Positions 1-64,000 of a stretch of 64,000 bases of DNA are shown one piece after another. Source of the DNA: a virus (taxonomy: Duplodnaviria > Caudoviricetes). The DNA lies in IMG/VR virus record IMGVR_UViG_3300045958_000007, positions 1 to 64,000 of that record; one strand, given 5' to 3'. Each line of letters begins with the position of its first letter. Positions within the stretch are counted from its first letter, which is position 1. The position numbers and the translations under genes were made by a program. Under the pieces are notes generated by a model. It ran no database searches and was not told the DNA's origin. It saw only the letters and a program-made list of their open reading frames with translations.

Positions 1-363
1 GGCGACTCTTCCGGCGGTCCCACCGGCGCGCCGCCGGTTTCCCGCGCGATGCGGCGGAAATCGACCTGGGCCATCGCCCCGCGGACTGCGGTATCCAGCA
101 GCTCGCTGCTCATCCGATCGAGCTGCGCCTGGAGATCGTGCGCGGCGTCCTCGTCCCCGTCCTCAACTGCGGCGCTGAGGCGGCGCTGTAGTTCGGCGAT
201 ACGCGCCTGCTGTGCCTGTTGAACGAGCGCGGACGTGGGAGCCCCGGGGTTTGGCAGCGGCGACTCTTCCGGCGGTCCCACCGGCGCGCCGCCGGTTTCC
301 CGCGCGATGCGGCGGAAATCGACCTGGGCCATCGCCCCGCGGACTGCGGTATCCAGCAGCTCG
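1..363. repeat. Exact direct repeat of at least 105 bp (1-105 and 259-363), period 258 bp, in frame in the ejection gene
   Basis: ggcgactcttccggcgg...gtatccagcagctcg identical at both places; 258 = 86 codons. Confidence 0.95.
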
Positions 364-2717
364 TTGATCTGGCGGTCGTAGAATTCGCGCTCGGCGGCTG
401 TCTGCGCGGCCGCTCGCTCCTGCCGCAAATAGGCCAACTTCTCGCCGAACAGCGGATCCGCCTCGGGGGCCGGCGTTTCCTCGCCGAGTCCGGCGGTGAG
501 CGACGTGGGCGTGCGCAGGGTGCTCATCTCGCCCCGCGCCACGTCCGGCGCCGTGAGCGGGCCGGTGCCGGGGACCTGGCCCGGCAGCGCCGTTTCGGGC
601 ACGAAGTCGGTCCGCATGGTCCTGAGCCAATGCTGGACCGTGGGCCACTCTCCCGCGTAGCGGACCGTTCCGTCCTCGGCGGTGACCGCGATGCCGGCGA
701 AACGTCCCTGCTTGTACGGGACCAGGGTGTAGGGATCACCGTCGATGCGAATGGTGACCGGGTTGCGCGAGTTAGCGAGGTCCTCCCAGGATGCCGCCGC
801 GAGGTTCCGGCCGCTCTGCCGCAACGCCTCTGCCGTCTGTGCCGCGAATGCCGGCGACGGGGATTCCAGGCCGACGCCGGGCGCGGGCGTCTGCTGGCCG
901 GTGATCGGGGATCTTACCGTGGTCGCCTCGCGCGGGGCCGCAGGGAATACGGAGGCGGTCTCAATCCCGGCTTTCGCCGCGCCGGCGGCCGACATCCCTG
1001 CGAGGGCGAGGTTGGTGAAGGCTCCGACCAGGGCGTCCTCGGCCTGCTCCGGCTTCCCGGCCGCCTTCAGCCGATAGAAGTCCTGGATGCCCTTGGCGCT
1101 CTCTGCTCCCTGGTAGGCAGCGAAGCCACCCGGGACCGCAGCGCGCGCGCCGATATCGACCGCCTTGCGCAAAGTGGGGAGGGAATCGAGCAGCGCCTCG
1201 GCTTTCTCCGAGTTTGCGAGCGCAGCCAAGGCTTCGCCGCCGATCGCGCTCGCCAGGATGACGCCGGCGGTCTCCAGGTTGGCCTGCCCGGTTACCGTGT
1301 TCGCGACATTCTTGATGACGCTGAGGTTGACCGCGCCGAGGTTCGGGATGTAGACGGGGGTTTGGTAGTCCGCCTGGCTGACGGGGATCTTCGGAATCGG
1401 GCTGGTTTCGATGATGCTCTTGGCATCGGCGAGGGCGCTCGGGAGGTCCTGCTGGTACTGGCGGTAGAGCTGCCCGGTGCGCGATCGCGCCAGCACGTAA
1501 GGGGTATTGTCCTGGCCCGGGGGCGTGTAGGACTGATTGCTGAGACCGGCGGGCCGCGGCGCGGCCGGCGGCGGGTTCTGTGCCGTGATCTGCGCCTGCC
1601 GGATGGGCAGGTTGTGGAGCTCGGTCTGCTCGATCTGCTGGCGGTTATAGGCGTCGACCGCCTGTTGGTAGCGCGCGATCGAGGCCTGCACGCTGCCGAG
1701 CAGCGCGTTGTGCTGCTGGAGCCGCTGATTGAAGGCGTCGATATCCGCCTGGTCCGCGCTCATGGTGGAGTGGGTGGCGGGCAGGTTCAGGAGGTCGAGC
1801 CGCCGGCGCTCCTGGTTGAGGCTTTCGGTTTGGCTGCGCGCGTATGCCGCCAGCGTCTCGACGTTCTGGCGCATCAGGTCGAGCGTTTCTTTCGACGGGG
1901 CCGGCATCCCGGGAGGGGAGGCTGGCGCAGGTACTGACACGCTGGATACCGGGGTGGCGGAGTCGTCAGGGGCGAGCCGAAAGCCGTTGGTCTGCTTCCA
2001 GGTGTCCAGGTCGCGGTTGTATTGCTCGGCCGCCGCCTGTTGCTCGGGAGTGTAGTCGTCGTTCTCCTCCGCGATCTCCGCGCCCGGGTGCCAGGAGTCG
2101 GGACCTACGGTGCTGCGGAGGACATCGGGTAAGGCCGGGGGAGGCGTGGATTGCGGCCCTGGGGTGGGCTGTTGGGCGGGGCTGGCCGGCTCGTCGAGCG
2201 TCCAGCCGCCGCCGAGGGTTCCAGACGCAGGCGCGGCGGGATTTGCGTTGATCGCCTGCACGTAATCGCGCGTTTCCGGCGGCCACGGCTTGCCGGCGTC
2301 GACGTTGGCCGGTCCGAAGTTATACGCGGCGAGAGCCTTCGAGCGGTCGCCGCCGTAGCGCTTCAGCATCTGGCCGAGATACCGAACGCCGCCGTCCACG
2401 TTCTGTGCCGGGTCGCTCGGGTCCACGCCGAGGTCCTGCGCCGTGCCGGGCATGAGCTGCATGGGCCCGATCGCGCCCTTGGGCGACGTGCCGGACGGCT
2501 TATACCCGTTCTCCCGGTTGGCGACTCTCTGCGCTAGGTCCTCATCCACGCCGTACTTCTTGGCGGCGGCAGACACGAGCCCCTGGATATCCGCAGGGGT
2601 GTAGGCGTTCTGGTCGTCAAGTGTCCACCCGCCACCGAGGGACCCTTTTGAGGCCGGGGCGGTCGTGGGGGGAGAGGGATCGTCGAGCGTCCAGTCTTCG
2701 GAGAGATTTGTGGGCAT
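1..2717 (-). CDS. Large virion ejection (DNA pilot) protein with N-terminal lytic transglycosylase (SLT) domain; 3' end outside window
   Basis: Manual translation from ATG 2717 stays open to base 1 (>905 aa; absent from the ORF track because no stop). SLT motifs RENG, GAIGPMQLMPGTA, NVDGGVRYL, ALAAYNFG, ETRDYV. Follows two other ejection-type genes, as P22 gp7-gp20-gp16. Confidence 0.8.
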   Translation of the reverse strand, partial: MPTNLSEDWTLDDPSPPTTAPASKGSLGGGWTLDDQNAYTPADIQGLVSAAAKKYGVDEDLAQRVANRENGYKPSGTSPKGAIGPMQLMPGTAQDLGVDPSDPAQNVDGGVRYLGQMLKRYGGDRSKALAAYNFGPANVDAGKPWPPETRDYVQAINANPAAPASGTLGGGWTLDEPASPAQQPTPGPQSTPPPALPDVLRSTVGPDSWHPGAEIAEENDDYTPEQQAAAEQYNRDLDTWKQTNGFRLAPDDSATPVSSVSVPAPASPPGMPAPSKETLDLMRQNVETLAAYARSQTESLNQERRRLDLLNLPATHSTMSADQADIDAFNQRLQQHNALLGSVQASIARYQQAVDAYNRQQIEQTELHNLPIRQAQITAQNPPPAAPRPAGLSNQSYTPPGQDNTPYVLARSRTGQLYRQYQQDLPSALADAKSIIETSPIPKIPVSQADYQTPVYIPNLGAVNLSVIKNVANTVTGQANLETAGVILASAIGGEALAALANSEKAEALLDSLPTLRKAVDIGARAAVPGGFAAYQGAESAKGIQDFYRLKAAGKPEQAEDALVGAFTNLALAGMSAAGAAKAGIETASVFPAAPREATTVRSPITGQQTPAPGVGLESPSPAFAAQTAEALRQSGRNLAAASWEDLANSRNPVTIRIDGDPYTLVPYKQGRFAGIAVTAEDGTVRYAGEWPTVQHWLRTMRTDFVPETALPGQVPGTGPLTAPDVARGEMSTLRTPTSLTAGLGEETPAPEADPLFGEKLAYLRQERAAAQTAAEREFYDRQINELLDTAVRGAMAQVDFRRIARETGGAPVGPPEESPLPNPGAPTSALVQQAQQARIAELQRRLSAAVEDGDEDAAHDLQAQLDRMSSELLDTAVRGAMAQVDFRRIARETGGAPVGPPEES

Positions 2718-2747
2718 GGAGCGGAGTTGGAGGGAACGGAGCGCGGT

Positions 2748-4808
2748 TTACGGATTCACCTGCACCATCCGGCCGTTCTGCTTGCGCCATTTCGTGCCGT
2801 CCGGGCCGGTCGCCGTGCGGCCCTCGGGGATTCTGTCTGCGATCGCCTGGGGCGGGGGCGACGGTGCGCGACCGGGGGCGACGGTGCGGACTGGAGGAGC
2901 GGGGGCGGCGGCGGGCGCCGGCGCTCGGGCCCCGGACGCGGGCTGTCCGCCTAGCAAGGCTCTCATCGTGGCATCATCCTGCTGTCGCTTGTCGATGATG
3001 CTCTGCGTGTTCTGCGACCGCAGCGCCGCGCCCTGCTGCTTGACGAACTCCTGCCGGACCTGCTCTCTCTGCCCGGGGTCCATGTCCGGCCAATTCCGGT
3101 AACTGCCGTCCGGGTTGCGCTCGTCGAGGAACCGCACCGCATCATCGCCCGTTACCTTCTCGGGCGGGACGCCGCGGCCCTGCATGGCATCGATGGTGTT
3201 TGCCCGCACCTGCCCGATGGCCGTATTGAGGGCGGCCTTTGCCTGCGCACCGCCGGTGGACTTATCCGCCCGCTGCTGCGAGATATCCGCCAGCCGGTCC
3301 CGGATGGCGAGCAGGTCGTTCCGGTACTGGAGGGTATTCTGCGCGGTGATGTACTCGTTGGGGGTCTGTCCCACCTTGGCCGACTGATCCGCCACGGCTT
3401 TCGAGTCGAAGTTCGCCCCAATCTTCGGCGGGTCGGGGAATAGGGACTGTTCGAGCGGATGCAGCGCGTACTCCTTGGCATAGGCATCGCGCCCTTTGTT
3501 GGCCGCAGCGGTCATCCGCTGGGACACGTGCGCGAGTTGGTCCTGGTAGGCCTTCGGCCGCTTATCCGGGCTCTGGCTTGAAATCGATGCCAACTGCTCG
3601 GCGTCGGGCGTCCACGTCGAGATCCGGATTCCGTTTAGGATCGTGCTGGAGTCGCCGCTCGGGTCGAGCTTGGCCCGGTTTGCCCACCAGTCATTGACCG
3701 CCTGGAGCGCCTTCGGGTCGCCCGCCATCGCCACGTCGGCCAGGTAGTCCTGCTCCATTTTCTGCGCCAGGTCGGATTTCTTGGCCGCGATTTCGACGGC
3801 CTGCTGCTGCGCCTTCTGCCCGGGCTCCTGCAGCTTGGCGAGCTCGCTCGCGCCCATGTGCGCGAAAGCCGCCTGCCGGATCACGTCGTCGCCGGGGTAG
3901 CTTGGGTACTGCTGCTTCCAGTTGCCGTACTCCTGCGCGGAGATGAGGCGATCCCGCGCCAGTCCGTCGAGGAAGGCGTTGTATCGCTGGTCCTTGGCAA
4001 CCGGATCGTTCGCAATCTTGGGATCGCCGTTGATGGCCGAAAGGAACCCCATCGCGCGGTCGGCGATTTCGCCGTACTGCTTGCCGAGCGCGGCCCGCGT
4101 CTCGTCGTTCATCTTGTTGTAGGCCTGCTGCTGGCTCGCGATCGACTGCAAGTATTGCATCTGCGCCTGCGGAGAGAGGCCGTTCTGCGAGGCAATCTCA
4201 TAGGCCCGGCGCAGGGTCGGGGTGTTGAGGTTGACTGGAAACTGCACGGTCCCGGAGAAAGCAAGGGGCGGCGTGGTGGCCGTCCGCGGAGCTGCGGGGG
4301 CAGCCGGAGCGGCGGCGGGGGCCACCGCCGGGCCCGCTTGCAGGTTCGCCAGCGTAGGGGAGGCCGAATAAGGAGCCGCGGCTGCGGCCGGGGCGGAGTC
4401 CGATTTCAGCCCATAGGTGAGCGAGGCCGGGTTCTGATCCTCCTCCGGCGCGGGTGCCGGGGCGGCCGGGGCCGAGGGCGACGGCGCCGGCACGGCACTC
4501 GCGGGCGGGTTGGCGGAGGGGGCCGTGGAAGCAGCCGGTTGTGCCCCCCCGCCGGCGTACTCCTTCATGGCCTGCGTGTAAGCGGAGGCCTGGATGCGCG
4601 CGTCGTTGACCTGGCGCTGCATCTCCTGGGCCCGCAACTGCGCTTCGGTCGCCGCCGCCTGCTGCTGCTGGTAGACGAGCGGCGCGAGCTGCTGGCGCTG
4701 CGCGGTCTCGGCCTTGAGATTCTCGAGCGAGAGCATCTTGCCGTAGGCGTCGACCGGGTTCTCCACCTGCGGGGGCCGGTACATCAGAGGAATAGTCGCT
4801 GCACTCAT
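2748..4808 (-). CDS. Ejection/internal virion protein (gp20-like position)
   Basis: 686 aa, Q/A-rich helical with P/A linkers, between gp7-like and SLT-bearing genes; call by synteny. Confidence 0.55.
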   Translation of the reverse strand: MSAATIPLMYRPPQVENPVDAYGKMLSLENLKAETAQRQQLAPLVYQQQQAAATEAQLRAQEMQRQVNDARIQASAYTQAMKEYAGGGAQPAASTAPSANPPASAVPAPSPSAPAAPAPAPEEDQNPASLTYGLKSDSAPAAAAAPYSASPTLANLQAGPAVAPAAAPAAPAAPRTATTPPLAFSGTVQFPVNLNTPTLRRAYEIASQNGLSPQAQMQYLQSIASQQQAYNKMNDETRAALGKQYGEIADRAMGFLSAINGDPKIANDPVAKDQRYNAFLDGLARDRLISAQEYGNWKQQYPSYPGDDVIRQAAFAHMGASELAKLQEPGQKAQQQAVEIAAKKSDLAQKMEQDYLADVAMAGDPKALQAVNDWWANRAKLDPSGDSSTILNGIRISTWTPDAEQLASISSQSPDKRPKAYQDQLAHVSQRMTAAANKGRDAYAKEYALHPLEQSLFPDPPKIGANFDSKAVADQSAKVGQTPNEYITAQNTLQYRNDLLAIRDRLADISQQRADKSTGGAQAKAALNTAIGQVRANTIDAMQGRGVPPEKVTGDDAVRFLDERNPDGSYRNWPDMDPGQREQVRQEFVKQQGAALRSQNTQSIIDKRQQDDATMRALLGGQPASGARAPAPAAAPAPPVRTVAPGRAPSPPPQAIADRIPEGRTATGPDGTKWRKQNGRMVQVNP

Positions 4809-4820
4809 GAGGAATGTCTC

Positions 4821-5936
4821 TTACGCCCCGGGAACCGCGGGCACCGCGCTCAGGATGTCGGCCAGCGCGCCGCTCGGCGCCGCGAGCGCCGTGCCGGGGA
4901 TGAAGCTCGATGCCCCGTAGCTTGGCATCCAGAGCGATCCCGAGGAGTAGGGCGTGAACCCCTCGGGGGCCCCGCCGGTCGCCCCCATGCTGTTGAGACC
5001 TTGCATCATCCCTGCGCCCATGGCCGCGTTGCCGATGCCGCTGAGGGCGCCTGACCACGCATTCGCGCCGCCCATGATCCCGGCCGCCTGCGCGTTGGCC
5101 GCGCCGGTGCGGAAGTTGCCTGCCATCTGCGCACCCTGAAGTCCGGTGTTGCCGATGTACTCGTTACCCTGCATCGCGACGTTCGACTTGAGCCCGGCGC
5201 CCTGCAAATTGGTGTTGGCCGCGAGATTCGCAAGCGAGGTGAGCTCGCCGCCATAGATGCCGCCGGCCTGAATCGCCTGCTGGTTCGCGGTGGTGCCGAG
5301 TCCCGCGAGCGAGAGGTAGCCCTGCTGGTTGGTGTTGAACGTCGAGAGCGCGCGGTTGTAAGCGTTCTGGTAGCTGGTTCCGGCGAGGCCCTGCGCGTAG
5401 TTCTCGGTGGCCTTGAGCGCCGCCCCGGACTGCAGCATGCCCCGCGCCGCCTGCGAGTTGCCGAGGGCCTTCATGCCCTGCTGTAGCTGGAACTGATAGC
5501 CCGGGTCGTTCTGCAGCTCCTGCGGATTGAAGCTGAAGGTTCCGGCGGTCGATTGGAGCTTGTTGAGCCCGTAGGTTCCGGCGGCCTGATAGGGCTGGAG
5601 GCCCCCGGTCATTCCGGCGTAGATTCCGGCCTGCGCGGTACCGGCGTTCCCGATGGCCGTGTTGGCGGCGCCTACTCCGGTGTCGATCGCGGTATTGGCC
5701 TGCCCCATGCCGGCATAGCCGGCGTCAATTGCCTGCCCGGCGGCCTTGTCCACCGCGCCCGCCGCAGCCTGCCCGGCCGCGGCCTGCGCCTTCGCCGCCC
5801 GGCTGGCCGCCGACGATCCGATGATGCCTCCAATGAGGGAGGTGCCGGCCGAGATCGCCGAGAACGGGTCCATCAGGCGCACTCCGGCCGGATCGCCGAG
5901 GGGGAACATCTCGGCCAGTTGATTTTTCGTTAGCAT
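4821..5936 (-). CDS. DNA transfer/ejection protein (P22 gp7-like)
   Basis: G/A/Q-rich; N-terminal AISAGTSLIGGIIGSSAASRAAKAQ, DPGYQFQLQQG motif; ATG 5936 overlaps upstream stop (alternative ATG 5873). Confidence 0.65.
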   Translation of the reverse strand: MLTKNQLAEMFPLGDPAGVRLMDPFSAISAGTSLIGGIIGSSAASRAAKAQAAAGQAAAGAVDKAAGQAIDAGYAGMGQANTAIDTGVGAANTAIGNAGTAQAGIYAGMTGGLQPYQAAGTYGLNKLQSTAGTFSFNPQELQNDPGYQFQLQQGMKALGNSQAARGMLQSGAALKATENYAQGLAGTSYQNAYNRALSTFNTNQQGYLSLAGLGTTANQQAIQAGGIYGGELTSLANLAANTNLQGAGLKSNVAMQGNEYIGNTGLQGAQMAGNFRTGAANAQAAGIMGGANAWSGALSGIGNAAMGAGMMQGLNSMGATGGAPEGFTPYSSGSLWMPSYGASSFIPGTALAAPSGALADILSAVPAVPGA

Positions 5937-6406
5937 TTGGGTCTCTTCGCCCGCATCACCAGCAGGTCGTACAACTCTCCGTTTTTCGTGCCGGCATCCG
6001 GCACCGTTGCGCAACGCTCGAAGCCCGCGCGCAGCGCGAGCCGCAGCACGAGGCGGTTATAGGACGGCACCGGCCCGCGGATCTCCTCGTACCTCGTCGC
6101 GCCCCAGGCCCACGCAAGAAACTCCCGCACCAGCGCGACGGTCGAGCCCCATACCCGCGGCGCGCAGCAGATATGCACCTCGGCCACGCCCGAGCCGGCC
6201 CAGATCTCGGCCAGCAGAAACACCGCCGCGGCAGCTCCGGCGCCGTCGAAGGCGACGATCCAGTCCGCGCCGCGAACCGGCCCGACCGTCGCCAGCTCGC
6301 GCGGCCGGGCGCCGTCGTGGACCATGCGCCGGTAGCACTTCGGATCCGTGAGAATCGGGCGGATCAGGCTGTAGTCGGTCGAGCGCGCGAACCGGAAGCG
6401 CGGCAC
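5930..6406 (-). CDS. GNAT-fold virion assembly protein (P22 gp14-like)
   Basis: 158 aa with AEVHIC, PSYNRLVLRLALRAGF; directly upstream of gp7-like gene as in P22. Confidence 0.6.
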   Translation of the reverse strand: MPRFRFARSTDYSLIRPILTDPKCYRRMVHDGARPRELATVGPVRGADWIVAFDGAGAAAAVFLLAEIWAGSGVAEVHICCAPRVWGSTVALVREFLAWAWGATRYEEIRGPVPSYNRLVLRLALRAGFERCATVPDAGTKNGELYDLLVMRAKRPKC

Positions 6407-6409
6407 GGC

Positions 6410-7243
6410 TTAGTCGACGTCTCCGGTGTAGCGGTTCCAGCCGCTCCGTCCGCGGATCGGCATGATTCCGGGGTTCACGTCCATCTGCGGGGTCGGGGCG
6501 TTCATCGACTCGATCGCGGCGGCCGAGCGCAACGCCTCGGCGCGGGTGTCGTCAGTCACCGATGCCCCCTGCTCCTTGAAGACGCTCGCCAGGCGGACCG
6601 CGAGGTTATTGACGAACCAGTCTTCGTAGCCGTCCGGCCAACTCACCAGGTCGTTGACCGTGGCGAGTCTTGATAACGTCTGCCATGTGTACAGTTCGAG
6701 CTGGTCGGCCCCGGTGTCCTGCGTCCAGATGTAGACGTTGGCGGTCGGATAGGCGTAGTCGCAGTAGAGGACGGTGGGGACGCCGTTCGGAATATCCTGC
6801 AGCCGCATCCCCGCCCACTGCTGGTTGTCGAAGATCCGCATCGGCAGATGCACCGGCGCGGCGCCGCCGGGCTGCAGGAGCACGAGATTGGCGCGGTCGA
6901 TCGAGTCCGTCCCCGGGCGCACGCTCGTCCCGCTGGTCGAGATCAGGGTGCCGCCCGGCCCGAGCGTGTACTGCTTGACGCCCGCCTGGAGGTTGTACAG
7001 ATCGCTCCGCAGGCTATAGACCATCAGGCGGTTGGTATTCGCCTGCCCGATCATCAGGTTGCCCTGCCTGAGACAGTCGCCGAGCTGGTCCGGGCTTGGG
7101 GCCCGTGCGCCGGCATCGGCGAAGCGCGTCACCCCGGCGAGGCGCAACGCCATATAGAAGAGATCACTGACTTTCGTGCCCTGCGGCGCGGTGCCGGTTC
7201 CGCTACCCCCGCCACCCCAGAGAGAAGATCCGAAGGTGCCCAT
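6410..7243 (-). CDS. Head-tail adaptor, P22 gp4-like (paralog 1)
   Basis: VSDLFYMALRLAG, LQAGVKQYTLG, WPDGYEDWFVNNLAVRLA; aligns by eye with 9409..10104. Confidence 0.65.
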   Translation of the reverse strand: MGTFGSSLWGGGGSGTGTAPQGTKVSDLFYMALRLAGVTRFADAGARAPSPDQLGDCLRQGNLMIGQANTNRLMVYSLRSDLYNLQAGVKQYTLGPGGTLISTSGTSVRPGTDSIDRANLVLLQPGGAAPVHLPMRIFDNQQWAGMRLQDIPNGVPTVLYCDYAYPTANVYIWTQDTGADQLELYTWQTLSRLATVNDLVSWPDGYEDWFVNNLAVRLASVFKEQGASVTDDTRAEALRSAAAIESMNAPTPQMDVNPGIMPIRGRSGWNRYTGDVD

Positions 7244-9387
7244 TACTGCCCCATATCCAGCCAGACCGAGCCGTTGTAACAGAGGCTCACCACTCCGGTA
7301 GCCGCGTAGGCGTTGGCGATGTTGTTGGCGGGATTGAGGTGAGATTTGATCGCGAGCGCGGTGCCTCCGTTTAGCGCGAAGGTGTTGGAACCGGCCTGGA
7401 GGGTGTGGGCCAGTTGAACCTGTACGCAGACCCCCGGATAGAGGTTCGCATTTGTCAGGCTCCCTGCAATGGCGTTGGCCGAGCCCGACTCGGTGGCGAT
7501 GTAGTTCAGCGGGCGCCCGAAGGTCAGAGTGTTATTCGTCGCGTTCGGCACCGTCAACCACTTGTCCCCGCCATTGACGGAATAGATCAGGTTCGGCGTG
7601 GCGAAATCGGCGCACTCCCGGAACCCCGAAATGTTGTCCACTCTGAGGGTTTTGCACGCCTGGAACTGGCGGCCCTCGACGTCGATGCCGCCCACGGTGT
7701 TCTTGCCGGTTTCCAAAACGTGAACGCCATAGGAGGTGCTGGCGTTATCCGCCACCCCAACCCGATACGCCCACTGCTGATTTCCGTAGGAGTCCGACCC
7801 GAAAAACATTCCGGAGGGCCATACAAGATTGCTGTCTACCCCGTCGTCTCGCACCAGTCCGTTGAACTTGATGAAGTCGGCGCCATATACGCCGGTGATC
7901 GTCTGCCCGCTGAAGCTGCCGAAGCCCGTGCAAGCCGAGCCGGAGGGATTCTGAGCCGCCACCAGCACGTTGTTGGAGTCCAGGATAGAGAAGATCTGGA
8001 AACGGCCCGAGAGCTGCGACCATGCTCCCGTCCCGCCTGAGAGCCACATATACTCGTTCGCCTGCGAGAACTTATGGCCGGTAATCGTGAGCTGGCATTG
8101 GTTGCCGCTGGCTACGGCATTTGAAATCGTAAAGGTTGAAGTGCCGATCAGGTTAGAGGCGATCCACGGCTGATTAAAGATGATGCCGCCGGGGAAGTTT
8201 ACGTTGCCTGTCGTCGGCGTGAATTTGACCTGCGTGCCCGACGACCATCCCTCGATGGACACGTTATCGAACACCGAGGAATCCACGAACCGCAATTCCA
8301 TCGCTGCGTTCGTATTACTGCCAGAGCCCCGGATTTCGATGTCCCGCGCGTAGAGGCGCGCCACGTCGAAGCTATCGGCGTTCCAGGCGGCGGCGCCGAT
8401 CACCCAGGCCTGCGAGTTCGTCCCCGCCGGCGTGATGAGGATGTGCTCGAACGTCCCCGGGCCGGCGCCCGCCTGGTTGATGCCGGCCATATCGTAGGCC
8501 TGAATCAGGATCCCCTTTGATGTGCAGGAGTCGATCAGCAATCGCGCGAAGTAGTAGTCCTGCGGATGCTCCAGATCGAGGCACGTCCCCGCGGTTCCCG
8601 CTCCATCGAAAACCAGGTCGGTAATCGACGGGCCCGTCATCGGCCCGTTGAGCGTGAGCATGGTGCCGTTGGTGCTGCCGGCCCAGAGGATGTGACTCGC
8701 TCCGGAGACGGAGATCAGATCGCCCGAACCGCCCGCGCCCTGCAAGCGGATGTTGTTCGTGGTGGAGTTCGCGCTCGATGAGCCGTTCCCCATCGTGAGG
8801 GTGGAGGTAATTTTGTAAGTGCCTGGGGGGAAGTAGACCGTGCCGCCGCTAGTGGGCAGGGCATTGATGGTGCTCTGAATCGCCGTCGTATCGTCCGCCG
8901 TGCCGTTGCCCACGGCTCCGAAGGTCTTAACATTCAGCGCAATATTCGAGAGGTGTGTGCCGAGAGCAGTCTCGAGGGCGAGAGTCGCGGCCTTCAGGGA
9001 CTGCTGGTGCGCTGCGTCGATCAGAACCGACATCACGGCTCCGACCGCGTGGGACCGGGCCGACGTCCCCGCTACTCCTCTGGTGACGGTGAGGGCCTGG
9101 CCGTTCACGGCCGTTACCAGCATGTGCTCCCAGGCCGTGCATTTGGTCACGCCCGTCGCTACCTGCGTGGTCGAGTCGCAGATGGTGACGATCATGTTCA
9201 CGGCGAATCCGGTGCCGCTCGCGACGATCGCGACGTTATCCGTAGGGGCCATCGCGAGGCTGATCGTCGTCTGGACGTTATCCGCCGTGATGAACAGCGT
9301 TGAGTCGGTATCGAGGGACCCGGGGTAATTCGTGGTCTGCGCGGAGAGGCCGCAGGCAAAGAGGACTGCCAGAATAAGATTTCGCAT
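7243..9387 (-). CDS. Tailspike/depolymerase with pectate-lyase-like beta-helix and Sec-type signal peptide
   Basis: LNVKTFGAVGNGTADDTTAIQ...GGTVYFPPGTYKI beta-helix cap; N-terminus MRNLILAVLFACGLSA-Q. Confidence 0.8.
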   Translation of the reverse strand: MRNLILAVLFACGLSAQTTNYPGSLDTDSTLFITADNVQTTISLAMAPTDNVAIVASGTGFAVNMIVTICDSTTQVATGVTKCTAWEHMLVTAVNGQALTVTRGVAGTSARSHAVGAVMSVLIDAAHQQSLKAATLALETALGTHLSNIALNVKTFGAVGNGTADDTTAIQSTINALPTSGGTVYFPPGTYKITSTLTMGNGSSSANSTTNNIRLQGAGGSGDLISVSGASHILWAGSTNGTMLTLNGPMTGPSITDLVFDGAGTAGTCLDLEHPQDYYFARLLIDSCTSKGILIQAYDMAGINQAGAGPGTFEHILITPAGTNSQAWVIGAAAWNADSFDVARLYARDIEIRGSGSNTNAAMELRFVDSSVFDNVSIEGWSSGTQVKFTPTTGNVNFPGGIIFNQPWIASNLIGTSTFTISNAVASGNQCQLTITGHKFSQANEYMWLSGGTGAWSQLSGRFQIFSILDSNNVLVAAQNPSGSACTGFGSFSGQTITGVYGADFIKFNGLVRDDGVDSNLVWPSGMFFGSDSYGNQQWAYRVGVADNASTSYGVHVLETGKNTVGGIDVEGRQFQACKTLRVDNISGFRECADFATPNLIYSVNGGDKWLTVPNATNNTLTFGRPLNYIATESGSANAIAGSLTNANLYPGVCVQVQLAHTLQAGSNTFALNGGTALAIKSHLNPANNIANAYAATGVVSLCYNGSVWLDMGQ

Positions 9388-9408
9388 GGAATTGGGTGTT
9401 GGGTTGGT

Positions 9409-10104
9409 CTACTGCTGGCCTTGCGGCGCGGCCGGCTGGGGGTTCTGCGGCGCCGACATGGCATTCTGTTCGACGAGTGCCGCCTTGGCTTCCTGCGCCG
9501 CCGCCCATACCGCCTGCGCCAGCGAAGGCCTGCCCCACTGCGGGTGAAGATCCTTGGCGAGCAGCTTCACGAGCAGGCGGAGCCAGCCCTGCGGCATGTT
9601 CACGGTGTCGTTGACGGTCGCGAAGTTCGCGAGCGGGGTCCAGTACGCCAACTCAAGCGTGCCGGGGGTGTAGGAGGGCGGTGGAAACACCCGCACGTTG
9701 ATGAGCGGATACGCGGTGTCCGCGCCGACGATGGCCGGAATGGAGGTCTGCTCACCGAGCGCCTGTTTTGCCATCTCGCCGAACTCCGGCATCGAAAGCA
9801 CCCGGCCGCCGGAATGCAGGATGGTGCTGTAGTACGCGCGCCAGGCCGTGACTTTCATGGCGCGCAGGCCCCCGGCGGTGGAGAAGGTGCCCCCTGAGCC
9901 GAGAGTGTACCCGGTGACGCCCGCCTGGAGGCTGAACGCCTGCTCGACCTGGGTGGGGACGGTCAAGCCCTCGGCACTCAGCATGTCGAGGATCGGGTTC
10001 AGGCGGTTGTAGGCGTCCGTCTGCATCGCCGAGGTGATCGTCTCGGTGGGGGTGATGGTGCCGATGTCGATAAATGCGGTGTTGATGATGTCGCTGACTA
10101 GCAT
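9409..10104 (-). CDS. Head-tail adaptor, P22 gp4-like (paralog 2)
   Basis: LVSDIINTAFIDIG, LQAGVTGYTLGSGGT, ATVNDTVNMPQGW...LLAKDL. Confidence 0.7.
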   Translation of the reverse strand: MLVSDIINTAFIDIGTITPTETITSAMQTDAYNRLNPILDMLSAEGLTVPTQVEQAFSLQAGVTGYTLGSGGTFSTAGGLRAMKVTAWRAYYSTILHSGGRVLSMPEFGEMAKQALGEQTSIPAIVGADTAYPLINVRVFPPPSYTPGTLELAYWTPLANFATVNDTVNMPQGWLRLLVKLLAKDLHPQWGRPSLAQAVWAAAQEAKAALVEQNAMSAPQNPQPAAPQGQQ

Positions 10105-10114
10105 GGGGATGGCT

Positions 10115-10840
10115 TTAGCAACTGCTGGAGGTGAGCAGGCCGCCCGAGAAGGTTTCCGTACAGGTAGTGCCCGCGCTGTTCTTCATGGTCTGGCTGTGGG
10201 TGACCCCCGCCGCACCGCCGACGCTGAACCCGGTACTGGCGTTGATCGCGCCGGTGGCGTCGACCGGGTAGCCCGGCGAGGCGTTGCCTCCGAAGCCCAC
10301 GCGGCCCGTGGTGAGGTCCACCGTGAGGCTGCTGGTCCCCGGCCAGACGAACGTACTCCCGGCGGTCAATCCGTTGGCGTAGTCGATGCGGAACACGCTC
10401 CCGGACTTCATCAGCCGGGCGGCGGTGGTCGAGCGCGCCACGTAGGCGGCGCCGCTGTACTCCGCGTCCCAGAGCATCTCCTGGTCGTCCGCGGCCTCGG
10501 AAAGCAGGGCGAGTGCGCCCGCCGCGTTGGCCTGCAGCTTGATCTGGTTCACCCCCGGGGCCGCCGCCGGGTTCAGGTAGAGCGGCGACGCGCTGGTGAT
10601 GAGCCCTGTGCCGGAGGGCGTGAGCGTGACGTTCTGGTTGCTTCCGCCGGCGAGAATCGAGATTGCGCCCGACGACGCCGAGACGTGCGCCGGGGTGGCG
10701 TTCTCCATGAACACGAGAGCGTTGGGGATCGCGGCGTTGCCCCCGGTGAGCACCGGCGCGTGATTCGCCGCCAGCACCCCCAGTTGAACGCCGGCGAAGG
10801 CGGCGAACAAGACCGCCGCGAGAGTAAGGATCCGTCTCAT
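10115..10840 (-). CDS. Short fibre/needle-like protein with signal peptide
   Basis: ATG 10840 in ATGA overlap; MRRILTLAAVLFAAFAG hydrophobic leader; GRVGFGGNASPGYPVD fibre motif; ends CTETFSGGLLTSSSC. Confidence 0.55.
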   Translation of the reverse strand: MRRILTLAAVLFAAFAGVQLGVLAANHAPVLTGGNAAIPNALVFMENATPAHVSASSGAISILAGGSNQNVTLTPSGTGLITSASPLYLNPAAAPGVNQIKLQANAAGALALLSEAADDQEMLWDAEYSGAAYVARSTTAARLMKSGSVFRIDYANGLTAGSTFVWPGTSSLTVDLTTGRVGFGGNASPGYPVDATGAINASTGFSVGGAAGVTHSQTMKNSAGTTCTETFSGGLLTSSSC

Positions 10841-11358
10841 GCTGCCATCCCTGTGGTGTGCTGCCCGATTTGCACGTACTTGCCGCCCGAGAGCCGGAAG
10901 TGAAACGTCGTGATCGTGTTGGCGCTGGTGTCGATATCGGAGGAGACCCCCGAAAACCCGGTGCCCCAGAGGGGCGAGGGGGCGCCGCTGCCGTCCGGCC
11001 GCAGAATCACGTCGAGCGCGCCGGCGCCAGTCGTCGGGGCCTGAATCGTGGAGGACGTCGATTTGAGCACCTGGTCGATGAGCTGCGTCCCGAAAATCCA
11101 AACCCATCCCATCGAGGCCGGGGACTGCTTGACCTGCCACTGGTAGATCAGGCCTGTGTCGGTCTCGATCCAGAGGGTTCCGTTGGGAATCCCTTGCGTG
11201 TCGAGGGCCTTGCGCGATGCGCTCGTGCCGAACTGGACGATGCCCCCGCCGGTCGCGGCCGAGTCCCGCACCGCCTGATAGAAGAGGTACCAGTCCCGGC
11301 CGAAGAGCCCGTTTACGAGCGGCGGGTTCGATTGCTGCGGAACGATCGGAACGTCCAC
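10837..11358 (-). CDS. Tail protein at the gp26 (needle) position
   Basis: 173 aa directly after gp10-like gene; N-terminal PLV...RDWYLFYQAV; synteny. Confidence 0.5.
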   Translation of the reverse strand: MDVPIVPQQSNPPLVNGLFGRDWYLFYQAVRDSAATGGGIVQFGTSASRKALDTQGIPNGTLWIETDTGLIYQWQVKQSPASMGWVWIFGTQLIDQVLKSTSSTIQAPTTGAGALDVILRPDGSGAPSPLWGTGFSGVSSDIDTSANTITTFHFRLSGGKYVQIGQHTTGMAA

Positions 11359-11359
11359 C

Positions 11360-13513
11360 CTACGCTACCCCGGCCTCGTACTCGATATCGAGGTCGATCA
11401 GCATCAATTGATACTGGCCGGTGCCCGAGAGTCGGAATACCCGGTCGCGCGAGGCGCTGGTCCCGGCCCAGAAAACGCGCTGGCTGTAGGCTCCGGCCAC
11501 GCCGGCGCCGCCCGTCACCGGCGAAATCGGATAAACGAAGGTGTTGCCACGGTCGTCGGAGTAGTCCCGCGTGATGGTCGGCTGTATCGTCGCCGAGCTC
11601 GTGGTGCCGGTTGCCACCTCGAGCGTCATGCGTCCGAAAAACTGGAGGACGCCGGCGGCGTAGAAGTGCGGCAGGACGCGGATCCACTTCTTGTCTGCGC
11701 CGTTGTCGTCGAAGTAGTTGAGGTTCACCTCGTAGAAGCTGCCGGAGGCGAAGTCGCAACCAATATGCATCCCGGCCGGTCCCCACTCCGGGATGAAGGT
11801 GTGGAACCGCGGCACGTAAGACGCGAACGCCGATCCGGTCCAGGCCGCCCGCTGGTGCCAGATCGGCGTCCCCGCCTGTTGGCTCGCGGTTTCGTCGTAG
11901 ACGTATGTGTTCAACGCTCCCGGAAAGTTGATGACCCAGAACTGATGCCCGTCGTGGACTTCCGGGTAGGCGATCGCGCCCGATGGAGTATCGATCCCGG
12001 AGGCCCAGGCCGCCTCTTCGGCGTGCGTCGAGATGCGGGTCGGGGTGAAGCCGTCGATCCGGTACGCGATGGGCGTCCCGCGCGGGCTGCCCCCGAGGTA
12101 GTAAATCCTCTCGCTCATCGCCACCGGCGCGTAGCGCGCGACACTGCCCTCGCGAGCCGCCGCCCCGCTGATCCGCTGAAACGGAAACGTGGGGTCGCCG
12201 GTGTTCTGCCAGACTTCGCTTTCCTCGCTGCCGAAGATGTAGAGCTGCTCGTGGTCTGCGAGGACCGACTGGATGTAGTCGGGCGCCCCCTCTTTGGTCG
12301 CGAAATCGAGCGGGTCCCAGGTGGTGCCGTCGAAGGGGGCGGAGATGTTGAACTGGCCGCCGAGGTCAGCTCCCACCGCGGCGGTGTAGGTTACTCCCGT
12401 GAGCGTGCCCGGCGAAACGCTGACCAAGAGAAGAGTCGCACTTACGACATCGACCACCGTGTAGTTGAGCCCGGCAATCGTGATCTTCTGGGTTGGCACG
12501 ATCTCGTCGAACATGCTGCCGCTTACCCAGTTGACGGTCGTTCCCAAGGTGCTCACGGTGCCGCTCAAGGTCTGGAGCGTTGCCGTGAAGGCCGCGCCGG
12601 TCTGGGTGCCGGCGCCCCCGGTGAGCGTGATGCTCGTCGAGGAATTGACCGTCTGGATGTCGTATGCAATTCCGCTGATGACGATCTGCTGGCCCGCGAT
12701 CAGCCGCGCGAAGTTGTCCCCCGAGGTCCAGGTAACGGCCGTGCCGCTGGTCGACACGACGCCCCGGAGCTGCTGCGGCGGGCGCTGCACGATGAAATAG
12801 CTGTCGAGGTATGCCCCCGTTACCGCGGTCACGGGATCGCCGTAAGCGGCGGCGTAGGTCGCGCCCGTCTGCGTGCCGGCGCTCGCCCCGAGGGTGAGAC
12901 TGGTTGCGGAGTTCCAGGTGACGCTGTACGGCGTTCCGTCGATCAGGATGTAGCCGCCGTTCATGGACGACGGAAACTCATCCCCGGAGACCCAGGTAAC
13001 CGCCGTACCGGAGGTATTGACCGTGCCGCTGATCTGGAAGTGAGCGATGGCGGGGCCCGAGCCCTCATCGATGTAGGCGTAGCCGTTCTTGACGATCAAG
13101 AGCTGGTTGCCGTTGCCGAACATCTGCCCCGGGTAGCCGTCCGAGGTCGAGCCGGTAAGCTGCTGCTTGGTAATCATCGCCCCCGAGCCCGTGGAAGGGT
13201 TGCCCCCCACGTAAGAGCCGATGCCCAACTCCCACAGCCAGGAATTCCCGCCGGCAACGCCGTTGGAGTCGTCGGTGAGGACGAACAGCCGGCCTCCGCC
13301 CGACCAGGCTCCGCGGAAGACGTGCCCCGACGTGCTGCCGAGCGTGTTCACGTCGCCGATCTTGTGGTACCCGGGCGCGAATTCGAGGATGCCCTTGTTC
13401 TTGCCCTGCTCGTTGGGGTCGTCGATGAACTGCGGAATCAGGTTCATCGTCTGCTGGCAGGCAGCGGCCGGGTTGCGCAGGGTGTAGGACTGGCCGACTA
13501 AAGGGACTTTCAT
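11360..13513 (-). CDS. Tail hub/DNA stabilization protein, P22 gp10-like, with three inserted ~60 aa repeats
   Basis: MKVPLVGQSY..., TWDPLDFATKEGAPD, IFGSEESEVWQNTG, ISTHAEE, SDDRGNTF, QRVFW...SRDRVFRLS. Confidence 0.85.
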   Translation of the reverse strand: MKVPLVGQSYTLRNPAAACQQTMNLIPQFIDDPNEQGKNKGILEFAPGYHKIGDVNTLGSTSGHVFRGAWSGGGRLFVLTDDSNGVAGGNSWLWELGIGSYVGGNPSTGSGAMITKQQLTGSTSDGYPGQMFGNGNQLLIVKNGYAYIDEGSGPAIAHFQISGTVNTSGTAVTWVSGDEFPSSMNGGYILIDGTPYSVTWNSATSLTLGASAGTQTGATYAAAYGDPVTAVTGAYLDSYFIVQRPPQQLRGVVSTSGTAVTWTSGDNFARLIAGQQIVISGIAYDIQTVNSSTSITLTGGAGTQTGAAFTATLQTLSGTVSTLGTTVNWVSGSMFDEIVPTQKITIAGLNYTVVDVVSATLLLVSVSPGTLTGVTYTAAVGADLGGQFNISAPFDGTTWDPLDFATKEGAPDYIQSVLADHEQLYIFGSEESEVWQNTGDPTFPFQRISGAAAREGSVARYAPVAMSERIYYLGGSPRGTPIAYRIDGFTPTRISTHAEEAAWASGIDTPSGAIAYPEVHDGHQFWVINFPGALNTYVYDETASQQAGTPIWHQRAAWTGSAFASYVPRFHTFIPEWGPAGMHIGCDFASGSFYEVNLNYFDDNGADKKWIRVLPHFYAAGVLQFFGRMTLEVATGTTSSATIQPTITRDYSDDRGNTFVYPISPVTGGAGVAGAYSQRVFWAGTSASRDRVFRLSGTGQYQLMLIDLDIEYEAGVA

Positions 13514-13719
13514 CGGGGTCGGGGTTCGATCGCGGGCCTGAGCAAATCGAGGGGCCTCGGCTCAAAGTTCAGGTGCGGCCGTAGCCGATCAAGAATGGCC
13601 GCGCGGCGCTCGCGGGAAAACTGCCGCAGCATCCGGTCCAGATGCTCCTGGGTCGGCGCGTGCCTCCGCGCCGCGTACTGCGCCTTCATCTCGGGGGTGC
13701 GATGGGGGATCCGGGGCAT
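13510..13719 (-). CDS. Small basic hypothetical protein, paralog of 21523..21834
   Basis: LDRML...ILDRLRPHLNFEPRP; coupled to neighbours. Confidence 0.55.
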   Translation of the reverse strand: MPRIPHRTPEMKAQYAARRHAPTQEHLDRMLRQFSRERRAAILDRLRPHLNFEPRPLDLLRPAIEPRPR

Positions 13720-14244
13720 TTACTTCTGGCGCTTGCGCGGCGTTGCCGCCGCTTCGGCGGTATCGCCCTCGGCCGTGGCGGGCTGTTCCGGCTTCGCCGC
13801 GGCGAGCAGCTCGGCGCGCAGGTCTTCGATCTGCGCCGCGGCTTCCTTGGAGCGCAGCTTTTCGGCCGCTAGTTCCTTCTGCAGTTCCAGGATCTCCGCG
13901 ACCTTCTCGGCGCCGTAGTTCTCGAGCGCCCGGAGTTCGCGCTGCATCTCCCGCTGGAGATCGGCGTACTTCGCCTTCCACTCCTCGCCCGTCAATTCCT
14001 TGGGCGGGGCGGCCGGCGCCGGCGGAGGCGGCGGCGGAAACTTCGCGTACTCCGGCCCGAGGGCGGCGTCCTCTTCGGCGTTCTGGACGGTGACGGAGCT
14101 TCCGTCCTCGTGATACCGGGTGGCGGGATACGGCCGGTGCTTGTACGGCTCGGGCCGGCCAGGGCGGACCGGGGCGAGGACCGCACCGCGCATCTGCGGG
14201 GTAATGATGAGCCGGGTCTTCTGCTGAATAGGGGTATCGCTCAT
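13720..14244 (-). CDS. Hypothetical coiled-coil virion-module protein
   Basis: 174 aa; YPATRYH...VTVQNAEEDAALG then coiled coil. Confidence 0.55.
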   Translation of the reverse strand: MSDTPIQQKTRLIITPQMRGAVLAPVRPGRPEPYKHRPYPATRYHEDGSSVTVQNAEEDAALGPEYAKFPPPPPPAPAAPPKELTGEEWKAKYADLQREMQRELRALENYGAEKVAEILELQKELAAEKLRSKEAAAQIEDLRAELLAAAKPEQPATAEGDTAEAAATPRKRQK

Positions 14245-14261
14245 AACTTTTGCAATAACGG

Positions 14262-14304
14262 AAAAATCGGGGCGGCGGCGCCTCGAAACGGGAGCCGCCG
14301 CCCC
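14262..14304 (-). terminator. Intrinsic terminator after coat/decoration genes
   Basis: 11-bp stem ggggcggcggc/gccgccgcccc followed on minus strand by a T5 tract. Confidence 0.75.
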
Positions 14305-14329
14305 ATGGCTGAGGAGGAGAGAAGGGGCC

Positions 14330-15283
14330 TCAGTAAACCAGCATCACGGGCCCAACGCTGGCCGTGAAGGTCGTAGTCGGAGTGATCGCGGCCAGGGTGC
14401 CGAACGTGCCCGTCTGCGAGCCCGTCCCGTAGTTGGTGGGGGCGCCGGCGGTGGCGTAGGCCTGGAACGTGTCGGTGGTGCCGTTCCCCTGGAGCGCGAT
14501 GAAATAGGTCTGCGGACCCACCACCCGCACCGTCGAAGTGAAGTTGATGCATTGGTACTTCGAGGCGGTGGCGGTGGTAGTTCCGGCGGTGGCGGTATTC
14601 GCGATCAGGGCTCCCGAGGAGTCGTAGAGCGCGAAAATCCACTTATCGGTGGCGACCGTCGCACCGTTCAGCACGCACGCGCCCGTGAGGGTCGCATCGT
14701 TGCCGATGTTGAGCTGGGAGAACCAGATCTTACCGGCCACGTCGGTCACGGAGGCGTTACTGATGGCGGTCGGCGGAACGAAGGTGGAGAACGCGGTAAA
14801 CGGCTGCGTCTGGAGCTCCGGCAGGTGGCCGTGCTGCCACGCGCCGGCCACGCAATAGTTCCAGTGGCCGGTGCGGACGTTGAGCCGCGGGTTGTTGACG
14901 AGCGCCGAGGCGGTGCAGGCGCCGGAGGCGTCGTTCGGGCCGTTGTCGAAATAGCCCGGAGGCCCGAAGTAGACGAGTTCGCCGACGAGGTGCGCGGTAC
15001 GCATGCTGCCGTTCTGGCCGCGGCGGACGGTCCAGATGTTGCCGGTGACGTTGGCGACGACTTCCATGTATTCCCGGCCCACGAAGAGGCCGGTCATGAC
15101 CTGGTTGTTGGTGCCGAGAGCCGCAACGCTGATGGTATTGGGCGAGCCGCCGGTGGAGGCCGAGAGCACGATCATGGTGTCCTTGGCCGACATGGGGGAG
15201 GCGATGGTGACCTGCGGGGTGACTTCCTGCGCGAACGCGAAAGCCACCAGCAGAAGAGTGGAGGCAATCAGTTTTTGAAGCAT
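14330..15283 (-). CDS. Probable capsid decoration/accessory virion protein with Sec signal peptide
   Basis: First gene after coat; MLQKLIASTLLLVAFAFA-QEV; module EYMEV...TVRRGQNGSMRTAHLVGELV shared with tailspike N-terminus. Confidence 0.6.
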   Translation of the reverse strand: MLQKLIASTLLLVAFAFAQEVTPQVTIASPMSAKDTMIVLSASTGGSPNTISVAALGTNNQVMTGLFVGREYMEVVANVTGNIWTVRRGQNGSMRTAHLVGELVYFGPPGYFDNGPNDASGACTASALVNNPRLNVRTGHWNYCVAGAWQHGHLPELQTQPFTAFSTFVPPTAISNASVTDVAGKIWFSQLNIGNDATLTGACVLNGATVATDKWIFALYDSSGALIANTATAGTTTATASKYQCINFTSTVRVVGPQTYFIALQGNGTTDTFQAYATAGAPTNYGTGSQTGTFGTLAAITPTTTFTASVGPVMLVY

Positions 15284-15357
15284 GTTGATGGGTTTTCCTT
15301 TTTAGCTGGATGGGGAGGCGGCTAAACGCCGCCGCCCCGTCTTTGGTTTCGCGGGAA

Positions 15358-16614
15358 TTAGCCGCAGATGCGCACGCCCCAGTCGCCGCGCTGCGCAACC
15401 CAGCCGAACATGATGTCGCAGCGGGTAGCAAAGATGTCGTTCACGATGTCGTACTGGGACACCGTGCGGATCGACATCCCGGTGGCGGGATCGGTGGCGC
15501 GCTTCGCCATCTCGACCGCGCGGGGCAGGTCGAGCGGCACGCAGGCCCAGGCGTAGGCTTCCTTGTGGAAGGCCATCGCCTGCGGGGTCAGCGTTCCGGC
15601 GGTGCCGAACAGGGTCAACGCCGCGCCGGAGAGCGGAGTCGTGTTGCAGGTGGCATACGGATTCGGCAGGCCGTTGTTGTTGGTGCCGACCGCGATCGCC
15701 GGGTAGATGGGCACCACGCCGTTGCCCGAGCCGTCCGCGTTCACCGGAGCGGTGACCACGAACTGCCGCAGATCGCTCAGGGTGTCGCCCGAAACCGGGT
15801 TCACCGCGTAGATCGGGGTGCCCCCGACGCCGAGCGTGAACACGTCGCCGGCGTTATAGACGTTCTGCGCGTTGGGGGTGAGGCCGTTGATGACGAGGGC
15901 GCTGCCGGTCTGGCCCGCGCCGTTGACGACCGGGGTGCCCGCGCCCGAGCCGATCGTGTGGGTGCGGATGTTCTGGGCGAGCAGCCAGTCGAAGCCGGCG
16001 CCGGTGCCCATCCGCCCTTTGAGGTACTGCTTTTTGATCTGCTCCGAGCTCTGGAACAGGCCTTTCAGGGTATCGATGATCTGGGTCTGGAACTTCGACG
16101 CGATCACCATGTACCGCTGCTCGTCGATCGGCGCCGAATTGCGGTCCAGGGCCTCGAGAGCGGAGAGGTACGTCTGGAAGGCGGTCGAGCCGTTGGGCAC
16201 GCTGCCGGGGGTGCCGACCACGTTCGGAGTAGCCTGGTAGGCCACGGTGAGGCCGACCACTTCGGCGGCGTTCGACAGCGCGATCGCCGCGCCTTCGATG
16301 TAGCGTTCGCCGATGCGGTCGATCGAGAGCGTCTGTTCGGCCGAGGTGAAGCTGAAAGCGGTGTGCTTGCGCTGGTTGATGACCAGCGGGATTTTCCGCT
16401 CTTCGACGTCCTGGATGACCAGGTTGGCGCCGTCGACGGCAGCGAATCGCACCGGATCCCGGAGCGAAAGGGTGTCGCCGATCTTGGCGCCCGGTTTGGC
16501 GAAGTGCTCGGACCAGTCTTCGTGGTGAACGGCTTTGGCAAAGCCGAGGTTGTTTTGGAAGCGCCGCAGCAGTTCGTTGGTGATGATCTGCGGCGTAAGA
16601 ATCGTATTGGACAA
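15358..16614 (-). CDS. Major capsid protein, P22 gp5-like
   Basis: 418 aa; MSNTILTPQIITNELLRRFQNNL, KIGDTLSLRDP, AFHKEAYA, TRCDIMFGW. Confidence 0.9.
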   Translation of the reverse strand: MSNTILTPQIITNELLRRFQNNLGFAKAVHHEDWSEHFAKPGAKIGDTLSLRDPVRFAAVDGANLVIQDVEERKIPLVINQRKHTAFSFTSAEQTLSIDRIGERYIEGAAIALSNAAEVVGLTVAYQATPNVVGTPGSVPNGSTAFQTYLSALEALDRNSAPIDEQRYMVIASKFQTQIIDTLKGLFQSSEQIKKQYLKGRMGTGAGFDWLLAQNIRTHTIGSGAGTPVVNGAGQTGSALVINGLTPNAQNVYNAGDVFTLGVGGTPIYAVNPVSGDTLSDLRQFVVTAPVNADGSGNGVVPIYPAIAVGTNNNGLPNPYATCNTTPLSGAALTLFGTAGTLTPQAMAFHKEAYAWACVPLDLPRAVEMAKRATDPATGMSIRTVSQYDIVNDIFATRCDIMFGWVAQRGDWGVRICG

Positions 16615-16620
16615 GGGGAC

Positions 16621-17733
16621 TTACCTTTTCTTGAGCTGCGCCTCCCGCGCTTTGACCCACTTGGCGTAATCGTTGGCGTCCTGGTCCGACATGGGATCGG
16701 CTTGAGGGGCTAATGGTCTTCCGCCGAGGTGGGCGGGAGGGCGCGAGGCGCGCGATGGCTGTTGTTTCGGTTGCGGTTTTGGGGCAGGCTTCGGCGCTGC
16801 GGCTCCGGGCTTGGCGGCGCCCTTATCGGCGGCGGCGCCCTTGGCGGGCGGCGCAATCCGGGTGCGGATCTCTCCGAGCAGCATGCCGGCGCGGGCGAGG
16901 GCGACCCCCCATTCGCGCTCGTTGGTGGCGAGCGTCGAGCGGGCGATCTTCTCGGACTCCTCCGGGTGCTGGCCGAGGTAGTAGGCGATCTCGGTGCCGG
17001 CTTCCGGGTCCATGCGCATCACGGACTCCATGGCGGCCGAGATCTTCACCGCGGGATTGGCAACGACCTCGTTGTAATCGGCAAACCTTGCGGCGGCGCG
17101 ATTCCATTCGGCCTGCGCGGAAGTCCGCGCGTGCTCTTCCTCGAGGGCCTGCTTCTGCTTCGCCAGGGCGGCGGCTACCTTGCGCTCGGTGAGCGCCTGG
17201 TTGTAGGCGTCGAGCGCCTCCTCGTACTGGTCCCAGGCGGATTTCTCGTCGGTGTCCTCGAAGTCCCGTAGCATCGGGCGGGCGAGCGGCTTGTCCGCCT
17301 CCTCGTCCACTGTTTCCGTGGAGGACGCTGCTTCCTCCGTAGCTTCCTCTCCCTCCTCCCCTCTGGTGAGGGCATCGAGGCGGGATTGGAGCTCCGCGAT
17401 TGTGCCGGTCAGCTTCCGCATGCGCCGGGCGAGGCGCTTATCCTTCTCGGGCTCCTGTTCCTGGGCGGCCTGTACTTCTTCCTGCTCCGCTTCTCCCCCG
17501 GGCTCCGACTCCGTGGCGCTTTGGCCCTCCCGGATTTCTTCTTCTTCCTCGGAGGACTCGGATGGCGGCGTGACTCTGGCGCCCGCCGCGGGCGCTTCTT
17601 CTTCCTGCTCTTCGGCCTTCGCCGGCACCTCGCCGGTCTCGCGGAAAGCCACGAAGGATTCGTAATCCTCCGGGATCTCTACATAGTCCTGGTCGGTCTG
17701 GGCGACGAGGGCGTCAGTTAGTTCGGACTGCAT
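16621..17733 (-). CDS. Scaffolding protein
   Basis: Acidic N-half, PLARPMLRDFE, C-terminal DYAKWVKAREAQLKKR; directly upstream of coat. Confidence 0.75.
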   Translation of the reverse strand: MQSELTDALVAQTDQDYVEIPEDYESFVAFRETGEVPAKAEEQEEEAPAAGARVTPPSESSEEEEEIREGQSATESEPGGEAEQEEVQAAQEQEPEKDKRLARRMRKLTGTIAELQSRLDALTRGEEGEEATEEAASSTETVDEEADKPLARPMLRDFEDTDEKSAWDQYEEALDAYNQALTERKVAAALAKQKQALEEEHARTSAQAEWNRAAARFADYNEVVANPAVKISAAMESVMRMDPEAGTEIAYYLGQHPEESEKIARSTLATNEREWGVALARAGMLLGEIRTRIAPPAKGAAADKGAAKPGAAAPKPAPKPQPKQQPSRASRPPAHLGGRPLAPQADPMSDQDANDYAKWVKAREAQLKKR

Positions 17734-17813
17734 GCGTTTGGGTGTTTCTCCAATGCGGGGATGTTCGCGGCGTACAAAGCCCACCGCTGGGCGGGTACTG
17801 CTGAAGTCGTGAG

Positions 17814-19299
17814 TTATGCGGCCTGGGCAATCTCAGGCGGAGGTGCGCAAGGCATGATCGAGCGTGCAATAAGCAAGCGCCGCAACAAGCGGCACGACGC
17901 CATTTCCCAATGCGCGTAGTCGGTCGACGCGAGAGCCTCCATGCTCGTCCACCCGACCGGCACGCCCATCAGATGCTCGACAAATCGCGGGTTCAAGATC
18001 CGGGGCGAGCAGGAGCAGCCGACGCCATGCTCCGAGGTCGGCGGGGCCGGGAGGGAAAACCGGGATATATCCTGTTTCAAACAATGCCGGCGTTTCGGCG
18101 ATCCCGCGCTTTCGGCCTCCTGCGCGGTGGGCGTCGACCACTGCCCTGCCGTCTCGCAAAGCGGCCTCGCGTTCCTGCGCTTGATCTTGTCCGTGACGGC
18201 TGAACGGTAGTCCTTCGCCTGCGGAGTCGGCCATTCCTTCACATGCCACTGCAGGTTGCCGCCCCGGTGTTTGGCCGTGTTCGGCCTCTGCGGGCCGCTC
18301 ATCGCTCCGACCGTATGGGTTGGCCAGAACCGCGCCTGCTGATCCAAGCCCTGCTCGTCCCTGCGCTCGCCGCCCCGCGAGCGAAATGAATCGGTGGCCG
18401 GGGTCTGCCAGCGCATCACCTGTTTGGCGAATTCCCCGCCGCCCCCGGCCGTCTTCCCGCGCTTGTCGGTGTTCTGGAAGCCGTGCGGAGTTTTCCAGGT
18501 TGCCGCTTCCTCCGCCAGAATCTTGCCGCCCGTTCCCGGCTTCCGCGTGCTCATCCGCACTCCCTGCGCCGTAACCGTAGGCCAGGTTTTCGCGGCCATC
18601 GCTAACGGCACCCCGCAGCCGTTGCCGTTGTAGCCTTTGGCTTTCATGGCGGCTTTCCGCTTCAGCCACGTCTCGGGCTGCTCGCCGTCCTGCGAGATGG
18701 CCGCGTCCGGGCTGGGCCAGGTCCGCGCCGCGCCCGTCAGCGAATCCTGCGCCCCCGGATGATTCCCGGCGCTCTCCGCGTCCTCCGCCCTCGCGCTCGG
18801 CCAGGCAGAAGAGCCGCCGGGCGCCGGTGGGGGCCCCCGACTTCTGCCGCCGTAAAGAGTCCCGCCGCGCACCTGTAACCCAGGCGTCGTAACTCGCACG
18901 CGACTTCAAAGAATCCGAGTCGAGCATGGGCGTCCACGTTTTCGAGGAAGACCCTCCCGGGCTGGCATTCCCGGATGATCCGGGCGACGTGCGGCCAGAG
19001 GTGGCGCGGGTCCTTTTCGGCCCGCTGTTTTCCGGCGCAACTGAACGGCTGGCACGGGTAGCCCGCGCAGAGGATATCGACCTTTCCCTTCCAGGGGCGG
19101 CCGTCGAACGTCTTAACGTCGCTCCAAATTGGCGCAGGACGGAGGGATCCGTCTTCAAAGCGCGCAACCAGCCTTTGCGCGACAGTGATTTCCCTTTCCA
19201 CGTAGCAGACGGTTCTAACTTCGCCGCAAGCGAGTCGTAATCCGAGGTCGATGCCGCCGTATCCGGCGCAGAGGGAGAGGACGGTAGGTATATCCACAC
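17814..19299 (-). pseudogene. Alternative-frame methyltransferase beta chain (motif IX-like), split by the same extra base
   Basis: GTG 19299 MWIYLP... joins ...GGSSAWPS...LNPRFVEHLMGVPVGWT after removing one base (494 aa). Confidence 0.6.
17833..19297 (-). pseudogene. C5-cytosine DNA methyltransferase alpha chain (motifs I-VIII and X) split by one extra base near 18819-18821
   Basis: GTG 19297: LSLCAGYGG, AGYPCQPFS, LENV, GGPHRR then +1 shift to RLFCLAE...RLRALGNGVVP; removing one base gives 487 aa. Confidence 0.8.
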
Positions 19300-19307
19300 G
19301 GGTTCGG

Positions 19308-21542
19308 TTATGCGGCCTGGGCGGCTTGCGGCCCAGCCGGTTGCTGCGCCTGCGCCTGTTGCGCGGCCTGCTGCTGGTCAAATTGCTGCTGTTGCTGTTG
19401 CTGCTGCTGTTCGTGCTGTTGCTGGGCCTGCTGCATCTGCTGCGCCTGCTGGAACTCCCGCTCCTGCCCGGCGGCGTCGGCCGCGATGGTGAGGTTGGCG
19501 TGCTCCAACTCGGCGCGGAGATCGAGCGCGTGTTTGACCCCGGCGTGATCGAGTTGCGCGAGCTGCGTCATCTGCGCGCTCTTGGCCGTGGTCTCGGCCA
19601 CCTGGAGCCGGGTCCGGTTGTTCTCGGTGTTCATCCGCTCCTTCGACTCGATATCGAGCATCTTGCCCTTGAGTAGCTGGAGCAATTGCTGGTTTTCGAC
19701 CGTGAGCGCCTGGATCAACTGCTGCCCCTGCTGGAGCTGCGCCTGGATGGCCGGCGGGATGGCGTGCTCGTCCTCGTCCTGCAGGTTGGCCGGGAGCATC
19801 TTCTTCAGGCGCTTGGCGATCCGGTCGGCGCCGGGGAAATCGGAATTCTCGAAGTAGATGTCGGCGACGAGTTGCATCAACTGCGGGTTGCCCTGCGCCA
19901 GCGCCATCAGGGTGTCGCGCGTCTCCTGCCGCGCCGACGTATAGCTGGGCCCCTGCTCCACGGTGACGTCGTACTTGCCGACGTCGAGGCGATGGTGCTT
20001 GGTGCGGCCGTCCTGGTCGGTGAACGGGGCATTGACCCTGATTACCCGCTGTTTCTGGTCCTCCCCGATGATGCGGATTTCGCGGGCCGTATCGTACTTC
20101 TTGGGGATGAGGTCGAGGAGGATGCGTCCGGCGCGCTTGAGGGCGCGCGCCAGGTTGTCCATGAAATGAAAATTGGAAACGTCCCCCTGCTTCTGCAGCT
20201 TGCCCACGGCAACGCCGGAGAGGTCCTCCTTGACCGCGCCGAGCGAGGGGTCGAAGTATCCGGTCGAGGCCTTGATGTCGTCCGCAGCCGCCGCGGCACC
20301 GATCGAGAGGGCCTGCACCGGCGGGTCGAAGGTCCGCCATTGGGGCTCGGGCGCCAGCTTGTCCCCCACGGCCACGGCGTCATATTCGAGATAGGCCGCG
20401 TTGTCGCTGTTTGCGCGCTGCCAGTCCTTGCGTTTCGTTTTGAACTGGCCGACCGCCCCTACCCATTTCGGTTTGGGGGCTAAGGCGATGGTTTCGGCTT
20501 CCATCGTCTTGTAGAAGTTGAGGAGCTGCTGCGGATCGCGGGCGAACCGCGTCATCGAGAAGATGCGGCGCTCGCCCCGCACGATCATCTCGAGGCCGGT
20601 CACCATCACGATGGGGATGGTGGAGCCGTCCCACGGGGTCGGCTCCTCGAGCACCTGCGCGCCGTTGATGATGTACTGGGTTACCTGCGGGATCGAGACC
20701 GTGCGCTCCAGGATCTCGCCGTCCGGGCCGGTGGCCCAGTCCATCGCCTCGATATCGGCGTCGGTGAGGCCGTCCTTCTCCTTGAGGTCCTCCAGGTATT
20801 CACGGTGAAGGGTTCCGTCCTCTTCGCGGCGCATCCGGAGGGTCTTTTGGACTTCCTGGACCTCCCAATACTCCGCGACGAGCCGCGAGGTGGCGTCCAT
20901 CCACCCCTCGTTTTCGAGGTCGGTGGCGAATTCGTCGGACAGGTCCGAGGCGTCGGGGCCGAAGCGCGCTTCAAAGGCGTCATTGGCGAAACGCTCGAGC
21001 ACGAACCCCCACTTGGCATCGGAGCGGTCGGGCTTCCGCGCATAGCAATCGAGGTAGATCGAAAACGGATCGTCGACCGTGACCGTCTTGAGGTCCTGGT
21101 CGAAGCTCTCGTTGTCGGTGTACTCGGAGGTGTAGCGCCAGTAGCCGAAGCCGCAGCCGGCGGCGTAGAACAGGGCCGTGTCGTAGGCCTGCTCCGCGTC
21201 CGAGTCGTACTCGATATGGCGGATCAGCCCCTGCAGGACCTTGGCGGTGTCGGGGTCGCCTGCCGAGTCCACCGGGTTGACCCGGATGGCCGGCTTGTTC
21301 TGGCGCGCCTGGTTGCCGAGTTGGGTAACCGGAGGCAGGACTTTGTTGAAGACGAGGCACGGCCGCGGCGAGGGGCCGCGCTCGCGATCACGCTTCACCT
21401 TCTGGTCCCACTGCTGGCCGGCGAGAAACTCCAGGTCGATGAGCGCCTCCCGCCTGATTTCCTGCTCGGCGGCGACGGCCTGCTGATATCTTTTCCGGGC
21501 TCTCTCGAGGACTTGCCGGTACTTACTCTGGTTGAGCGGCAT
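19308..21542 (-). CDS. Portal protein, P22 gp1-like
   Basis: DLEFLAGQQW, RPCLVFNKV, RHIEYDS, DPQQLLNFYKT, FHFMDNLARAL; Q-rich C-terminal barrel. Confidence 0.9.
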   Translation of the reverse strand: MPLNQSKYRQVLERARKRYQQAVAAEQEIRREALIDLEFLAGQQWDQKVKRDRERGPSPRPCLVFNKVLPPVTQLGNQARQNKPAIRVNPVDSAGDPDTAKVLQGLIRHIEYDSDAEQAYDTALFYAAGCGFGYWRYTSEYTDNESFDQDLKTVTVDDPFSIYLDCYARKPDRSDAKWGFVLERFANDAFEARFGPDASDLSDEFATDLENEGWMDATSRLVAEYWEVQEVQKTLRMRREEDGTLHREYLEDLKEKDGLTDADIEAMDWATGPDGEILERTVSIPQVTQYIINGAQVLEEPTPWDGSTIPIVMVTGLEMIVRGERRIFSMTRFARDPQQLLNFYKTMEAETIALAPKPKWVGAVGQFKTKRKDWQRANSDNAAYLEYDAVAVGDKLAPEPQWRTFDPPVQALSIGAAAAADDIKASTGYFDPSLGAVKEDLSGVAVGKLQKQGDVSNFHFMDNLARALKRAGRILLDLIPKKYDTAREIRIIGEDQKQRVIRVNAPFTDQDGRTKHHRLDVGKYDVTVEQGPSYTSARQETRDTLMALAQGNPQLMQLVADIYFENSDFPGADRIAKRLKKMLPANLQDEDEHAIPPAIQAQLQQGQQLIQALTVENQQLLQLLKGKMLDIESKERMNTENNRTRLQVAETTAKSAQMTQLAQLDHAGVKHALDLRAELEHANLTIAADAAGQEREFQQAQQMQQAQQQHEQQQQQQQQQFDQQQAAQQAQAQQPAGPQAAQAA

Positions 21543-21834
21543 GGGGGAGGGGTTCGGGCTCGGCCGGCACAACAACGGGCGCGCACTCGTGCGCCTTGCC
21601 GGCTCCGCCCGCGGCGCCGCAGAACGGGCACTCGTCGGTCATCGGCCGGGGGGTAAATCTCAGGTACGGCCGCAGGCGATCAATCATGAGGCGGCGCGCT
21701 TCGGGCGCGGCTCCTTCGAGCAGGCGGTCGAGCATCTCCGGCGTGAAAATGGCGTTCGCCATCAGGGCGATGCGGCGGTCGTCGCGGCGCTCCTGGGGCG
21801 AGAGTTTGCGGGGGCGGGTGAAGCGGTGGCTCAT
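21523..21834 (-). CDS. Small protein with CPFC...H.C motif, paralog of 13510..13719
   Basis: LDRLL...MIDRLRPYLRFTPRP; ATGA-coupled start. Confidence 0.55.
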   Translation of the reverse strand: MSHRFTRPRKLSPQERRDDRRIALMANAIFTPEMLDRLLEGAAPEARRLMIDRLRPYLRFTPRPMTDECPFCGAAGGAGKAHECAPVVVPAEPEPLPHAAQPE

Positions 21835-22067
21835 GCGGCGGGGTCGAACGAGACCCATTGAGTCGTGATGAGGCCGCGGCCTACTGGGAACATTCGCAGG
21901 ACTAAGCTGAAGTGGCGCGTCTCTTCCCGGTCCGTGGCGATGTTGTATGTGGTCATCCGCCGATGGATCGGCAGTCGCAGCACTAGCCGCCGCCAGACCT
22001 TGCGGCCGAAATGATGGTCGGAACGCCTCTCGGAGACGTAGGTGCACGGTGCGTATTTGGGTGTCAT
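21831..22067 (-). CDS. Hypothetical protein
   Basis: 78 aa, stop overlaps next ATG. Confidence 0.45.
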   Translation of the reverse strand: MTPKYAPCTYVSERRSDHHFGRKVWRRLVLRLPIHRRMTTYNIATDREETRHFSLVLRMFPVGRGLITTQWVSFDPAA

Positions 22068-22094
22068 GGATTGGGGGCTATCTTCGGGGCCGCC

Positions 22095-22304
22095 TTACTC
22101 CATCTCGTCGAGGAACCCCGCCAGGGTCTCGGCCAGGGCGGCGACCGCGGCGCGGTCCAGGCGGCAGCACGGCACCAGTTCGTCGCCCCACTCGACCACC
22201 GAGGCGTGGCTGAGGATCAGGGCGACGGTTTGCACTCCGTCCTCGCCGTCCCCGCTGTCGAGCTGTACCTCGACCACGGGATTGTCGGGTTGCTCGTCGG
22301 TCAT
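22095..22304 (-). CDS. Acidic hypothetical protein
   Basis: 69 aa, coupled start. Confidence 0.5.
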   Translation of the reverse strand: MTDEQPDNPVVEVQLDSGDGEDGVQTVALILSHASVVEWGDELVPCCRLDRAAVAALAETLAGFLDEME

Positions 22305-22591
22305 GCTGCTGGTCCGAGGTTCAGATCGCGCGTAATGGCGGGTGCCGGGTTCTTATCCGGCTCGCGCCATTCGGCGTTGCGGATGCGGTTCAGGTGAGTC
22401 AGCATCTTGCGTGGATCCGAGAACACGAACGGCACCGGCTTGGGGCCGTGCGTCATGTTGTGCTGCACCTGGAACCCGCCGCCGCCGAGTTTCTGGATAT
22501 GAACGCTGGCGATCTTCGGCGCCGAGACCTTGATCGGCTTCGGCATGGGGATCACTACCTTGGGGACCTTCGGAACACCCGCTATTTTCAT
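22301..22591 (-). CDS. Basic hypothetical protein
   Basis: ATG 22591 in ATGA overlap; K/P-rich N-terminus. Confidence 0.5.
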   Translation of the reverse strand: MKIAGVPKVPKVVIPMPKPIKVSAPKIASVHIQKLGGGGFQVQHNMTHGPKPVPFVFSDPRKMLTHLNRIRNAEWREPDKNPAPAITRDLNLGPAA

Positions 22592-23064
22592 GACCGCATC
22601 CTGTCGAGACCCTGGACCTGCTTTCCCTTGTGCGCCGCGGCCACCAGCCGGATCAGCGCCGGCGAGGCCATCGGGGCGCGCTTCGGGTCCGGTCTCCAGA
22701 GATTGCAGCAGCCGCCCGGGTCGATCCGGCCGGCCGTGTCGCCCGGCGAGCGCCGGTTCACGCGCTCGCAATCGAGCTTTGAGATCGAAAAGTGTTCGCA
22801 ACGCTTGCAGGAGAAGCCGCCGGGGTTCTCCATGTAGCCGAGCTGGCCTTTATTGAACAGGCCGAGCCACGGGACGGCGATCCGCGATTCCCCGTGGGCG
22901 AAGTAGTTGCAGCTTCCGGCGTTCGCCGAGACGGGCGCAGAGCGGCCGTACCACGCGCACCCGAGCCTGCCATTGGGGAGCGCCTTCGTCATGGTGCATT
23001 CGCCGCAGCGATATTCCACGCCGGGCCGGTACTGGTAGCCGGCCTCCGCCTTCGAGATCTTCAT
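22588..23064 (-). CDS. Tandem HiPIP-like Cys-cluster protein
   Basis: Two GY....CxxC...C...C repeats, second ending IDPGGCCNLW. Confidence 0.55.
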   Translation of the reverse strand: MKISKAEAGYQYRPGVEYRCGECTMTKALPNGRLGCAWYGRSAPVSANAGSCNYFAHGESRIAVPWLGLFNKGQLGYMENPGGFSCKRCEHFSISKLDCERVNRRSPGDTAGRIDPGGCCNLWRPDPKRAPMASPALIRLVAAAHKGKQVQGLDRMRS

Positions 23065-23067
23065 TGT

Positions 23068-23268
23068 TCAGTCGGCGCGCATCCTGGCGAGTCCCTGGAG
23101 CTTTGCGCGGTGCTTGCGCTCCATGGCTTCGCCTTCGGCGGTGACCTGGTTCCCGTGCATGGCGCCGATTTTGTTGAGCGTCCCGTACACCGCGTGATCG
23201 AGGGCGCGGCCTTTCTTGCCCTTCGCGCGGTACTCCCGGCGTAGCTTATCTTCGAGAAAATTGGGCAT
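23068..23268 (-). CDS. Small basic hypothetical protein
   Basis: 66 aa, tightly packed in operon. Confidence 0.55.
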   Translation of the reverse strand: MPNFLEDKLRREYRAKGKKGRALDHAVYGTLNKIGAMHGNQVTAEGEAMERKHRAKLQGLARMRAD

Positions 23269-23271
23269 GGC

Positions 23272-25014
23272 TCATCGGCACCCCACCAGCGCATTAGGCA
23301 GCGGAAACAGGCATGGCGTTGGCCCGGGAATCGTGGACAGATTCGTAGGCTCGGATGGATTCCAGCTATACGGCGCGTTGCCGCTGATGCCAGGAATGCG
23401 GAAGGTTAAAGCGTAGTTCCGCATCGAGTCGCCGTTCCAGTTGTTCCCGGCCGAGTCCCCGACATTGCCGCGAGGTCCATTTTGCGGACCGGCATAGCCG
23501 ATGCCGCTGTCCAGTTTCCAGTCGGAATAGCTGGTCCCGGTTGAGCCGTAAGCGGCCGTAATGTTCAAGCTGACGCTGGTACCGCCCCCATAGCTGGTAA
23601 CGGTGCCGGTCATGTAGTTGGCCGGGTTCGCGGTCGAGTAGCAGTAGATGTAATCGCCAGCCCCGAAGCCGGAACTGGCGTTCGGGATCGCGAAGGTTTG
23701 GGAGCCTGTCTGGTCTGGATTGTTGGAGGTGGCACTTGCGGCGGCGCAAACGCCCGTCGAACAGTGGCCGCTTGGCGACGTCCATGCATAGCGCAACTCA
23801 AAGGTTTCGGTTGCGGCCGGCGTCCCCGACAGCGTAATTCGGACCGTATCGTTGGTTGCCCCCTTTAGGGCCACCGATGAAATGGTGAAGCCGCCTGCGC
23901 CGGTGTCCGTCAACTCGAAACCATAGTTGCCGTCCGGCAGCGCGGCCACATTGGTCGTATCGAGCACGAGCGGCAGCGTTGGTACCCAAAACTGCACGTC
24001 GATGTACTGGCCCGTGACCGTAATGGAACGCGGCGCAAACGGCTTCCAGCCCAGGTGCTGATACGTGACTCGCGCCAGAGCGGCGCCCTCGATGGCGCCT
24101 TGCTGCCGATATCCCACGGCCGTCTTGTGTACGCCATCAGGCCCATAGGCATAGGGGTAGTCAGGTCCAAAGCAGAAAATTGTCCCGTCCGAATAATGGT
24201 CAAGACACGCCTGAAACTGACCTACCGGAACACCATCCCCGCTGGTTGACGCTGTTGGCGTGCTACGGACGGAGCCGCCCAGTGAGGCAGAAGCCCAGGA
24301 CGACTTCTGCCAGATGAACAACGGCACCAGCCCGGTCTGACTCAGAACCGAGTTAAGCGAGGTCTGGTAGTCGGACTGAAGCTGAACCATGTCGGCCTCA
24401 TAGGTCGAGTAGGTGGTCGAGCCGTTCATTTCGCTTTCGCCCTGGTTATAGGAGACGGCCGGCGTGTAGAACTTCTTGCCCAGGCCGGTGGCAATCTGTT
24501 GGGCGCCCCACGCGCCCGAACTCGTTATGCCATCGTTCGGAGTTAGGTTGCCCACGGCGTCGTTAAATTCACAGTTCGGCGAACCCGGCGTGCCGCCTGT
24601 GCAACTGGTGGCGCCCTTTTTCAGGATCGCGTAGGACGCTCCCGGCCATCCGTAATCGTCGGTCGCGCAAACCCGACCCGTTGCCGTGTTGTATTGGTTG
24701 CACATCGAAGTCGCCGGGCTTTCCAGCGACGGGGGTGTGAGGCCGTTCCAGGTCTTGGGGACCAATGTGGTGAACGACGTATTCCCCCACGGATACAGGC
24801 CGTTGGAGGGATACATCATGAGACTGCCGTAAGCCGATCCCGACGTGCAGTTTGCATACCCGGTCGAGCTACAGTAGCCCGCCCAGCCCACGGACAGCGA
24901 TTGCCCGTACCGGACAATCCAGATGATGTAATTGCCGGCGGCGTGGGCGACACCGATCCATGCGAAGGCCAACAGAAGAAAACAGAGGGCGTAGTACGCA
25001 AAAGTGCGCTTCAC
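23272..25014 (-). CDS. Exported SGNH-type (sialate O-acetylesterase-like) hydrolase
   Basis: Signal MKRTFAYYALCFLLLAFAWIGVAHA-A; GQSL, NQGESE, DGVH catalytic blocks; several Cys pairs. Confidence 0.7.
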   Translation of the reverse strand: MKRTFAYYALCFLLLAFAWIGVAHAAGNYIIWIVRYGQSLSVGWAGYCSSTGYANCTSGSAYGSLMMYPSNGLYPWGNTSFTTLVPKTWNGLTPPSLESPATSMCNQYNTATGRVCATDDYGWPGASYAILKKGATSCTGGTPGSPNCEFNDAVGNLTPNDGITSSGAWGAQQIATGLGKKFYTPAVSYNQGESEMNGSTTYSTYEADMVQLQSDYQTSLNSVLSQTGLVPLFIWQKSSWASASLGGSVRSTPTASTSGDGVPVGQFQACLDHYSDGTIFCFGPDYPYAYGPDGVHKTAVGYRQQGAIEGAALARVTYQHLGWKPFAPRSITVTGQYIDVQFWVPTLPLVLDTTNVAALPDGNYGFELTDTGAGGFTISSVALKGATNDTVRITLSGTPAATETFELRYAWTSPSGHCSTGVCAAASATSNNPDQTGSQTFAIPNASSGFGAGDYIYCYSTANPANYMTGTVTSYGGGTSVSLNITAAYGSTGTSYSDWKLDSGIGYAGPQNGPRGNVGDSAGNNWNGDSMRNYALTFRIPGISGNAPYSWNPSEPTNLSTIPGPTPCLFPLPNALVGCR

Positions 25015-26102
25015 TGGATCACCAAGTCCACCACGACGACCACGTTGGCGTTAGTCGTGTAAGTGCCCGGCAGAAGCCCAATGTCCAGGGTTTGGCCTGC
25101 GGTCACGGCCTGATTGAGCCCAGACACATAGCCTTGCACTTCGGCGCTACCCGGCATGTTGCCGGTAAACAGATTCACCAGCGTCCCGTTGCCGCAGTTT
25201 CCGGTGTTCCCTGCCACGCAAATTGCAATTTGCGTGTTCCCCCCGGGCGAGGTTGAACCGGCGCTATTGAGCAGATTATAAGTAGCGGCCTTGATCGTCC
25301 CTGTCTTCGGCGAAACGATGGAATAGGTACTGCCGTTGCTCCCCGTGGACGCGCTATTCGGGTACATGGCGGCAAAAACGTAGGTAGACGTGTTGCTGGC
25401 CAGCGTAGAGTTGTGCAGATCCATGTGAACAACGGTCTGGCCCGTGCCGCCGCTCTGCTGCGTCCATGCGTTAGCGGAGCCGCATTCGTAGATGTTTTGG
25501 CCCGCGGTGGCGTCGGTAGCAAAGTAAAGCTGACCCTGTGTACAAGTTCCCGGCATGGCGGCAGTAGTCCCCTTTTGGACCGGGAGTGTCGTTGCCGCGC
25601 TCATGTCCTGCGTGGTGCCGGAGCTGTAGGTGTTGCTTGTGGTAGTGCTGACGTTGCCCGTGCCGGCCGGTCCCTGCGGGCCTGTCGCGCCCGTCGCGCC
25701 AACTGGCCCCATACTGCCGGTCGAAATCGAGCACGTCCCCGAAGTAGAGGCGCTGAACGTGATGGTGGTGACGTTGGCGCTCGTCGCCACGACAGACGAA
25801 ACCGAAGTAGACGCGCCCGAGGAGCCCAGCTCATTCCCCGAGGTGTCATAGCAGGCGACCCACGGCTGGCTCGTCCCGAGGTTGTGAGTGGCGGCCAGAG
25901 TCGTACCGGACGCGAAGGTGCATCCTGTCGTCCCGGTTCCCCCGGTGATGGAGCACGTCGCCGGCGCGGTAAAAGAAACCGTCGCGGGAGTACTCCCGGT
26001 CCCGCCGCCGCCGCTGCCCCCGGTGACGACGGGCGGGGCTACTGGCACCTGAGCGAGTGCAACGCTCGCGAGGCACGTACCCAACACCAGGGCGCGAATC
26101 AT
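25011..26102 (-). CDS. Fibre-like protein with signal peptide and short collagen-like segment
   Basis: MIRALVLGTCLASVALA-Q; THNLGTSQPWVACYD module; GPVGATGATGPQGPAG; CTQGQLYFATD...YECGSANAW. Confidence 0.65.
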   Translation of the reverse strand: MIRALVLGTCLASVALAQVPVAPPVVTGGSGGGGTGSTPATVSFTAPATCSITGGTGTTGCTFASGTTLAATHNLGTSQPWVACYDTSGNELGSSGASTSVSSVVATSANVTTITFSASTSGTCSISTGSMGPVGATGATGPQGPAGTGNVSTTTSNTYSSGTTQDMSAATTLPVQKGTTAAMPGTCTQGQLYFATDATAGQNIYECGSANAWTQQSGGTGQTVVHMDLHNSTLASNTSTYVFAAMYPNSASTGSNGSTYSIVSPKTGTIKAATYNLLNSAGSTSPGGNTQIAICVAGNTGNCGNGTLVNLFTGNMPGSAEVQGYVSGLNQAVTAGQTLDIGLLPGTYTTNANVVVVVDLVIQ

Positions 26103-26587
26103 TTCTCCCTCCAGACCAGGGTGATGTTTGCGGTTCCCGTGATCGAGGAAATCGTCACGGTGTAATTGGCTCCTGTCCCGGCTCCCGCTCCGAAAGACAG
26201 CTTGGAGAGGTCCAGGTTGATCGTGTTCGGCGCCGAAGCGAGGTGGGTGATGCCGCCGATCGCCGTCCCCGCCCCTACGTTCGATGCGGTCCAGACCGTG
26301 GCACTCGCCGGAGGACCTCCGGGCGGCAGCGCGGCCGCCGTGCCGGCGGTTGCGGTCGCGGCCGAGCCGTTGACCGATTGCGTGATGTTGCAGGTGACCG
26401 AGCAGTAGACCACGGCGGTTTCGAGCTGCAGGAGTTTCCCCCCACTCGCCGGCTGCTGGATCGTGAAGCTGGTCCCGGCGGCGGTGAGGTTGACGTCGCC
26501 AGTTGTGGCCGAGTAGCGATACTGCGCCAGCGCGCAGGCGGGCAGAAGACAGAGCAGCAGAGCGATGCTGCGAAGCGGGAATTTCAT
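26099..26587 (-). CDS. Exported beta-rich protein
   Basis: MKFPLRSIALLLCLLPACALA-QY; CSVTC. Confidence 0.6.
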   Translation of the reverse strand: MKFPLRSIALLLCLLPACALAQYRYSATTGDVNLTAAGTSFTIQQPASGGKLLQLETAVVYCSVTCNITQSVNGSAATATAGTAAALPPGGPPASATVWTASNVGAGTAIGGITHLASAPNTINLDLSKLSFGAGAGTGANYTVTISSITGTANITLVWREK

Positions 26588-26599
26588 AGGGAGGGGGAC

Positions 26600-26665
26600 C
26601 TTTGGAAACCTAACGGCGGATCTTTGGCAACTTACGGGCGAACCTTTGGCAACTCAGGGCGCAAC
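26600..26665. repeat. Three imperfect tandem 22-bp repeats
   Basis: ctttgg(a/c)aac units starting at 26600, 26622, 26644. Confidence 0.75.
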
Positions 26666-26970
26666 AGCGCCCGGGTCAGCCGGGCGAAAATGCCGCGCGG
26701 GCGGCGCGGGGCCGCAATCGCTACCGGCTCGACCTTCGCCGGTGAGTACTTCCGTTCAAACACCTCGCGCGGATTGAGGTAGGTATAGCCGTCCGCCTGG
26801 ATGACCACGTAATCGCCCGGCTTCGGCTGGATCCGCGCGAGCATCCCCGGCGTAGCCAGGAAGGTCCGATCGTTCTCCGTAACGATCAGAACGTGATCGT
26901 CATGGGCGGGTTGCCCCACTCTCGCGATGCGGAAGGCTTCGACCTCGATAGGCTTGGCGCGATACTTCAT
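26632..26970 (-). CDS. Conserved phage hypothetical protein
   Basis: MKYRAKPIEVEAF...PGDYVVIQADGYTYLNPREVFERKY; ATGA-coupled start. Confidence 0.65.
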   Translation of the reverse strand: MKYRAKPIEVEAFRIARVGQPAHDDHVLIVTENDRTFLATPGMLARIQPKPGDYVVIQADGYTYLNPREVFERKYSPAKVEPVAIAAPRRPRGIFARLTRALLRPELPKVRP

Positions 26971-27380
26971 TCGGCTTCGGCGGCCCCCTCGCGGGAAATG
27001 ACCTCGAGAGACGCGACCGCCGGATGCCGATCGAGCGCGCCCAGGACCTTCTCGGCATGGCCGGCATAGCGCACCCGGAAGCGCACGGTTATCACCTCGT
27101 GGGATGTTTTTCGCAGGATGTATCCGTCCATCGGCGCGTCGTACAGGACCTCCCAGCCGGGCCGCACCCGGACCACCAGGCCGCAGCCCGCGCCGCCCGA
27201 CCCGAGGAGCTGGTTGTTGCCCCAGAGGATGTATTCGTGGTCCTTGGCGTGGGCGGCCCCGTAGCGCACCGCCTCGAGACCTTCCGGGATTCCGGGGATC
27301 TCCGGGGCGGCGGGCGCCGGTGGGACGCATCCGGGCTTGCCGCAGTTGGGGGTACGGATCTCAGGCGTGCACCAGCACAT
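26967..27380 (-). CDS. Hypothetical protein with N-terminal CWCTP...CGKPGC motif
   Basis: 137 aa, coupled on both sides. Confidence 0.55.
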   Translation of the reverse strand: MCWCTPEIRTPNCGKPGCVPPAPAAPEIPGIPEGLEAVRYGAAHAKDHEYILWGNNQLLGSGGAGCGLVVRVRPGWEVLYDAPMDGYILRKTSHEVITVRFRVRYAGHAEKVLGALDRHPAVASLEVISREGAAEAE

Positions 27381-27851
27381 TTATGCCGTCGCCTCCACCT
27401 TCGCCAGCGCAAACTGCTCCTCGTTGAACAGGAGATAGCGTTCGCCATCGAGCATGAGGGCGCAGTCGCCGTTTACCTCGACGCCGTTGCGGCTCGTCGG
27501 CCGGCGCGGCACCAGGATTACGTCTCCCGGCGCGGTGTGCATCGGCACCCGGCTCTCGCCGGTCTGCTCCCACTCCCGCGAGCCGCACGCGCCGCACTCC
27601 CCGAACCCCGAGTTGCGGCGGTTCAGCAGAAACCGCTTTTCGGCGCCGCAGCTCCGGCACTTCCCGTGAATCAGCCGGTCGCCGGGCCCGACCGCCACTA
27701 CCTCGGCCAGAAAGGTATCCCCGGAATCGCCCGGCCGGTCCGCCCGAATGGCATCGCAGCGCGGCAGGAACAGTACCGCGGAATAGGTATCGAGCGGCTT
27801 TGCCAGAATCATGTCGTCGAGCAGCCGCAGGCGTTCGATGGTCTTACTCAT
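27381..27851 (-). CDS. groES: GroES/Cpn10-like co-chaperonin with CxxC-CxxC insertion
   Basis: LDDMILAKP, EVVAVGPG, VPMHTAPGDVILV, DGERYLLFNEEQ. Confidence 0.75.
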   Translation of the reverse strand: MSKTIERLRLLDDMILAKPLDTYSAVLFLPRCDAIRADRPGDSGDTFLAEVVAVGPGDRLIHGKCRSCGAEKRFLLNRRNSGFGECGACGSREWEQTGESRVPMHTAPGDVILVPRRPTSRNGVEVNGDCALMLDGERYLLFNEEQFALAKVEATA

Positions 27852-28151
27852 TTACTCATTCGCTCCCCTTGCTTTGGTTGTTCTTGGCGCCGCCACGCGC
27901 GAGGCGTACCGGCTATCCCGGAAGTAGCCGCCGTGGGCGGCGTCCTGGGGCCGCGTGATGGACTCGCGGCGCAGGTGTGGCGGCAGGGCGTTCGCCGCCT
28001 CGGCGCCGGCGAGGCGCGGCGGGGCGGCCTGGATCCGCTCGCCCAGGCGGAGCCCATAGTCCGGGTCGTTCTGCAAATCGCAGGCGTCGGCGGCGGCATC
28101 GAGCGACCGATAGAGCGCGCGCAGCGCCTTGGTGTCGGCGATCGCCTTCAC
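27852..28151 (-). CDS. Hypothetical protein
   Basis: 99 aa, coupled. Confidence 0.5.
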   Translation of the reverse strand: MKAIADTKALRALYRSLDAAADACDLQNDPDYGLRLGERIQAAPPRLAGAEAANALPPHLRRESITRPQDAAHGGYFRDSRYASRVAAPRTTKARGANE

Positions 28152-28387
28152 GCGGCCATCGAAGACAGCGAGTGCAGCCGGGCCGGGTTCAGCTTCATCC
28201 CCGGATACAGGCGGTGGACCTTGGCGCGGATCCGCTTCGCTACGGGCTTGCCCGAGGAGCGCGCGAGCGCGTCCTTGGCGTGCTCCTCATCTTCCAGCGG
28301 ATAGCTGCCGGAACCGGGCGCTTTTTCCGGGATGCCGAACAGCTTTTTGGGGATTCTCTTGCGCTCCTCGGCGGTGAGCTTCGCCAT
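28148..28387 (-). CDS. Small basic protein
   Basis: MAKLTAEERKRIP...YPLEDEEHAKDALAR. Confidence 0.6.
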   Translation of the reverse strand: MAKLTAEERKRIPKKLFGIPEKAPGSGSYPLEDEEHAKDALARSSGKPVAKRIRAKVHRLYPGMKLNPARLHSLSSMAA

Positions 28388-28389
28388 GG

Positions 28390-28740
28390 CTATTCCTCTT
28401 CGCCTTCGCCTTCGCCTTCGTCCTCGTCGTCGTCCATGTCGTCGTCGTCGCCGGCGCCGGGCTTGATGCCGTAGCTCTTCGCCACATGGTCGAGCATGTC
28501 CTGGCCGTCCTCGTGGGGCGTGCCGTTGCCGTCCTCGCGGAAGTCCGGGAGGTAGCGGCCGGCCTTGTCCGCCGCGGCCTGCTCGGCGGGAGCCGGCTTG
28601 CGGAAGGTGCGGGTGATGAAGGCCTGCCCGCCGGCGCTGTTCTTGGCCGGGTGGATCTCCATGTGGTGAATCTCGCCCTTCGCGGTGTTGCGCAGCCCGG
28701 CGAGGGGCTTGGTCTTGGGAGGTGCTGCTTTCTTTTGCAT
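28390..28740 (-). CDS. Hypothetical protein with acidic tail
   Basis: ATG 28740; D/E-rich C-terminus. Confidence 0.55.
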   Translation of the reverse strand: MQKKAAPPKTKPLAGLRNTAKGEIHHMEIHPAKNSAGGQAFITRTFRKPAPAEQAAADKAGRYLPDFREDGNGTPHEDGQDMLDHVAKSYGIKPGAGDDDDMDDDEDEGEGEGEEE

Positions 28741-28774
28741 CGGGTTTACTTGCCTGCGGTCTGGCGCGCTCGCT

Positions 28775-30307
28775 CTAGCCGCGCATCCAGCCGGAACTGC
28801 CGTACATCGAGCCGGCGAACTCGTCCATCTCGTCGTCGTCGTCGCCACCCTCGGGTTCGGGCGGCGCTACCGGCTGCGCGAAGGTGAGGGCCAGGGCGTC
28901 GGCGTCGTCGGGGCTCGCGATGCCGCGCTCCTTCATGTCTTCCTTGGACTCGATCACCAGCTTGGAAGACTGGTTGATGTGGTAGCCCGGCCCGGTGAGC
29001 TGCAGCGCCAGGTCCTCCTCGTCGGGAATCGCGCCGCGGAGCAGCCAGTCCTTCATCTGCGCCCACATATAGGCGCGCCAGTTGAATTGGTGGGGGTCCG
29101 GGCTCCGGCCCCCGAAATTCACTTCAAAAACATTGTTGAACCCCAGCGCCTTCAGCCGTTCGTAGATGGCCGCGCCGAATGCCGAGTCGATGAACAGGGC
29201 CGCGATCTTGCGGCCCGGCCGCTGGTCCCGCAGCAGTTCCGCCGCGACTCCGACCAATACGCTGCGGTCGCGTCCCTGCTCGCCGGTAATCCGCACCGGC
29301 GCGATCGAGCGGGCATCCAGGCCGCGGCGAAATCGGATCACGTTCCACGCCGCTCCCCCGCCCGACACGTCGAAGCCCGCGATCAGGGGCTCGTCCTTCA
29401 GGGCTTGGGCTGCGCGCTTGCGGGCGTCGTTCACCCGGCCGTTGTCGATAAACTGGAGCTCGTCGGCCAGGGGCGGCTGGCCGAGCACCCGAACCCGCAC
29501 GAAATCGCTGTCGATCCCGTACTGCTGGATCCACTTCTCGATCAGCGGCTTGTTCGCAAACCGCGAAGTGCGGGAGTCGACGGAGTGCCGGATCCAGTCG
29601 TCTTTCTCCGAGCCGAAGCAGACGCGGTGAAAAGCGCCCGAGTTGCGCACCGGCTGGCCCCAGGCGAACCACATGGGCTCCCCGTCCGTGAGACCGCCCT
29701 TGGCCGTCTCCCAGATCGCATCCGGGACTTCGGAGGCCTCGTCGAAGAGGTACCAGCTCGTCGAATTCTTGGCGTGCTGGCCGGCGAAGGACTGCGCATT
29801 CTCGGCCTTGCAGGTCTGCGCCAGGATCTTCCAGGTTTCGGGGTCGGTCTTCGCCTTGATCGAATCCGCCCCGATATCGAACCAGCCTCTCACCATCAGG
29901 AGCTTCGTCCATCGCCGGATGGCGGCCCAGGTGCGGCTCTCGAGCTGGGTGTAGGTGCCGGCCGTGACGGTGCCGATCGAATAACGCCGGGTCGAGAGGA
30001 TCCAATTTGCGATCCACGCGCCCATCGAAGACTTGCCGGTGCCGTGGCCGGAATTTTCGGCCAACTGGATCGGCATTACGGGGTCGCGGCCGTTGAACCC
30101 ACGTTTCCGGACTTCCTCGCCGAGATCCCGGAGAAATCGCGCCTGGTTGTCGTCGGGCCCGGTCTCGTGCTCCAGCTCGCCGGGCTCGCCCCACGGGTAC
30201 GCCCAAATCACGAACCGCAGGGGATCGTCGTAGAACCGCCGGCGGATGAACTGGTAATCGTCCTCGCTGAACCGGACTTCAGGCGCTTGGCTTCTTTTCG
30301 CTTGCAT
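28775..30307 (-). CDS. terL: Terminase large subunit
   Basis: Walker A SGHGTGKS, Walker B LFDEAS, nuclease GFDVSGGG and SPDDADALALTF. Confidence 0.92.
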   Translation of the reverse strand: MQAKRSQAPEVRFSEDDYQFIRRRFYDDPLRFVIWAYPWGEPGELEHETGPDDNQARFLRDLGEEVRKRGFNGRDPVMPIQLAENSGHGTGKSSMGAWIANWILSTRRYSIGTVTAGTYTQLESRTWAAIRRWTKLLMVRGWFDIGADSIKAKTDPETWKILAQTCKAENAQSFAGQHAKNSTSWYLFDEASEVPDAIWETAKGGLTDGEPMWFAWGQPVRNSGAFHRVCFGSEKDDWIRHSVDSRTSRFANKPLIEKWIQQYGIDSDFVRVRVLGQPPLADELQFIDNGRVNDARKRAAQALKDEPLIAGFDVSGGGAAWNVIRFRRGLDARSIAPVRITGEQGRDRSVLVGVAAELLRDQRPGRKIAALFIDSAFGAAIYERLKALGFNNVFEVNFGGRSPDPHQFNWRAYMWAQMKDWLLRGAIPDEEDLALQLTGPGYHINQSSKLVIESKEDMKERGIASPDDADALALTFAQPVAPPEPEGGDDDDEMDEFAGSMYGSSGWMRG

Positions 30308-30896
30308 CGAACTCGGCGAGCCGTTTCTCGGCGGCTTCGAGCCTGCGCCCGAGGATTACGGAAAGGTTGATCGTCTGCGTCTGCTGCGGCGCCTTCCACT
30401 GCCCGCGCTCGATGGCGGCCTGCTGCAGGATGGCCCGCATCTCGGCCGACGTCGCGTTGTCGATCGCGTATTCCGGCACGGGCTCCGATACCCGGTTGCC
30501 CCGCTCGTCGACGCGGGTCTCCATTTTGTACGTGACCGTGACGAGGCCGGAATCGCCGCCCGGGACGGCCGCCATACCCTCGCTGTCGCCGCGCTTCTCG
30601 ATCGCGCGCTTCAGCCGCAGGTAGTGGTCCTGCAGCTCGCGCATGCGCCAGTCCGGATCCGCCACTCCTTCGGTCCGCGCATCGCGCCTCCAGTCCTCGG
30701 CGTACTCCTGGACCTTCTTTTGAAAGGCCGGATCCGCTTTCCACCGCCGGAGGGTGCGGTCCGTGACCCCGATCTTGGCCGCGATCGCCTCGGAGGTGTC
30801 GCGGGCCTCGGCCAGCAGGCGGGCTGCGTACACCTGCTGCTCGGTGAGCTGCTCGGAGGGCGGCACCGGGGGAGCCGGCGTGTTCGATTCGCTCAC
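30279..30896 (-). CDS. terS: Terminase small subunit (HTH)
   Basis: IAAKIGVTDRTLRRWKADPAF HTH; overlaps terL start. Confidence 0.75.
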   Translation of the reverse strand: MSESNTPAPPVPPSEQLTEQQVYAARLLAEARDTSEAIAAKIGVTDRTLRRWKADPAFQKKVQEYAEDWRRDARTEGVADPDWRMRELQDHYLRLKRAIEKRGDSEGMAAVPGGDSGLVTVTYKMETRVDERGNRVSEPVPEYAIDNATSAEMRAILQQAAIERGQWKAPQQTQTINLSVILGRRLEAAEKRLAEFDASEKKPSA

Positions 30897-31162
30897 GGGA
30901 GCCGGGATCTATGGCAGAACGGGCAACTGCGGTCCTCGCTCGCCCGCCATTGGGCGCGCGTCGAGGTCACTCCGCAGCGGAAGCAGACGATCAGGTCCGC
31001 GTCCTCGCCTTCGGGCTGGTCGGAGTCGCCGCCGTACAGCACCGCCAGGCAGCCGACCTGTACCCATTCGGGGGCGGCCAGGTCGACCAGGAGGCGCAGC
31101 CGCGCGCGCGCCTCGCGAACTGAATGAGTGAGCGGCGGAGCCTTTACTTCGGGCGTCGTCAT
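30893..31162 (-). CDS. Zinc-ribbon hypothetical protein
   Basis: CFRC...CPFC. Confidence 0.5.
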   Translation of the reverse strand: MTTPEVKAPPLTHSVREARARLRLLVDLAAPEWVQVGCLAVLYGGDSDQPEGEDADLIVCFRCGVTSTRAQWRASEDRSCPFCHRSRLP

Positions 31163-31350
31163 CAGCCCTCGATCGACTCCGGTAGCCGGATGGCGAACGG
31201 ATTTTCATGGGCGCCCGAGAGATTAACGGCAACCGCCGGTGCCGGGCGCTTGGGGCAGAAAACGGCGTGCTCGCCGCGGCCAAAGACGCAGGCCTCGCAG
31301 GCCGATCCGGTGTCGTTTTTATACGGTCTCGAAACGATTTCGTGCTTCAT
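31162..31350 (-). CDS. Small Cys/His protein
   Basis: CEAC...H...C; ATGA-coupled. Confidence 0.45.
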   Translation of the reverse strand: MKHEIVSRPYKNDTGSACEACVFGRGEHAVFCPKRPAPAVAVNLSGAHENPFAIRLPESIEG

Positions 31351-31976
31351 TTTTCCTTGAGCGCCATCCGTAGGGTGCTCCGCTTGACGCCGAGGTCGCG
31401 GGCGATCGCGTTCCAACTCCAGCCCTGCGCCCGCAGCTCGAGGGCGCGCCCGCGGGGAAAGATCTTGCGCGGGCGTCCGCAGGGGCGATCCTGCTTGGAT
31501 TTGGAGCGGCGGTCCCGGCCCTCCCCGACCCTGCCGGCGGCGTAGTCGCGGCGGTACTGGTCAACGCCCGCCTGGACGCGCTCGATAATCAGGTCGCGCT
31601 CGAATTCCGCGAGCACCGCCAGAATGTGCATCAGCAGCTTCGCCATGGGACTGCGCTTATCGGTGTCGATCCCCTGCGTGGGGGCGATGAAGCGGATCCC
31701 GAGGCTATCGAGCTCCTGGACTTTTTCGACGAACTCGGCGAAGGAGCGGCCGAAACGGTCGATCTTCCAGACCGCCACCACGTCGAACTTGCGCAGCCGC
31801 GCATCCTCGAGCAGCCGCTTTTGCGCCGGGCGCCGTCCGCCCGCCTTGCCCGAGGCCTTCTCGACGTACTCGATGGTGTCCCAGCCGTGCCGGGCGGCCA
31901 GCGCGCGCAGCTCCTGAAGCTGCATCTCGCAGTGTTGATCCTTGGTCGAGACGCGGGCGTAGAGAGCGGCCGTCAT
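31347..31976 (-). CDS. Small serine recombinase (resolvase/invertase)
   Basis: YARVSTKDQ, VWKIDRFGRS, AEFERDLIIERVQAG, GRPRK plus C-terminal HTH. Confidence 0.9.
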   Translation of the reverse strand: MTAALYARVSTKDQHCEMQLQELRALAARHGWDTIEYVEKASGKAGGRRPAQKRLLEDARLRKFDVVAVWKIDRFGRSFAEFVEKVQELDSLGIRFIAPTQGIDTDKRSPMAKLLMHILAVLAEFERDLIIERVQAGVDQYRRDYAAGRVGEGRDRRSKSKQDRPCGRPRKIFPRGRALELRAQGWSWNAIARDLGVKRSTLRMALKEK

Positions 31977-32458
31977 TGGGCTGTTGCTGCTTCAATCACC
32001 CATCGGACCTTGGGGCCGACCGGATACCTCGCGGCCCGCGGCCGTTTGGGGCGGTTCCAGGGCCGGCCTTCGGTCATGCCGTCCGGACGCATGCCGATGG
32101 CGCACAGGCTGGATCCGCTTTCCTCGGGCATCGTATAGGTCACCATGCGGGTGTAGCCGAGCGCCCGCGCCGCGCGCCAGATCGCGCCGTAGAGCATCGA
32201 ATTGGCGTTCTTGGCGCCGTCCGTGCAGGTGCGGCTGACTTCGATGGTGCGGCCGTCGCATAGCGCCTTCGCTACCGGATTGCCCGCGATCGCCACCCCG
32301 CGCAGACCGCCCCGCGGACCGCAGACGCCTACCGCAAAGCGATGCGCCTGCCGTCCTCCGTGGTGCCGGTGGTGGCGCTCGACGAAGCGGTTGGCGTCCT
32401 TGAGGGATACCGGGACCAGGCGCAGCGCCTGGGCCGGGCGGCTGGCGGAAGGACTCAT
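31973..32458 (-). CDS. XF1762-like GNAT-fold protein
   Basis: ANRFVERHHRHH, EVSRTCTDG, NSMLYGA, GYTRMVTYT..EESGSSL. Confidence 0.7.
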   Translation of the reverse strand: MSPSASRPAQALRLVPVSLKDANRFVERHHRHHGGRQAHRFAVGVCGPRGGLRGVAIAGNPVAKALCDGRTIEVSRTCTDGAKNANSMLYGAIWRAARALGYTRMVTYTMPEESGSSLCAIGMRPDGMTEGRPWNRPKRPRAARYPVGPKVRWVIEAATAQ

Positions 32459-33399
32459 GCGGCGCGCTTGGCCTCCGCGAATTTCGCAAGCCGCTCATGG
32501 GACATCGCGACGTACTCGGGGTTCAACTCGATCCCGACGTAGCGGCGTCCGTGCTCGAGCGCGACCAGGCCCGTGGTCGCCGCGCCGTTGAACGGATCCA
32601 GCACCACGTCGCCCGGCCGGCTTCCCGCGAGGAGGCAGGGCTCGACCAGCGCCGGCGGGAAGGTGGCGGAGTGGGCGCCCTTGAACGGCCGCGTATTGAT
32701 GCTCCAGACCGTGCGGCGGTTGCGGCCGGAGCCGTCGTCCTCCCACGGAATGCCGGTTCCGAGGTGGTTATTGGGCCGCGTAGGCGTGTCCGTGCCGCGC
32801 CCGCGCTCGTACCGCGCTAGCGTGTCTGCTTTGAGCGGTTCCTTGACCGCCGCGTGGTCGTAGTAGTAGCGCCGGCTCTTGGTGAGCAGGAACAGATACT
32901 CATGGCTGCGCGTCGGCCGATCCGTAACCGACTCGGGCATCGGGTTGCCTTTCGACCAGATGATGTCGGAGCGCAGATACCACCCGTCCGCCTGGAGGGC
33001 GAATGCCACGCGCCACGGAATGCCAACCAGGTCCTTGGGCTTCAGTCCCTCGATCGGCATCCGGTTCGGCTGGAACGTCGGGATGCCGGCATGGGGATTC
33101 TTTGAGTCCGGGTGGGTTTTGCCGGCTTTGCCGCCGCCCGTCGCATAACAGTCGCCGAGGTTGAGCCAGAGCGTGCCGTCGTCCTTGAGTACTCGCCGCA
33201 CTTCGCGGAAGACATCGACGAGCCGGGCGACATACTCCTCGGGGGTCTTTTCGAGCCCGAGCTGCCCGTCGACGCCGTAATTTCTCAACCCCCAGTAGGG
33301 GGGCGAGCTGATGCAGGTCTGCACGGATGTCCCGCGCATTCCTCGCAACCCGGCCAGGGCATCGCCCGTGAGAATCTCGTATCGCGACCTTCCCCTCAT
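32455..33399 (-). CDS. N4/N6 DNA methyltransferase (beta class)
   Basis: SSPPYWGLR, HSATFPPAL, VLDPFNGAATTG; ATG 33399 in ATGA overlap. Confidence 0.9.
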   Translation of the reverse strand: MRGRSRYEILTGDALAGLRGMRGTSVQTCISSPPYWGLRNYGVDGQLGLEKTPEEYVARLVDVFREVRRVLKDDGTLWLNLGDCYATGGGKAGKTHPDSKNPHAGIPTFQPNRMPIEGLKPKDLVGIPWRVAFALQADGWYLRSDIIWSKGNPMPESVTDRPTRSHEYLFLLTKSRRYYYDHAAVKEPLKADTLARYERGRGTDTPTRPNNHLGTGIPWEDDGSGRNRRTVWSINTRPFKGAHSATFPPALVEPCLLAGSRPGDVVLDPFNGAATTGLVALEHGRRYVGIELNPEYVAMSHERLAKFAEAKRAA

Positions 33400-33662
33400 C
33401 TCTCCTGCTCGCATTTCTCTTCCAGCCGGCGAAACGCCTTCCGCACCTTCTCCCACCGCTTTTGATCGAAGATGCCGGCGTTCAGGGTCTCGGCAAAGCT
33501 GTTCCACTGCCTCGTGAAGTCCTGCCAGAGGGCGTAACCGGCATCGCTTTCGGGCGACTTCTGAGCAATCGCCGCGGCGGGGACGGCCGCCGAGAGCGCC
33601 ATCGCCCGGAGAAGCCGGCGGCGGGTTTGGATGGAAAGGCTCATCGGCGGTTTGTTCGGCAT
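33396..33662 (-). CDS. Small protein with twin-arginine (Tat)-like signal
   Basis: TRRRLLRAMALSAAVPAAAIA-QK; GAGG RBS before ATG 33662. Confidence 0.55.
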   Translation of the reverse strand: MPNKPPMSLSIQTRRRLLRAMALSAAVPAAAIAQKSPESDAGYALWQDFTRQWNSFAETLNAGIFDQKRWEKVRKAFRRLEEKCEQER

Positions 33663-33735
33663 ACAACCTCGCGGCGCGGTATGCCAGCGCCTTGTCGGGC
33701 GGACTCGGGCTGCAGGGGAGAGCAGCCGGGTCGGC

Positions 33736-33993
33736 TCAATCAAGCTCATCGAACTGAAGTGTGGTCAGACGGTCCTCGTCGGGCACCCAATGCGCCGGGG
33801 TGCTGGGTAAGAGCGGGCTCCGGAGCGGCTCGCCGAGCGCGCTCCCTCGCGCGATGCTCGGCCGTGCGTAGTAGGCGCGCTCCGCCGCACCGTGGTTGGC
33901 GTCGAAGATTTCAGCCCATCGCGCGCAGTCGCACCGGCGGAGGCCACATGGACAGCCACCATCCAGAGCGGGCGCCAGAGCGGTTGCTGCCAT
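33736..33993 (-). CDS. Cys-rich small protein, paralog of 35030..35281
   Basis: CPC...CDCARWAEIFDANHG...YY. Confidence 0.55.
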   Translation of the reverse strand: MAATALAPALDGGCPCGLRRCDCARWAEIFDANHGAAERAYYARPSIARGSALGEPLRSPLLPSTPAHWVPDEDRLTTLQFDELD

Positions 33994-33995
33994 AG

Positions 33996-35030
33996 TTATG
34001 CCGCGAGGCGGCGCTCCGCGATCGCTAGATATGCGGGCTCGCGCTCGATCGCGACAATTTCTTTCCAACCCGCGCGGCGGGCGCCCAGAACCTCGGAGCC
34101 CGACCCGGCGAACGGCACCAGCAGCCGGGCGTCGGGCGAGGGCGGCAGAATCAGGCGCGCCAGATACTCGCACAGCTTCACCGGCTTTACCGTGGGGTGC
34201 GTGTTGCCTTCGCCGCGCTCTTTCTTACTGGCCTTGGCGCAGTAGAAGAAGCGGCTTGCCCCGCCGGCGTCGTTTTTCCAACCTGGCGGGCATTGGTGGC
34301 CGTTGAACTTCCCCCAGGTGTTGCGTGTCTTGTCGGCATGCCGCCGATCCGGAAAGCCGCCGGAGTGCAGGGTGCCGGTCTGCGCGTCCAGCTCGGCCGC
34401 AGATTGGGGATCCAGGATGACGTTCGCCGGCCAGCGGCCGGAGTCGTGCCGCGCGCTGCGGTATTCCTGCCGGCCCGGCGAGTCAATGAACCCTGGTTTG
34501 CAGTTGCGGTTACTGCTGCCCCACACCCCGTTTCCCTTCGGCCCGGGGATGCGGCAGGTGTTGATTGCGAGCGGTCGCTTTTTGCCCGGCTTCCACGCCA
34601 GCGTAATCGGCTCCCATGCGGGTTTCAGGTTGCCGCCCTTGGGAAACCCCTGCCCGTAGAGCCAGCAGAGCGTATCGCCGATCAGGAAACCCGCGTCCTC
34701 TAGCGCGCAGGCCAGGCGGTGAAAGGTCCGCGGTCCGCCGAAGGCCAGCAGCGGCGCGCCGGGCTTGAGCACGCGGAGAACCTTGGCCCAAACCTCCGGG
34801 CCCGGTACGCGATCATCCCACCTCATGCCCATGAACCCGCCGGGACCGTTGCCGGCGCCGATCCGCGCACGCCCTGCCGGATGCCGCAGATTGATCGAAC
34901 GAACCCCGCTGCCACCTTGCTTATTCGCCGTGAGGCCATACGGCGGATCGCAGAGGCAGGCATCAAATGATCCCGCCGGCATCGCGCGCAACGCCTCGGC
35001 CACCTCGCCCGCTACAATCCTGGTGCTCAT
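33996..35030 (-). CDS. N4/N6 DNA methyltransferase (beta class)
   Basis: CDPPYGL, LKPAWEPI, HPTVKP, LVPFAGSGS. Confidence 0.9.
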   Translation of the reverse strand: MSTRIVAGEVAEALRAMPAGSFDACLCDPPYGLTANKQGGSGVRSINLRHPAGRARIGAGNGPGGFMGMRWDDRVPGPEVWAKVLRVLKPGAPLLAFGGPRTFHRLACALEDAGFLIGDTLCWLYGQGFPKGGNLKPAWEPITLAWKPGKKRPLAINTCRIPGPKGNGVWGSSNRNCKPGFIDSPGRQEYRSARHDSGRWPANVILDPQSAAELDAQTGTLHSGGFPDRRHADKTRNTWGKFNGHQCPPGWKNDAGGASRFFYCAKASKKERGEGNTHPTVKPVKLCEYLARLILPPSPDARLLVPFAGSGSEVLGARRAGWKEIVAIEREPAYLAIAERRLAA

Positions 35031-35281
35031 CAATCACTCCCCCGGCCGAGCGACGATAGCGGCGACTGCGGATGGATCGCGCGCGGGCTGTAGTAATCCC
35101 GCATGGTCTCCCCGTGGTTGCGCTCGAAAATCTCGTCCCATTTCGCGCACTCGCATCGCTCCCGGCGCCCGCACCACTGGCACCGCGGCGCCGTCTTGTC
35201 CTCTTGCGTGGCGGCGCGCTCGTAGTTCGCGCGCCGGTGGCAGTTGCGGCAGATCCCGCAGGAACACCGGGGAACCTTCAC
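35030..35281 (-). CDS. Cys-rich small protein
   Basis: GTGA-coupled start; CSCGICRNC...CQWC...CECAKWDEIFERNHG...YY. Confidence 0.55.
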   Translation of the reverse strand: MKVPRCSCGICRNCHRRANYERAATQEDKTAPRCQWCGRRERCECAKWDEIFERNHGETMRDYYSPRAIHPQSPLSSLGRGSD

Positions 35282-35754
35282 CGGGGCCGTCGTCTCCGCT
35301 TTGGGCGATGGCGGCAGCTCCGGCGCTGCGCGCCCATAGCGGCAGCCGCCGGCTTTTCGTTGGCCTCCGCCGGAGCGGCCGGTGCGGTCTCGCGGGCCGC
35401 GCTCGCCAGGCTCACGGCCACGGGCAGCAGGTAGCGCCGCGCAAACTGGTCCAGTTCGAGCCCGAGCTCGGCGACCGGCAATTGAAAGTCGACGTAGATC
35501 GGACTCTTGCGCCCCACCGGGAAGATGACTGCCGCGAACGCCACCAGGTCGTTCTTTTCCCCGGCGCCGTAGACCCATTCGAGGTGGAGCGCCGCCTTCT
35601 TCGCGTGGTCGATCGCGCTGGCGTAGCCGCCGATTTCGAGGTCGCGTTCGCCGGTGCCGGGGCTGTACATCTCGGGCGTCCGGCCGCCGTCCTTCTCGAA
35701 TTCCGCCTCGAGGAGCCGCAGACACTCGAATGCGATGTGCGCGCCTTTCAGCAT
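35278..35754 (-). CDS. Hypothetical protein
   Basis: ATG 35754 overlaps upstream stop. Confidence 0.5.
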   Translation of the reverse strand: MLKGAHIAFECLRLLEAEFEKDGGRTPEMYSPGTGERDLEIGGYASAIDHAKKAALHLEWVYGAGEKNDLVAFAAVIFPVGRKSPIYVDFQLPVAELGLELDQFARRYLLPVAVSLASAARETAPAAPAEANEKPAAAAMGAQRRSCRHRPKRRRRPR

Positions 35755-36011
35755 CCGTTGAAAAGGTTCTCCATGCGCCCCACCGAGGGGTGCGCGCCGC
35801 GGCGCTGGGTGAAGTTCAGGAGGCTCGAGGATTTCTCGGCGCACCGCTCGGCGGCTTCGCGGATCTCAAACAGAAGGGGCCGGTTGGGGGCGTCCGCCGG
35901 AAGGGCGCCGATATAACGATCGATTCCGGTGAGGATGATGGTGAGCTCGTCGTTGAAGTCTTTCGCGCCGGCGGAGGCCACCGCGTTGATCCAGTCCGCC
36001 TGACTGCTCAT
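35748..36011 (-). CDS. Stand-alone HisKA/DHp-like domain lacking the phospho-His
   Basis: TAATG-coupled start; GAKDFNDELTIILTG...LFEIREAAERC...SLLNFTQRR. Confidence 0.6.
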   Translation of the reverse strand: MSSQADWINAVASAGAKDFNDELTIILTGIDRYIGALPADAPNRPLLFEIREAAERCAEKSSSLLNFTQRRGAHPSVGRMENLFNGC

Positions 36012-36250
36012 TACTTCTTGAGGCCCGCGGACACCATGAACATCGTTCCGATGGCCCCGCCCAGCAGGAGCACCAGCATCCCGAGACCCGTCATCATCAT
36101 GGTTTTGAGCGAGTCCAGCTTGCCGTCCATCCTGACGATCGCCTCCTCGTTCTTGCCGATTTGCTCGTGCAGGTTTTCGATTTTCGCGCCGTGCTCCGCC
36201 ACTCGGCTGGCGAGGGGATTTTCGGCGGAGATGGCGGTCGGGCTGGTCAT
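36011..36250 (-). CDS. Holin-like protein (coiled coil plus C-terminal TM, XhlA-like)
   Basis: 79 aa; heptad segment then TGLGMLVLLLGGAIGTMFMV. Confidence 0.5.
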   Translation of the reverse strand: MTSPTAISAENPLASRVAEHGAKIENLHEQIGKNEEAIVRMDGKLDSLKTMMMTGLGMLVLLLGGAIGTMFMVSAGLKK

Positions 36251-36434
36251 GGCGCATTACCGGGGCGGCCCTACGCTGGGATAGCGGCGGGCAAGGAAGG
36301 TTCGGGGCGGAGATCTTTTACCAACGGCGTCGGCTCCGGCTCGTGGGGGCAACCGTCGTCGGCCATGCGGTCGAGTTCGTGTTCTTGCTGAGGGCTGTCT
36401 TCGGCCACGCGATTTGCTGCCGCTGGGAACGCGG

Positions 36435-37082
36435 TTACTGGTTGACGCAACTGCCCGAGACCGCGGCGTTGACTACCCGCTGGATGTCGACGAGGCCGAA
36501 CGTGGATCCACTGCTGAGGCTCTTCAGGCTACCGACACCGCTGACTACCTGGGACACTGCCGCCACTACGTCGAGCGCGTTGGTTGCGCCGTCGCCGTTC
36601 AGATCGCAGGGGGAGAGCAGGGGGATGTTGACCGCCGGGCCCGCGGCCGTGGCGACGGCGCTTCCGGCGAGTGACGCCGATAGGGTGTTGGTCAAGGTGA
36701 ACGAGGGGCCCGTGGTGTTGGCTGAGGTGAACGGGCTGATGGGCGCTACCGGCACCGCGACGGTGGCCACCACGCCGTCCGCCAGGGTGTTGCTGTTGAC
36801 GCCGTAGAGGACGCAGGTGGTCGTCTGCTGCGCGTTGGCGCCACACTGCACGGTTTTCTGGGCGGCCGTCGCCGCCGGTCCGGCGGTGACCGTGGCGCCG
36901 GACGGAACGGTGAAACTCCACTCCGACGCCGCGATGTTCTGGCCGGCCGAGCCGGCGAGGTTGATGCTGACGGTAGCGGTCTGCCCCGGCCGCGTGGCCG
37001 GCGCGGATACGCCGAGGCTGGGCCCGCTCTGCGCGATCGCGAGCGAGGCCAGCAAGAGGGTCATCAGGAGGATTCTCTTCAT
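36435..37082 (-). CDS. Exported cohesin-like plus dockerin-like protein
   Basis: MKRILLMTLLLASLAIA-Q; AGPAATAAQKTVQC; CDLNGDGATNALDV EF-hand-like loop. Confidence 0.65.
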   Translation of the reverse strand: MKRILLMTLLLASLAIAQSGPSLGVSAPATRPGQTATVSINLAGSAGQNIAASEWSFTVPSGATVTAGPAATAAQKTVQCGANAQQTTTCVLYGVNSNTLADGVVATVAVPVAPISPFTSANTTGPSFTLTNTLSASLAGSAVATAAGPAVNIPLLSPCDLNGDGATNALDVVAAVSQVVSGVGSLKSLSSGSTFGLVDIQRVVNAAVSGSCVNQ

Positions 37083-37414
37083 GCTGCTTTGTTTCTCAGG
37101 CTTTCGTGGTGAACCCACAGCGCCACCGCCACCCGGTTCGGAAGCTCCAGCTTCGTCATGACGGCGTGCATGTACTGTTTGACCGTCCCGGGGGTGAGGT
37201 GCAGGCGACTACCGATTTCCTTGTTTTGCAGGCCCTGCCCCACCAGGAGCGCGACCTGCCGCTGGCGGCTGGTAAGCTCTCTCGATGGAGGACGGTGCTT
37301 CTTCAGCGCCGGGCCCTTGCAGTCCGGGCAGACCCGGGCGCTCTCGGTGCGAAACTCCCTCCCGCAACGGCTGCAGGTGCGGGCTTCCAGCACGGCCGGG
37401 AAATTCTGACTCAT
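37079..37414 (-). CDS. LuxR-type HTH regulator with N-terminal zinc ribbon
   Basis: CSRC...CPDC; LTSRQRQVALLVGQGLQNKEIG...TVKQYM...KL. Confidence 0.8.
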   Translation of the reverse strand: MSQNFPAVLEARTCSRCGREFRTESARVCPDCKGPALKKHRPPSRELTSRQRQVALLVGQGLQNKEIGSRLHLTPGTVKQYMHAVMTKLELPNRVAVALWVHHESLRNKAA

Positions 37415-37423
37415 GGCCCGGGG

Positions 37424-37771
37424 TTACAGGTTTTGCGGGTCGAAACCCAGGCCGCGAATCCGCATGTTCAGCCGCGCCGCGCGGTTGAGCAGCTCGTCGC
37501 GCTCGAGCGCCATGCCTTCGGCCGAAATGCGCCGCGCGTCGTCGGAGGCGTCTTTTTCCCGCTCCAGGCGAGCGTTGATCCCCATCAGTTCCGCGCGTTG
37601 AGCGGCGAGGATAATGGCGTCCTTGGAAAGGCGTTCAAAGCCTTCCGTCAGGGCGCGGTTGCGCTGCTCGACGCCGGCGAGCGACTGCTTCAGTTGGCCG
37701 TTTTCGGCCGCGAGGTCGCGGTTTTCCTTCTGGATCCGCTGCTGCGTTCGTTTGCTGAAAATGCTCGTCAT
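37424..37771 (-). CDS. Coiled-coil hypothetical protein
   Basis: 115 aa heptad-rich. Confidence 0.55.
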   Translation of the reverse strand: MTSIFSKRTQQRIQKENRDLAAENGQLKQSLAGVEQRNRALTEGFERLSKDAIILAAQRAELMGINARLEREKDASDDARRISAEGMALERDELLNRAARLNMRIRGLGFDPQNL

Positions 37772-37783
37772 GAACTCCCCTTT

Positions 37784-38197
37784 TCAGATTTCGAGCGTCG
37801 AGTGGATGGCCTCGACCGCTTCCCGAATGACTTCCACCCTGGCCTGCAGCCGCGTGAGGCGCACTCCCATGGGCGACACTGCCGGGCCTGGCGCGGTCTT
37901 CTCGCCGGTGTTCGGCTGCGGGTTCGCCCGCACTACCTCGAGGCGGCTCCCCAGCCTTTCAACGGCTTCCCCAAGGGCGTCGATCTCCTTCTCTACGCGC
38001 TCGGCGATCTCGGGAATTTCGAGCGTCCGCTTCGGGTGTTGCAAGTGGATGGGCTCGCCGGCCGGGAAAGTGGTTTTGAGAATCCGGCGCGGATCGTTCA
38101 CGATGCCCACTTCCTGCTCGGGTGCCGTGTTGTGCTTGGCGGCTTCGGCCCGCTGCCATTCCTCTTGTGCGCGCTTATATTCTCGAAAGTCAGTCAT
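37784..38197 (-). CDS. Hypothetical protein
   Basis: ATG 38197 coupled to nusG stop. Confidence 0.5.
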   Translation of the reverse strand: MTDFREYKRAQEEWQRAEAAKHNTAPEQEVGIVNDPRRILKTTFPAGEPIHLQHPKRTLEIPEIAERVEKEIDALGEAVERLGSRLEVVRANPQPNTGEKTAPGPAVSPMGVRLTRLQARVEVIREAVEAIHSTLEI

Positions 38198-38775
38198 CAC
38201 GCTGCTTTTCTCCCCTGAAACTCCGGCCGCGCCGGCGCCGACATCGCCGGCATCATGACTTTCACTGGCTCCCTCGCGATGGGCTCTAACATCGCCACGT
38301 CCACCTCGGCCGAAATCGACCGCCGCAGCATGGTGACGCTGACGATCACCCGCGCGGAATTCTTCGCGTACACAACGAAACCTTCGAGGCCCGCGAGCGG
38401 CCCGCGCACGACTCGCACTCGATCGCCGGCGCTGACAAAAGCGCAGGACTCGACCGCCTTTACCAGGGGTGTGTTTACGATCCGGCGGACCGCCGCGACC
38501 TCGAACTCGGAAAGGGCGACCGGAGACCGCCCGCACCCTACGATGCTTACCACTTGCGGAATCTCGATCACCGGCCGCGCATGAAGCAGCTCAAACCTTG
38601 CGAAGCAGTAGCCCGGGAAAAACTTGCGTTCGATGGTGCGGGCTCCGCCCTTGCGCGAGGGGTCCTTGCGCTCCTCTACCAGGTGCGGATAGAAGGCATC
38701 GATTCCCTCCCGGCCGAGTTTGTCGACCACGAGGCGTTCCTGGGCGGAGCGGCAGTGTAGGGCGTACCAATCCAT
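38197..38775 (-). CDS. nusG: NusG/RfaH-family transcription antiterminator
   Basis: MDWYALHC...E, FFPGYCFARF, IPQVVSIVG, KOW GDRVRVVRGPLAGLEG. Confidence 0.85.
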   Translation of the reverse strand: MDWYALHCRSAQERLVVDKLGREGIDAFYPHLVEERKDPSRKGGARTIERKFFPGYCFARFELLHARPVIEIPQVVSIVGCGRSPVALSEFEVAAVRRIVNTPLVKAVESCAFVSAGDRVRVVRGPLAGLEGFVVYAKNSARVIVSVTMLRRSISAEVDVAMLEPIAREPVKVMMPAMSAPARPEFQGRKAA

Positions 38776-38867
38776 CGGCGGATGGCCTTCGGCCCCTGGA
38801 TGCGGAAGCCCGCATCATCGAAACAGGGGCACACCGGCCAAACCACCAGCCGGAAAAACGGAACCGT

Positions 38868-39347
38868 TCAGGCGGCCTGGGCCGCGGTCGCCTTCACGAC
38901 GGCGCTGATATCGCGCGCGCCGCTCAGGGACTCCTTCACAAAAGCCTGCTGTTCGGCTGCCGGCACATGCTCATCGAGCAGCTTGAACGTGTATTTCAAC
39001 TTCGCCTTCAGCGTCTCCAGGCCGAGGGCCTTCTCGAGCGCCGCAAATGCCTGCTGTGGGCTGACGACTTCCCGCTTTTTCTCGCAGGCCGTCAGATCCA
39101 CCCAATACTCGTTACCCTCGGCCCGGATCGGGGCCTTCGGGTCGGAATCCTTGTAGTGCGCCCTGATCTCGCCCTTGAGCCTGTCCAGCTCGTCGAGCCA
39201 GGGCTTGTTCCGCGCGTACTCCGCCAGCAGATATCCGCAGCGGTCCAGCTTCCGCCGGAAATCCGCCTCGGCATCGGCCGGCACCGCCGGTTTCGGTTGC
39301 CCGAGCGGGACTGCGGGGGCCGGCTGATGTCTCTTCAATTTCCCCAT
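38868..39347 (-). CDS. Hypothetical protein
   Basis: 159 aa, protein-like composition. Confidence 0.6.
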   Translation of the reverse strand: MGKLKRHQPAPAVPLGQPKPAVPADAEADFRRKLDRCGYLLAEYARNKPWLDELDRLKGEIRAHYKDSDPKAPIRAEGNEYWVDLTACEKKREVVSPQQAFAALEKALGLETLKAKLKYTFKLLDEHVPAAEQQAFVKESLSGARDISAVVKATAAQAA

Positions 39348-39353
39348 CGCCGC

Positions 39354-39509
39354 CTATGCCGCCGCGTCCGGGGTGAGCCACCCCAACACCAGAGTCTCGA
39401 GGTCCTTCACGCGGCGCCGCAGCGCCTGGAACTCCTCGGCGATGCGCTCCTCGCGGGTCGGCTGCTGCTGCGGCCTTGCGCCCTTCACCAGAATCAGCCG
39501 TCGGTTCAT
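39354..39509 (-). CDS. Small hypothetical protein
   Basis: MNRRLILVKG...EEFQALRRRVKDLE. Confidence 0.45.
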   Translation of the reverse strand: MNRRLILVKGARPQQQPTREERIAEEFQALRRRVKDLETLVLGWLTPDAAA

Positions 39510-39567
39510 GATCGGTACAGGACGATGGTAATGTCTGATCTGGTACATTTCAACGCTACAATGGGCT

Positions 39568-39598
39568 AGGTTTTCCTGGTATAGGAGCAGGAAAACCT
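39568..39598. promoter_or_regulatory. Operator-like inverted repeat between divergent genes
   Basis: aggttttcctg-N9-caggaaaacct, perfect 11-bp arms. Confidence 0.6.
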
Positions 39599-39643
39599 GG
39601 TACTTCGGCCAGTTTTCCGGAGGAAGACAAGGAATTCGGGCCC

Positions 39644-39976
39644 ATGAAATCGTCGTCGTCGTCCCCCGCCCGGCGGATGGAGCCAGTGTGGTTCTCACGC
39701 CGCGAACGCGAAGTATTATCCCTGCTCTGCCGCGGCTGGTCGAATAAGCAGATCGCCGCCAGGATCGAGATCTCGGTCGGCGGGGTCCGCTTCCACCTCA
39801 CCACGTTGCTCCGCAAGCTCCGTCTCCAGGACCGCACCGAGATGATCCTCTGGTGCCTCCAGCATCCCGAGGACGTCAGCCGCGGGCGCACCGAGGACCC
39901 ACGCCTCCACCCGGTCGGCTGCGCGTGCGGGGGCGCCTGTTGTTCGGCGATGCAGTTGATCGGCAAGGCCGCATAG
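39644..39976 (+). CDS. LuxR-type HTH regulator with C-terminal Cys cluster
   Basis: FSRREREVLSLLCRGWSNKQIAARIEIS...FHLTTLLRKL; CACGGACC. Confidence 0.8.
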   Translation: MKSSSSSPARRMEPVWFSRREREVLSLLCRGWSNKQIAARIEISVGGVRFHLTTLLRKLRLQDRTEMILWCLQHPEDVSRGRTEDPRLHPVGCACGGACCSAMQLIGKAA

Positions 39977-40123
39977 CCGGCCGGTTGGCAGGCTGGCAAC
40001 TCCGCCGGAGTGCGTGTATATCCTCCAGCCAACCAGCCAGCCGCGCATGAGCTAACGCCCTAAAGAAAGTAAACCCGTAAGGCGCGCGAAACGGCCGATT
40101 GGCGTCGGTTTCGGGGGCGCCGG

Positions 40124-40233
40124 TGCAGAACTCCAGGACTCGGGCATGCAGACCTCCAGGTCTGCGTGAATGCAGACCTCCAGGTCTCGGCTATGCAGAC
40201 CTCCAGGTCTGCATCGATGCAGAACTACAGGAC
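40124..40233. repeat. Five palindromic iteron/operator-like repeats, 23-24 bp period
   Basis: tgcaga(a/c)ct(c/a)cagg at 40124, 40147, 40171, 40194, 40218; A-tract follows near 40280-40295. Confidence 0.9.
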
Positions 40234-40297
40234 ACAGGGAAGAGAAAGGAAAGAGAACGGAATCTGACTTATGCAGGCAAATAACTAAAAAAAAAGG

Positions 40298-40327
40298 TTG
40301 ACGTTGGTACGAGGCAGTACGCATTAT
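40298..40327 (+). promoter_or_regulatory. Sigma70-type promoter
   Basis: TTGACG-N18-CATTAT after an A-tract. Confidence 0.6.
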
Positions 40328-40334
40328 GTGGGAG

Positions 40335-40628
40335 ATGGCTGCTAACAAGAGCCCCGAAAAGGGGGGCCTCGCCCGCTGGGAGGGGTCGACGCCGGACGAG
40401 CGCACCGAAGAGATGAGCCGGGTTGCGAACAGGGGATGGACGAAGGCGCGCCGCAAGGAACGCTCCGACCTGATGAAGAGGTTTTGGGCTGGAGTGTCCG
40501 CGGAGCGGGCGGAACGCGCTGCTGCTGCTGCTGCTGCGGCGGCTGGTGGAAGCGCGCCGCCAGGCGCACGCCGAGCGCGTACATCCGCGGCTACTGCGGA
40601 ACGCGACGAGGAGAGGGCTTCCTCCTGA
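40335..40628 (+). CDS. Small basic KGG-repeat-like protein
   Basis: KGGLARW...TPDERTEEMSRVANRGW...ERSDLMKRFW. Confidence 0.55.
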   Translation: MAANKSPEKGGLARWEGSTPDERTEEMSRVANRGWTKARRKERSDLMKRFWAGVSAERAERAAAAAAAAAGGSAPPGARRARTSAATAERDEERASS

Positions 40629-40637
40629 GCGATGCCG

Positions 40638-41567
40638 TCAGAGCCCAATCATGGCGGCGGCGTTCACTTTGAAGATTTCGGTGCGCCGGTAGTATTTTCG
40701 GAGTGCCTCCATGCTTCGATGCCCCGTCTGCGAGGCGATGAGGAATTCGCCAACGCCTGCATTGGCGGCCGTGGTCACGAACCCGGCGCGCAGGCTGTGA
40801 CTGCCGTAGCCGGTGGGATCGATGCCGACGCGGCGCAGCGATTCCCGCACTACCTTGGTCACGGCCTCGTCGCTCATCGGGTTCCGGTATCGGCCGCCGG
40901 TGACGGGCCGGAACAGCGGACCGGGATCCGGCCCCCGCACCTCGATCCATCGCTCGAGTGCGCGCACGGGGCAGGTCGCCGGATCGGAGCCGAAGGGCAG
41001 TCCAACCAGTCGCCCCTTTCCCGCGCGGTCCTGCTTTTCCCGCCGGATACTGAGGACGACGCCGGAGTCCGTGATCTCCACATCCTCGATTTGCAGCGAC
41101 ACGAGACTCGACCGGCGCAACGCCGACGCAAACCCTACCGCCAGGATGGCGCGGTTGCGGATCGCGATCGCGGTATCCTCGCCGGCGAGATCGCGGCACA
41201 CCAACCGGAGCTGCTCGATTGTGAGCGCCTTCATCTGACGGGGCCGCTCGGCGCGGATGCGGCTGGCGGCGGTCATCAGCCGCCACGTCGAATCAGCCAT
41301 GGGGCTCGCGAGGCCGGCGCGCTTGTGGTGAAACACCACGCTCGCCGCGCGGCGCCGCACCGTGCTGACCTTTTTCCCCTGCTCCAGTTGGTCCGTGAGC
41401 CAGAGCGAGATGGTTTCGTGCGAGGCGGGGAGCGGCGCGAGGTTATAGCGCCCGCACCACTCTTCAAAGATCCGCCAATCGTAGCGGTAACCTGCGAGCG
41501 TGTTGGGCGCGAAGGTACTTTCGCTAAGTCGGTCCCGTGCCGCGTACAGTTGCGGGAGAGGTGTCAT
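40638..41567 (-). CDS. Tyrosine recombinase, Cre-like
   Basis: N-terminal SAM-like domain (NTLAGYRYDW), RNRAIL...ALRRSSL, HSLRAG, QTGHRS...YY. Confidence 0.9.
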   Translation of the reverse strand: MTPLPQLYAARDRLSESTFAPNTLAGYRYDWRIFEEWCGRYNLAPLPASHETISLWLTDQLEQGKKVSTVRRRAASVVFHHKRAGLASPMADSTWRLMTAASRIRAERPRQMKALTIEQLRLVCRDLAGEDTAIAIRNRAILAVGFASALRRSSLVSLQIEDVEITDSGVVLSIRREKQDRAGKGRLVGLPFGSDPATCPVRALERWIEVRGPDPGPLFRPVTGGRYRNPMSDEAVTKVVRESLRRVGIDPTGYGSHSLRAGFVTTAANAGVGEFLIASQTGHRSMEALRKYYRRTEIFKVNAAAMIGL

Positions 41568-41615
41568 CCCGAAACCTTATCGGCAATTTTGCGGGCGAGG
41601 TTAGCAGGGAATTTT

Positions 41616-41648
41616 GGTTGGGCTACAAATCAGGATTGTAGTACAACC
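41616..41648. other. Candidate lox-like recombination site
   Basis: ggttgggctacaa-atcagga-ttgtagtacaacc; 13-bp arms (11/13 match), 7-bp asymmetric spacer, 48 bp upstream of recombinase start. Confidence 0.45.
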
Positions 41649-41990
41649 CCGATCCGGAGCAATACCAGCTTCCAAGGCCTGGGCCAAGCGGACAGGGCAC
41701 CCCCGGTGCCGGGAAAAGGCTCACTGAAGGTCTGCCATTAACATTCTTGGTCGGAGCGTTTTTGTTAGACCTTCTGCAAGCTGAACAATGACCACCGGGA
41801 GGTGTTACCTGCCCTCCAGTGTAAAGCCTTCCCAGTGGGTCATTCAAGTTAAAAAGACCTAGCCTTTTGGGGGAGGTGCTGTTTTGATTCAGTTACAGCG
41901 GGACACGAGACGCAGATACACACCCGGTACTCATACAACAATTCACCGATTCTTCTCCCTTTATTCCCTCCCTGTGGGCGGAGGCGTTCT

Positions 41991-43298
41991 ATGAGCGCCC
42001 CCAGCCCGATTAGACCTCGAAAAAAGCACGGCGCGGCCACCGGCCGGAAGCCTTGGGTCAAACCGCCCGGCCAGCGGAAGAGCGGCGATCCCAAGGGTAC
42101 CTACGCGCTGTTCAAGTGGGAGCAGGTATTTGAGGCGTTCCGGGAGAATGACTGGCGGGTGATCGGACTGGCGCTCCTGCCGGACCTGACCCGGATTTCC
42201 GCCTCGGCCGGCGTGATGTCCATCCTGGGATGGGTGGCGGCCCACACCACCGGAGGGGTTTACGGCCTGCGCGGGAGCCGCGTTCTCCTGCACAAGAAGG
42301 GCGGCCGGACCAAGTTCTCCTGCACCCTCACCACGGCGGATTTCCACAAGCTGTGCGGTCGCCGCTTTTCCCGGCGGTACATCCTCAAGGTCGTCTCCTA
42401 CTGCCTGGAGCAGGGCTTTCTGCTCCAGCGGGGGGAGACCGGCGAGGCGAAATACCAGTACGCGCTCGACCTCGAGCGGATCCAAAACGCCCCCACCGCG
42501 GAGCCCGAACCGGGCGAAGATGAGGCGAAAAATGAGGGCCAAAATGCGAGTTTTCGGGCTTCGGACGGATCGCGCGACCTCCACGGTGGAGAAGGCACAT
42601 CGGATCAATGGTTTACGGATGAAAACGGAGGCGGTGATGGAGCGAATGAAAAGCGAATGCTATGCAGAACTCCAGGACCGAAATCGAACCTGCTTTTGCC
42701 GGGCAACTGGCTCCGGCTGGGAAGCTCCATGGATGCCGCCGGCCACGAAGTAGCGGGCATCGATGTCCAGTCCGACCACCCCGTCAATGTTACCGCCTAT
42801 CTGGACGCCAAGGGGGACATGAAAATCAGAATTTCGCTTCCCCCGGCCGAGGCCAAGGCGGAGCCCATCAGGGAAATCCCTGAGCAGGCGGCGCCGCAGG
42901 AATCCCCCGGGGAAGGGCCGAAACTACCCCCCACCCCGGCACCCGCTGATCCCGTCCCGGGCATGCGCCGGGACCAGTTACTCCTCGGGCTGGCCGACCG
43001 GAATCTGCGGGTCACCCCCGCCTACGCGGATAAGGTTCTGGCTGGGTATCTTCCGGATGCGTCCGTGGGGCACCTCCTCGCCACGGTGGACCAGGAGATA
43101 GCCAACGCCAAGGCCAAAGGCAAGACGTTCGTAACGAGCTGGCTCCCGCACACGGCCAGACAGGCGGCGGCCTCGTGGCCTACCGTGGCCGCGAGACCGC
43201 CGCAGGGTCGGGGCTATCAGCCGAGCGAGAGGGAGAAGCGCCTCGCCAACGAAGGCCGGCGGGCCAAGGGACTGCCGGAGAGGGACTATGAGACCTGA
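41991..43298 (+). CDS. Putative replication initiator
   Basis: 435 aa first gene of operon; HTH-like FSRRYILKVVSYCLEQGFL; carries one copy of the 40124 repeat; function inferred. Confidence 0.45.
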   Translation: MSAPSPIRPRKKHGAATGRKPWVKPPGQRKSGDPKGTYALFKWEQVFEAFRENDWRVIGLALLPDLTRISASAGVMSILGWVAAHTTGGVYGLRGSRVLLHKKGGRTKFSCTLTTADFHKLCGRRFSRRYILKVVSYCLEQGFLLQRGETGEAKYQYALDLERIQNAPTAEPEPGEDEAKNEGQNASFRASDGSRDLHGGEGTSDQWFTDENGGGDGANEKRMLCRTPGPKSNLLLPGNWLRLGSSMDAAGHEVAGIDVQSDHPVNVTAYLDAKGDMKIRISLPPAEAKAEPIREIPEQAAPQESPGEGPKLPPTPAPADPVPGMRRDQLLLGLADRNLRVTPAYADKVLAGYLPDASVGHLLATVDQEIANAKAKGKTFVTSWLPHTARQAAASWPTVAARPPQGRGYQPSEREKRLANEGRRAKGLPERDYET

Positions 43299-43965
43299 CG
43301 AGCACCCCCTGACCCCGGAAGTCGCGGCGAGTGTGGTGGACGCGCTCGCCAGCTTCCGGTACTACCCGCAGAATCCTAAGTACGACTCGCTGATGCGGGA
43401 TCTCATTGACGATATGTGCCCCTCGGCCGAGGCGGCGGTCTGGGTAGTCAAGCGGGCGTTTCGGCTGTGGAACGGCGAGTGGAAGGGGCCGCAGGAGCTG
43501 CGCGCGATCCTCTGCTCCAAGTACTCTCCCGCCGATGGCGAGACAGTCTACTCCCAGCTCAAGGAGTTTCGCGCCGGCATTCCGCCGGAGAATCCCGTGC
43601 CCGGGCCGGTGCGCGCCGCCCTCCCGCCAGGGCGGGCGTATAGCGCCGATCCGCAGATGGAGGTCGCTGCGGAGCAGATGGTGGGTGCCGTCGCGCGTAA
43701 AGTGCGCGAGTTGCCGGAACTCTCCGCGGAGGACGCCGAGCGGGCCCGCAAGTTCGGTGTGGCGCTGGAGGAGGTTCTGACTGCGCCCGAAGATCGGGAG
43801 CCGCTGCCCGCTCCCCGCAAGCCGCCCCGGCAGAGCCGATTCGTGCGGTTGAGCCATGACGAAGAACACGCTCCGCTGCCCCCGGGTTCCTACCGGCGCA
43901 TCACGCAGGAGGATATAGACCGCGCCGTCCGCGAGCTGCGCGAGAAGAGAGGAGGCCCGCAGTGA
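43288..43965 (+). CDS. Replication-module protein (helicase-loader position)
   Basis: 225 aa overlapping initiator stop; synteny only. Confidence 0.4.
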   Translation: MRPDEHPLTPEVAASVVDALASFRYYPQNPKYDSLMRDLIDDMCPSAEAAVWVVKRAFRLWNGEWKGPQELRAILCSKYSPADGETVYSQLKEFRAGIPPENPVPGPVRAALPPGRAYSADPQMEVAAEQMVGAVARKVRELPELSAEDAERARKFGVALEEVLTAPEDREPLPAPRKPPRQSRFVRLSHDEEHAPLPPGSYRRITQEDIDRAVRELREKRGGPQ

Positions 43966-44189
43966 TTTCGGTGCCGCCGCAGAAGATGACGGTGCAGCAG
44001 CTCGAGAGCCGGGTCCGCTTCCACGAGTCGACGGCGGAGATGTTCGCGCGGGTAGGCGAGGAAAGGATGGCGGCGGAATTCCGCGAGCTGGCGGCGACGT
44101 ACCGGCGCGAGTTGGGGCGCCGCGGGAACGAGGACTCCGCTGTTTTGGTTTCTCTCCGCTCTCCGGACGGAGACGACGCACCGCTGTAG
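43962..44189 (+). CDS. Hypothetical protein
   Basis: 75 aa, GTGA-coupled. Confidence 0.5.
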   Translation: MISVPPQKMTVQQLESRVRFHESTAEMFARVGEERMAAEFRELAATYRRELGRRGNEDSAVLVSLRSPDGDDAPL

Positions 44190-44329
44190 GCGCGCTACAG
44201 CAGGCCAGATGCGGGGCCGGGCCGCATCCCCATCAGTTTCACCGGAGCAGATACCAAGGGCGTGATCGAAGTTGGGACCGCCGCTCTCACCCGTCGTGGG
44301 GCGGCGGTTCCCAGCGGGAGGCTTCGACA

Positions 44330-44632
44330 ATGGCGACGAAGAAGAAAGGCGGGAGCGCAGAGCCCCGGGTCATCAAGACGGACCGGCACGGATTTGTCCG
44401 CTGCCGGGTTTGCGGCTGCACAGAGATAGATGCGTGCGCCAACGGTTGCGGGTGGGTGGACGAGGACCTCTGCATCACTTGTAACAATGCGGTGCTGGCG
44501 GTAGGGGACTGGATGGAGAATGCGCGCCGGCCGACGTGGGCGGGGCTGCGCCGCGAGGTGGACCGGCTGCTGCAGTTGGGCCGAGGCCGGGCGATGGCGG
44601 CGCGGAGCGGGGGCGGCCATGGCCGCGAGTAA
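44330..44632 (+). CDS. Zinc-finger phage protein
   Basis: CRVCGCT...AC..GCGWV..DLCITC. Confidence 0.65.
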   Translation: MATKKKGGSAEPRVIKTDRHGFVRCRVCGCTEIDACANGCGWVDEDLCITCNNAVLAVGDWMENARRPTWAGLRREVDRLLQLGRGRAMAARSGGGHGRE

Positions 44633-44903
44633 GCTGGTCCCTGACGTCGATCCCCTCCTGGTTACGAAACAGGTATGGGTGGTCCAGGTCGCGCTCGACT
44701 TCGTGCGCCAGATCCATCCGCAAACCGTAGCGCGGATGCCGTGGTGGGATCGGGCGATGGCGCGGATCTGGATCGAGCGCGCAATCTCCTACTCGCCGGC
44801 TCCGGGCTCGGTGCCGGAGCTGGAGCCGCTGATCGCGGCGCTCGAAGTATTGGACGGGGCGGATCGGGGAGTAGCGGCGGAGGCGGGAAGTGCCCGCGGC
44901 TGA
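44619..44903 (+). CDS. Hypothetical protein
   Basis: ATG 44619 overlapping upstream gene. Confidence 0.45.
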   Translation: MAASKLVPDVDPLLVTKQVWVVQVALDFVRQIHPQTVARMPWWDRAMARIWIERAISYSPAPGSVPELEPLIAALEVLDGADRGVAAEAGSARG

Positions 44904-44907
44904 GAGA

Positions 44908-44942
44908 GTAATTTTATTACCCCGGCCGGGTAATAAAATTAC
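44908..44942. repeat. AT-rich 35-bp near-perfect palindrome
   Basis: gtaattttattaccc-cggcc-gggtaataaaattac. Confidence 0.95.
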
Positions 44943-44979
44943 CGCCGCCCGCCGCGGGCAGGCGTGCAAGGGGTCGATT

Positions 44980-45588
44980 TTAGACGGCGTGCATGGCTTG
45001 CACGGCCGCCGGAACAACCTTTTGCGCGGACCCGCGGAGCGCCGCCAGGTCCTCCGGGAAAATGCGCCAGCTCGACCCGGGGCGGGCGCGCTTCTCGCCG
45101 TCGCGCCGGATCGGGGCGTCCTGGATCGCCGGCAGTACCCCGGCGTGGATCATGCGCAGGATGGTCGCCGGGGCGAGCCCGCGCGCCGCGGCGGCCTCGT
45201 CGACCGTCAGCGCCTTGGTGAGCACCGGGCCATTGGCCGCGGGCTTGTGCGCGAGCAGGGCGGCGAGCGCCGCAGTAACCAGTTCGCCGGCGGGCATGCT
45301 CTGCAGGGCCTGCACGGGCTCGACGTTCGCGCCATGCTCGCCATGCCCGGCATGCTCGCCATCGCCGGCCTGCGCGGCGGCGGCCTCCTCGGGGTGGTCC
45401 CGCTCGTACTTCACGCGCTCGACGTCGCCCGCGTGGATGCGCTTCACCATCTGGTTGGTGCTGGAGTCTATCTCCAGCTTCGTGCGCAGTTTGCCGCGCT
45501 CTGCCATGGCGAGCACGCTGCGCGGTTTAATGCCGAGGATCTCGGCGGCGGCTTCCTTGCTGATGTATTCGACTTGAGTAGCTTCCAC
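44980..45588 (-). CDS. Double excisionase/MerR-type HTH protein
   Basis: YISKEAAAEILGIKPRSVLAMAERGKL and LTVDEAAAARGLAPATILRMIHAGVLPA. Confidence 0.7.
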   Translation of the reverse strand: MEATQVEYISKEAAAEILGIKPRSVLAMAERGKLRTKLEIDSSTNQMVKRIHAGDVERVKYERDHPEEAAAAQAGDGEHAGHGEHGANVEPVQALQSMPAGELVTAALAALLAHKPAANGPVLTKALTVDEAAAARGLAPATILRMIHAGVLPAIQDAPIRRDGEKRARPGSSWRIFPEDLAALRGSAQKVVPAAVQAMHAV

Positions 45589-45701
45589 TGTTTTGGTCTC
45601 CGTGTGGTGCCGCTACACCTGCTGTGGTGTGCATGCACTCCTTGCAGACCTTACCATCGACACCCGCTGTTACTCCAGATAAATCGAGAGGAGAGATCGC
45701 A

Positions 45702-45938
45702 GTGACGTACACACGGCAGGGGGATCGCGTCACCCTCGAAATGTCGCGCGACGATTTTGACCGGCTGACTCTAATGCTCGGGTTTGCGCTGGGCGGCGCA
45801 CTCCGAGACAGCGATCGCCGTCAGTTTTATGCCTGGCTTGCGTTTGTAAACGAGCTCAACGCGACGAACCCTGATTTCACGCCGTATGAGATCCCGGAAG
45901 AGTTTCGGTCCGCCCAACAACCGGAGGAGCGGCCGTAA
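45702..45938 (+). CDS. Hypothetical protein
   Basis: GAGGAG RBS then GTG 45702. Confidence 0.5.
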   Translation: MTYTRQGDRVTLEMSRDDFDRLTLMLGFALGGALRDSDRRQFYAWLAFVNELNATNPDFTPYEIPEEFRSAQQPEERP

Positions 45939-46267
45939 TGCTCGCCAGATTGCAGTACGCCGAGGGCGGCCCGTCGCTCGAAGTCAGTTTGGTCTACGTC
46001 TGGGACCGGGAGACCATGCTCCCGCGTCTGATGTCCAACTCAAACGGGGAGAAGGACGCCATGCGGAACGACGTATGGGCGCTGCTCGACCGCGAGCCCG
46101 CGGTTGATCGCGTGGTGCTGGTGCGGTCGGGCCTCACCGTATTCTTCCTGATGCGCCGGCGTGGCTCCTGGTTCGACGTCACGGGTAGAGCCGTGGTGAT
46201 CCGCATGGCCCCGCGGAGCGAAGCCGCAGCCGGCGGCGCGGCGGCGCGAGCCAGGGAGGCGGTATGA
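45938..46267 (+). CDS. Hypothetical protein
   Basis: TAATG-coupled, 109 aa. Confidence 0.5.
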   Translation: MLARLQYAEGGPSLEVSLVYVWDRETMLPRLMSNSNGEKDAMRNDVWALLDREPAVDRVVLVRSGLTVFFLMRRRGSWFDVTGRAVVIRMAPRSEAAAGGAAARAREAV

Positions 46268-46397
46268 AGGACCGCGAACCGATACCGTGTCGGTGCCGCC
46301 GATGCGGGTCTCGCCGGGTATTCCAGAGCGCAGTGTGGACGTGGCGCTGTGCCGCGTGTGGGGCGGCCAATTACCGTAGAAAGCTGCGGAAGTACGT

Positions 46398-46769
46398 ATG
46401 AAGATCGCGGGCATGAAGTTCCTCACCGGCGCCCGGCTGCTGTGGCGCGAACTCGACTGGCGGAAGCAGCTCGTCATCGAAGCCCTCGCCGTCATGTGGG
46501 CCAACGTCGCGTGGGTCGATGGCCTACACCTCTGGCAGATGATCTCGAAGACCCGCGCGGCCGAGCTGGGCTTTTGCGGGGGCACGCTGGCCGGGCTGCT
46601 CCTCATGACCGCGTGGTATTGGCGCCGCCTGCGGCCTCGGATTCTCGCTGAACTGGTGGAGGCCTCATCAGGGCTGGCGAGCCGTGCAAGCCGTGCAGAA
46701 TCGACACCATCGACGCCTTGCGCGGTCCGGCGGGGCGGTTTCGGGGCGAGGGGGCGGCGGGGGCGGTGA
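46398..46769 (+). CDS. Two-TM membrane protein
   Basis: LVIEALAVMWANVAWV and GFCGGTLAGLLLMTAWYW. Confidence 0.45.
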   Translation: MKIAGMKFLTGARLLWRELDWRKQLVIEALAVMWANVAWVDGLHLWQMISKTRAAELGFCGGTLAGLLLMTAWYWRRLRPRILAELVEASSGLASRASRAESTPSTPCAVRRGGFGARGRRGR

Positions 46770-47056
46770 GCATCAACGATCAGATCCGGGAGCTCCGGGC
46801 GGCCGGCTTCCGCCCGGTGCGCCGTACCGTCTGGCTGGCGCCGTGGGGCGGCACCTTCCTTACCCCGCACGGGGCGTGGGATTCGATGCAGGCCAACCGG
46901 GAGCGCGCAGACCGTGCAAGGGCTGCAAAATCGACGGCATGCAAAGCCTGCGCGGCCGGGTCAACTTCCGATACGTTTCCATTATCGGAAGTCAGAAATG
47001 CCCCCCATCCCGGGAACCCTCCCGGTAACGTAGAGGAGAATCCGATATGCCGGTAG
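46766..47056 (+). CDS. Hypothetical protein
   Basis: GTGA-coupled; WLAPWGGTFLTPHGAW. Confidence 0.4.
   Translation: MSINDQIRELRAAGFRPVRRTVWLAPWGGTFLTPHGAWDSMQANRERADRARAAKSTACKACAAGSTSDTFPLSEVRNAPHPGNPPGNVEENPICR
46964..46992. promoter_or_regulatory. Operator-like inverted repeat with a third half-site at 47201-47210
   Basis: acttccgata-N9-tatcggaagt. Confidence 0.5.
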
Positions 47057-47595
47057 CGGCTACCTGGGCGCGCCGTATCGCGCAGATTCGCAAGGAGGTC
47101 GAGGCCTATTCCGTGGACCTTTCTCGCCGCGACGTGGAACGGATTTTCCGCGTGGGCGAGACGCAGGCGCTTGGGATCATGAGCGCGGCGGGAGGACGAT
47201 TATCGGAAGTCCGCGGGAAGATACTGGTGTCCCCCGAATCGCTCCTGGCCTACCTGAAGTACGGGCGGGCGGGGCAGGAGGCGGAGCGCGAGGCGGCGCG
47301 GCAGCAAAAGGTCGCGCAGCAAGTCGCCGAGATGGATGCGCGCCACCAGGAGGAGCCCCCGCTACTGGTTACAACCGTTCCGCGGCCGGTTGCCCGCGAG
47401 ATCGACCGCGGGGGCCTAGAGCACCCGCCTGCCGGCATTACGATCGAGCCGGGCCGGATCGAGATCCGGTTCGACGGGGCCGTCGACGCACTCGACAAAC
47501 TGAAGCGGCTGGCACTCCTGATCGCGCTGCATGAGGCGGAATTTGCCAAGTGGGCGGATGAGCAAGCCGAAGCGGGAAAGAGGAGGGCAGGGTAA
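47047..47595 (+). CDS. Hypothetical, possible DNA-binding protein
   Basis: LSRRDVERIFRVGETQALGIM HTH-like segment. Confidence 0.5.
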   Translation: MPVAATWARRIAQIRKEVEAYSVDLSRRDVERIFRVGETQALGIMSAAGGRLSEVRGKILVSPESLLAYLKYGRAGQEAEREAARQQKVAQQVAEMDARHQEEPPLLVTTVPRPVAREIDRGGLEHPPAGITIEPGRIEIRFDGAVDALDKLKRLALLIALHEAEFAKWADEQAEAGKRRAG

Positions 47596-47596
47596 G

Positions 47597-47947
47597 GTGA
47601 CTCCGGAACGCTCAGTTGCCTCGCGGGCTTCCTTTCGCGTGGCCCAGTTGGTCGCCGCGGCGTGGGAGGCCGCCAAGCGCGCGAGCGACCCGATCTCGGC
47701 AAGCGGCGTCTACCAGCACGAGCTCCTGCAGGCCTTCAACCAGTCCGAGGTGCGGGCTGGCTACTGGGATGCGCTGGTGGCGAACGAGTGGAACCTGATT
47801 CACTGCCCGGCAATCGAGGACGGCAGCCGATGGTGGGTCGTCAAAGTCGAAGCGACGGGAGAGGATCACATCGTCGGCCGCGGCAAGACCCCCGGGGAAG
47901 CGATGGATGCCGCTATGGCGAGGCCGGAATGGAGGCAGGAAGGATGA
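47597..47947 (+). CDS. Hypothetical protein
   Basis: GTG 47597; ends PEWRQEG. Confidence 0.5.
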   Translation: MTPERSVASRASFRVAQLVAAAWEAAKRASDPISASGVYQHELLQAFNQSEVRAGYWDALVANEWNLIHCPAIEDGSRWWVVKVEATGEDHIVGRGKTPGEAMDAAMARPEWRQEG

Positions 47948-48600
47948 CCGGCTACGCTTCCAATACCCGTACCCGCCGTAACCTTGACGCGCTCCGCCGC
48001 GCGAGTTGGCGAATTCTTTTGACGCCCGACAACCCGACCCCGCCGGATGATCTGCTCTTCGGCATCGACAACGGCGCATGGACGGCCCACCGCCAGAACC
48101 AGCCATTCGACGAGGCCGCGTTCGGCAGGCTTGTAGAGCGCCGCGGATCGTTCGCTGATTTTGTGGTGATACCCGACATCGTAGCGGGCGGGATGCGGAG
48201 TCTCGAATTCTCCGTCGCGTGGTTGCCTCGGCTGCGCGGCGTTCGCCGGCTGCTCCTACCCGTTCAGAACGGCATGAGCGTCGAGGAAGTTTCAGCGGTC
48301 CTTCGGGACTGGTCAGGCGTGGGGCTTTTCCTGGGTGGCGACACCGAATGGAAGCTCGCCACGATGTATCAGTGGGGGATGCTGGCCTGCGCGGCGCGCC
48401 GGTACTACCACATCGGGAGGGTCAACACGGCACGGCGGATCAGGCTTGCGGCTGAGGCCGGAGCAGATTCGTTTGACGGCACGAGCGCCACCATGTTTTC
48501 CTGCACGGTCCCGCTGCTTCAGGCTGCTAGATCGCAGCCGAGCCTATTGGTTCCGTCGATGGCTCTGGGAGCAGCCCCGGAATGGAGGCAGGAAGGATGA
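47924..48600 (+). repeat. 24-bp exact direct repeats (47924-47947, 48577-48600) bracketing the TGT-like gene
   Basis: ccggaatggaggcaggaaggatga in both copies. Confidence 0.95.
47944..48600 (+). CDS. TGT/DpdA-like TIM-barrel protein (possible base-exchange DNA modification)
   Basis: IDNGAW, IPDIVAGG, LFLGGDTEWK, HIGRVN, DSFDGTS. Confidence 0.6.
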   Translation: MTGYASNTRTRRNLDALRRASWRILLTPDNPTPPDDLLFGIDNGAWTAHRQNQPFDEAAFGRLVERRGSFADFVVIPDIVAGGMRSLEFSVAWLPRLRGVRRLLLPVQNGMSVEEVSAVLRDWSGVGLFLGGDTEWKLATMYQWGMLACAARRYYHIGRVNTARRIRLAAEAGADSFDGTSATMFSCTVPLLQAARSQPSLLVPSMALGAAPEWRQEG

Positions 48601-49720
48601 GCGCGATACCCGTGCTGCGCGACGAGCGCGAGATTCAACGTGCGCACGACATCCTGGAGGCAGTCGTCCGGGGCGAGGTGAACGTGTCCGTTGATGACGA
48701 GAGCCGTGCGCACATATTCGGCGCCCTGGACGTGCTGTGCTGGGTCCTGCACCATGACCACAACCACACCTTCCCCTCCAATCTGGCCCGAATCGAGCGC
48801 GCGATGGAGAGGGCCGGCTACGTGCTGCGGGAGCGACTCCAGTGACGGCGACCGAGCCCACTCCAGCACCGCGCAGCGTTTCCTTTATTCCGCAGTGGAG
48901 GATGGTGAAGCGCGGCCACGTATGGCATTGTCGGAACCTGCTGGATCAAACGCATGCCGTGGTGGGCTTCGTGCGCTTCAGCTACGACGGGTGGGACGGC
49001 TACGTGATGACGGGAAAGAAGTGGCCGGATGCCGAACGCTGGATCGATAACCGCGGCGGCCGTAAATTCTGGGAGGCGCGGCGGGCGGTCGAGCACGCGA
49101 TCCGGAGAGAACGACAGGAGGAGGGGATCATTTGATGCCACGGAAGCCAGGGCCGCCGCTCGGCGGGGAGGTGAACCCGGAGCAGGGAGTGCTCGCGGAG
49201 GTGCGGGAGCATTGGTACAAGATAGCCGGCATCCTGCTCTACAAGCTGAACAAGGCGCAGGGGCGCGGCGTCTCTGAGGAGGTCGACATCACCATCGACG
49301 ACCTGCAGCGGTTCGCGCGGCTGTTCGGCGATGAAATGCCGGCGGTGGTGTACTACCCGAGCGACGACGTGATCCGGCTGTGGCTGTTGCCGGAGTCCGA
49401 AGCGCGCAAGAAAGCGAGGCAGTGAGGTGAGCAACCCCAACATCCAGGTGGAAGTCACCGACATGCGGGAGATCCACTGTTTCCGGCTGGTCTTGAACGC
49501 CGCGGCCTCGGCCGATGATCCCGAGCGGCGCCCAATCGAGATCATGCTACGCGCCACCGACCTGGTGGACCTGATTCACAAATGCTCCGAGGCGCTCTGC
49601 GACTGGCAGGCGCAGACGTCCCGGTATTTGCTGGACAGGTATAGGCAGGTACTGACCAACGACGACAGGGCACCGGCAAACGCCCAGCCGAGTCCGTCGA
49701 CGACGGGGGGACAGGACTGA
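48597..49720 (+). other. Four coupled small hypothetical CDS (48597..48845, 48842..49135, 49132..49425, 49427..49720)
   Basis: Overlapping start/stop chain, protein-like translations. Confidence 0.55.
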
Positions 49721-49721
49721 G

Positions 49722-51062
49722 GTGCGCGCGCTCCTCCTCCATCTCGACGGCAAGCTGCCGAATCTCGCTTTGATGCGGATTGCCGCGCATCATCGCTCGC
49801 TTGGCGACGACGTGGAACTGCGGCGGCCCCAAAACCCCAGGATGATCGAGCGCGGGCTCTGGGATGCTCCGGACCGGGTATATGCAAGCCTAGTTTTCCG
49901 ACGAACGATCCCCCTGGCGTTGCGGTTGAAAGAGGTTTACCCCGACGCGATTCTGGGCGGAACGGGTTGGGACCGGCGCGTCAGGCTGGAGCAAGTGGGT
50001 ATCGAGACACCGAATCTCGACTACAGCGTTTATCCGGGCTATGCGCACTCGATCGGGTTTACGCAACGCGGGTGCCGGATGAGCTGCGAGTTCTGCGTTG
50101 TGCCGGCCAAAGAGGGAAGGCCACGCCCGGAAACATCAGTCCGGAAGATCTGGCGTGGAGAGCCGTGGCCGCGGCACCTTCTGTTGCTCGATAACGATTT
50201 CGGTGGCCTGCCTGGCTGGCGCGAGAACGCCCGTCAGATTATCGAGGGCGAGTTCAAGGTGTGCTTTTGCCAAGGCATCAACGCGCGGCTGCTAAATGAA
50301 GAACTGGCCGAGGCGCTGGGCGCGATGAAATGCACCGATGACGACTTCAAGGAGCGGCGCATCTACACCGCCTGGGACAGCCGCCGCGATGAGAAGATCC
50401 TTTTCCGTGGGCTCAACTGGCTGGTGGCCGCGGGTTTCCGTCCCGACGACATCATGGTCTACATGCTCATCGGCTACTGGCCGAACGAGACCGTTGAAGA
50501 TTGGGAATACCGCCGGGGCAGGCTTCGGGATTTCGGATGCAGGCCCTTCCCGATGGCTTATATTGACAGCACCACCACGCCCGATGAGGCGAAGCTGCGC
50601 CACGGCTTCCAGCGGTGGGTGATTCGGCGCGACGACCTGAAAATGTCATGGGCTGAGTTCATGGGTGCCGGCTTCCGGCCGGAGAAGGTGAGACGGTGCG
50701 CCGAGTTACCGATTTTGGAAGTGCCAATGACGGGTGAGCGCGTGAGCCCTTACGGTCACCATTGGCGCACGGTGCTCAGGCCCGAGACTCTCGCCCGGGA
50801 CTGCTACGAGTGCGTCCGCTGCGGGGTCGGCGATCGCCCGCGGGGGCTGCGCACGGCGCTCGAGGTGGCGCACCTGGACGGCGACGTGACGAACAATGCC
50901 CCGGAGAACCGCGCTACGCTCTGCAATACGTGCCACAAGGCGCACGACCATGAGGCCTGGTGGCCGAAGTTCCAGGCGTGGCTGCTCGCGGAGCGGGAGC
51001 GGAAGATCGACGCGGCCGACGCGCGGCGGCCGATTCTGGAGTACTTGAGGGAGGCGGTGTAG
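49722..51062 (+). CDS. Phage radical SAM protein with in-frame C-terminal HNH nuclease domain
   Basis: PNLALM, RGCRMSCEFCVVP (CxxxCxxC), LLDNDF; then CVRC...EVAHLDG...NNAPENRATLCNTCHKAHD. Confidence 0.8.
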   Translation: MRALLLHLDGKLPNLALMRIAAHHRSLGDDVELRRPQNPRMIERGLWDAPDRVYASLVFRRTIPLALRLKEVYPDAILGGTGWDRRVRLEQVGIETPNLDYSVYPGYAHSIGFTQRGCRMSCEFCVVPAKEGRPRPETSVRKIWRGEPWPRHLLLLDNDFGGLPGWRENARQIIEGEFKVCFCQGINARLLNEELAEALGAMKCTDDDFKERRIYTAWDSRRDEKILFRGLNWLVAAGFRPDDIMVYMLIGYWPNETVEDWEYRRGRLRDFGCRPFPMAYIDSTTTPDEAKLRHGFQRWVIRRDDLKMSWAEFMGAGFRPEKVRRCAELPILEVPMTGERVSPYGHHWRTVLRPETLARDCYECVRCGVGDRPRGLRTALEVAHLDGDVTNNAPENRATLCNTCHKAHDHEAWWPKFQAWLLAERERKIDAADARRPILEYLREAV

Positions 51063-51064
51063 GG

Positions 51065-51292
51065 GTGAGGAACGAGTTACTGGAAAGAGCCGCGGCAGTG
51101 ATGCTCCAGCACGTCGGTACCGTTCTCTGCCCCAAGTGCAACGAGCCGGTGAAAATCTGGGCCGAGCCGGGCGAGAAGCTGATTCGCGCGGGGGCGCCGC
51201 GGTGCCCTGAGTGCAAGACGCAGCTCTACGATCAGGCGCGGGAGTTGCTCGGCCCGGCGGCAGCGTCGCCCCCGGCACCGGCGGGGTCCTGA
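51065..51292 (+). CDS. Zinc-ribbon protein
   Basis: CPKC...CPEC. Confidence 0.5.
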   Translation: MRNELLERAAAVMLQHVGTVLCPKCNEPVKIWAEPGEKLIRAGAPRCPECKTQLYDQARELLGPAAASPPAPAGS

Positions 51293-51497
51293 AGCTCCAG
51301 GCAGGCGCGCCAGACCCAGAGGATTAGCGCCAGCTCCGGGAAGAATACGCGAAGGCCGAGGTGCTCTCCGAGTTCGTCCGCCGGCATGACATAGCCGGGG
51401 CTCCCATCGGGTATCCCGAGGAACTTCCCATAGCCGTAGCGATCGACAAACCGGACCGTGGTGCCCGGGGGCAGTGGGGTGCGAATCAAACCCCTAC

Positions 51498-51773
51498 CTA
51501 CCCCGCGGCCATGGCCTTCTTCTTCGCCGCTGCCCACCGCTTCCGCTGCGCGGCGGCGATGCGGGCGCGCCCCTCCGGGCTGATGCGCGAACGCTTGCGC
51601 CGCAGGGCAGGAGCAGCCACAACCCCGACCATCTCGGACCCGTTGCGGGTTTGGACGCGGGCTCCGATCCGCCGCTTCAGTTCCGCTATCTTTCGGTTGA
51701 TCGTGGCGAGTTCCAACTCGTAGCCGAGTAAGGCGGCATAGAGAAGGTCGTCGTTGCGCTCCGGAGTGGGCAT
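51498..51773 (-). CDS. Coiled coil plus basic tail, nucleoid-protein-like
   Basis: LELATINRKIAELKRRIG; RISPEGRARIAAAQRKRWAAAKK. Confidence 0.6.
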   Translation of the reverse strand: MPTPERNDDLLYAALLGYELELATINRKIAELKRRIGARVQTRNGSEMVGVVAAPALRRKRSRISPEGRARIAAAQRKRWAAAKKKAMAAG

Positions 51774-51845
51774 ACGGTCATCATACCGCCCGAGTGTGTG
51801 GATTCGAGCAGTACTGCGGATGGTTTCGCTCCTACAATCGATGCC

Positions 51846-52193
51846 ATGGCAGGAGAAGCTTTGACCATCCCGAGCGGGACGCGGACCGGCAACACGAACG
51901 CCCGCGGTTACCGCCTACAATGCGGCCGGGTGACCATTTCGGGCCCGACCTTTCAGGAAGTGCGCGAAGCCTGCGCCGAGATCGCGGGTGCGAGCGGCGG
52001 CGAGTGGGGAACGAATGCCAGAGGCTCGATGACCGGGACCACCGGGAACACCGGGACCGGCAGCCGGCGCACGCTGACGGCCGCGCACCGGAAAAAGATC
52101 AGCCAGGCGCGGAAGCGCCAGACCGCGCAGACCGCGCAAACCCAGCAGGGGCAAGGCGCGCAGCCGGCCAAGACGCGGACCGCTGGCGCATAA
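51846..52193 (+). CDS. Small protein with basic NUMOD3-like tail
   Basis: RRTLTAAHRKKISQARKRQ; TACAAT 13 bp upstream of the ATG. Confidence 0.5.
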   Translation: MAGEALTIPSGTRTGNTNARGYRLQCGRVTISGPTFQEVREACAEIAGASGGEWGTNARGSMTGTTGNTGTGSRRTLTAAHRKKISQARKRQTAQTAQTQQGQGAQPAKTRTAGA

Positions 52194-52247
52194 TAGAAAG
52201 CGCCTGCATGGCGAAATGACGGGGGCCGCGCTGGGAAGATGGGCACC

Positions 52248-52463
52248 TTACCCGCCGCCCCCGTCTCCGCGCTTCGGGTGACGGCGGCGCCACTCGGCGC
52301 GCGCGGCCTCGAGCTGCACTCGAAATGTCTCCCGGGTAGAGCCGTGGACCGCCATGTAGTGCGCGGCGCAGCCATAGCGGATAAGCTGCCGATCCGTCAT
52401 GGCGGCGAGGCGCTCGCGAAGCGCGCCCAGGTCCAGGCCCTCCTCTCGCGTGAAGGCGTACAT
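52248..52463 (-). CDS. Small hypothetical protein
   Basis: LRERLAAMTDRQLIRYG...QLEAARAEWRRR. Confidence 0.5.
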   Translation of the reverse strand: MYAFTREEGLDLGALRERLAAMTDRQLIRYGCAAHYMAVHGSTRETFRVQLEAARAEWRRRHPKRGDGGGG

Positions 52464-52509
52464 AGCCGTGCCCCGGCTCCCACGATACGATAAGGGCAGG
52501 AGCCCGTGT

Positions 52510-52917
52510 TTGACCCGCCGTAAGCTGTTCTCTGCCCTCGTTGGCGCCCCCGCTGCAATACCCGCAAAACCGGCGCCGCCGCCCAAGTTCGCCGTGCGGG
52601 AGTCCGGGTTTTGCGTGTGCGGCGGAGCCATGATCGCGCACGGCAGTTCTCTCGAGGGGACGGAGTATTTCTCCTGCACCCGTCCGGACTGTCCGCAGTA
52701 CGACGTACCCCTGAAGCCCCCACGCATGGAGACGGAGCGCGCCGATCCGCGCGTAGTGCAGCGGGTACGGGCCCGGGAAGCGGCGGGGCAGAGGCAGGCG
52801 GATCTCGACCGCCCGCACGGTCTCTATGACTGGGTGCGCAGGCGTTACTGGCACGCGGCCAGGGGCGAGTGGGTGGATGCGGCCCCGTTCGACACCGCGA
52901 GGCGGCCAAAGGCGTGA
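52510..52917 (+). CDS. Protein with Tat-like N-terminus and Cys cluster
   Basis: TTG 52510: TRRKLFSALVGAPAA; CVC...C....C. Confidence 0.45.
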   Translation: MTRRKLFSALVGAPAAIPAKPAPPPKFAVRESGFCVCGGAMIAHGSSLEGTEYFSCTRPDCPQYDVPLKPPRMETERADPRVVQRVRAREAAGQRQADLDRPHGLYDWVRRRYWHAARGEWVDAAPFDTARRPKA

Positions 52918-53276
52918 AGGTCTACAACCGCGCCGATTTCTTGACGCTGCCCGAGGGGGTGATCTTCTGCAGCGGCCCCCAATGGGCCTTCGGCAACCTC
53001 CGGGTGAAGGGCGAATCGCTCCTCCGGTCTAACGATTTCGTGTGCCTGGAGCTCCAGTGGATCGACTCGCGCGACAGCGGCGAGGCGGTGGACCGGCTGG
53101 ATGCGATGCTCCAGGCGGGCGCGAGCTACCCGATGAACGGCGACTACGGCCGCGACGGGTGCTTCGCCGACGAGGAGGTGTTCCTGGTGTGGGAGCGGGC
53201 CGACCTGGAGCGGCTCATGCAGTACTGCGAACGCGCGATTGAGGCGACCGCCGGGCGGCCGGTGGCCGGCGCTTGA
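52914..53276 (+). CDS. Hypothetical protein
   Basis: GTGA-coupled start. Confidence 0.55.
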   Translation: MKVYNRADFLTLPEGVIFCSGPQWAFGNLRVKGESLLRSNDFVCLELQWIDSRDSGEAVDRLDAMLQAGASYPMNGDYGRDGCFADEEVFLVWERADLERLMQYCERAIEATAGRPVAGA

Positions 53277-53438
53277 TTTCCCTGCAACTACACCCCGACG
53301 ACCGCATCGTGTGCGAGCGGTGCCTCCAGGAGCCGGCCGCCTGCGATTGTGAAGATGGGCCCGGAATCAGCCGCCGGTGGAAGCCGCTCGGAGAGGTGCT
53401 CGCGGCGAGGGACCGCGCCCGCGCGGCGAGGGAGAGCC

Positions 53439-53672
53439 ATGGCAAACCAGTTCATTCCGGTGGTGACGATTGCGCACGAGGTCTACCTGAGTGCGATCGC
53501 CAACGGGGCGACGCGGGCGAAGGCCCTGGACCTGGCTCGGAGGTTCGCCGGCTCTCACTGCCTGGCCCGCGGCGGAGCGCATAGGTTCTCCGACGACGAG
53601 ATCCGGCTCGGGGTCTGCGATTGCGAGGGTTGCCGAGCCTCCCGCAGCCTCCCCGAAAGGCCCGCACCCTGA
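53439..53672 (+). CDS. Small protein with coat-like N-terminus
   Basis: RBS agggagag; MANQFIPVVTIAHEVY. Confidence 0.5.
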   Translation: MANQFIPVVTIAHEVYLSAIANGATRAKALDLARRFAGSHCLARGGAHRFSDDEIRLGVCDCEGCRASRSLPERPAP

Positions 53673-53800
53673 CCCCTCCCTGCGCCTGGCCGTTTCGTCC
53701 TGGGGCGTCCTGGAGCCCGAAAGGTGGCTAAATTTCGGCGAGAGGCAGGAAAATGGACGTTATGGCCGATTTCACGCGCGCTACTGGTGGGAGTCGAAGA

Positions 53801-54073
53801 GTGAACCGTCGCGGATTTCTCGCCCTGCTCGCCGGCGCCGTCCTCGATCCCGAGCGGCTGCTTTGGCGGCCGGGAGCAAGGCTCATCTCCATCCCCGCCC
53901 CGGCCCCGGCGCCGGCGCGGATTCAGGTTTGCGAGATTCTTACGCCGGAGGTGATCTCCTCCGAAGTCCTCCGCATGATCCAGGCGCACCTGATCGACAT
54001 GAGCCGGATCAACTTCCACTTCCACCGGGATGCGTTCGCGTTCGTCAGCGAGCCGCTCGGGGACCGCTGGTGA
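53801..54073 (+). CDS. Tat-like leader fused to two coat-protein-like segments
   Basis: MNRRGFLALLAG; ILTPEVISSEVLRMIQAHL; FHRDAFAFVSEPL. Confidence 0.7.
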   Translation: MNRRGFLALLAGAVLDPERLLWRPGARLISIPAPAPAPARIQVCEILTPEVISSEVLRMIQAHLIDMSRINFHFHRDAFAFVSEPLGDRW

Positions 54074-54238
54074 CCCGCGGGGAGCAAGGGCTGGCTCCTC
54101 TGGCTCGTCGTCTTATGCGGCTGGTTGGTGCTCTCGATCGCGTTCGGCCTGTCTGACGGGCCAGTGACGGGCCTGATCGCGGCCGGCGTCGGGATCGTGC
54201 TGTGGGCGTTCATCTCGCTCATGGCCCATTTCGGCTGA
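54070..54238 (+). pseudogene. Two-TM membrane protein with apparent +1 frameshift (G run 54079-54082)
   Basis: GTGA start; removing one G gives MTRGSKGWLLWLVVLCGWLVLSIAFGL...GIVLWAFISLMAHFG. Confidence 0.5.
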
Positions 54239-54257
54239 ATTGCGATAATTCACTTAT

Positions 54258-54860
54258 ATGGGCTCCGACCTTTCCGCCCCGCTTCTGCAGGTAATCCGCA
54301 AGCTCCAGCAGACACCGACCAAGGGCGAGGCCTCCCGTATCAAGCGGCGTTTCGCCAATGCAACCGACGCGGTGGCGGTGGTGTGCGATGTATCGCCCTC
54401 GATGCTCGACACCATCGGGAGCTACGACCTGCGCAAGTGGGACCAGCTCAGGATTGCGCTGGCGGACGTGTATCTCGGGTTTCCGGGCATCCATGTGATC
54501 GCCTTCGGGTCTTACGTTCGGAAGATTGCCGCGCTCGCCGAGCTGCCCGCGGGCGGCGCGCTCGGCGGCAGCACCAACATGGCGGCGGCGATCCAGGCGG
54601 CGGCGGAACTGAAGCCGCGGAAAACCATCATCATTTCGGACGGCCTGCCGGATTCGACGACGCTCGCGCAACAGGAGGCCGAGGCCATGACGGGCGCGAT
54701 CAGCGCCATCTACTGCGGGCCCGAGGGACATCCCGGCGCCGAATTCTTGTACGGCCTGGCGCGGATGTCCGGAGGCCGCGGCGTGGTGTGGGAAGGACGC
54801 GAGGCCTTGACGGGCGTGGTGCGCAACCTCCTGGCGGCGCCGGCCGCCGCGCAGCAGTAG
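54258..54860 (+). CDS. VWA-domain protein
   Basis: MIDAS DVSPS, GGSTNM, IISDGLPD, GLARMSGG. Confidence 0.85.
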   Translation: MGSDLSAPLLQVIRKLQQTPTKGEASRIKRRFANATDAVAVVCDVSPSMLDTIGSYDLRKWDQLRIALADVYLGFPGIHVIAFGSYVRKIAALAELPAGGALGGSTNMAAAIQAAAELKPRKTIIISDGLPDSTTLAQQEAEAMTGAISAIYCGPEGHPGAEFLYGLARMSGGRGVVWEGREALTGVVRNLLAAPAAAQQ

Positions 54861-54865
54861 GGGAA

Positions 54866-55438
54866 ATGGATCTCGGGCTCAAAGCACTCGACGACGACCA
54901 ACTGATCGAGCTGCTCGGCCAATGCTGCAACGAGCTGGCCGAGCGCGATCCCGTGGTGCGCGACCTGGCGCAGAGCGCCATCTTCGGTGAGGCCGAAAAG
55001 CTGCGGCTCATGAAGGAGAGCGCCAAGGAGGCCGTCGAGGAGGCGCGGAGCGAGTACATCGAGGATCTCCATCGCGAGGTCGGCGCCGAGGTGCGGCGGG
55101 CGGTCCAGGCCGGCGAAATCCGGCTACTGAGCCCGGCCGAGGAATCGCGCGAGGTGGCGATCGGCGACCTGGAGACGCGGGTGAAGTTGCTCGACGAGGA
55201 GATTTCGACCCTGGAGGACGAGGACGACCCCGAGGCGCTCTTTCGCCTGCGGTATGCCAACGGGTATCTGGAGGCCGATGTGCGGCTGGGCGGCTTTGAG
55301 CAGCGCCGCTACCGGGTCGAACTGAGCGAGAGCCAAATGTCGGTGTTCGCCGGGAGCATCCTGCAGGGTCTCAAGCGGCGACCGGCTGACGGCGCAACTC
55401 GTCCAATCTTTCGGCCAGGGCTTGTCGCGCCTTGGTAG
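54866..55438 (+). CDS. Acidic helical hypothetical protein
   Basis: ATG 54866 just after VWA stop. Confidence 0.55.
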   Translation: MDLGLKALDDDQLIELLGQCCNELAERDPVVRDLAQSAIFGEAEKLRLMKESAKEAVEEARSEYIEDLHREVGAEVRRAVQAGEIRLLSPAEESREVAIGDLETRVKLLDEEISTLEDEDDPEALFRLRYANGYLEADVRLGGFEQRRYRVELSESQMSVFAGSILQGLKRRPADGATRPIFRPGLVAPW

Positions 55439-56027
55439 CGAGCGCCAGCCGCCGGCTTGGCCTGGGTTTCCGCTCGATGCCCTGTGTGAAGCCGAAGAGC
55501 ACAGAGTAGCGCGTCCTCCATGTGTCGATTAGGGGGTCATAGGCCTGGATGACGCGCACCGATAGATTCGCACCGGTGCAGCGGGAAGCGCCGTCATGGC
55601 TAAGTGCCGCTGGCAAATCCAGCTCGCCGGTGACCAGTTTGGAGCCGAATTTCCACCCTTTCGTGATGCGCGGCAGGAAGTGTTGCCGCACCATCGGGCC
55701 GAGGCGCCGCCAGGTGAAGCTCAGGATGCCGTCGGAGGGGTCCGAATCCACGTCCACGCAGAAATTGTGGAGCGCCACCATCTCGAAAGACGTGCTCCCC
55801 ATGATCTCCGGGAACGATGGCGGGGTGTTCTCCCACGGGGCGAAGTCGACGCGGAAAGGCCGAGGGATGCGGACGTGGGCGAAGGACGAAAAGGGGGATC
55901 CCGGGGCCGCGCCGGTGATAAAGCCCCGCTCGACCACGATCATCGCCCCGTAGTTCGCGAGCTCGTCGCCGAGTACGCGGCAGAATTCGTGCGCGATGGT
56001 CTGGGGGGTGAGACGGGCGGCCGGCAT
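55371..56027 (-). CDS. Internally deleted major-capsid-protein paralog
   Basis: LTPQTIAHEFCRVL N-terminus; LDLP...LSVRVIQAYD...TRYSVLFGF aligns ungapped with coat C-terminus. Confidence 0.75.
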   Translation of the reverse strand: MPAARLTPQTIAHEFCRVLGDELANYGAMIVVERGFITGAAPGSPFSSFAHVRIPRPFRVDFAPWENTPPSFPEIMGSTSFEMVALHNFCVDVDSDPSDGILSFTWRRLGPMVRQHFLPRITKGWKFGSKLVTGELDLPAALSHDGASRCTGANLSVRVIQAYDPLIDTWRTRYSVLFGFTQGIERKPRPSRRLALATKARQALAERLDELRRQPVAA

Positions 56028-56214
56028 TCCTGGGGTTCGTTCGCCTCGGGAGCTGCAAGCATTCGCGTTTATCTCCCGCGGCCAGCTAACAGGTTAGCAG
56101 CCAGTGTTTGCGCTCGCCGGGGTGCTCGGGGCAGGGGGTGGGGTTGGGCTCGCCGCCGGAGTTTGCCGCCGTGACGGCAGAAGGTATCGAAGTCGGGGAC
56201 GGCGGGGCGGTTGG

Positions 56215-56517
56215 TCATTTGCTCTCCTCGGCCTTCGTTCTTGCGGCGAACGCCGCCCCGCCCAGCTTCGCGATCGCCCGCCGGCGCCGCGGCGAGACCT
56301 TCATGCGCGCGCCCTGGCGCAGGTTCGGGTCGGCTCGCCAGCACCCGCAGGAAACGGTATTGCCCGCGATCAGGTTCTTGCTCGATACCAGCTTGGCGTT
56401 GCCGCACTCACAGGAGCACGGCCAGCAGGCGCGGCCGTTGCGGATGACCGGCTCGGCGTGTCTTGAGATGGTGAGGCGGCCGAAGGTTCGGCCGCGCAGG
56501 TCGGTAACGGCTCCCAT
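56215..56517 (-). CDS. Homing-endonuclease-associated Cys domain without nuclease domain
   Basis: DLRGRTFGRLTI...WPCSCECGN...L.AG.TVSCGC then basic RRRAIAKLGG. Confidence 0.65.
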   Translation of the reverse strand: MGAVTDLRGRTFGRLTISRHAEPVIRNGRACWPCSCECGNAKLVSSKNLIAGNTVSCGCWRADPNLRQGARMKVSPRRRRAIAKLGGAAFAARTKAEESK

Positions 56518-57301
56518 GCCTTATCGCTCGATTCCCGCCGCACGCAGAGTGCGGTGCGCGTCGGCCACCTGTCTGGCAGTGGGCGGATAGCAGTCGATGG
56601 GCCGCGCGTCCTGCGCGAGCTCGGCGGCGTCCAGGATTTCCTGCGCCTCGTAGATCTCTTGGTCCGTTGGCTTGGGCTGCATGCTTGTCCTTTCCCCGGC
56701 GTTCCGTAGCCGGGCCCGGTGACCAACCGGACGCCCCGCAACCACGCGGAGACCACGCGGTTACCTGCGGGGCTTGGACTTGGGTTTGCGCGCCGCGGCT
56801 TTGGCGGCCTGCTCTTCCTGGTGCTGGCGGCGGACCGCCAGCCACATGATTTGGTCGTAGCTGGCGGTGTAGCGCGTCCTGGTGCCCTTCGGACGGATCT
56901 CCAGGTGCCGAGGGTGCAGGGAGACGATCAGAGCCCGTCCACGGTCAAATACGGCCGATTCGCGGGTCACGGGTTTGTCGAGGCGGGTCATAGCTCACCT
57001 CCCGAGAGAATACAGAACTCCTCGGCGAACTCGCGCGCCTTTTCCGTGGCGTCATCCGTCACGGCAACCTCGTACCGCCAGCCCGAGGGGCTTGCGATCA
57101 CCTCCAGGTTGACGTACTCGCCGCGTACCTGAGCCTCCGGGTGCTTCTCGGCGATGGATTGCAGGGCTGCTATGACTTCGGCGATGGGCATCATTCCCGG
57201 CCCTCCTCTCGCGCCGCCGGGCGCGCTCCGACCTGCCGAAGCTCATCGGGAGTCAGGGGCGCGGCGCGGCGAGCGATCAGCCGCGCCTGCTCGATCAGGT
57301 C

Positions 57302-57541
57302 CATCGTCTCATCTCCTCTCGTGAGCTATCGGTCAAATGGTCTGCGTCCAAGTTCGTCCAGCCCGAGTTGCCGCGCCTCGGCGGCGATGGAGCGCGAAAT
57401 CGGCGTGCAGTTGTCATACTGCACGGTAAAGACCTCGCTCCCGCTGTAGCTGGTGACGCGCGGATTGCGATTCAGGTGCCGCTGGACCATCTCGCTGGCC
57501 TTAACTTCGATTTCCATCGTCATCGTCTCATCTCCTCTCGT
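57302..57541 (-). repeat. 21-bp direct repeats containing RBS and start codon (57302-57322, 57521-57541)
   Basis: catcgtctcatctcctctcgt in both; minus strand reads acGAGAGGAGatgagacgATG. Confidence 0.9.
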
Positions 57542-58247
57542 TGGGCTACCGGGGTTCATGTGGCCTCCAGTGACCGTTCCGACCCCCTCGATTTCTCTCG
57601 TCGCGCCGATGCGGCACCGCGCCGCAGCGAACACATCCTCTATTGGCCGATCCACGAGGGAGGAGAATCCAGGCGAGCGCAGGCGGTAGAGCGGCTGCGG
57701 TTTGCCGCCCTCCGCCCCCAGCCCGCAATACGCACAGTTGAGCCGGTCCAGTGTCATTGGTCGGCCTCCTGGTCCAGCGGCTCCTCCCCCTCGCAATCGT
57801 CGCCCTCGTCGTAAATGTACTCGGCCTGAATCCCGCAGGCCTCCAGCACGTCGCGCAGGTCGGAGCCGCTCAACATGCCGGGATACTCGAATCGGAACGT
57901 CTGCCCGTTGACCGCGACCGTAACCTCATCGTCGGTGGAGCAGATGCGGACGCCGGTGTTCGCCATCTACTTGCCCTCCAGTTCCGTCTCGACCGCTGCC
58001 GCCAATTCGGCGTTCCGGGCGCGCACGTAGTTGTAATCATTGGTCCCGTCGTTAGGGCGCTCCAGCCAAGTCCGCACGCGATCCGTGCCCGGCTCGTGGT
58101 AGACCACGATATCGGCACTCGGATCAATTGCTGCGATGGCTTTCTCGGCGCGCTCGCGAGCGGCACTTTTCAGCTCGCGACCTTCCCAGACTCTGATGAA
58201 GTAACTCACGTTTTCTCCTTCGCCGCGTTGGTTGCGCGGCTGAGGAG

Positions 58248-58277
58248 ATTATGCGCTCACGGCCTCATTGAAGTCAA
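58248..58277 (-). promoter_or_regulatory. Sigma70-type promoter
   Basis: TTGACT-N18-CATAAT on minus strand. Confidence 0.65.
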
Positions 58278-58922
58278 CAGAAGATCGCGGGAATCGTCAG
58301 GAATCGTCAGATCCCGCTCCACCACGTAGAAGTATTTCGCGTCCGGGGGCGGCCCTTCGGAGGCGTACTCGATCTTGGTGGCCTTCGAGCCGGTCATCTC
58401 CATAGCGAGCTGGCCCGCTCGCAGGTCGGGAATCCCAAACTCCTGGCCTGGCGCGCGCGCCGCTCCGCGTTTGCGGCACAACGCTGGCGGAATTCCTCGG
58501 CCCCGATCTCGCGGCGCACCACATAGCGGATGCCAGCGATCAGAATCACCTCGTTGGGCTCGAGGCGCTTGCTCGCCGCGATCGTGCAGCCGGCCGGAGC
58601 GAGGCCGTGCTCCTGCATGATCTCGCGGAGGCGTTGCTCTGGGCTCATGCTTTCATCATGGCTCACCGCCCCCCTCGCCCCGAAAAAACCGGACGGCGCC
58701 GGCGGACGGAGCGTGTTTTTTTCGCGCCGCGGCACCTGTCCACGAATTCCCGTGCAGAGTCGTGGTTATCTCTGCCCTTACGAGTGTTTTCAGTGATTTA
58801 GCCCTGGGCATGGGCAAAAAACATATGTTTTCCGCCTACTCATTCCGGGCCGCGTAACTCCTTTCGTTGCGTGTCCGCCATGTCCGGTTACCGAGAGGTT
58901 TTTTGCCCACCCCATAGACGCG

Positions 58923-58958
58923 AAAAGGCCCGCCACCGCGCGGGGGCGATGGCGGGCC
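58923..58958 (-). terminator. Intrinsic terminator
   Basis: ggcccgccat/gtggcgggcc stem plus TTTT on minus strand. Confidence 0.7.
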
Positions 58959-59606
58959 AAGCAGCGGAAACGTCGAATACGCTTCCCTATCTTACCGGGT
59001 CAGCAGAAGGATCGTCAGCAGCTCGCCGGCGAGCGCCGCGGCCAGCAGCCACCAGAAGCGCCGCCGCCAGCGCACGGTATCGCGGTAGGGCGAGAGGCCG
59101 CCGTGGTCGCGGAGGAACTGGCGGAACTTGATCTCGGTTCGCCAGTCGTCCATAACCTCACTCATGAGTTGCGGCCCCCTCAATCCGCTCGAGCGCCGCG
59201 TCGGGGTGCCATTTACCCGCAGCGTCCTCCCACCCAACCGTGAACAGACGCGGTTCGGTCTGCTGATATACCCAGGTCATAGCCTACCCTCCAGCATAAA
59301 GGCCAGCGCGAGAAAGAAGAGGATCAGGAGAAAGCCGCCGATCCCTTCCCGCAGGGCTTGGATATCGTCCTTGCGGAGCATCATCTTATGCCACCTCCTG
59401 AAAGTCAGCCGCGGCCGTTGCCGCCGGCACCATGTAGACCACGCGGGCCCGGCGCACCTGCCAGACGCGCACCTCCAGGCCCGTCGCCCGGGCCGTCTCT
59501 TCGGCCACGCCCTGCGCGCGGTCGAGGTGCTTCTCAAACCCCACCGCGGCGGGCGCGCCGTTCGGGTGGATGACGTGGATGGAAAAACCGGAGGGCCTGC
59601 GCATGG

Positions 59607-59984
59607 TCAGTCCTCCTCCGGCAGCATGATCGTGATTACGGGCTCGCCGTCGTCGCCGGGCCCGCAGACCGCCTTGAGCGTGACGAGACGGCGCTGCCGC
59701 TCCTTCATGATGAAGCAGACGCGGTAGAGGATTTCGGTACCGCCGCGCCGCATCTCCACGCGGAGCATCCAGAGCACATCCCACAGCCGCCCAGCCTCCG
59801 ACTGGCCGAGGCGAACGCTGCGCGGGTCGGGCGTTACGTACCCATCCCAGACCGTGCGGGTGATGGCGACGGGGAAGCGGATACCCGCCTCCCGTGCCGT
59901 TTCGCTGACGTCGACCAGCGTGCCGTCAGCGAGGGCATCGGCCCGCGTATAGGCGTAGATGACTTCGCCAAAGAGGTTGTCCAT
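59607..59984 (-). CDS. DUF6573-like protein
   Basis: VIYAYTRADALADGTLVDV...PVAITRTVW...GRLWDVLWML...ITIMLPEED. Confidence 0.7.
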   Translation of the reverse strand: MDNLFGEVIYAYTRADALADGTLVDVSETAREAGIRFPVAITRTVWDGYVTPDPRSVRLGQSEAGRLWDVLWMLRVEMRRGGTEILYRVCFIMKERQRRLVTLKAVCGPGDDGEPVITIMLPEED

Positions 59985-59986
59985 GG

Positions 59987-60760
59987 CTACTTCACCTCCA
60001 CATAGGTTCCGCCGGCCAACTCCGCGCCGGGGATCTCGGTGCCCGCCTTGAGGTCCGCCTTCGCCCGCGTCTTGTCCACTTCCGCGCGCGGCGACTTCAC
60101 CGCGTCGAGCACCTGCGCCCGGACGTCCAGGTCCAGAGAATCGACCATCAATTCCCACGTCTCCGCCGGAAGCGTTACGGTCACCCGCTTGTACTTGGCC
60201 GGGATCGCCGCCTCGTCTGTCACGTTGAGGCTCTTGTCGCATCCGTGCAGCCCGAGCGTGAGAGTGCGTCCCTCCAGCTTCTTGCGCTTGCCCTTGGGGT
60301 CGGTGCCGAGGGTCTCGATGATCCGGGTGATGTAGCCGTCCAGCCGGTCGAGGGCGCGCTCGTAGAGTTCCTGGCGCTCGGTGAGCCGCTGCCGCTCGGA
60401 TTTGGCGACGGCGATTTGGGAAACCAGATGCAGCCGGAACTGGCCCACGCGATCGCGTTTCTCAACCACCTGAGTCAGCGTCTCCCGCAGTTCGATCTCG
60501 TACTGCTGCTCCATCTCGGCGGAGACCGCCTCCTCGGTGTCGAGGAGGGCGGCCAAGTGCATTTCGAGGTCGTACAGCGTCCGCGCCACGGGCGGCGCCG
60601 GGGGCTCCGCGGCGGCAAGGCGGGTGGTCGATCCGCCCGCCTCCTTCACCTTCTGCTCGAAGCTCTGGGCGTCCGTCTCGGTCTCGAAGCGGTACACCTG
60701 ATGGTCCGGGGTCTCGATCACCACCGGCCCGTGCGGCACTACAGCGAGTGGGGTAGCCAT
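59987..60760 (-). CDS. Siphovirus Gp157-like protein
   Basis: RTLYDLE, IPAKYKRVTV, VDKTRAKADLKAGTEIPGAEL. Confidence 0.75.
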   Translation of the reverse strand: MATPLAVVPHGPVVIETPDHQVYRFETETDAQSFEQKVKEAGGSTTRLAAAEPPAPPVARTLYDLEMHLAALLDTEEAVSAEMEQQYEIELRETLTQVVEKRDRVGQFRLHLVSQIAVAKSERQRLTERQELYERALDRLDGYITRIIETLGTDPKGKRKKLEGRTLTLGLHGCDKSLNVTDEAAIPAKYKRVTVTLPAETWELMVDSLDLDVRAQVLDAVKSPRAEVDKTRAKADLKAGTEIPGAELAGGTYVEVK

Positions 60761-60763
60761 GGT

Positions 60764-61873
60764 TTATGCCACCTCCTTGTTCGCGTTCGCAATCGCTTCC
60801 AGGTGGAAGTACAGGTCGGCCGCTTTCTCCGGGGCGCCGGGCGTCCGGTTGTCGATGGCGTTGCGGATGTCCTGGAAGTTCCGCCAGCCGTACCGCTCCA
60901 GCTCCGCCCGCCAGACGGACTCGCCGACGCGCTCGCGCATCCCCTTGAACGCCTCCGCGAGGTCCAGCATGGTTTTCCACGGGCCTTTGCGCTGCAACGG
61001 TTGCCGCCCCTCGACCTTCTGCTTGGCGACATACGCGGCGGCCGACGAGCCGGGCCGGTAGCCGCCGGTGTCGATCACCTCCTCGGGCGGGGTGAAGTCC
61101 TCCATGTCCTGGCTGAAGAACTCGCTCGCCGAGGTGGCGTTCTTGGTGCCGCTGATCTTCGCGCGCTTGAGCGCCATCTTGAGCACGGTATTGACGCAAT
61201 CGAAGATATCGGGGTTGGGTTTGCGCCCGGTCTGCTGGCTGGTGATTTGCGGGTCGTCGAGGGCGAAGGTAGCGCCGCAGCCGCCCACCTTTCGCCAGCA
61301 GTACCACTCATCGCGGTCCTTCGATTTCCGGATGTTCTCCTTGTGGCAGGCCGGGCAGGTGCGCTCGGCCTGCCGCCAACGGTATTTCGACTCCCAGGAC
61401 GTGCAGGAGCCCATGCCCTCGCCGATCAGGAAGTCCCCGCGGAACACCCGGCAGTGAATCTGGTAATAGAAAAACGGCTCGCCCGCGTGGCGCTCGCCGC
61501 TCCAGTCCTCCTCCTTTTCGAGGAATGCAAACTGCGGCGTCAGCCCGAACAGGTTGAGCAGCTTTTCGGCGCCGGGCTCGAAGAGCATGGGCCGGTCCGC
61601 GCCGGGGATCTTGCCGTAGTCCACGCCCTCCACCATCAGGCTGGTCATCGCATCCTGGATGGCCTTGCGCCGCACGAGGGCCTGCTGAATATCCATCACC
61701 GGCATGAACCGGCTTACCTCGCCGGCGCCGCCGGGGACCAACGCTCTGCTATCCTCGATGCTGTTGGAGTGGCTCGAGATGGTCCCGCTGTCTTGAGTCG
61801 CAACCGGGACGGGTGCGCTAACACCCGTCCCCGGCTCTTGGTATCTTCCGTTCGGCTTTCCAAATAAAGGCAT
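60764..61873 (-). CDS. Probable single-strand annealing/recombination protein
   Basis: DYGKIPG...GAEKLLNLFGL, GSCTSWESKY, NTVLKMALKRA...ASEFFSQDMED; adjacent to Gp157; strong RBS. Confidence 0.55.
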   Translation of the reverse strand: MPLFGKPNGRYQEPGTGVSAPVPVATQDSGTISSHSNSIEDSRALVPGGAGEVSRFMPVMDIQQALVRRKAIQDAMTSLMVEGVDYGKIPGADRPMLFEPGAEKLLNLFGLTPQFAFLEKEEDWSGERHAGEPFFYYQIHCRVFRGDFLIGEGMGSCTSWESKYRWRQAERTCPACHKENIRKSKDRDEWYCWRKVGGCGATFALDDPQITSQQTGRKPNPDIFDCVNTVLKMALKRAKISGTKNATSASEFFSQDMEDFTPPEEVIDTGGYRPGSSAAAYVAKQKVEGRQPLQRKGPWKTMLDLAEAFKGMRERVGESVWRAELERYGWRNFQDIRNAIDNRTPGAPEKAADLYFHLEAIANANKEVA

Positions 61874-61887
61874 CTGCCTTTCTCCTT

Positions 61888-62073
61888 TCAAATGTGGGCT
61901 AACAGGTCGGCTACGAACTCCTCCGGCACGTCCACGCCCTCGACCCGGTAGGCGGGATCCTGGAGGTACTCATCAAGCAGGTGTTCGGCCTGCGCGCGGG
62001 CTTGCTCGCGGGGGCATGCCCCGGCCGCCAGCAGCCCGGTCATGATGAGCGCGATTGCTTCCTCGCGGAACAT
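61888..62073 (-). CDS. Hypothetical protein
   Basis: 61 aa, coupled. Confidence 0.5.
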   Translation of the reverse strand: MFREEAIALIMTGLLAAGACPREQARAQAEHLLDEYLQDPAYRVEGVDVPEEFVADLLAHI

Positions 62074-62327
62074 TAGAACGGACGCCCCTCCTCTCCTCCG
62101 GCCGCAATGGCGCGCTCGACCGCTTCCAAACCACCAGCCGCCTCGATCTCTTCGGCTAGTTCCTCGTCACTGACGCAGACGGCGTGAGTGGCTCCGGGCA
62201 CCGTCGCCCCTACCTCGGGCTCCGGTTCCGGTTCCTGGGCTTCGTACTCGGCCTCGCCGTGGGTGGGGCCGTCATAGTAGTTGTCGTAGTAGTCTTCGCT
62301 GTACATTAGCGTCCCTTTCCCTTTCAT
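62073..62327 (-). CDS. Acidic hypothetical protein, first early-left gene
   Basis: Y/D/E-rich. Confidence 0.5.
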   Translation of the reverse strand: MKGKGTLMYSEDYYDNYYDGPTHGEAEYEAQEPEPEPEVGATVPGATHAVCVSDEELAEEIEAAGGLEAVERAIAAGGEEGRPF

Positions 62328-62349
62328 CGGGGTCTTCTACTTAACCCTG

Positions 62350-62414
62350 ATGCTAACGTAGCAGCGGTGCCACAGTCAAGCGAAAACATGCTTACCCAGG
62401 AGCGGTGCTATAAT
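62350..62414. promoter_or_regulatory. Back-to-back divergent promoters with agcggtgc direct repeats
   Basis: Minus: TTGACT(62379)-N18-TAGCAT; plus: TGcTATAAT ending 62414; agcggtgc at 62363 and 62401. Confidence 0.7.
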
Positions 62415-62422
62415 CCGCAATC

Positions 62423-62659
62423 GTGGCAAAGAAGAACCCAGCGGCGGTGCAACTCGGCAAGCTGAGGAAGGAGAAAGGGCCGCCGCTCAACGAGGTTGGA
62501 CGGCTCGGGGGGATTGCCAGAAAAGAGAAGCTGTCAGAGGAAGAGCGGAAATCCTCCGCGAGCCGCGCAGGAAAACGAAGCGCGGCGAAACTCACCGCCG
62601 CTGAACGCAAGAGACGGGCGCGTGCCGCCGCAGCGGCTAGGTGGGAGAAGAAGGCGTGA
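62423..62659 (+). CDS. Small basic KGG-repeat-like protein at the repressor position
   Basis: VGRLGGIARKEKLSEEERKSSASRAGKRSAAKLTAAERKRRARAAAAARW. Confidence 0.65.
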   Translation: MAKKNPAAVQLGKLRKEKGPPLNEVGRLGGIARKEKLSEEERKSSASRAGKRSAAKLTAAERKRRARAAAAARWEKKA

Positions 62660-62924
62660 CCATCCTCCGGTTGGCGGTTATGGCCGTCGTGGCTATCTGG
62701 GGTGGGGCCATAGCAATCGCCATGCTCGTAACCCCGATTTCCAAGTCCCGGGCGGCAAGCAGCAGTTCGCGCCTTCGGGATGCCCTGCCTGCCGGAAACC
62801 GTTCGACACGTCGCTGCCGCGCAACGTCGATGCGATTCGCGATGCCTTCCGTTCGATTCCAGAGGACCTGCGGGATCTGGTGAGCTTCCAGGTTGACGCG
62901 GGGCCTGCCGAGGAGCGGAGATGA
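62656..62924 (+). pseudogene. N-terminal TM protein with CxxC, apparent one-base deletion in C run 62732-62735
   Basis: Adding one C gives MTILRLAVMAVVAIWGGAIAIAMLVTPDFQVPGGKQQFAPSGCPACRKPF... Confidence 0.4.
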
Positions 62925-62936
62925 TCGACGCCCCCC

Positions 62937-62980
62937 AAAATACACAAATGGCCGGCCCTCCGCGCGGGAAGGCCGGCCAT
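62937..62980 (-). terminator. Terminator after lysis genes
   Basis: atggccggcc/ggccggccat stem, T-rich tail on minus strand. Confidence 0.65.
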
Positions 62981-63137
62981 GATGGAAGGCTTTGCGAAAT
63001 TCGGTCGCTGACTCTCCTAAAGAGGTTCTTTCGAGAGTAGCGTGTTACGCCGCGATAGAGGAATCGGCGGACTCTTTGAACCCTAGGCGCGCCCTGCGTG
63101 CATCAACCGCCGACCCTTCGATTTCGCATCGGTGAGA

Positions 63138-63746
63138 CTAGGACCGAATCAGTCGATCCCCCGCCCGATAGGCGTCGGCGAACGCCTCCAGGCCGTGACT
63201 GCCGCCGTTCACCAGGCGCCGGGCGGTCCCCAGGTCGGCGGCGGCGAGCGCCGCCCGGATGCGCGGCTCCTTGGCCTTGAGGAAGCTCGCGAGCAGCCGG
63301 GCCGCGATTACCGGATCGTTCGCCAGATCCGGGCTCGCCACCAGGTCCACCCCGATTGCGGCGCCGTGCTGCTGGTAATTCGCGCGGCCGGTCAACTGGA
63401 CGAAGCCCCGGCCGCGGAACCGCTCGCCGTCCGGAGCCCCGCGGTTGCCGAGATCGGGGCGCGAGTCGTACAAGTCGAAGGGATGCGCCGGAGCCAGCGG
63501 GGCGCCGGGCTCCTGGCGAACGAGCGCCTGGCCCGCCGGCGACGTGTTGAACCGCGAGATGCCCTCGCTCACGGGCTCGAATGCCGAGGCCTCGGCCCGA
63601 ATGGTGCCGAGCGCCATCAGGAGCATACTCCGGTCGCCGAGCTGCGCGTCCGAGAGCGCCTGCAGGACGTGCGGCAGGTTCGCCTCGATATTGCGCAGCG
63701 GGGCGCCGGGGAACATCGGAGCGACCAGCGCGGCCGTGACGGTCAC
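63138..63746 (-). CDS. GH19 (chitinase-like) endolysin
   Basis: LGTIRAEAS, RFRGRGFVQLTGRANY, ARRLVNGGSHGL. Confidence 0.9.
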   Translation of the reverse strand: MTVTAALVAPMFPGAPLRNIEANLPHVLQALSDAQLGDRSMLLMALGTIRAEASAFEPVSEGISRFNTSPAGQALVRQEPGAPLAPAHPFDLYDSRPDLGNRGAPDGERFRGRGFVQLTGRANYQQHGAAIGVDLVASPDLANDPVIAARLLASFLKAKEPRIRAALAAADLGTARRLVNGGSHGLEAFADAYRAGDRLIRS

Positions 63747-63955
63747 CGCAACGCCTCCGCGTACTCGCCGAGGGCATCCGCGTAGTCCCGGAGCGCCGCA
63801 CAGAGTGCGTCCTTACTCCGGTTGCCCTCGCACGCGACCAGGAGGGTAGTGATGGTCGCCTCTGCGCAGCCGCTATCGCGCAGGCGCCCGGCGAGCCGCT
63901 GGGCCGCTTCGTCGAGGCGGTCCGCCGCCCGGTTGAACCGTTCGCCGTCCATCAT
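63743..63955 (-). CDS. Hypothetical protein
   Basis: 70 aa coupled to endolysin start. Confidence 0.45.
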   Translation of the reverse strand: MMDGERFNRAADRLDEAAQRLAGRLRDSGCAEATITTLLVACEGNRSKDALCAALRDYADALGEYAEALR

Positions 63956-64000
63956 CTATTGCTTCCTCCGGTACATGAGGTAGCCGGACCAGAGCAGGGC
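63956..64000 (-). CDS. C-terminal end of a probable membrane (holin-like) protein
   Basis: ALLWSGYLMYRRKQ-stop immediately before next ATG. Confidence 0.35.
   Translation of the reverse strand, partial: ALLWSGYLMYRRKQ

Follow-up and report, generated by a model that had tools for sequence, protein, structure and literature searches.

The genome of a soil phage, recovered as a 72.9-kb record that CheckV rates as 100% complete, carries portal, scaffold, coat, terminase, tailspike, and integrase genes and also encodes a half-size relative of its own major coat protein, hereafter called the mini-coat. What is this truncated coat, and what might it do in a phage that has a normal one? The window examined here, i.e., the whole stretch of 64,000 nucleotides analyzed from this record, contains both genes, and the features discussed below are collected in Table 1.

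Table 1. Coat-related genes, mini-coat elements, and cassette genes in the window
Feature	Position	Strand	Basis
Full-length P22-type major coat gene (reference for comparison)	15358..16614	-	PF11651, E = 9e-33, full length; phrog_283, E = 1e-62
Scaffolding-type protein	16621..17784	-	Position upstream of coat; acidic helical sequence
Further, weaker coat-derived ORF (188 aa), covering only the N-arm-like helix to the spine helix	35278..35844	-	HMMs
106-aa ORF, Tat-like leader and coat N-arm-like segment	53753..54073	+	tblastn, homologues
vWA gene (200 aa)	54258..54860	+	Pfam VWA matches, alignment, Atlas clusters
mid gene (190-aa acidic helical protein, pI 4.6)	54866..55438	+	Alignments, homologues, AF2, charge
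Mini-coat gene (218 aa and stop), P22-type coat without A and I domains	55371..56027	-	ORF, GC3, family alignment, hhalign, AF2, VIA-align
N-arm helix, residues 8-23, collinear with coat N-arm	55959..56006	-	AF2 secondary structure, alignments, hhalign
E-loop and first P-domain strands, residues 29-95	55743..55943	-	AF2 strands 29-32, 37-39, 48-54, 80-95
Spine helix, residues 101-123	55659..55727	-	AF2 helix 101-123; aligned to coat 'TLSIDRIGERYIEGAAIAL' region
Linker W125-K-F-G128 in place of A/I domains	55644..55655	-	Invariant family columns; alignment gap
P-domain beta strands, residues 131-180 (C-terminal block of the first-pass annotation)	55488..55637	-	BLASTP, HMM, Foldseek
Family-specific C-terminal helix, residues 192-213, and C-terminal Ala-Ala	55374..55454	-	AF2 helix 192-213

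A P22-type coat derivative without A and I domains

The mini-coat ORF begins with ATG and has a GC3 of 0.80, which in a genome of 66% GC is consistent with coding. The first-pass annotation, made from the DNA letters, had described it as a half-size coat relative far from the head genes that shares with the coat an ungapped C-terminal block of 14 identities, and both statements were confirmed. The gene lies 38.8 kb from the coat gene inside the window, and pairwise BLASTP against the phage's own coat recovers the block with 14 of 45 identities (E = 3e-5). The same block is the top nonself match when the coat is compared by tblastn with the six frames of the window (E = 0.005) and reappears in a coat search of the whole 72.9-kb record (E = 0.003). 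The N-terminal match, also claimed at first pass, comprises 9 identities in 23 positions; it is not significant by BLAST alone (E = 1.7 to 7.9) but holds at the profile level, where the mini-coat HMM matches the window's coat in two collinear pieces (E = 6e-24), positions 2 to 112 corresponding to coat residues 4 to 117 and positions 129 to 175 to coat residues 363 to 409. Coat residues from about 118 to 352, which encompass the A and I domains, are without counterpart, and a 4-residue linker stands in their place, so that a central part is indeed missing, although it amounts to ~235 residues and not the roughly 200 first estimated. Alignment of the mini-coat family with 30 coats by hhalign yields a match of 99.7% (E = 8e-27), and a profile of 10 family members reaches PF11651 coats at E values down to 6e-28. 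Taken singly, the window mini-coat gives no Pfam match at E ≤ 1, and 5 of the 10 members match PF11651 individually (best E = 4.6e-4).

The AF2 model of the mini-coat (pLDDT 87.2, pTM 0.74) retains the HK97 order, with a helix at residues 8 to 23, strands at 48 to 54 and 80 to 95, a helix at 101 to 123, and strands within 131 to 180; elements of the A and I domains are missing from both the alignment and the model. Among solved structures, VIA-align ranks the P22 procapsid coat 8i1v_A first (Z = 12.9 over 180 aligned residues); other HK97-fold coats and encapsulins come next (Z = 6 to 10), and BFVD capsid proteins match the model at E = 1e-5. The profile and fold comparisons that the first-pass annotation had proposed agree with its view of the gene as a coat relative. 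The top Foldseek matches, to the CUS-3, Sf6, and P22 coats, fall on the P-domain block; Foldseek against the PDB returned nothing at E ≤ 1e-3, and the family profile returned from PDB sequences only Kelch artefacts and a weak capsid match (8zdh, E = 0.37).

The segment comprising the E-loop and first P-domain strands pairs with coat residues of about 27 to 95 in the alignment and in hhalign, and W125 and G128 of the linker (W-x-F-G) are invariant columns across the family alignment. The C-terminal helix and Ala-Ala end are absent in full coats, which are acidic, whereas the mini-coat is basic (pI 9.6). The mini-coat genuinely derives by deletion from a P22-type (PF11651) coat, is conserved, and is predicted to fold. 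It keeps the half of the HK97 fold that contacts other subunits and the scaffold (N-arm, E-loop, spine helix, and P-domain sheet) and lacks the I domain and the half that closes the capsomer center (A domain). The earlier label of a P-domain-only protein was therefore right about the loss of the A and I domains and too narrow in what it took to be retained. By known geometry, such a protein should not be able to form a closed capsomer.

Relatives and evolution of the mini-coat

The mini-coat family surfaced solely through an exhaustive HMMER search. Neither a word-indexed protein search nor tblastn retrieved anything beyond the query from 50,697 phages, cultured or deposited, and a pattern scan with the mini-coat alignment gave no further viral loci. 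Most of the 60 HMMER matches were long multi-stretch Kelch repeats sharing a 'YDPxxDTW' motif and were dropped as spurious. At least 12 relatives of 200 to 230 residues are present in soil phage contigs, and the frames on record comprise 11 intact full-length ones (201 to 231 residues) and a partial one that ends at a contig end. The public runs listed as carrying the sequence are soil metagenomes, with no RNA run among them. No prior description of the family was found in the literature, and it is apparently small and undescribed.

A single bipartition with 100/100 support separates the mini-coats from 33 full-length coats, indicating one old deletion event. Deletion boundaries and linker, with its invariant W and G, are retained across members that share 22 to 49% identity. 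On shared columns, the mini-coat and the phage's own coat are 22% identical, a value too low for the coat specificity of the mini-coat to be read from its sequence; with the old separate group, it also shows that the mini-coat is not a recent paralog of this phage's coat. The closest mini-coat pairs have dN/dS values of 0.32 to 0.55, which are rough because dS is saturated. The mini-coat evolves 2 to 4 times faster than its cassette neighbors described below: between the window and locus L003, dN is 0.71 for the mini-coat, 0.28 for mid, and 0.35 for vWA, and between L004 and L008 it is 0.50, compared to 0.26 for mid and 0.11 for vWA. Over the same 182 columns, identity is 30% among mini-coats and 49% among coats. 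The best-conserved parts of the mini-coat are the assembly-contact elements, i.e., the N-arm, spine helix, and P-strands.

In one copy, L011 of the complete 90-kb genome G001, an internal deletion and a frame change have broken the gene, which retains the '...LKAA*' end; vWA and mid are intact in G001 despite this loss. Together with the several other small coat fragments scattered in these genomes and the high substitution rates, the broken copy would fit a functionless, decaying remnant of a second, captured capsid gene. We consider this explanation highly improbable and close to refuted, since deletion boundaries and the W/G linker are shared at such low identity, 11 frames are intact, the fold is confidently predicted, and the members fall into one old group with conserved synteny. 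Decay of this kind had been named at first pass as the outcome that would speak against a function; the homologues are mostly open frames with dN/dS below 1.

The vWA and mid genes beside the mini-coat

The mini-coat completes a recurrent phage cassette as its third gene and is nearly always found beside a vWA gene and a gene for a helical protein, here termed mid. These neighbors, the second of them scaffold-like, had been missed by the first-pass annotation and turn a lone mimic into a multipart cassette. The vWA protein has an intact MIDAS (D-V-S-P-S, G-S-T-N, and S-D-G), with D44, S46, S48, T106, and D128 invariant in the alignment. Pfam families VWA_3, VWA_2, and CoxE match it below their family thresholds (E = 1e-3), its nearest Atlas clusters by structure and features are phage VWA proteins, and a vWA pattern scan gave one partial relative, in a Bryobacteraceae MAG. 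The mid protein has more than 42 homologues and an invariant N-terminus, MDLGL..L.DDQL.EL; its gene is convergent with the mini-coat gene, and their 3' ends overlap by 68 nt. For the window mid, AF2 predicts long helices and a small beta-beta-beta-alpha domain. Its structural matches are generic long helices only (Z ≤ 5.7), Pfam and PHROG gave only chance-level matches, no match was found in the PDB or among Atlas features, and a mid pattern scan of GTDB genomes returned nothing.

The vWA, mid, and mini-coat genes are linked in the window, L003, L004, L007, L008/L009, L011, L020, and L021, and mid is linked to the mini-coat in L005; many vWA-mid loci have no mini-coat. A normal full-length P22 coat is also present in the cassette phages with enough sequence, namely, the window, L007, and G001. 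Around the cassette, promoter-like sites were not found, a single terminator-like site is weak, and there are no meaningful flanking repeats that could explain the inversion of the mini-coat gene. The site of the cassette varies: it lies by the integrase in G001, among Gam-like small genes in the window, and within late or structural clusters in L004, L007, and L008, in the latter two inside structural clusters proper. Expression before assembly, as first proposed for the window gene, can therefore not be generalized.

The mid proteins of L004 and L008 end in the window scaffold's C-terminal motif, DANDYAKWVKAREAQL, and match the last 19 to 20 residues of that scaffold (BLASTP, E = 0.003 to 0.005). 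In G001, the mid motif DTEDWLTAR resembles that genome's own scaffold motif, DTAKWLKER. Across the 333,157 residues scanned, the motif of the L004 and L008 mids is otherwise found solely at the scaffold C-terminus of the related complete genome G001 (locus L014), a result in favor of a link to the scaffold. Two points weigh against reading the cassette as a mimic of assembly components: the motif is short, with a pattern defined post hoc, and the window mid belongs to the second C-terminal type, ending in a small beta domain without a scaffold-like motif. An hhalign comparison of the mid alignment with the scaffold was not significant.

Because of the late and structural sites of L004, L007, and L008, a role in the phage's own virion fits at least as well as inter-phage warfare. 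Mid might enter procapsids by its scaffold-like tail and bring vWA along as packaged or ejected cargo, or the mini-coat might serve as an assembly or size cofactor for unusually large P22-coat capsids. Cassette genomes measure 73 to 90 kb, compared to 33 to 41 kb for the nearest cultured P22-coat phages; at these three loci, clusters of structural, tail, or internal-protein genes enclose the cassette, which in L004 and L008 shares their orientation, and the scaffold-like motif on some mids, including that of G001, points the same way. We nonetheless judge a role in the own virion rather unlikely, as the mini-coat is broken in one complete genome and absent from many loci, the genes around the cassette are of an early or lysogeny type in the window, L003, and G001, and the fast evolution of the mini-coat is unlike that of structural partners.

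Two more coat-like fragments had been reported at first pass within 2.6 kb of the mini-coat. The ORF at 53753-54073 stands: its match to coat residues 5 to 47 is weak alone (tblastn against the window, E = 0.07 to 0.09), and the relation is firm because of homologues in L003 (5520-5786, coat HMM E = 1e-6) and L012 (2273-2677) and three ORFs in L019. The other, probably 53439-53672(+) ('MANQFIPVVTIAHEVY'), has no profile support. The 106-aa ORF comprises, in order, N-R-R-G-F-L followed by a hydrophobic stretch and A-G-A, the conserved LDPERLLW.PG.RLISIPAP, and the N-arm-like segment; a 'spliced' reading, in which the N-arm is joined to coat residues 349 to 361, was rejected, being no better supported than the collinear one. 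The weaker coat-derived ORF at 35278-35844 matches mini-coat HMM positions 5 to 112 at E = 7e-4 among 1,019 window ORFs and the coat HMM at E = 0.002.

Coat fragments, some behind Tat-like leaders, thus recur next to the vWA gene, and at least six ORFs there join a Tat-like RRxF leader to such a fragment (one each in the window, L003, and L012 and three in L019). The putative Tat features (RRxFL, a moderately hydrophobic stretch, and AxA) were recognized by inspection in the ORFs of these four loci. Such leaders look like export signals and fit poorly with a purely cytoplasmic assembly target. Proteins with vWA domains often act at envelopes. The coat half might accordingly have been exapted as a mere stable fold for a purpose unrelated to capsids, for instance in an envelope or periplasmic complex with vWA and the Tat-leader fragments, and Family 4 encapsulins, with their A domain only, provide a precedent for reused HK97 pieces (PMC8346489). 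We hold such an exaptation to be unlikely, given that the mini-coat itself has no leader, that its strongest conservation falls exactly in the assembly-contact elements, and that mid proteins carry a scaffold-like motif.

Candidate roles and comparison with known systems

With half of the fold retained and vWA and scaffold-like neighbors nearly constant, the mini-coat probably plugs into capsid assembly instead of building a shell. The roles offered at first pass, i.e., a decoy for capsid-sensing host defenses, a poison for related superinfecting capsids, or a modulator of capsid size, are candidates only. The reading we tentatively prefer, with a confidence somewhat short of even, is that the mini-coat would be the capsid-recognizing subunit of the cassette, a mimic acting on P22-type procapsid assembly, be it that of a rival or the phage's own. 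Its N-arm and P-domain could bind coat subunits and/or the scaffold C-terminal helix, and, being unable to complete a capsomer, it would cap, poison, or reroute assembly. The basic mini-coat probably pairs with the acidic mid protein, whose invariant N-terminal DDQ is an acidic motif that the vWA metal site probably clamps. In some relatives, mid proteins with the scaffold C-terminal motif would compete with the scaffold, as SaPI CpmB does. Since the cassette is dispensable, fast-evolving, and variably placed in integrase-bearing phages, the favored target would lie outside the phage's own essential assembly, in related superinfecting phages or satellites with P22-type coats. A close second would be that it fine-tunes the phage's own assembly or the loading of cargo.

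A wider arrangement, about which we are distinctly doubtful, would be a constant platform of vWA and coiled coil armed with interchangeable capsid pieces that are directed, as dominant-negative poisons or baits, at capsid assembly in rival P22-type phages or satellites. The pieces would be the A-domain-less mini-coat, the Tat-leader fragments, an I-domain-only ORF, and ORFs combining an N-arm with a Zn-ribbon. If so, the platform would constitute a modular, fast-evolving system of inter-phage warfare made from the phage's own structural gene.

Defense systems that sense capsids are established (CapRel, Lit, and PifA), and the mini-coat might instead be an anti-defense decoy or adaptor that neutralizes a host sensor of HK97-fold coats, for instance by sequestration with vWA and mid or by delivery to ClpXP via its ssrA-like Ala-Ala. 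A fast-evolving coat mimic unable to assemble would suit this purpose, 8 of the 10 family members end in AA, and candidate anti-defense genes occur in neighboring accessory regions of relatives, such as a weak Tad2-like match in L015. However, known capsid sensors fire on coat binding, and a mimic should thus set them off, not block them; AA ends are frequent in a genome so rich in GC (11 of the 157 plausible ORFs in the window have one); and scaffold-like mids would be left unexplained. No defense or anti-defense family matched: PADLOC gave no hit for the mini-coat, vWA, or the fragments and a chance-level one for mid (LeoB, E = 0.044). An anti-defense function therefore seems quite improbable.

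In complete phages, the half of a coat that makes the contacts can be maintained as a conserved gene in its own right, in association with vWA and a partner that resembles a scaffold, and the suggestion of an undescribed system is borne out insofar as the mini-coat belongs to a conserved module for which no prior description was found. The P22 nanocage field uses the scaffold C-terminus to load cargo. If the mini-coat acts on assembly, as we tentatively propose, it could find use in that field and would offer a natural dominant-negative inhibitor of, or targeting handle for, P22-type capsids. It would also help to show how N-arm, P-domain, and scaffold contacts drive assembly and would make competition between phages, or between phages and satellites, testable at the level of capsid assembly.

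The mini-coat is homologous to P22-type coats (PF11651; P22 gp5, Sf6 gp5, and CUS-3) in the N-arm, E-loop, spine helix, and P-domain strands and differs from them in having ~235 fewer residues, a new C-terminal helix, a basic charge, a location outside the head cluster, and a separate grouping. The cassette vWA falls in viral clusters of stand-alone phage vWA proteins (~190 to 200 aa); those relatives, one of them in the early region of MW202444, are not linked to mid or mini-coat genes.

To our knowledge, phage satellites are the only known source of capsid homologues and alternative scaffolds that take over head assembly (Ccm, CpmB, Sid, and TcaP). The full set of head genes in the 72.9-kb record sets the mini-coat apart from satellite-encoded proteins of the Ccm or CpmB type. 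By genetics and cryo-EM, SaPIbov5 Ccm, a satellite-encoded homologue of the capsid protein with a full HK97 fold and a delta-like domain, was shown to redirect the assembly of helper capsids (PMC8569155, PMC5052747). Like Ccm, the mini-coat is a second capsid homologue encoded apart from the functional head genes, and it may likewise act by coassembly with the real coat; unlike Ccm, it is half-size, encoded by a complete phage, linked to vWA, and known here from its sequence. SaPI1 encodes an alternative scaffold, CpmB, which vies for the site that the phage scaffold occupies on the coat (PMC5644958). The helical mids of L004, L008, and L011 resemble it in ending with a motif like the phage scaffold C-terminus, whereas mids have no sequence relation to CpmB, the window mid has a different C-terminal domain, and competition is an analogy.

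We know of no described natural truncation of the HK97 fold other than Family 4 encapsulins. These 'A-domain' encapsulins form a truncated HK97-fold family that retains the A domain alone (PMC8346489). Both they and the mini-coats are natural truncations kept as conserved families in small operons, but the opposite part is kept, the mini-coat family having all but the A and I domains. Hosts and partners differ as well, with archaea, Bacteroidota, and enzymes in the case of Family 4 and soil phages, vWA, and a coiled coil in that of the mini-coat.

Homology and fold of the mini-coat

The ORF that the first-pass annotation had proposed as a P-domain-only paralog of the major coat was confirmed, and its 218-aa product, here called the mini-coat, is an old, conserved, fast-evolving HK97-fold protein lacking the A domain, encoded beside a von Willebrand-type (vWA) and an acidic helical (mid) gene in soil phages that are temperate and have P22-type heads. 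The ungapped block behind that proposal was recovered by BLASTP of the mini-coat against the coat (14/45 identities, E 3e-5), and the same block is the top non-self match of the coat both across the six frames of the window (E 0.005) and in the whole record. The N-terminal likeness also claimed was not significant by BLAST alone but emerged at the profile level, where the family profile aligned with the window coat in two collinear stretches (HMM 2-112 on coat 4-117, HMM 129-175 on coat 363-409; E 6e-24). The profile further reaches PF11651-annotated coats down to E 6e-28 (5.8 billion proteins), five of the ten family members match PF11651 individually, and hhalign paired the family with 30 coats at 99.7% probability (E 8e-27).

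According to the alignment, the mini-coat retains the N-arm, E-loop region, spine helix and C-terminal P-domain strands, and coat residues ~118-352, the A and I domains, are missing. A W-x-(F/P)-G linker stands in their place, and the last 12 coat residues are exchanged for a helix of ~35 residues, with an Ala-Ala end in eight of ten members. The AlphaFold2 model (43-row alignment; pLDDT 87.2, pTM 0.74) comprises helix 8-23, strands 29-95, helix 101-123, strands 131-180 and helix 192-213. The expected fold match was also found: VIA-align ranked the P22 procapsid coat 8i1v_A first (Z 12.9; 180 residues aligned, across chain residues 2-430), followed by P22, CUS-3 and Sf6 coats, other HK97 coats and encapsulins (Z 6-10). 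The best PDB matches in Foldseek were the coats of CUS-3, Sf6, P22 and a mycobacteriophage, all of which align through the P-strand block (E 3e-3 to 5e-2), and structural matches to BFVD capsid proteins went down to E 1e-5. Because it has neither an A nor an I domain, the mini-coat is a PF11651 homologue that does not qualify as a functional coat.

No relatives were returned by a word-indexed protein search with the mini-coat or by a search of deposited phages. Exhaustive phmmer over 1.84 billion cluster representatives yielded nine full-length ones (201-231 aa, E 1e-22 to 6e-4), and loci fetched for comparison (L numbers) added those of L020 and L021 and a broken copy in L011, a locus of the genome G001. 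M1, L6, G27, W125, G128, G179 and R201 are invariant in the ten-member alignment. Many long phmmer matches were rejected as spurious, being Kelch repeats that fit a 'YDPxxDTW' motif. The AYDPLIDTWRTR stretch resembles the Kelch-repeat signature and brings Kelch proteins by the dozen into HMMER and PDB searches, a pitfall when mini-coats are annotated automatically. PHROGs holds no model for the family, and no description of one was found in the literature on truncated HK97 proteins, capsid decoys or HK97 proteins with vWA.

Features of the window and of the comparison loci
Feature	Position	Strand	Remark
Structural genes	2.7-25 kb	-	tailspike, head-closure protein, P22-type coat, scaffold and portal among them
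Gene just after coat	14330-15283	-	
P22-type coat	15358-16614	-	
Scaffold	16621-17784	-	
Large terminase	28.8-30.4 kb		
N-half coat-like ORF	35278-35844	-	188 aa, GC3 0.79
Integrase	40.6-41.6 kb		
Leader plus coat-fragment ORF	53753-54073	+	directly upstream of vWA gene
vWA	54258-54860	opposite to mini-coat	200 aa; MIDAS residues invariant
mid	54866-55438	opposite to mini-coat	190 aa, acidic, helical
Mini-coat	55371-56027	-	ATG start, GC3 0.80
mid/mini-coat 3' overlap	55371-55438		68 nt
Kelch-like stretch	55488-55550		mini-coat residues ~160-180
Cys-rich ORF	56215-56517	-	100 aa, directly upstream of mini-coat
Mu Gam-like protein	59990-60760		
Cys-rich homologue	L003 2919-3239		same place as in window
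mid/mini-coat 3' overlap	L003 4008-4066		59 nt
Leader-fragment ORFs	L003 5520-5786; L012 2273-2677; L019 1452-1736, 1730-1975, 2181-2720		
Tandem mid copies	L007 8982-10000; L018 1349-2384; L023 5546-7219; L025 4557-5789		
I-domain-only ORF	L012 1987-2280	+	97 aa
N-arm plus Zn-ribbon-like ORFs	L012 7535-7906; L015 10380-10781	+	
Gene adjoining cassette	L008 4854-5363	-	169 aa
Counterpart of gene after coat	L014 474-1493	-	
Partial vWA relative	L027 1659-2114		

The phage, its cassette and other coat fragments

The window covers 64 kb of a 72,928-bp record (66% GC; CheckV completeness 100%), and the public runs containing its DNA are soil metagenomes. Besides the tabulated genes it carries two DNA methyltransferases, an excisionase-like regulator, a radical-SAM/HNH protein and an endolysin-like protein; from this gene content, including the structural genes and integrase, the phage is temperate and has a P22-type head. 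The closest cultured coats, from phages of 33-41 kb, share only 32-37% identity with its own. The sole vWA relative found among GTDB species genomes lies in a Bryobacteraceae MAG (L027, DATGII010000232.1); given also that every contig comes from soil, the hosts may be Acidobacteriota. Predicted Sec-type signal peptides, odd for head-cluster genes, open the gene just after the coat, its counterpart in the related complete genome G001 and the gene adjoining the L008 cassette.

All three cassette genes are linked in the window, L003, L004, L007, L008/L009, L011, L020 and L021, convergently in the window and L003 and co-oriented elsewhere; mid and mini-coat are also linked in L005. The constant pair is vWA and mid; where the flanking sequence suffices, roughly half of the loci also have the mini-coat. 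More than 42 mids belong to the family; they share an invariant N-terminus (MDLGL..L.DDQL.EL...C.EL..RD), followed by long helices and one of two kinds of C-terminus. Other loci carry two or three tandem mids with conserved N-termini and differing tails (L007, L018, L023, L025), as expected for interchangeable specificity modules. A normal full coat is also present in the cassette phages with enough sequence (window, L007 and G001). Where mid and mini-coat converge, their 3' overlap would make the two transcripts partly antisense to each other, if both are made. The Cys-rich ORF matches an HNH-endonuclease PHROG over an internal part only (positions 191-260 of 617; E 7e-16).

Two further coat-like fragments had been suspected close by, and the likely third one, at 53439-53672, was without profile support. 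The ORF upstream of vWA has three parts: a Tat-like leader (NRRGFL, a hydrophobic stretch, AGA), LDPERLLW.PG.RLISIPAP and an N-arm-like segment. Equivalents lie just upstream of vWA in L003, L012 and L019 (three in a row), where RRxF leaders of apparent Tat type are joined to differing coat pieces (N-arm, E-loop strand, or spine helix plus P-strands); in three ORFs a conserved LDPERLLW.PG.KLISIP segment follows the leader. These leaders suggest a use of the mini-coat that has nothing to do with capsids, or that lies in the envelope, which we regard as rather unlikely. The 97-aa ORF of L012, adjoining a leader-plus-P-domain fragment and vWA, consists only of the I (insertion) domain of a P22-type coat (coat HMM 221-318, E 7e-11). 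Two homologous ORFs in L012 and L015 combine a coat N-arm, a four-cysteine Zn-ribbon-like insert and a 'KIGxTxNxxRP' coat strand; they are early genes derived from coat and make up a small family of their own. Far from both coat and cassette, the N-half ORF matches mini-coat HMM 5-112 (E 7e-4; 1019 window ORFs), from an N-arm-like helix up to and including the spine helix 'LELDQFARRYLLPVAVSLASAA'.

Descent, constraint and loss

On 182 shared columns, mean identity is 30% among mini-coats and 49% among coats, and the window mini-coat shares 22% with the coat of its own phage. A maximum-likelihood tree separates the ten mini-coats, with long terminal branches, from 33 coats (100/100); together with the common linker, this split indicates that one old deletion event lies behind all mini-coats. 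The closest pairs give dN/dS of 0.32-0.55 with dS saturated, and mini-coat dN is 2-4.6 times that of neighbour genes in both close phage pairs. Judged from these rates, the gene is constrained yet fast-evolving. A decaying copy of the phage's own coat is ruled out by the low identity, the separate group and dN/dS below 1, and a functionless remnant is nearly excluded. In G001 (90,044 bp), HMM positions 138-187 are lost and the frame is changed, with the C-terminal '...LERLKAA*' still readable and vWA and mid intact; at least one lineage can therefore do without the gene.

Mid tails, scaffold and possible function

In P22-type phages the scaffold binds coat through its C-terminus, at the coat N-arm. 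The C-terminal ends of the L004 and L008 mids, D-x-(K/R)-D-Y-x-x-(W/F)-L-(K/R)-x-R-E, match the last 19-20 residues of the window scaffold (DANDYAKWVKAREAQLKKR), ranking first each time with E 0.003-0.005. A pattern written post hoc from the matching sequences occurs, among 333,157 residues, only in these mids and at the scaffold C-terminus in both the window and G001. The G001 mid reads DTEDWLTAR and its own scaffold DTAKWLKER; the window mid carries the other tail type, a small beta-beta-beta-alpha domain. Mid and scaffold are strongly acidic, in contrast to the basic mini-coat (pI 9.6). SaPI1 CpmB acts by competing for that kind of scaffold site on coat (PMC5644958).

We tentatively favour an action of the mini-coat on P22-type procapsid assembly, in which it would work by mimicking the contact-making half of the coat. 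The main rival, a role in the phage's own virion, for example to load cargo or control size, draws on the late-cluster position of the cassette in L004, L007 and L008 and is possible, if not likely. Because the mini-coat is dispensable, variable in position and fast-evolving, rival phages or satellites are a more likely target than an essential pathway of its own phage. An anti-defence decoy or adaptor fits awkwardly with the way known capsid sensors fire and seems quite improbable.

The satellite proteins Ccm (PMC8569155, PMC5052747) and CpmB (PMC5644958) are similar in logic, but the mini-coat is phage-encoded, half-size and unrelated to them in sequence. With respect to Family 4 encapsulins (PMC8346489), it is the structural complement.
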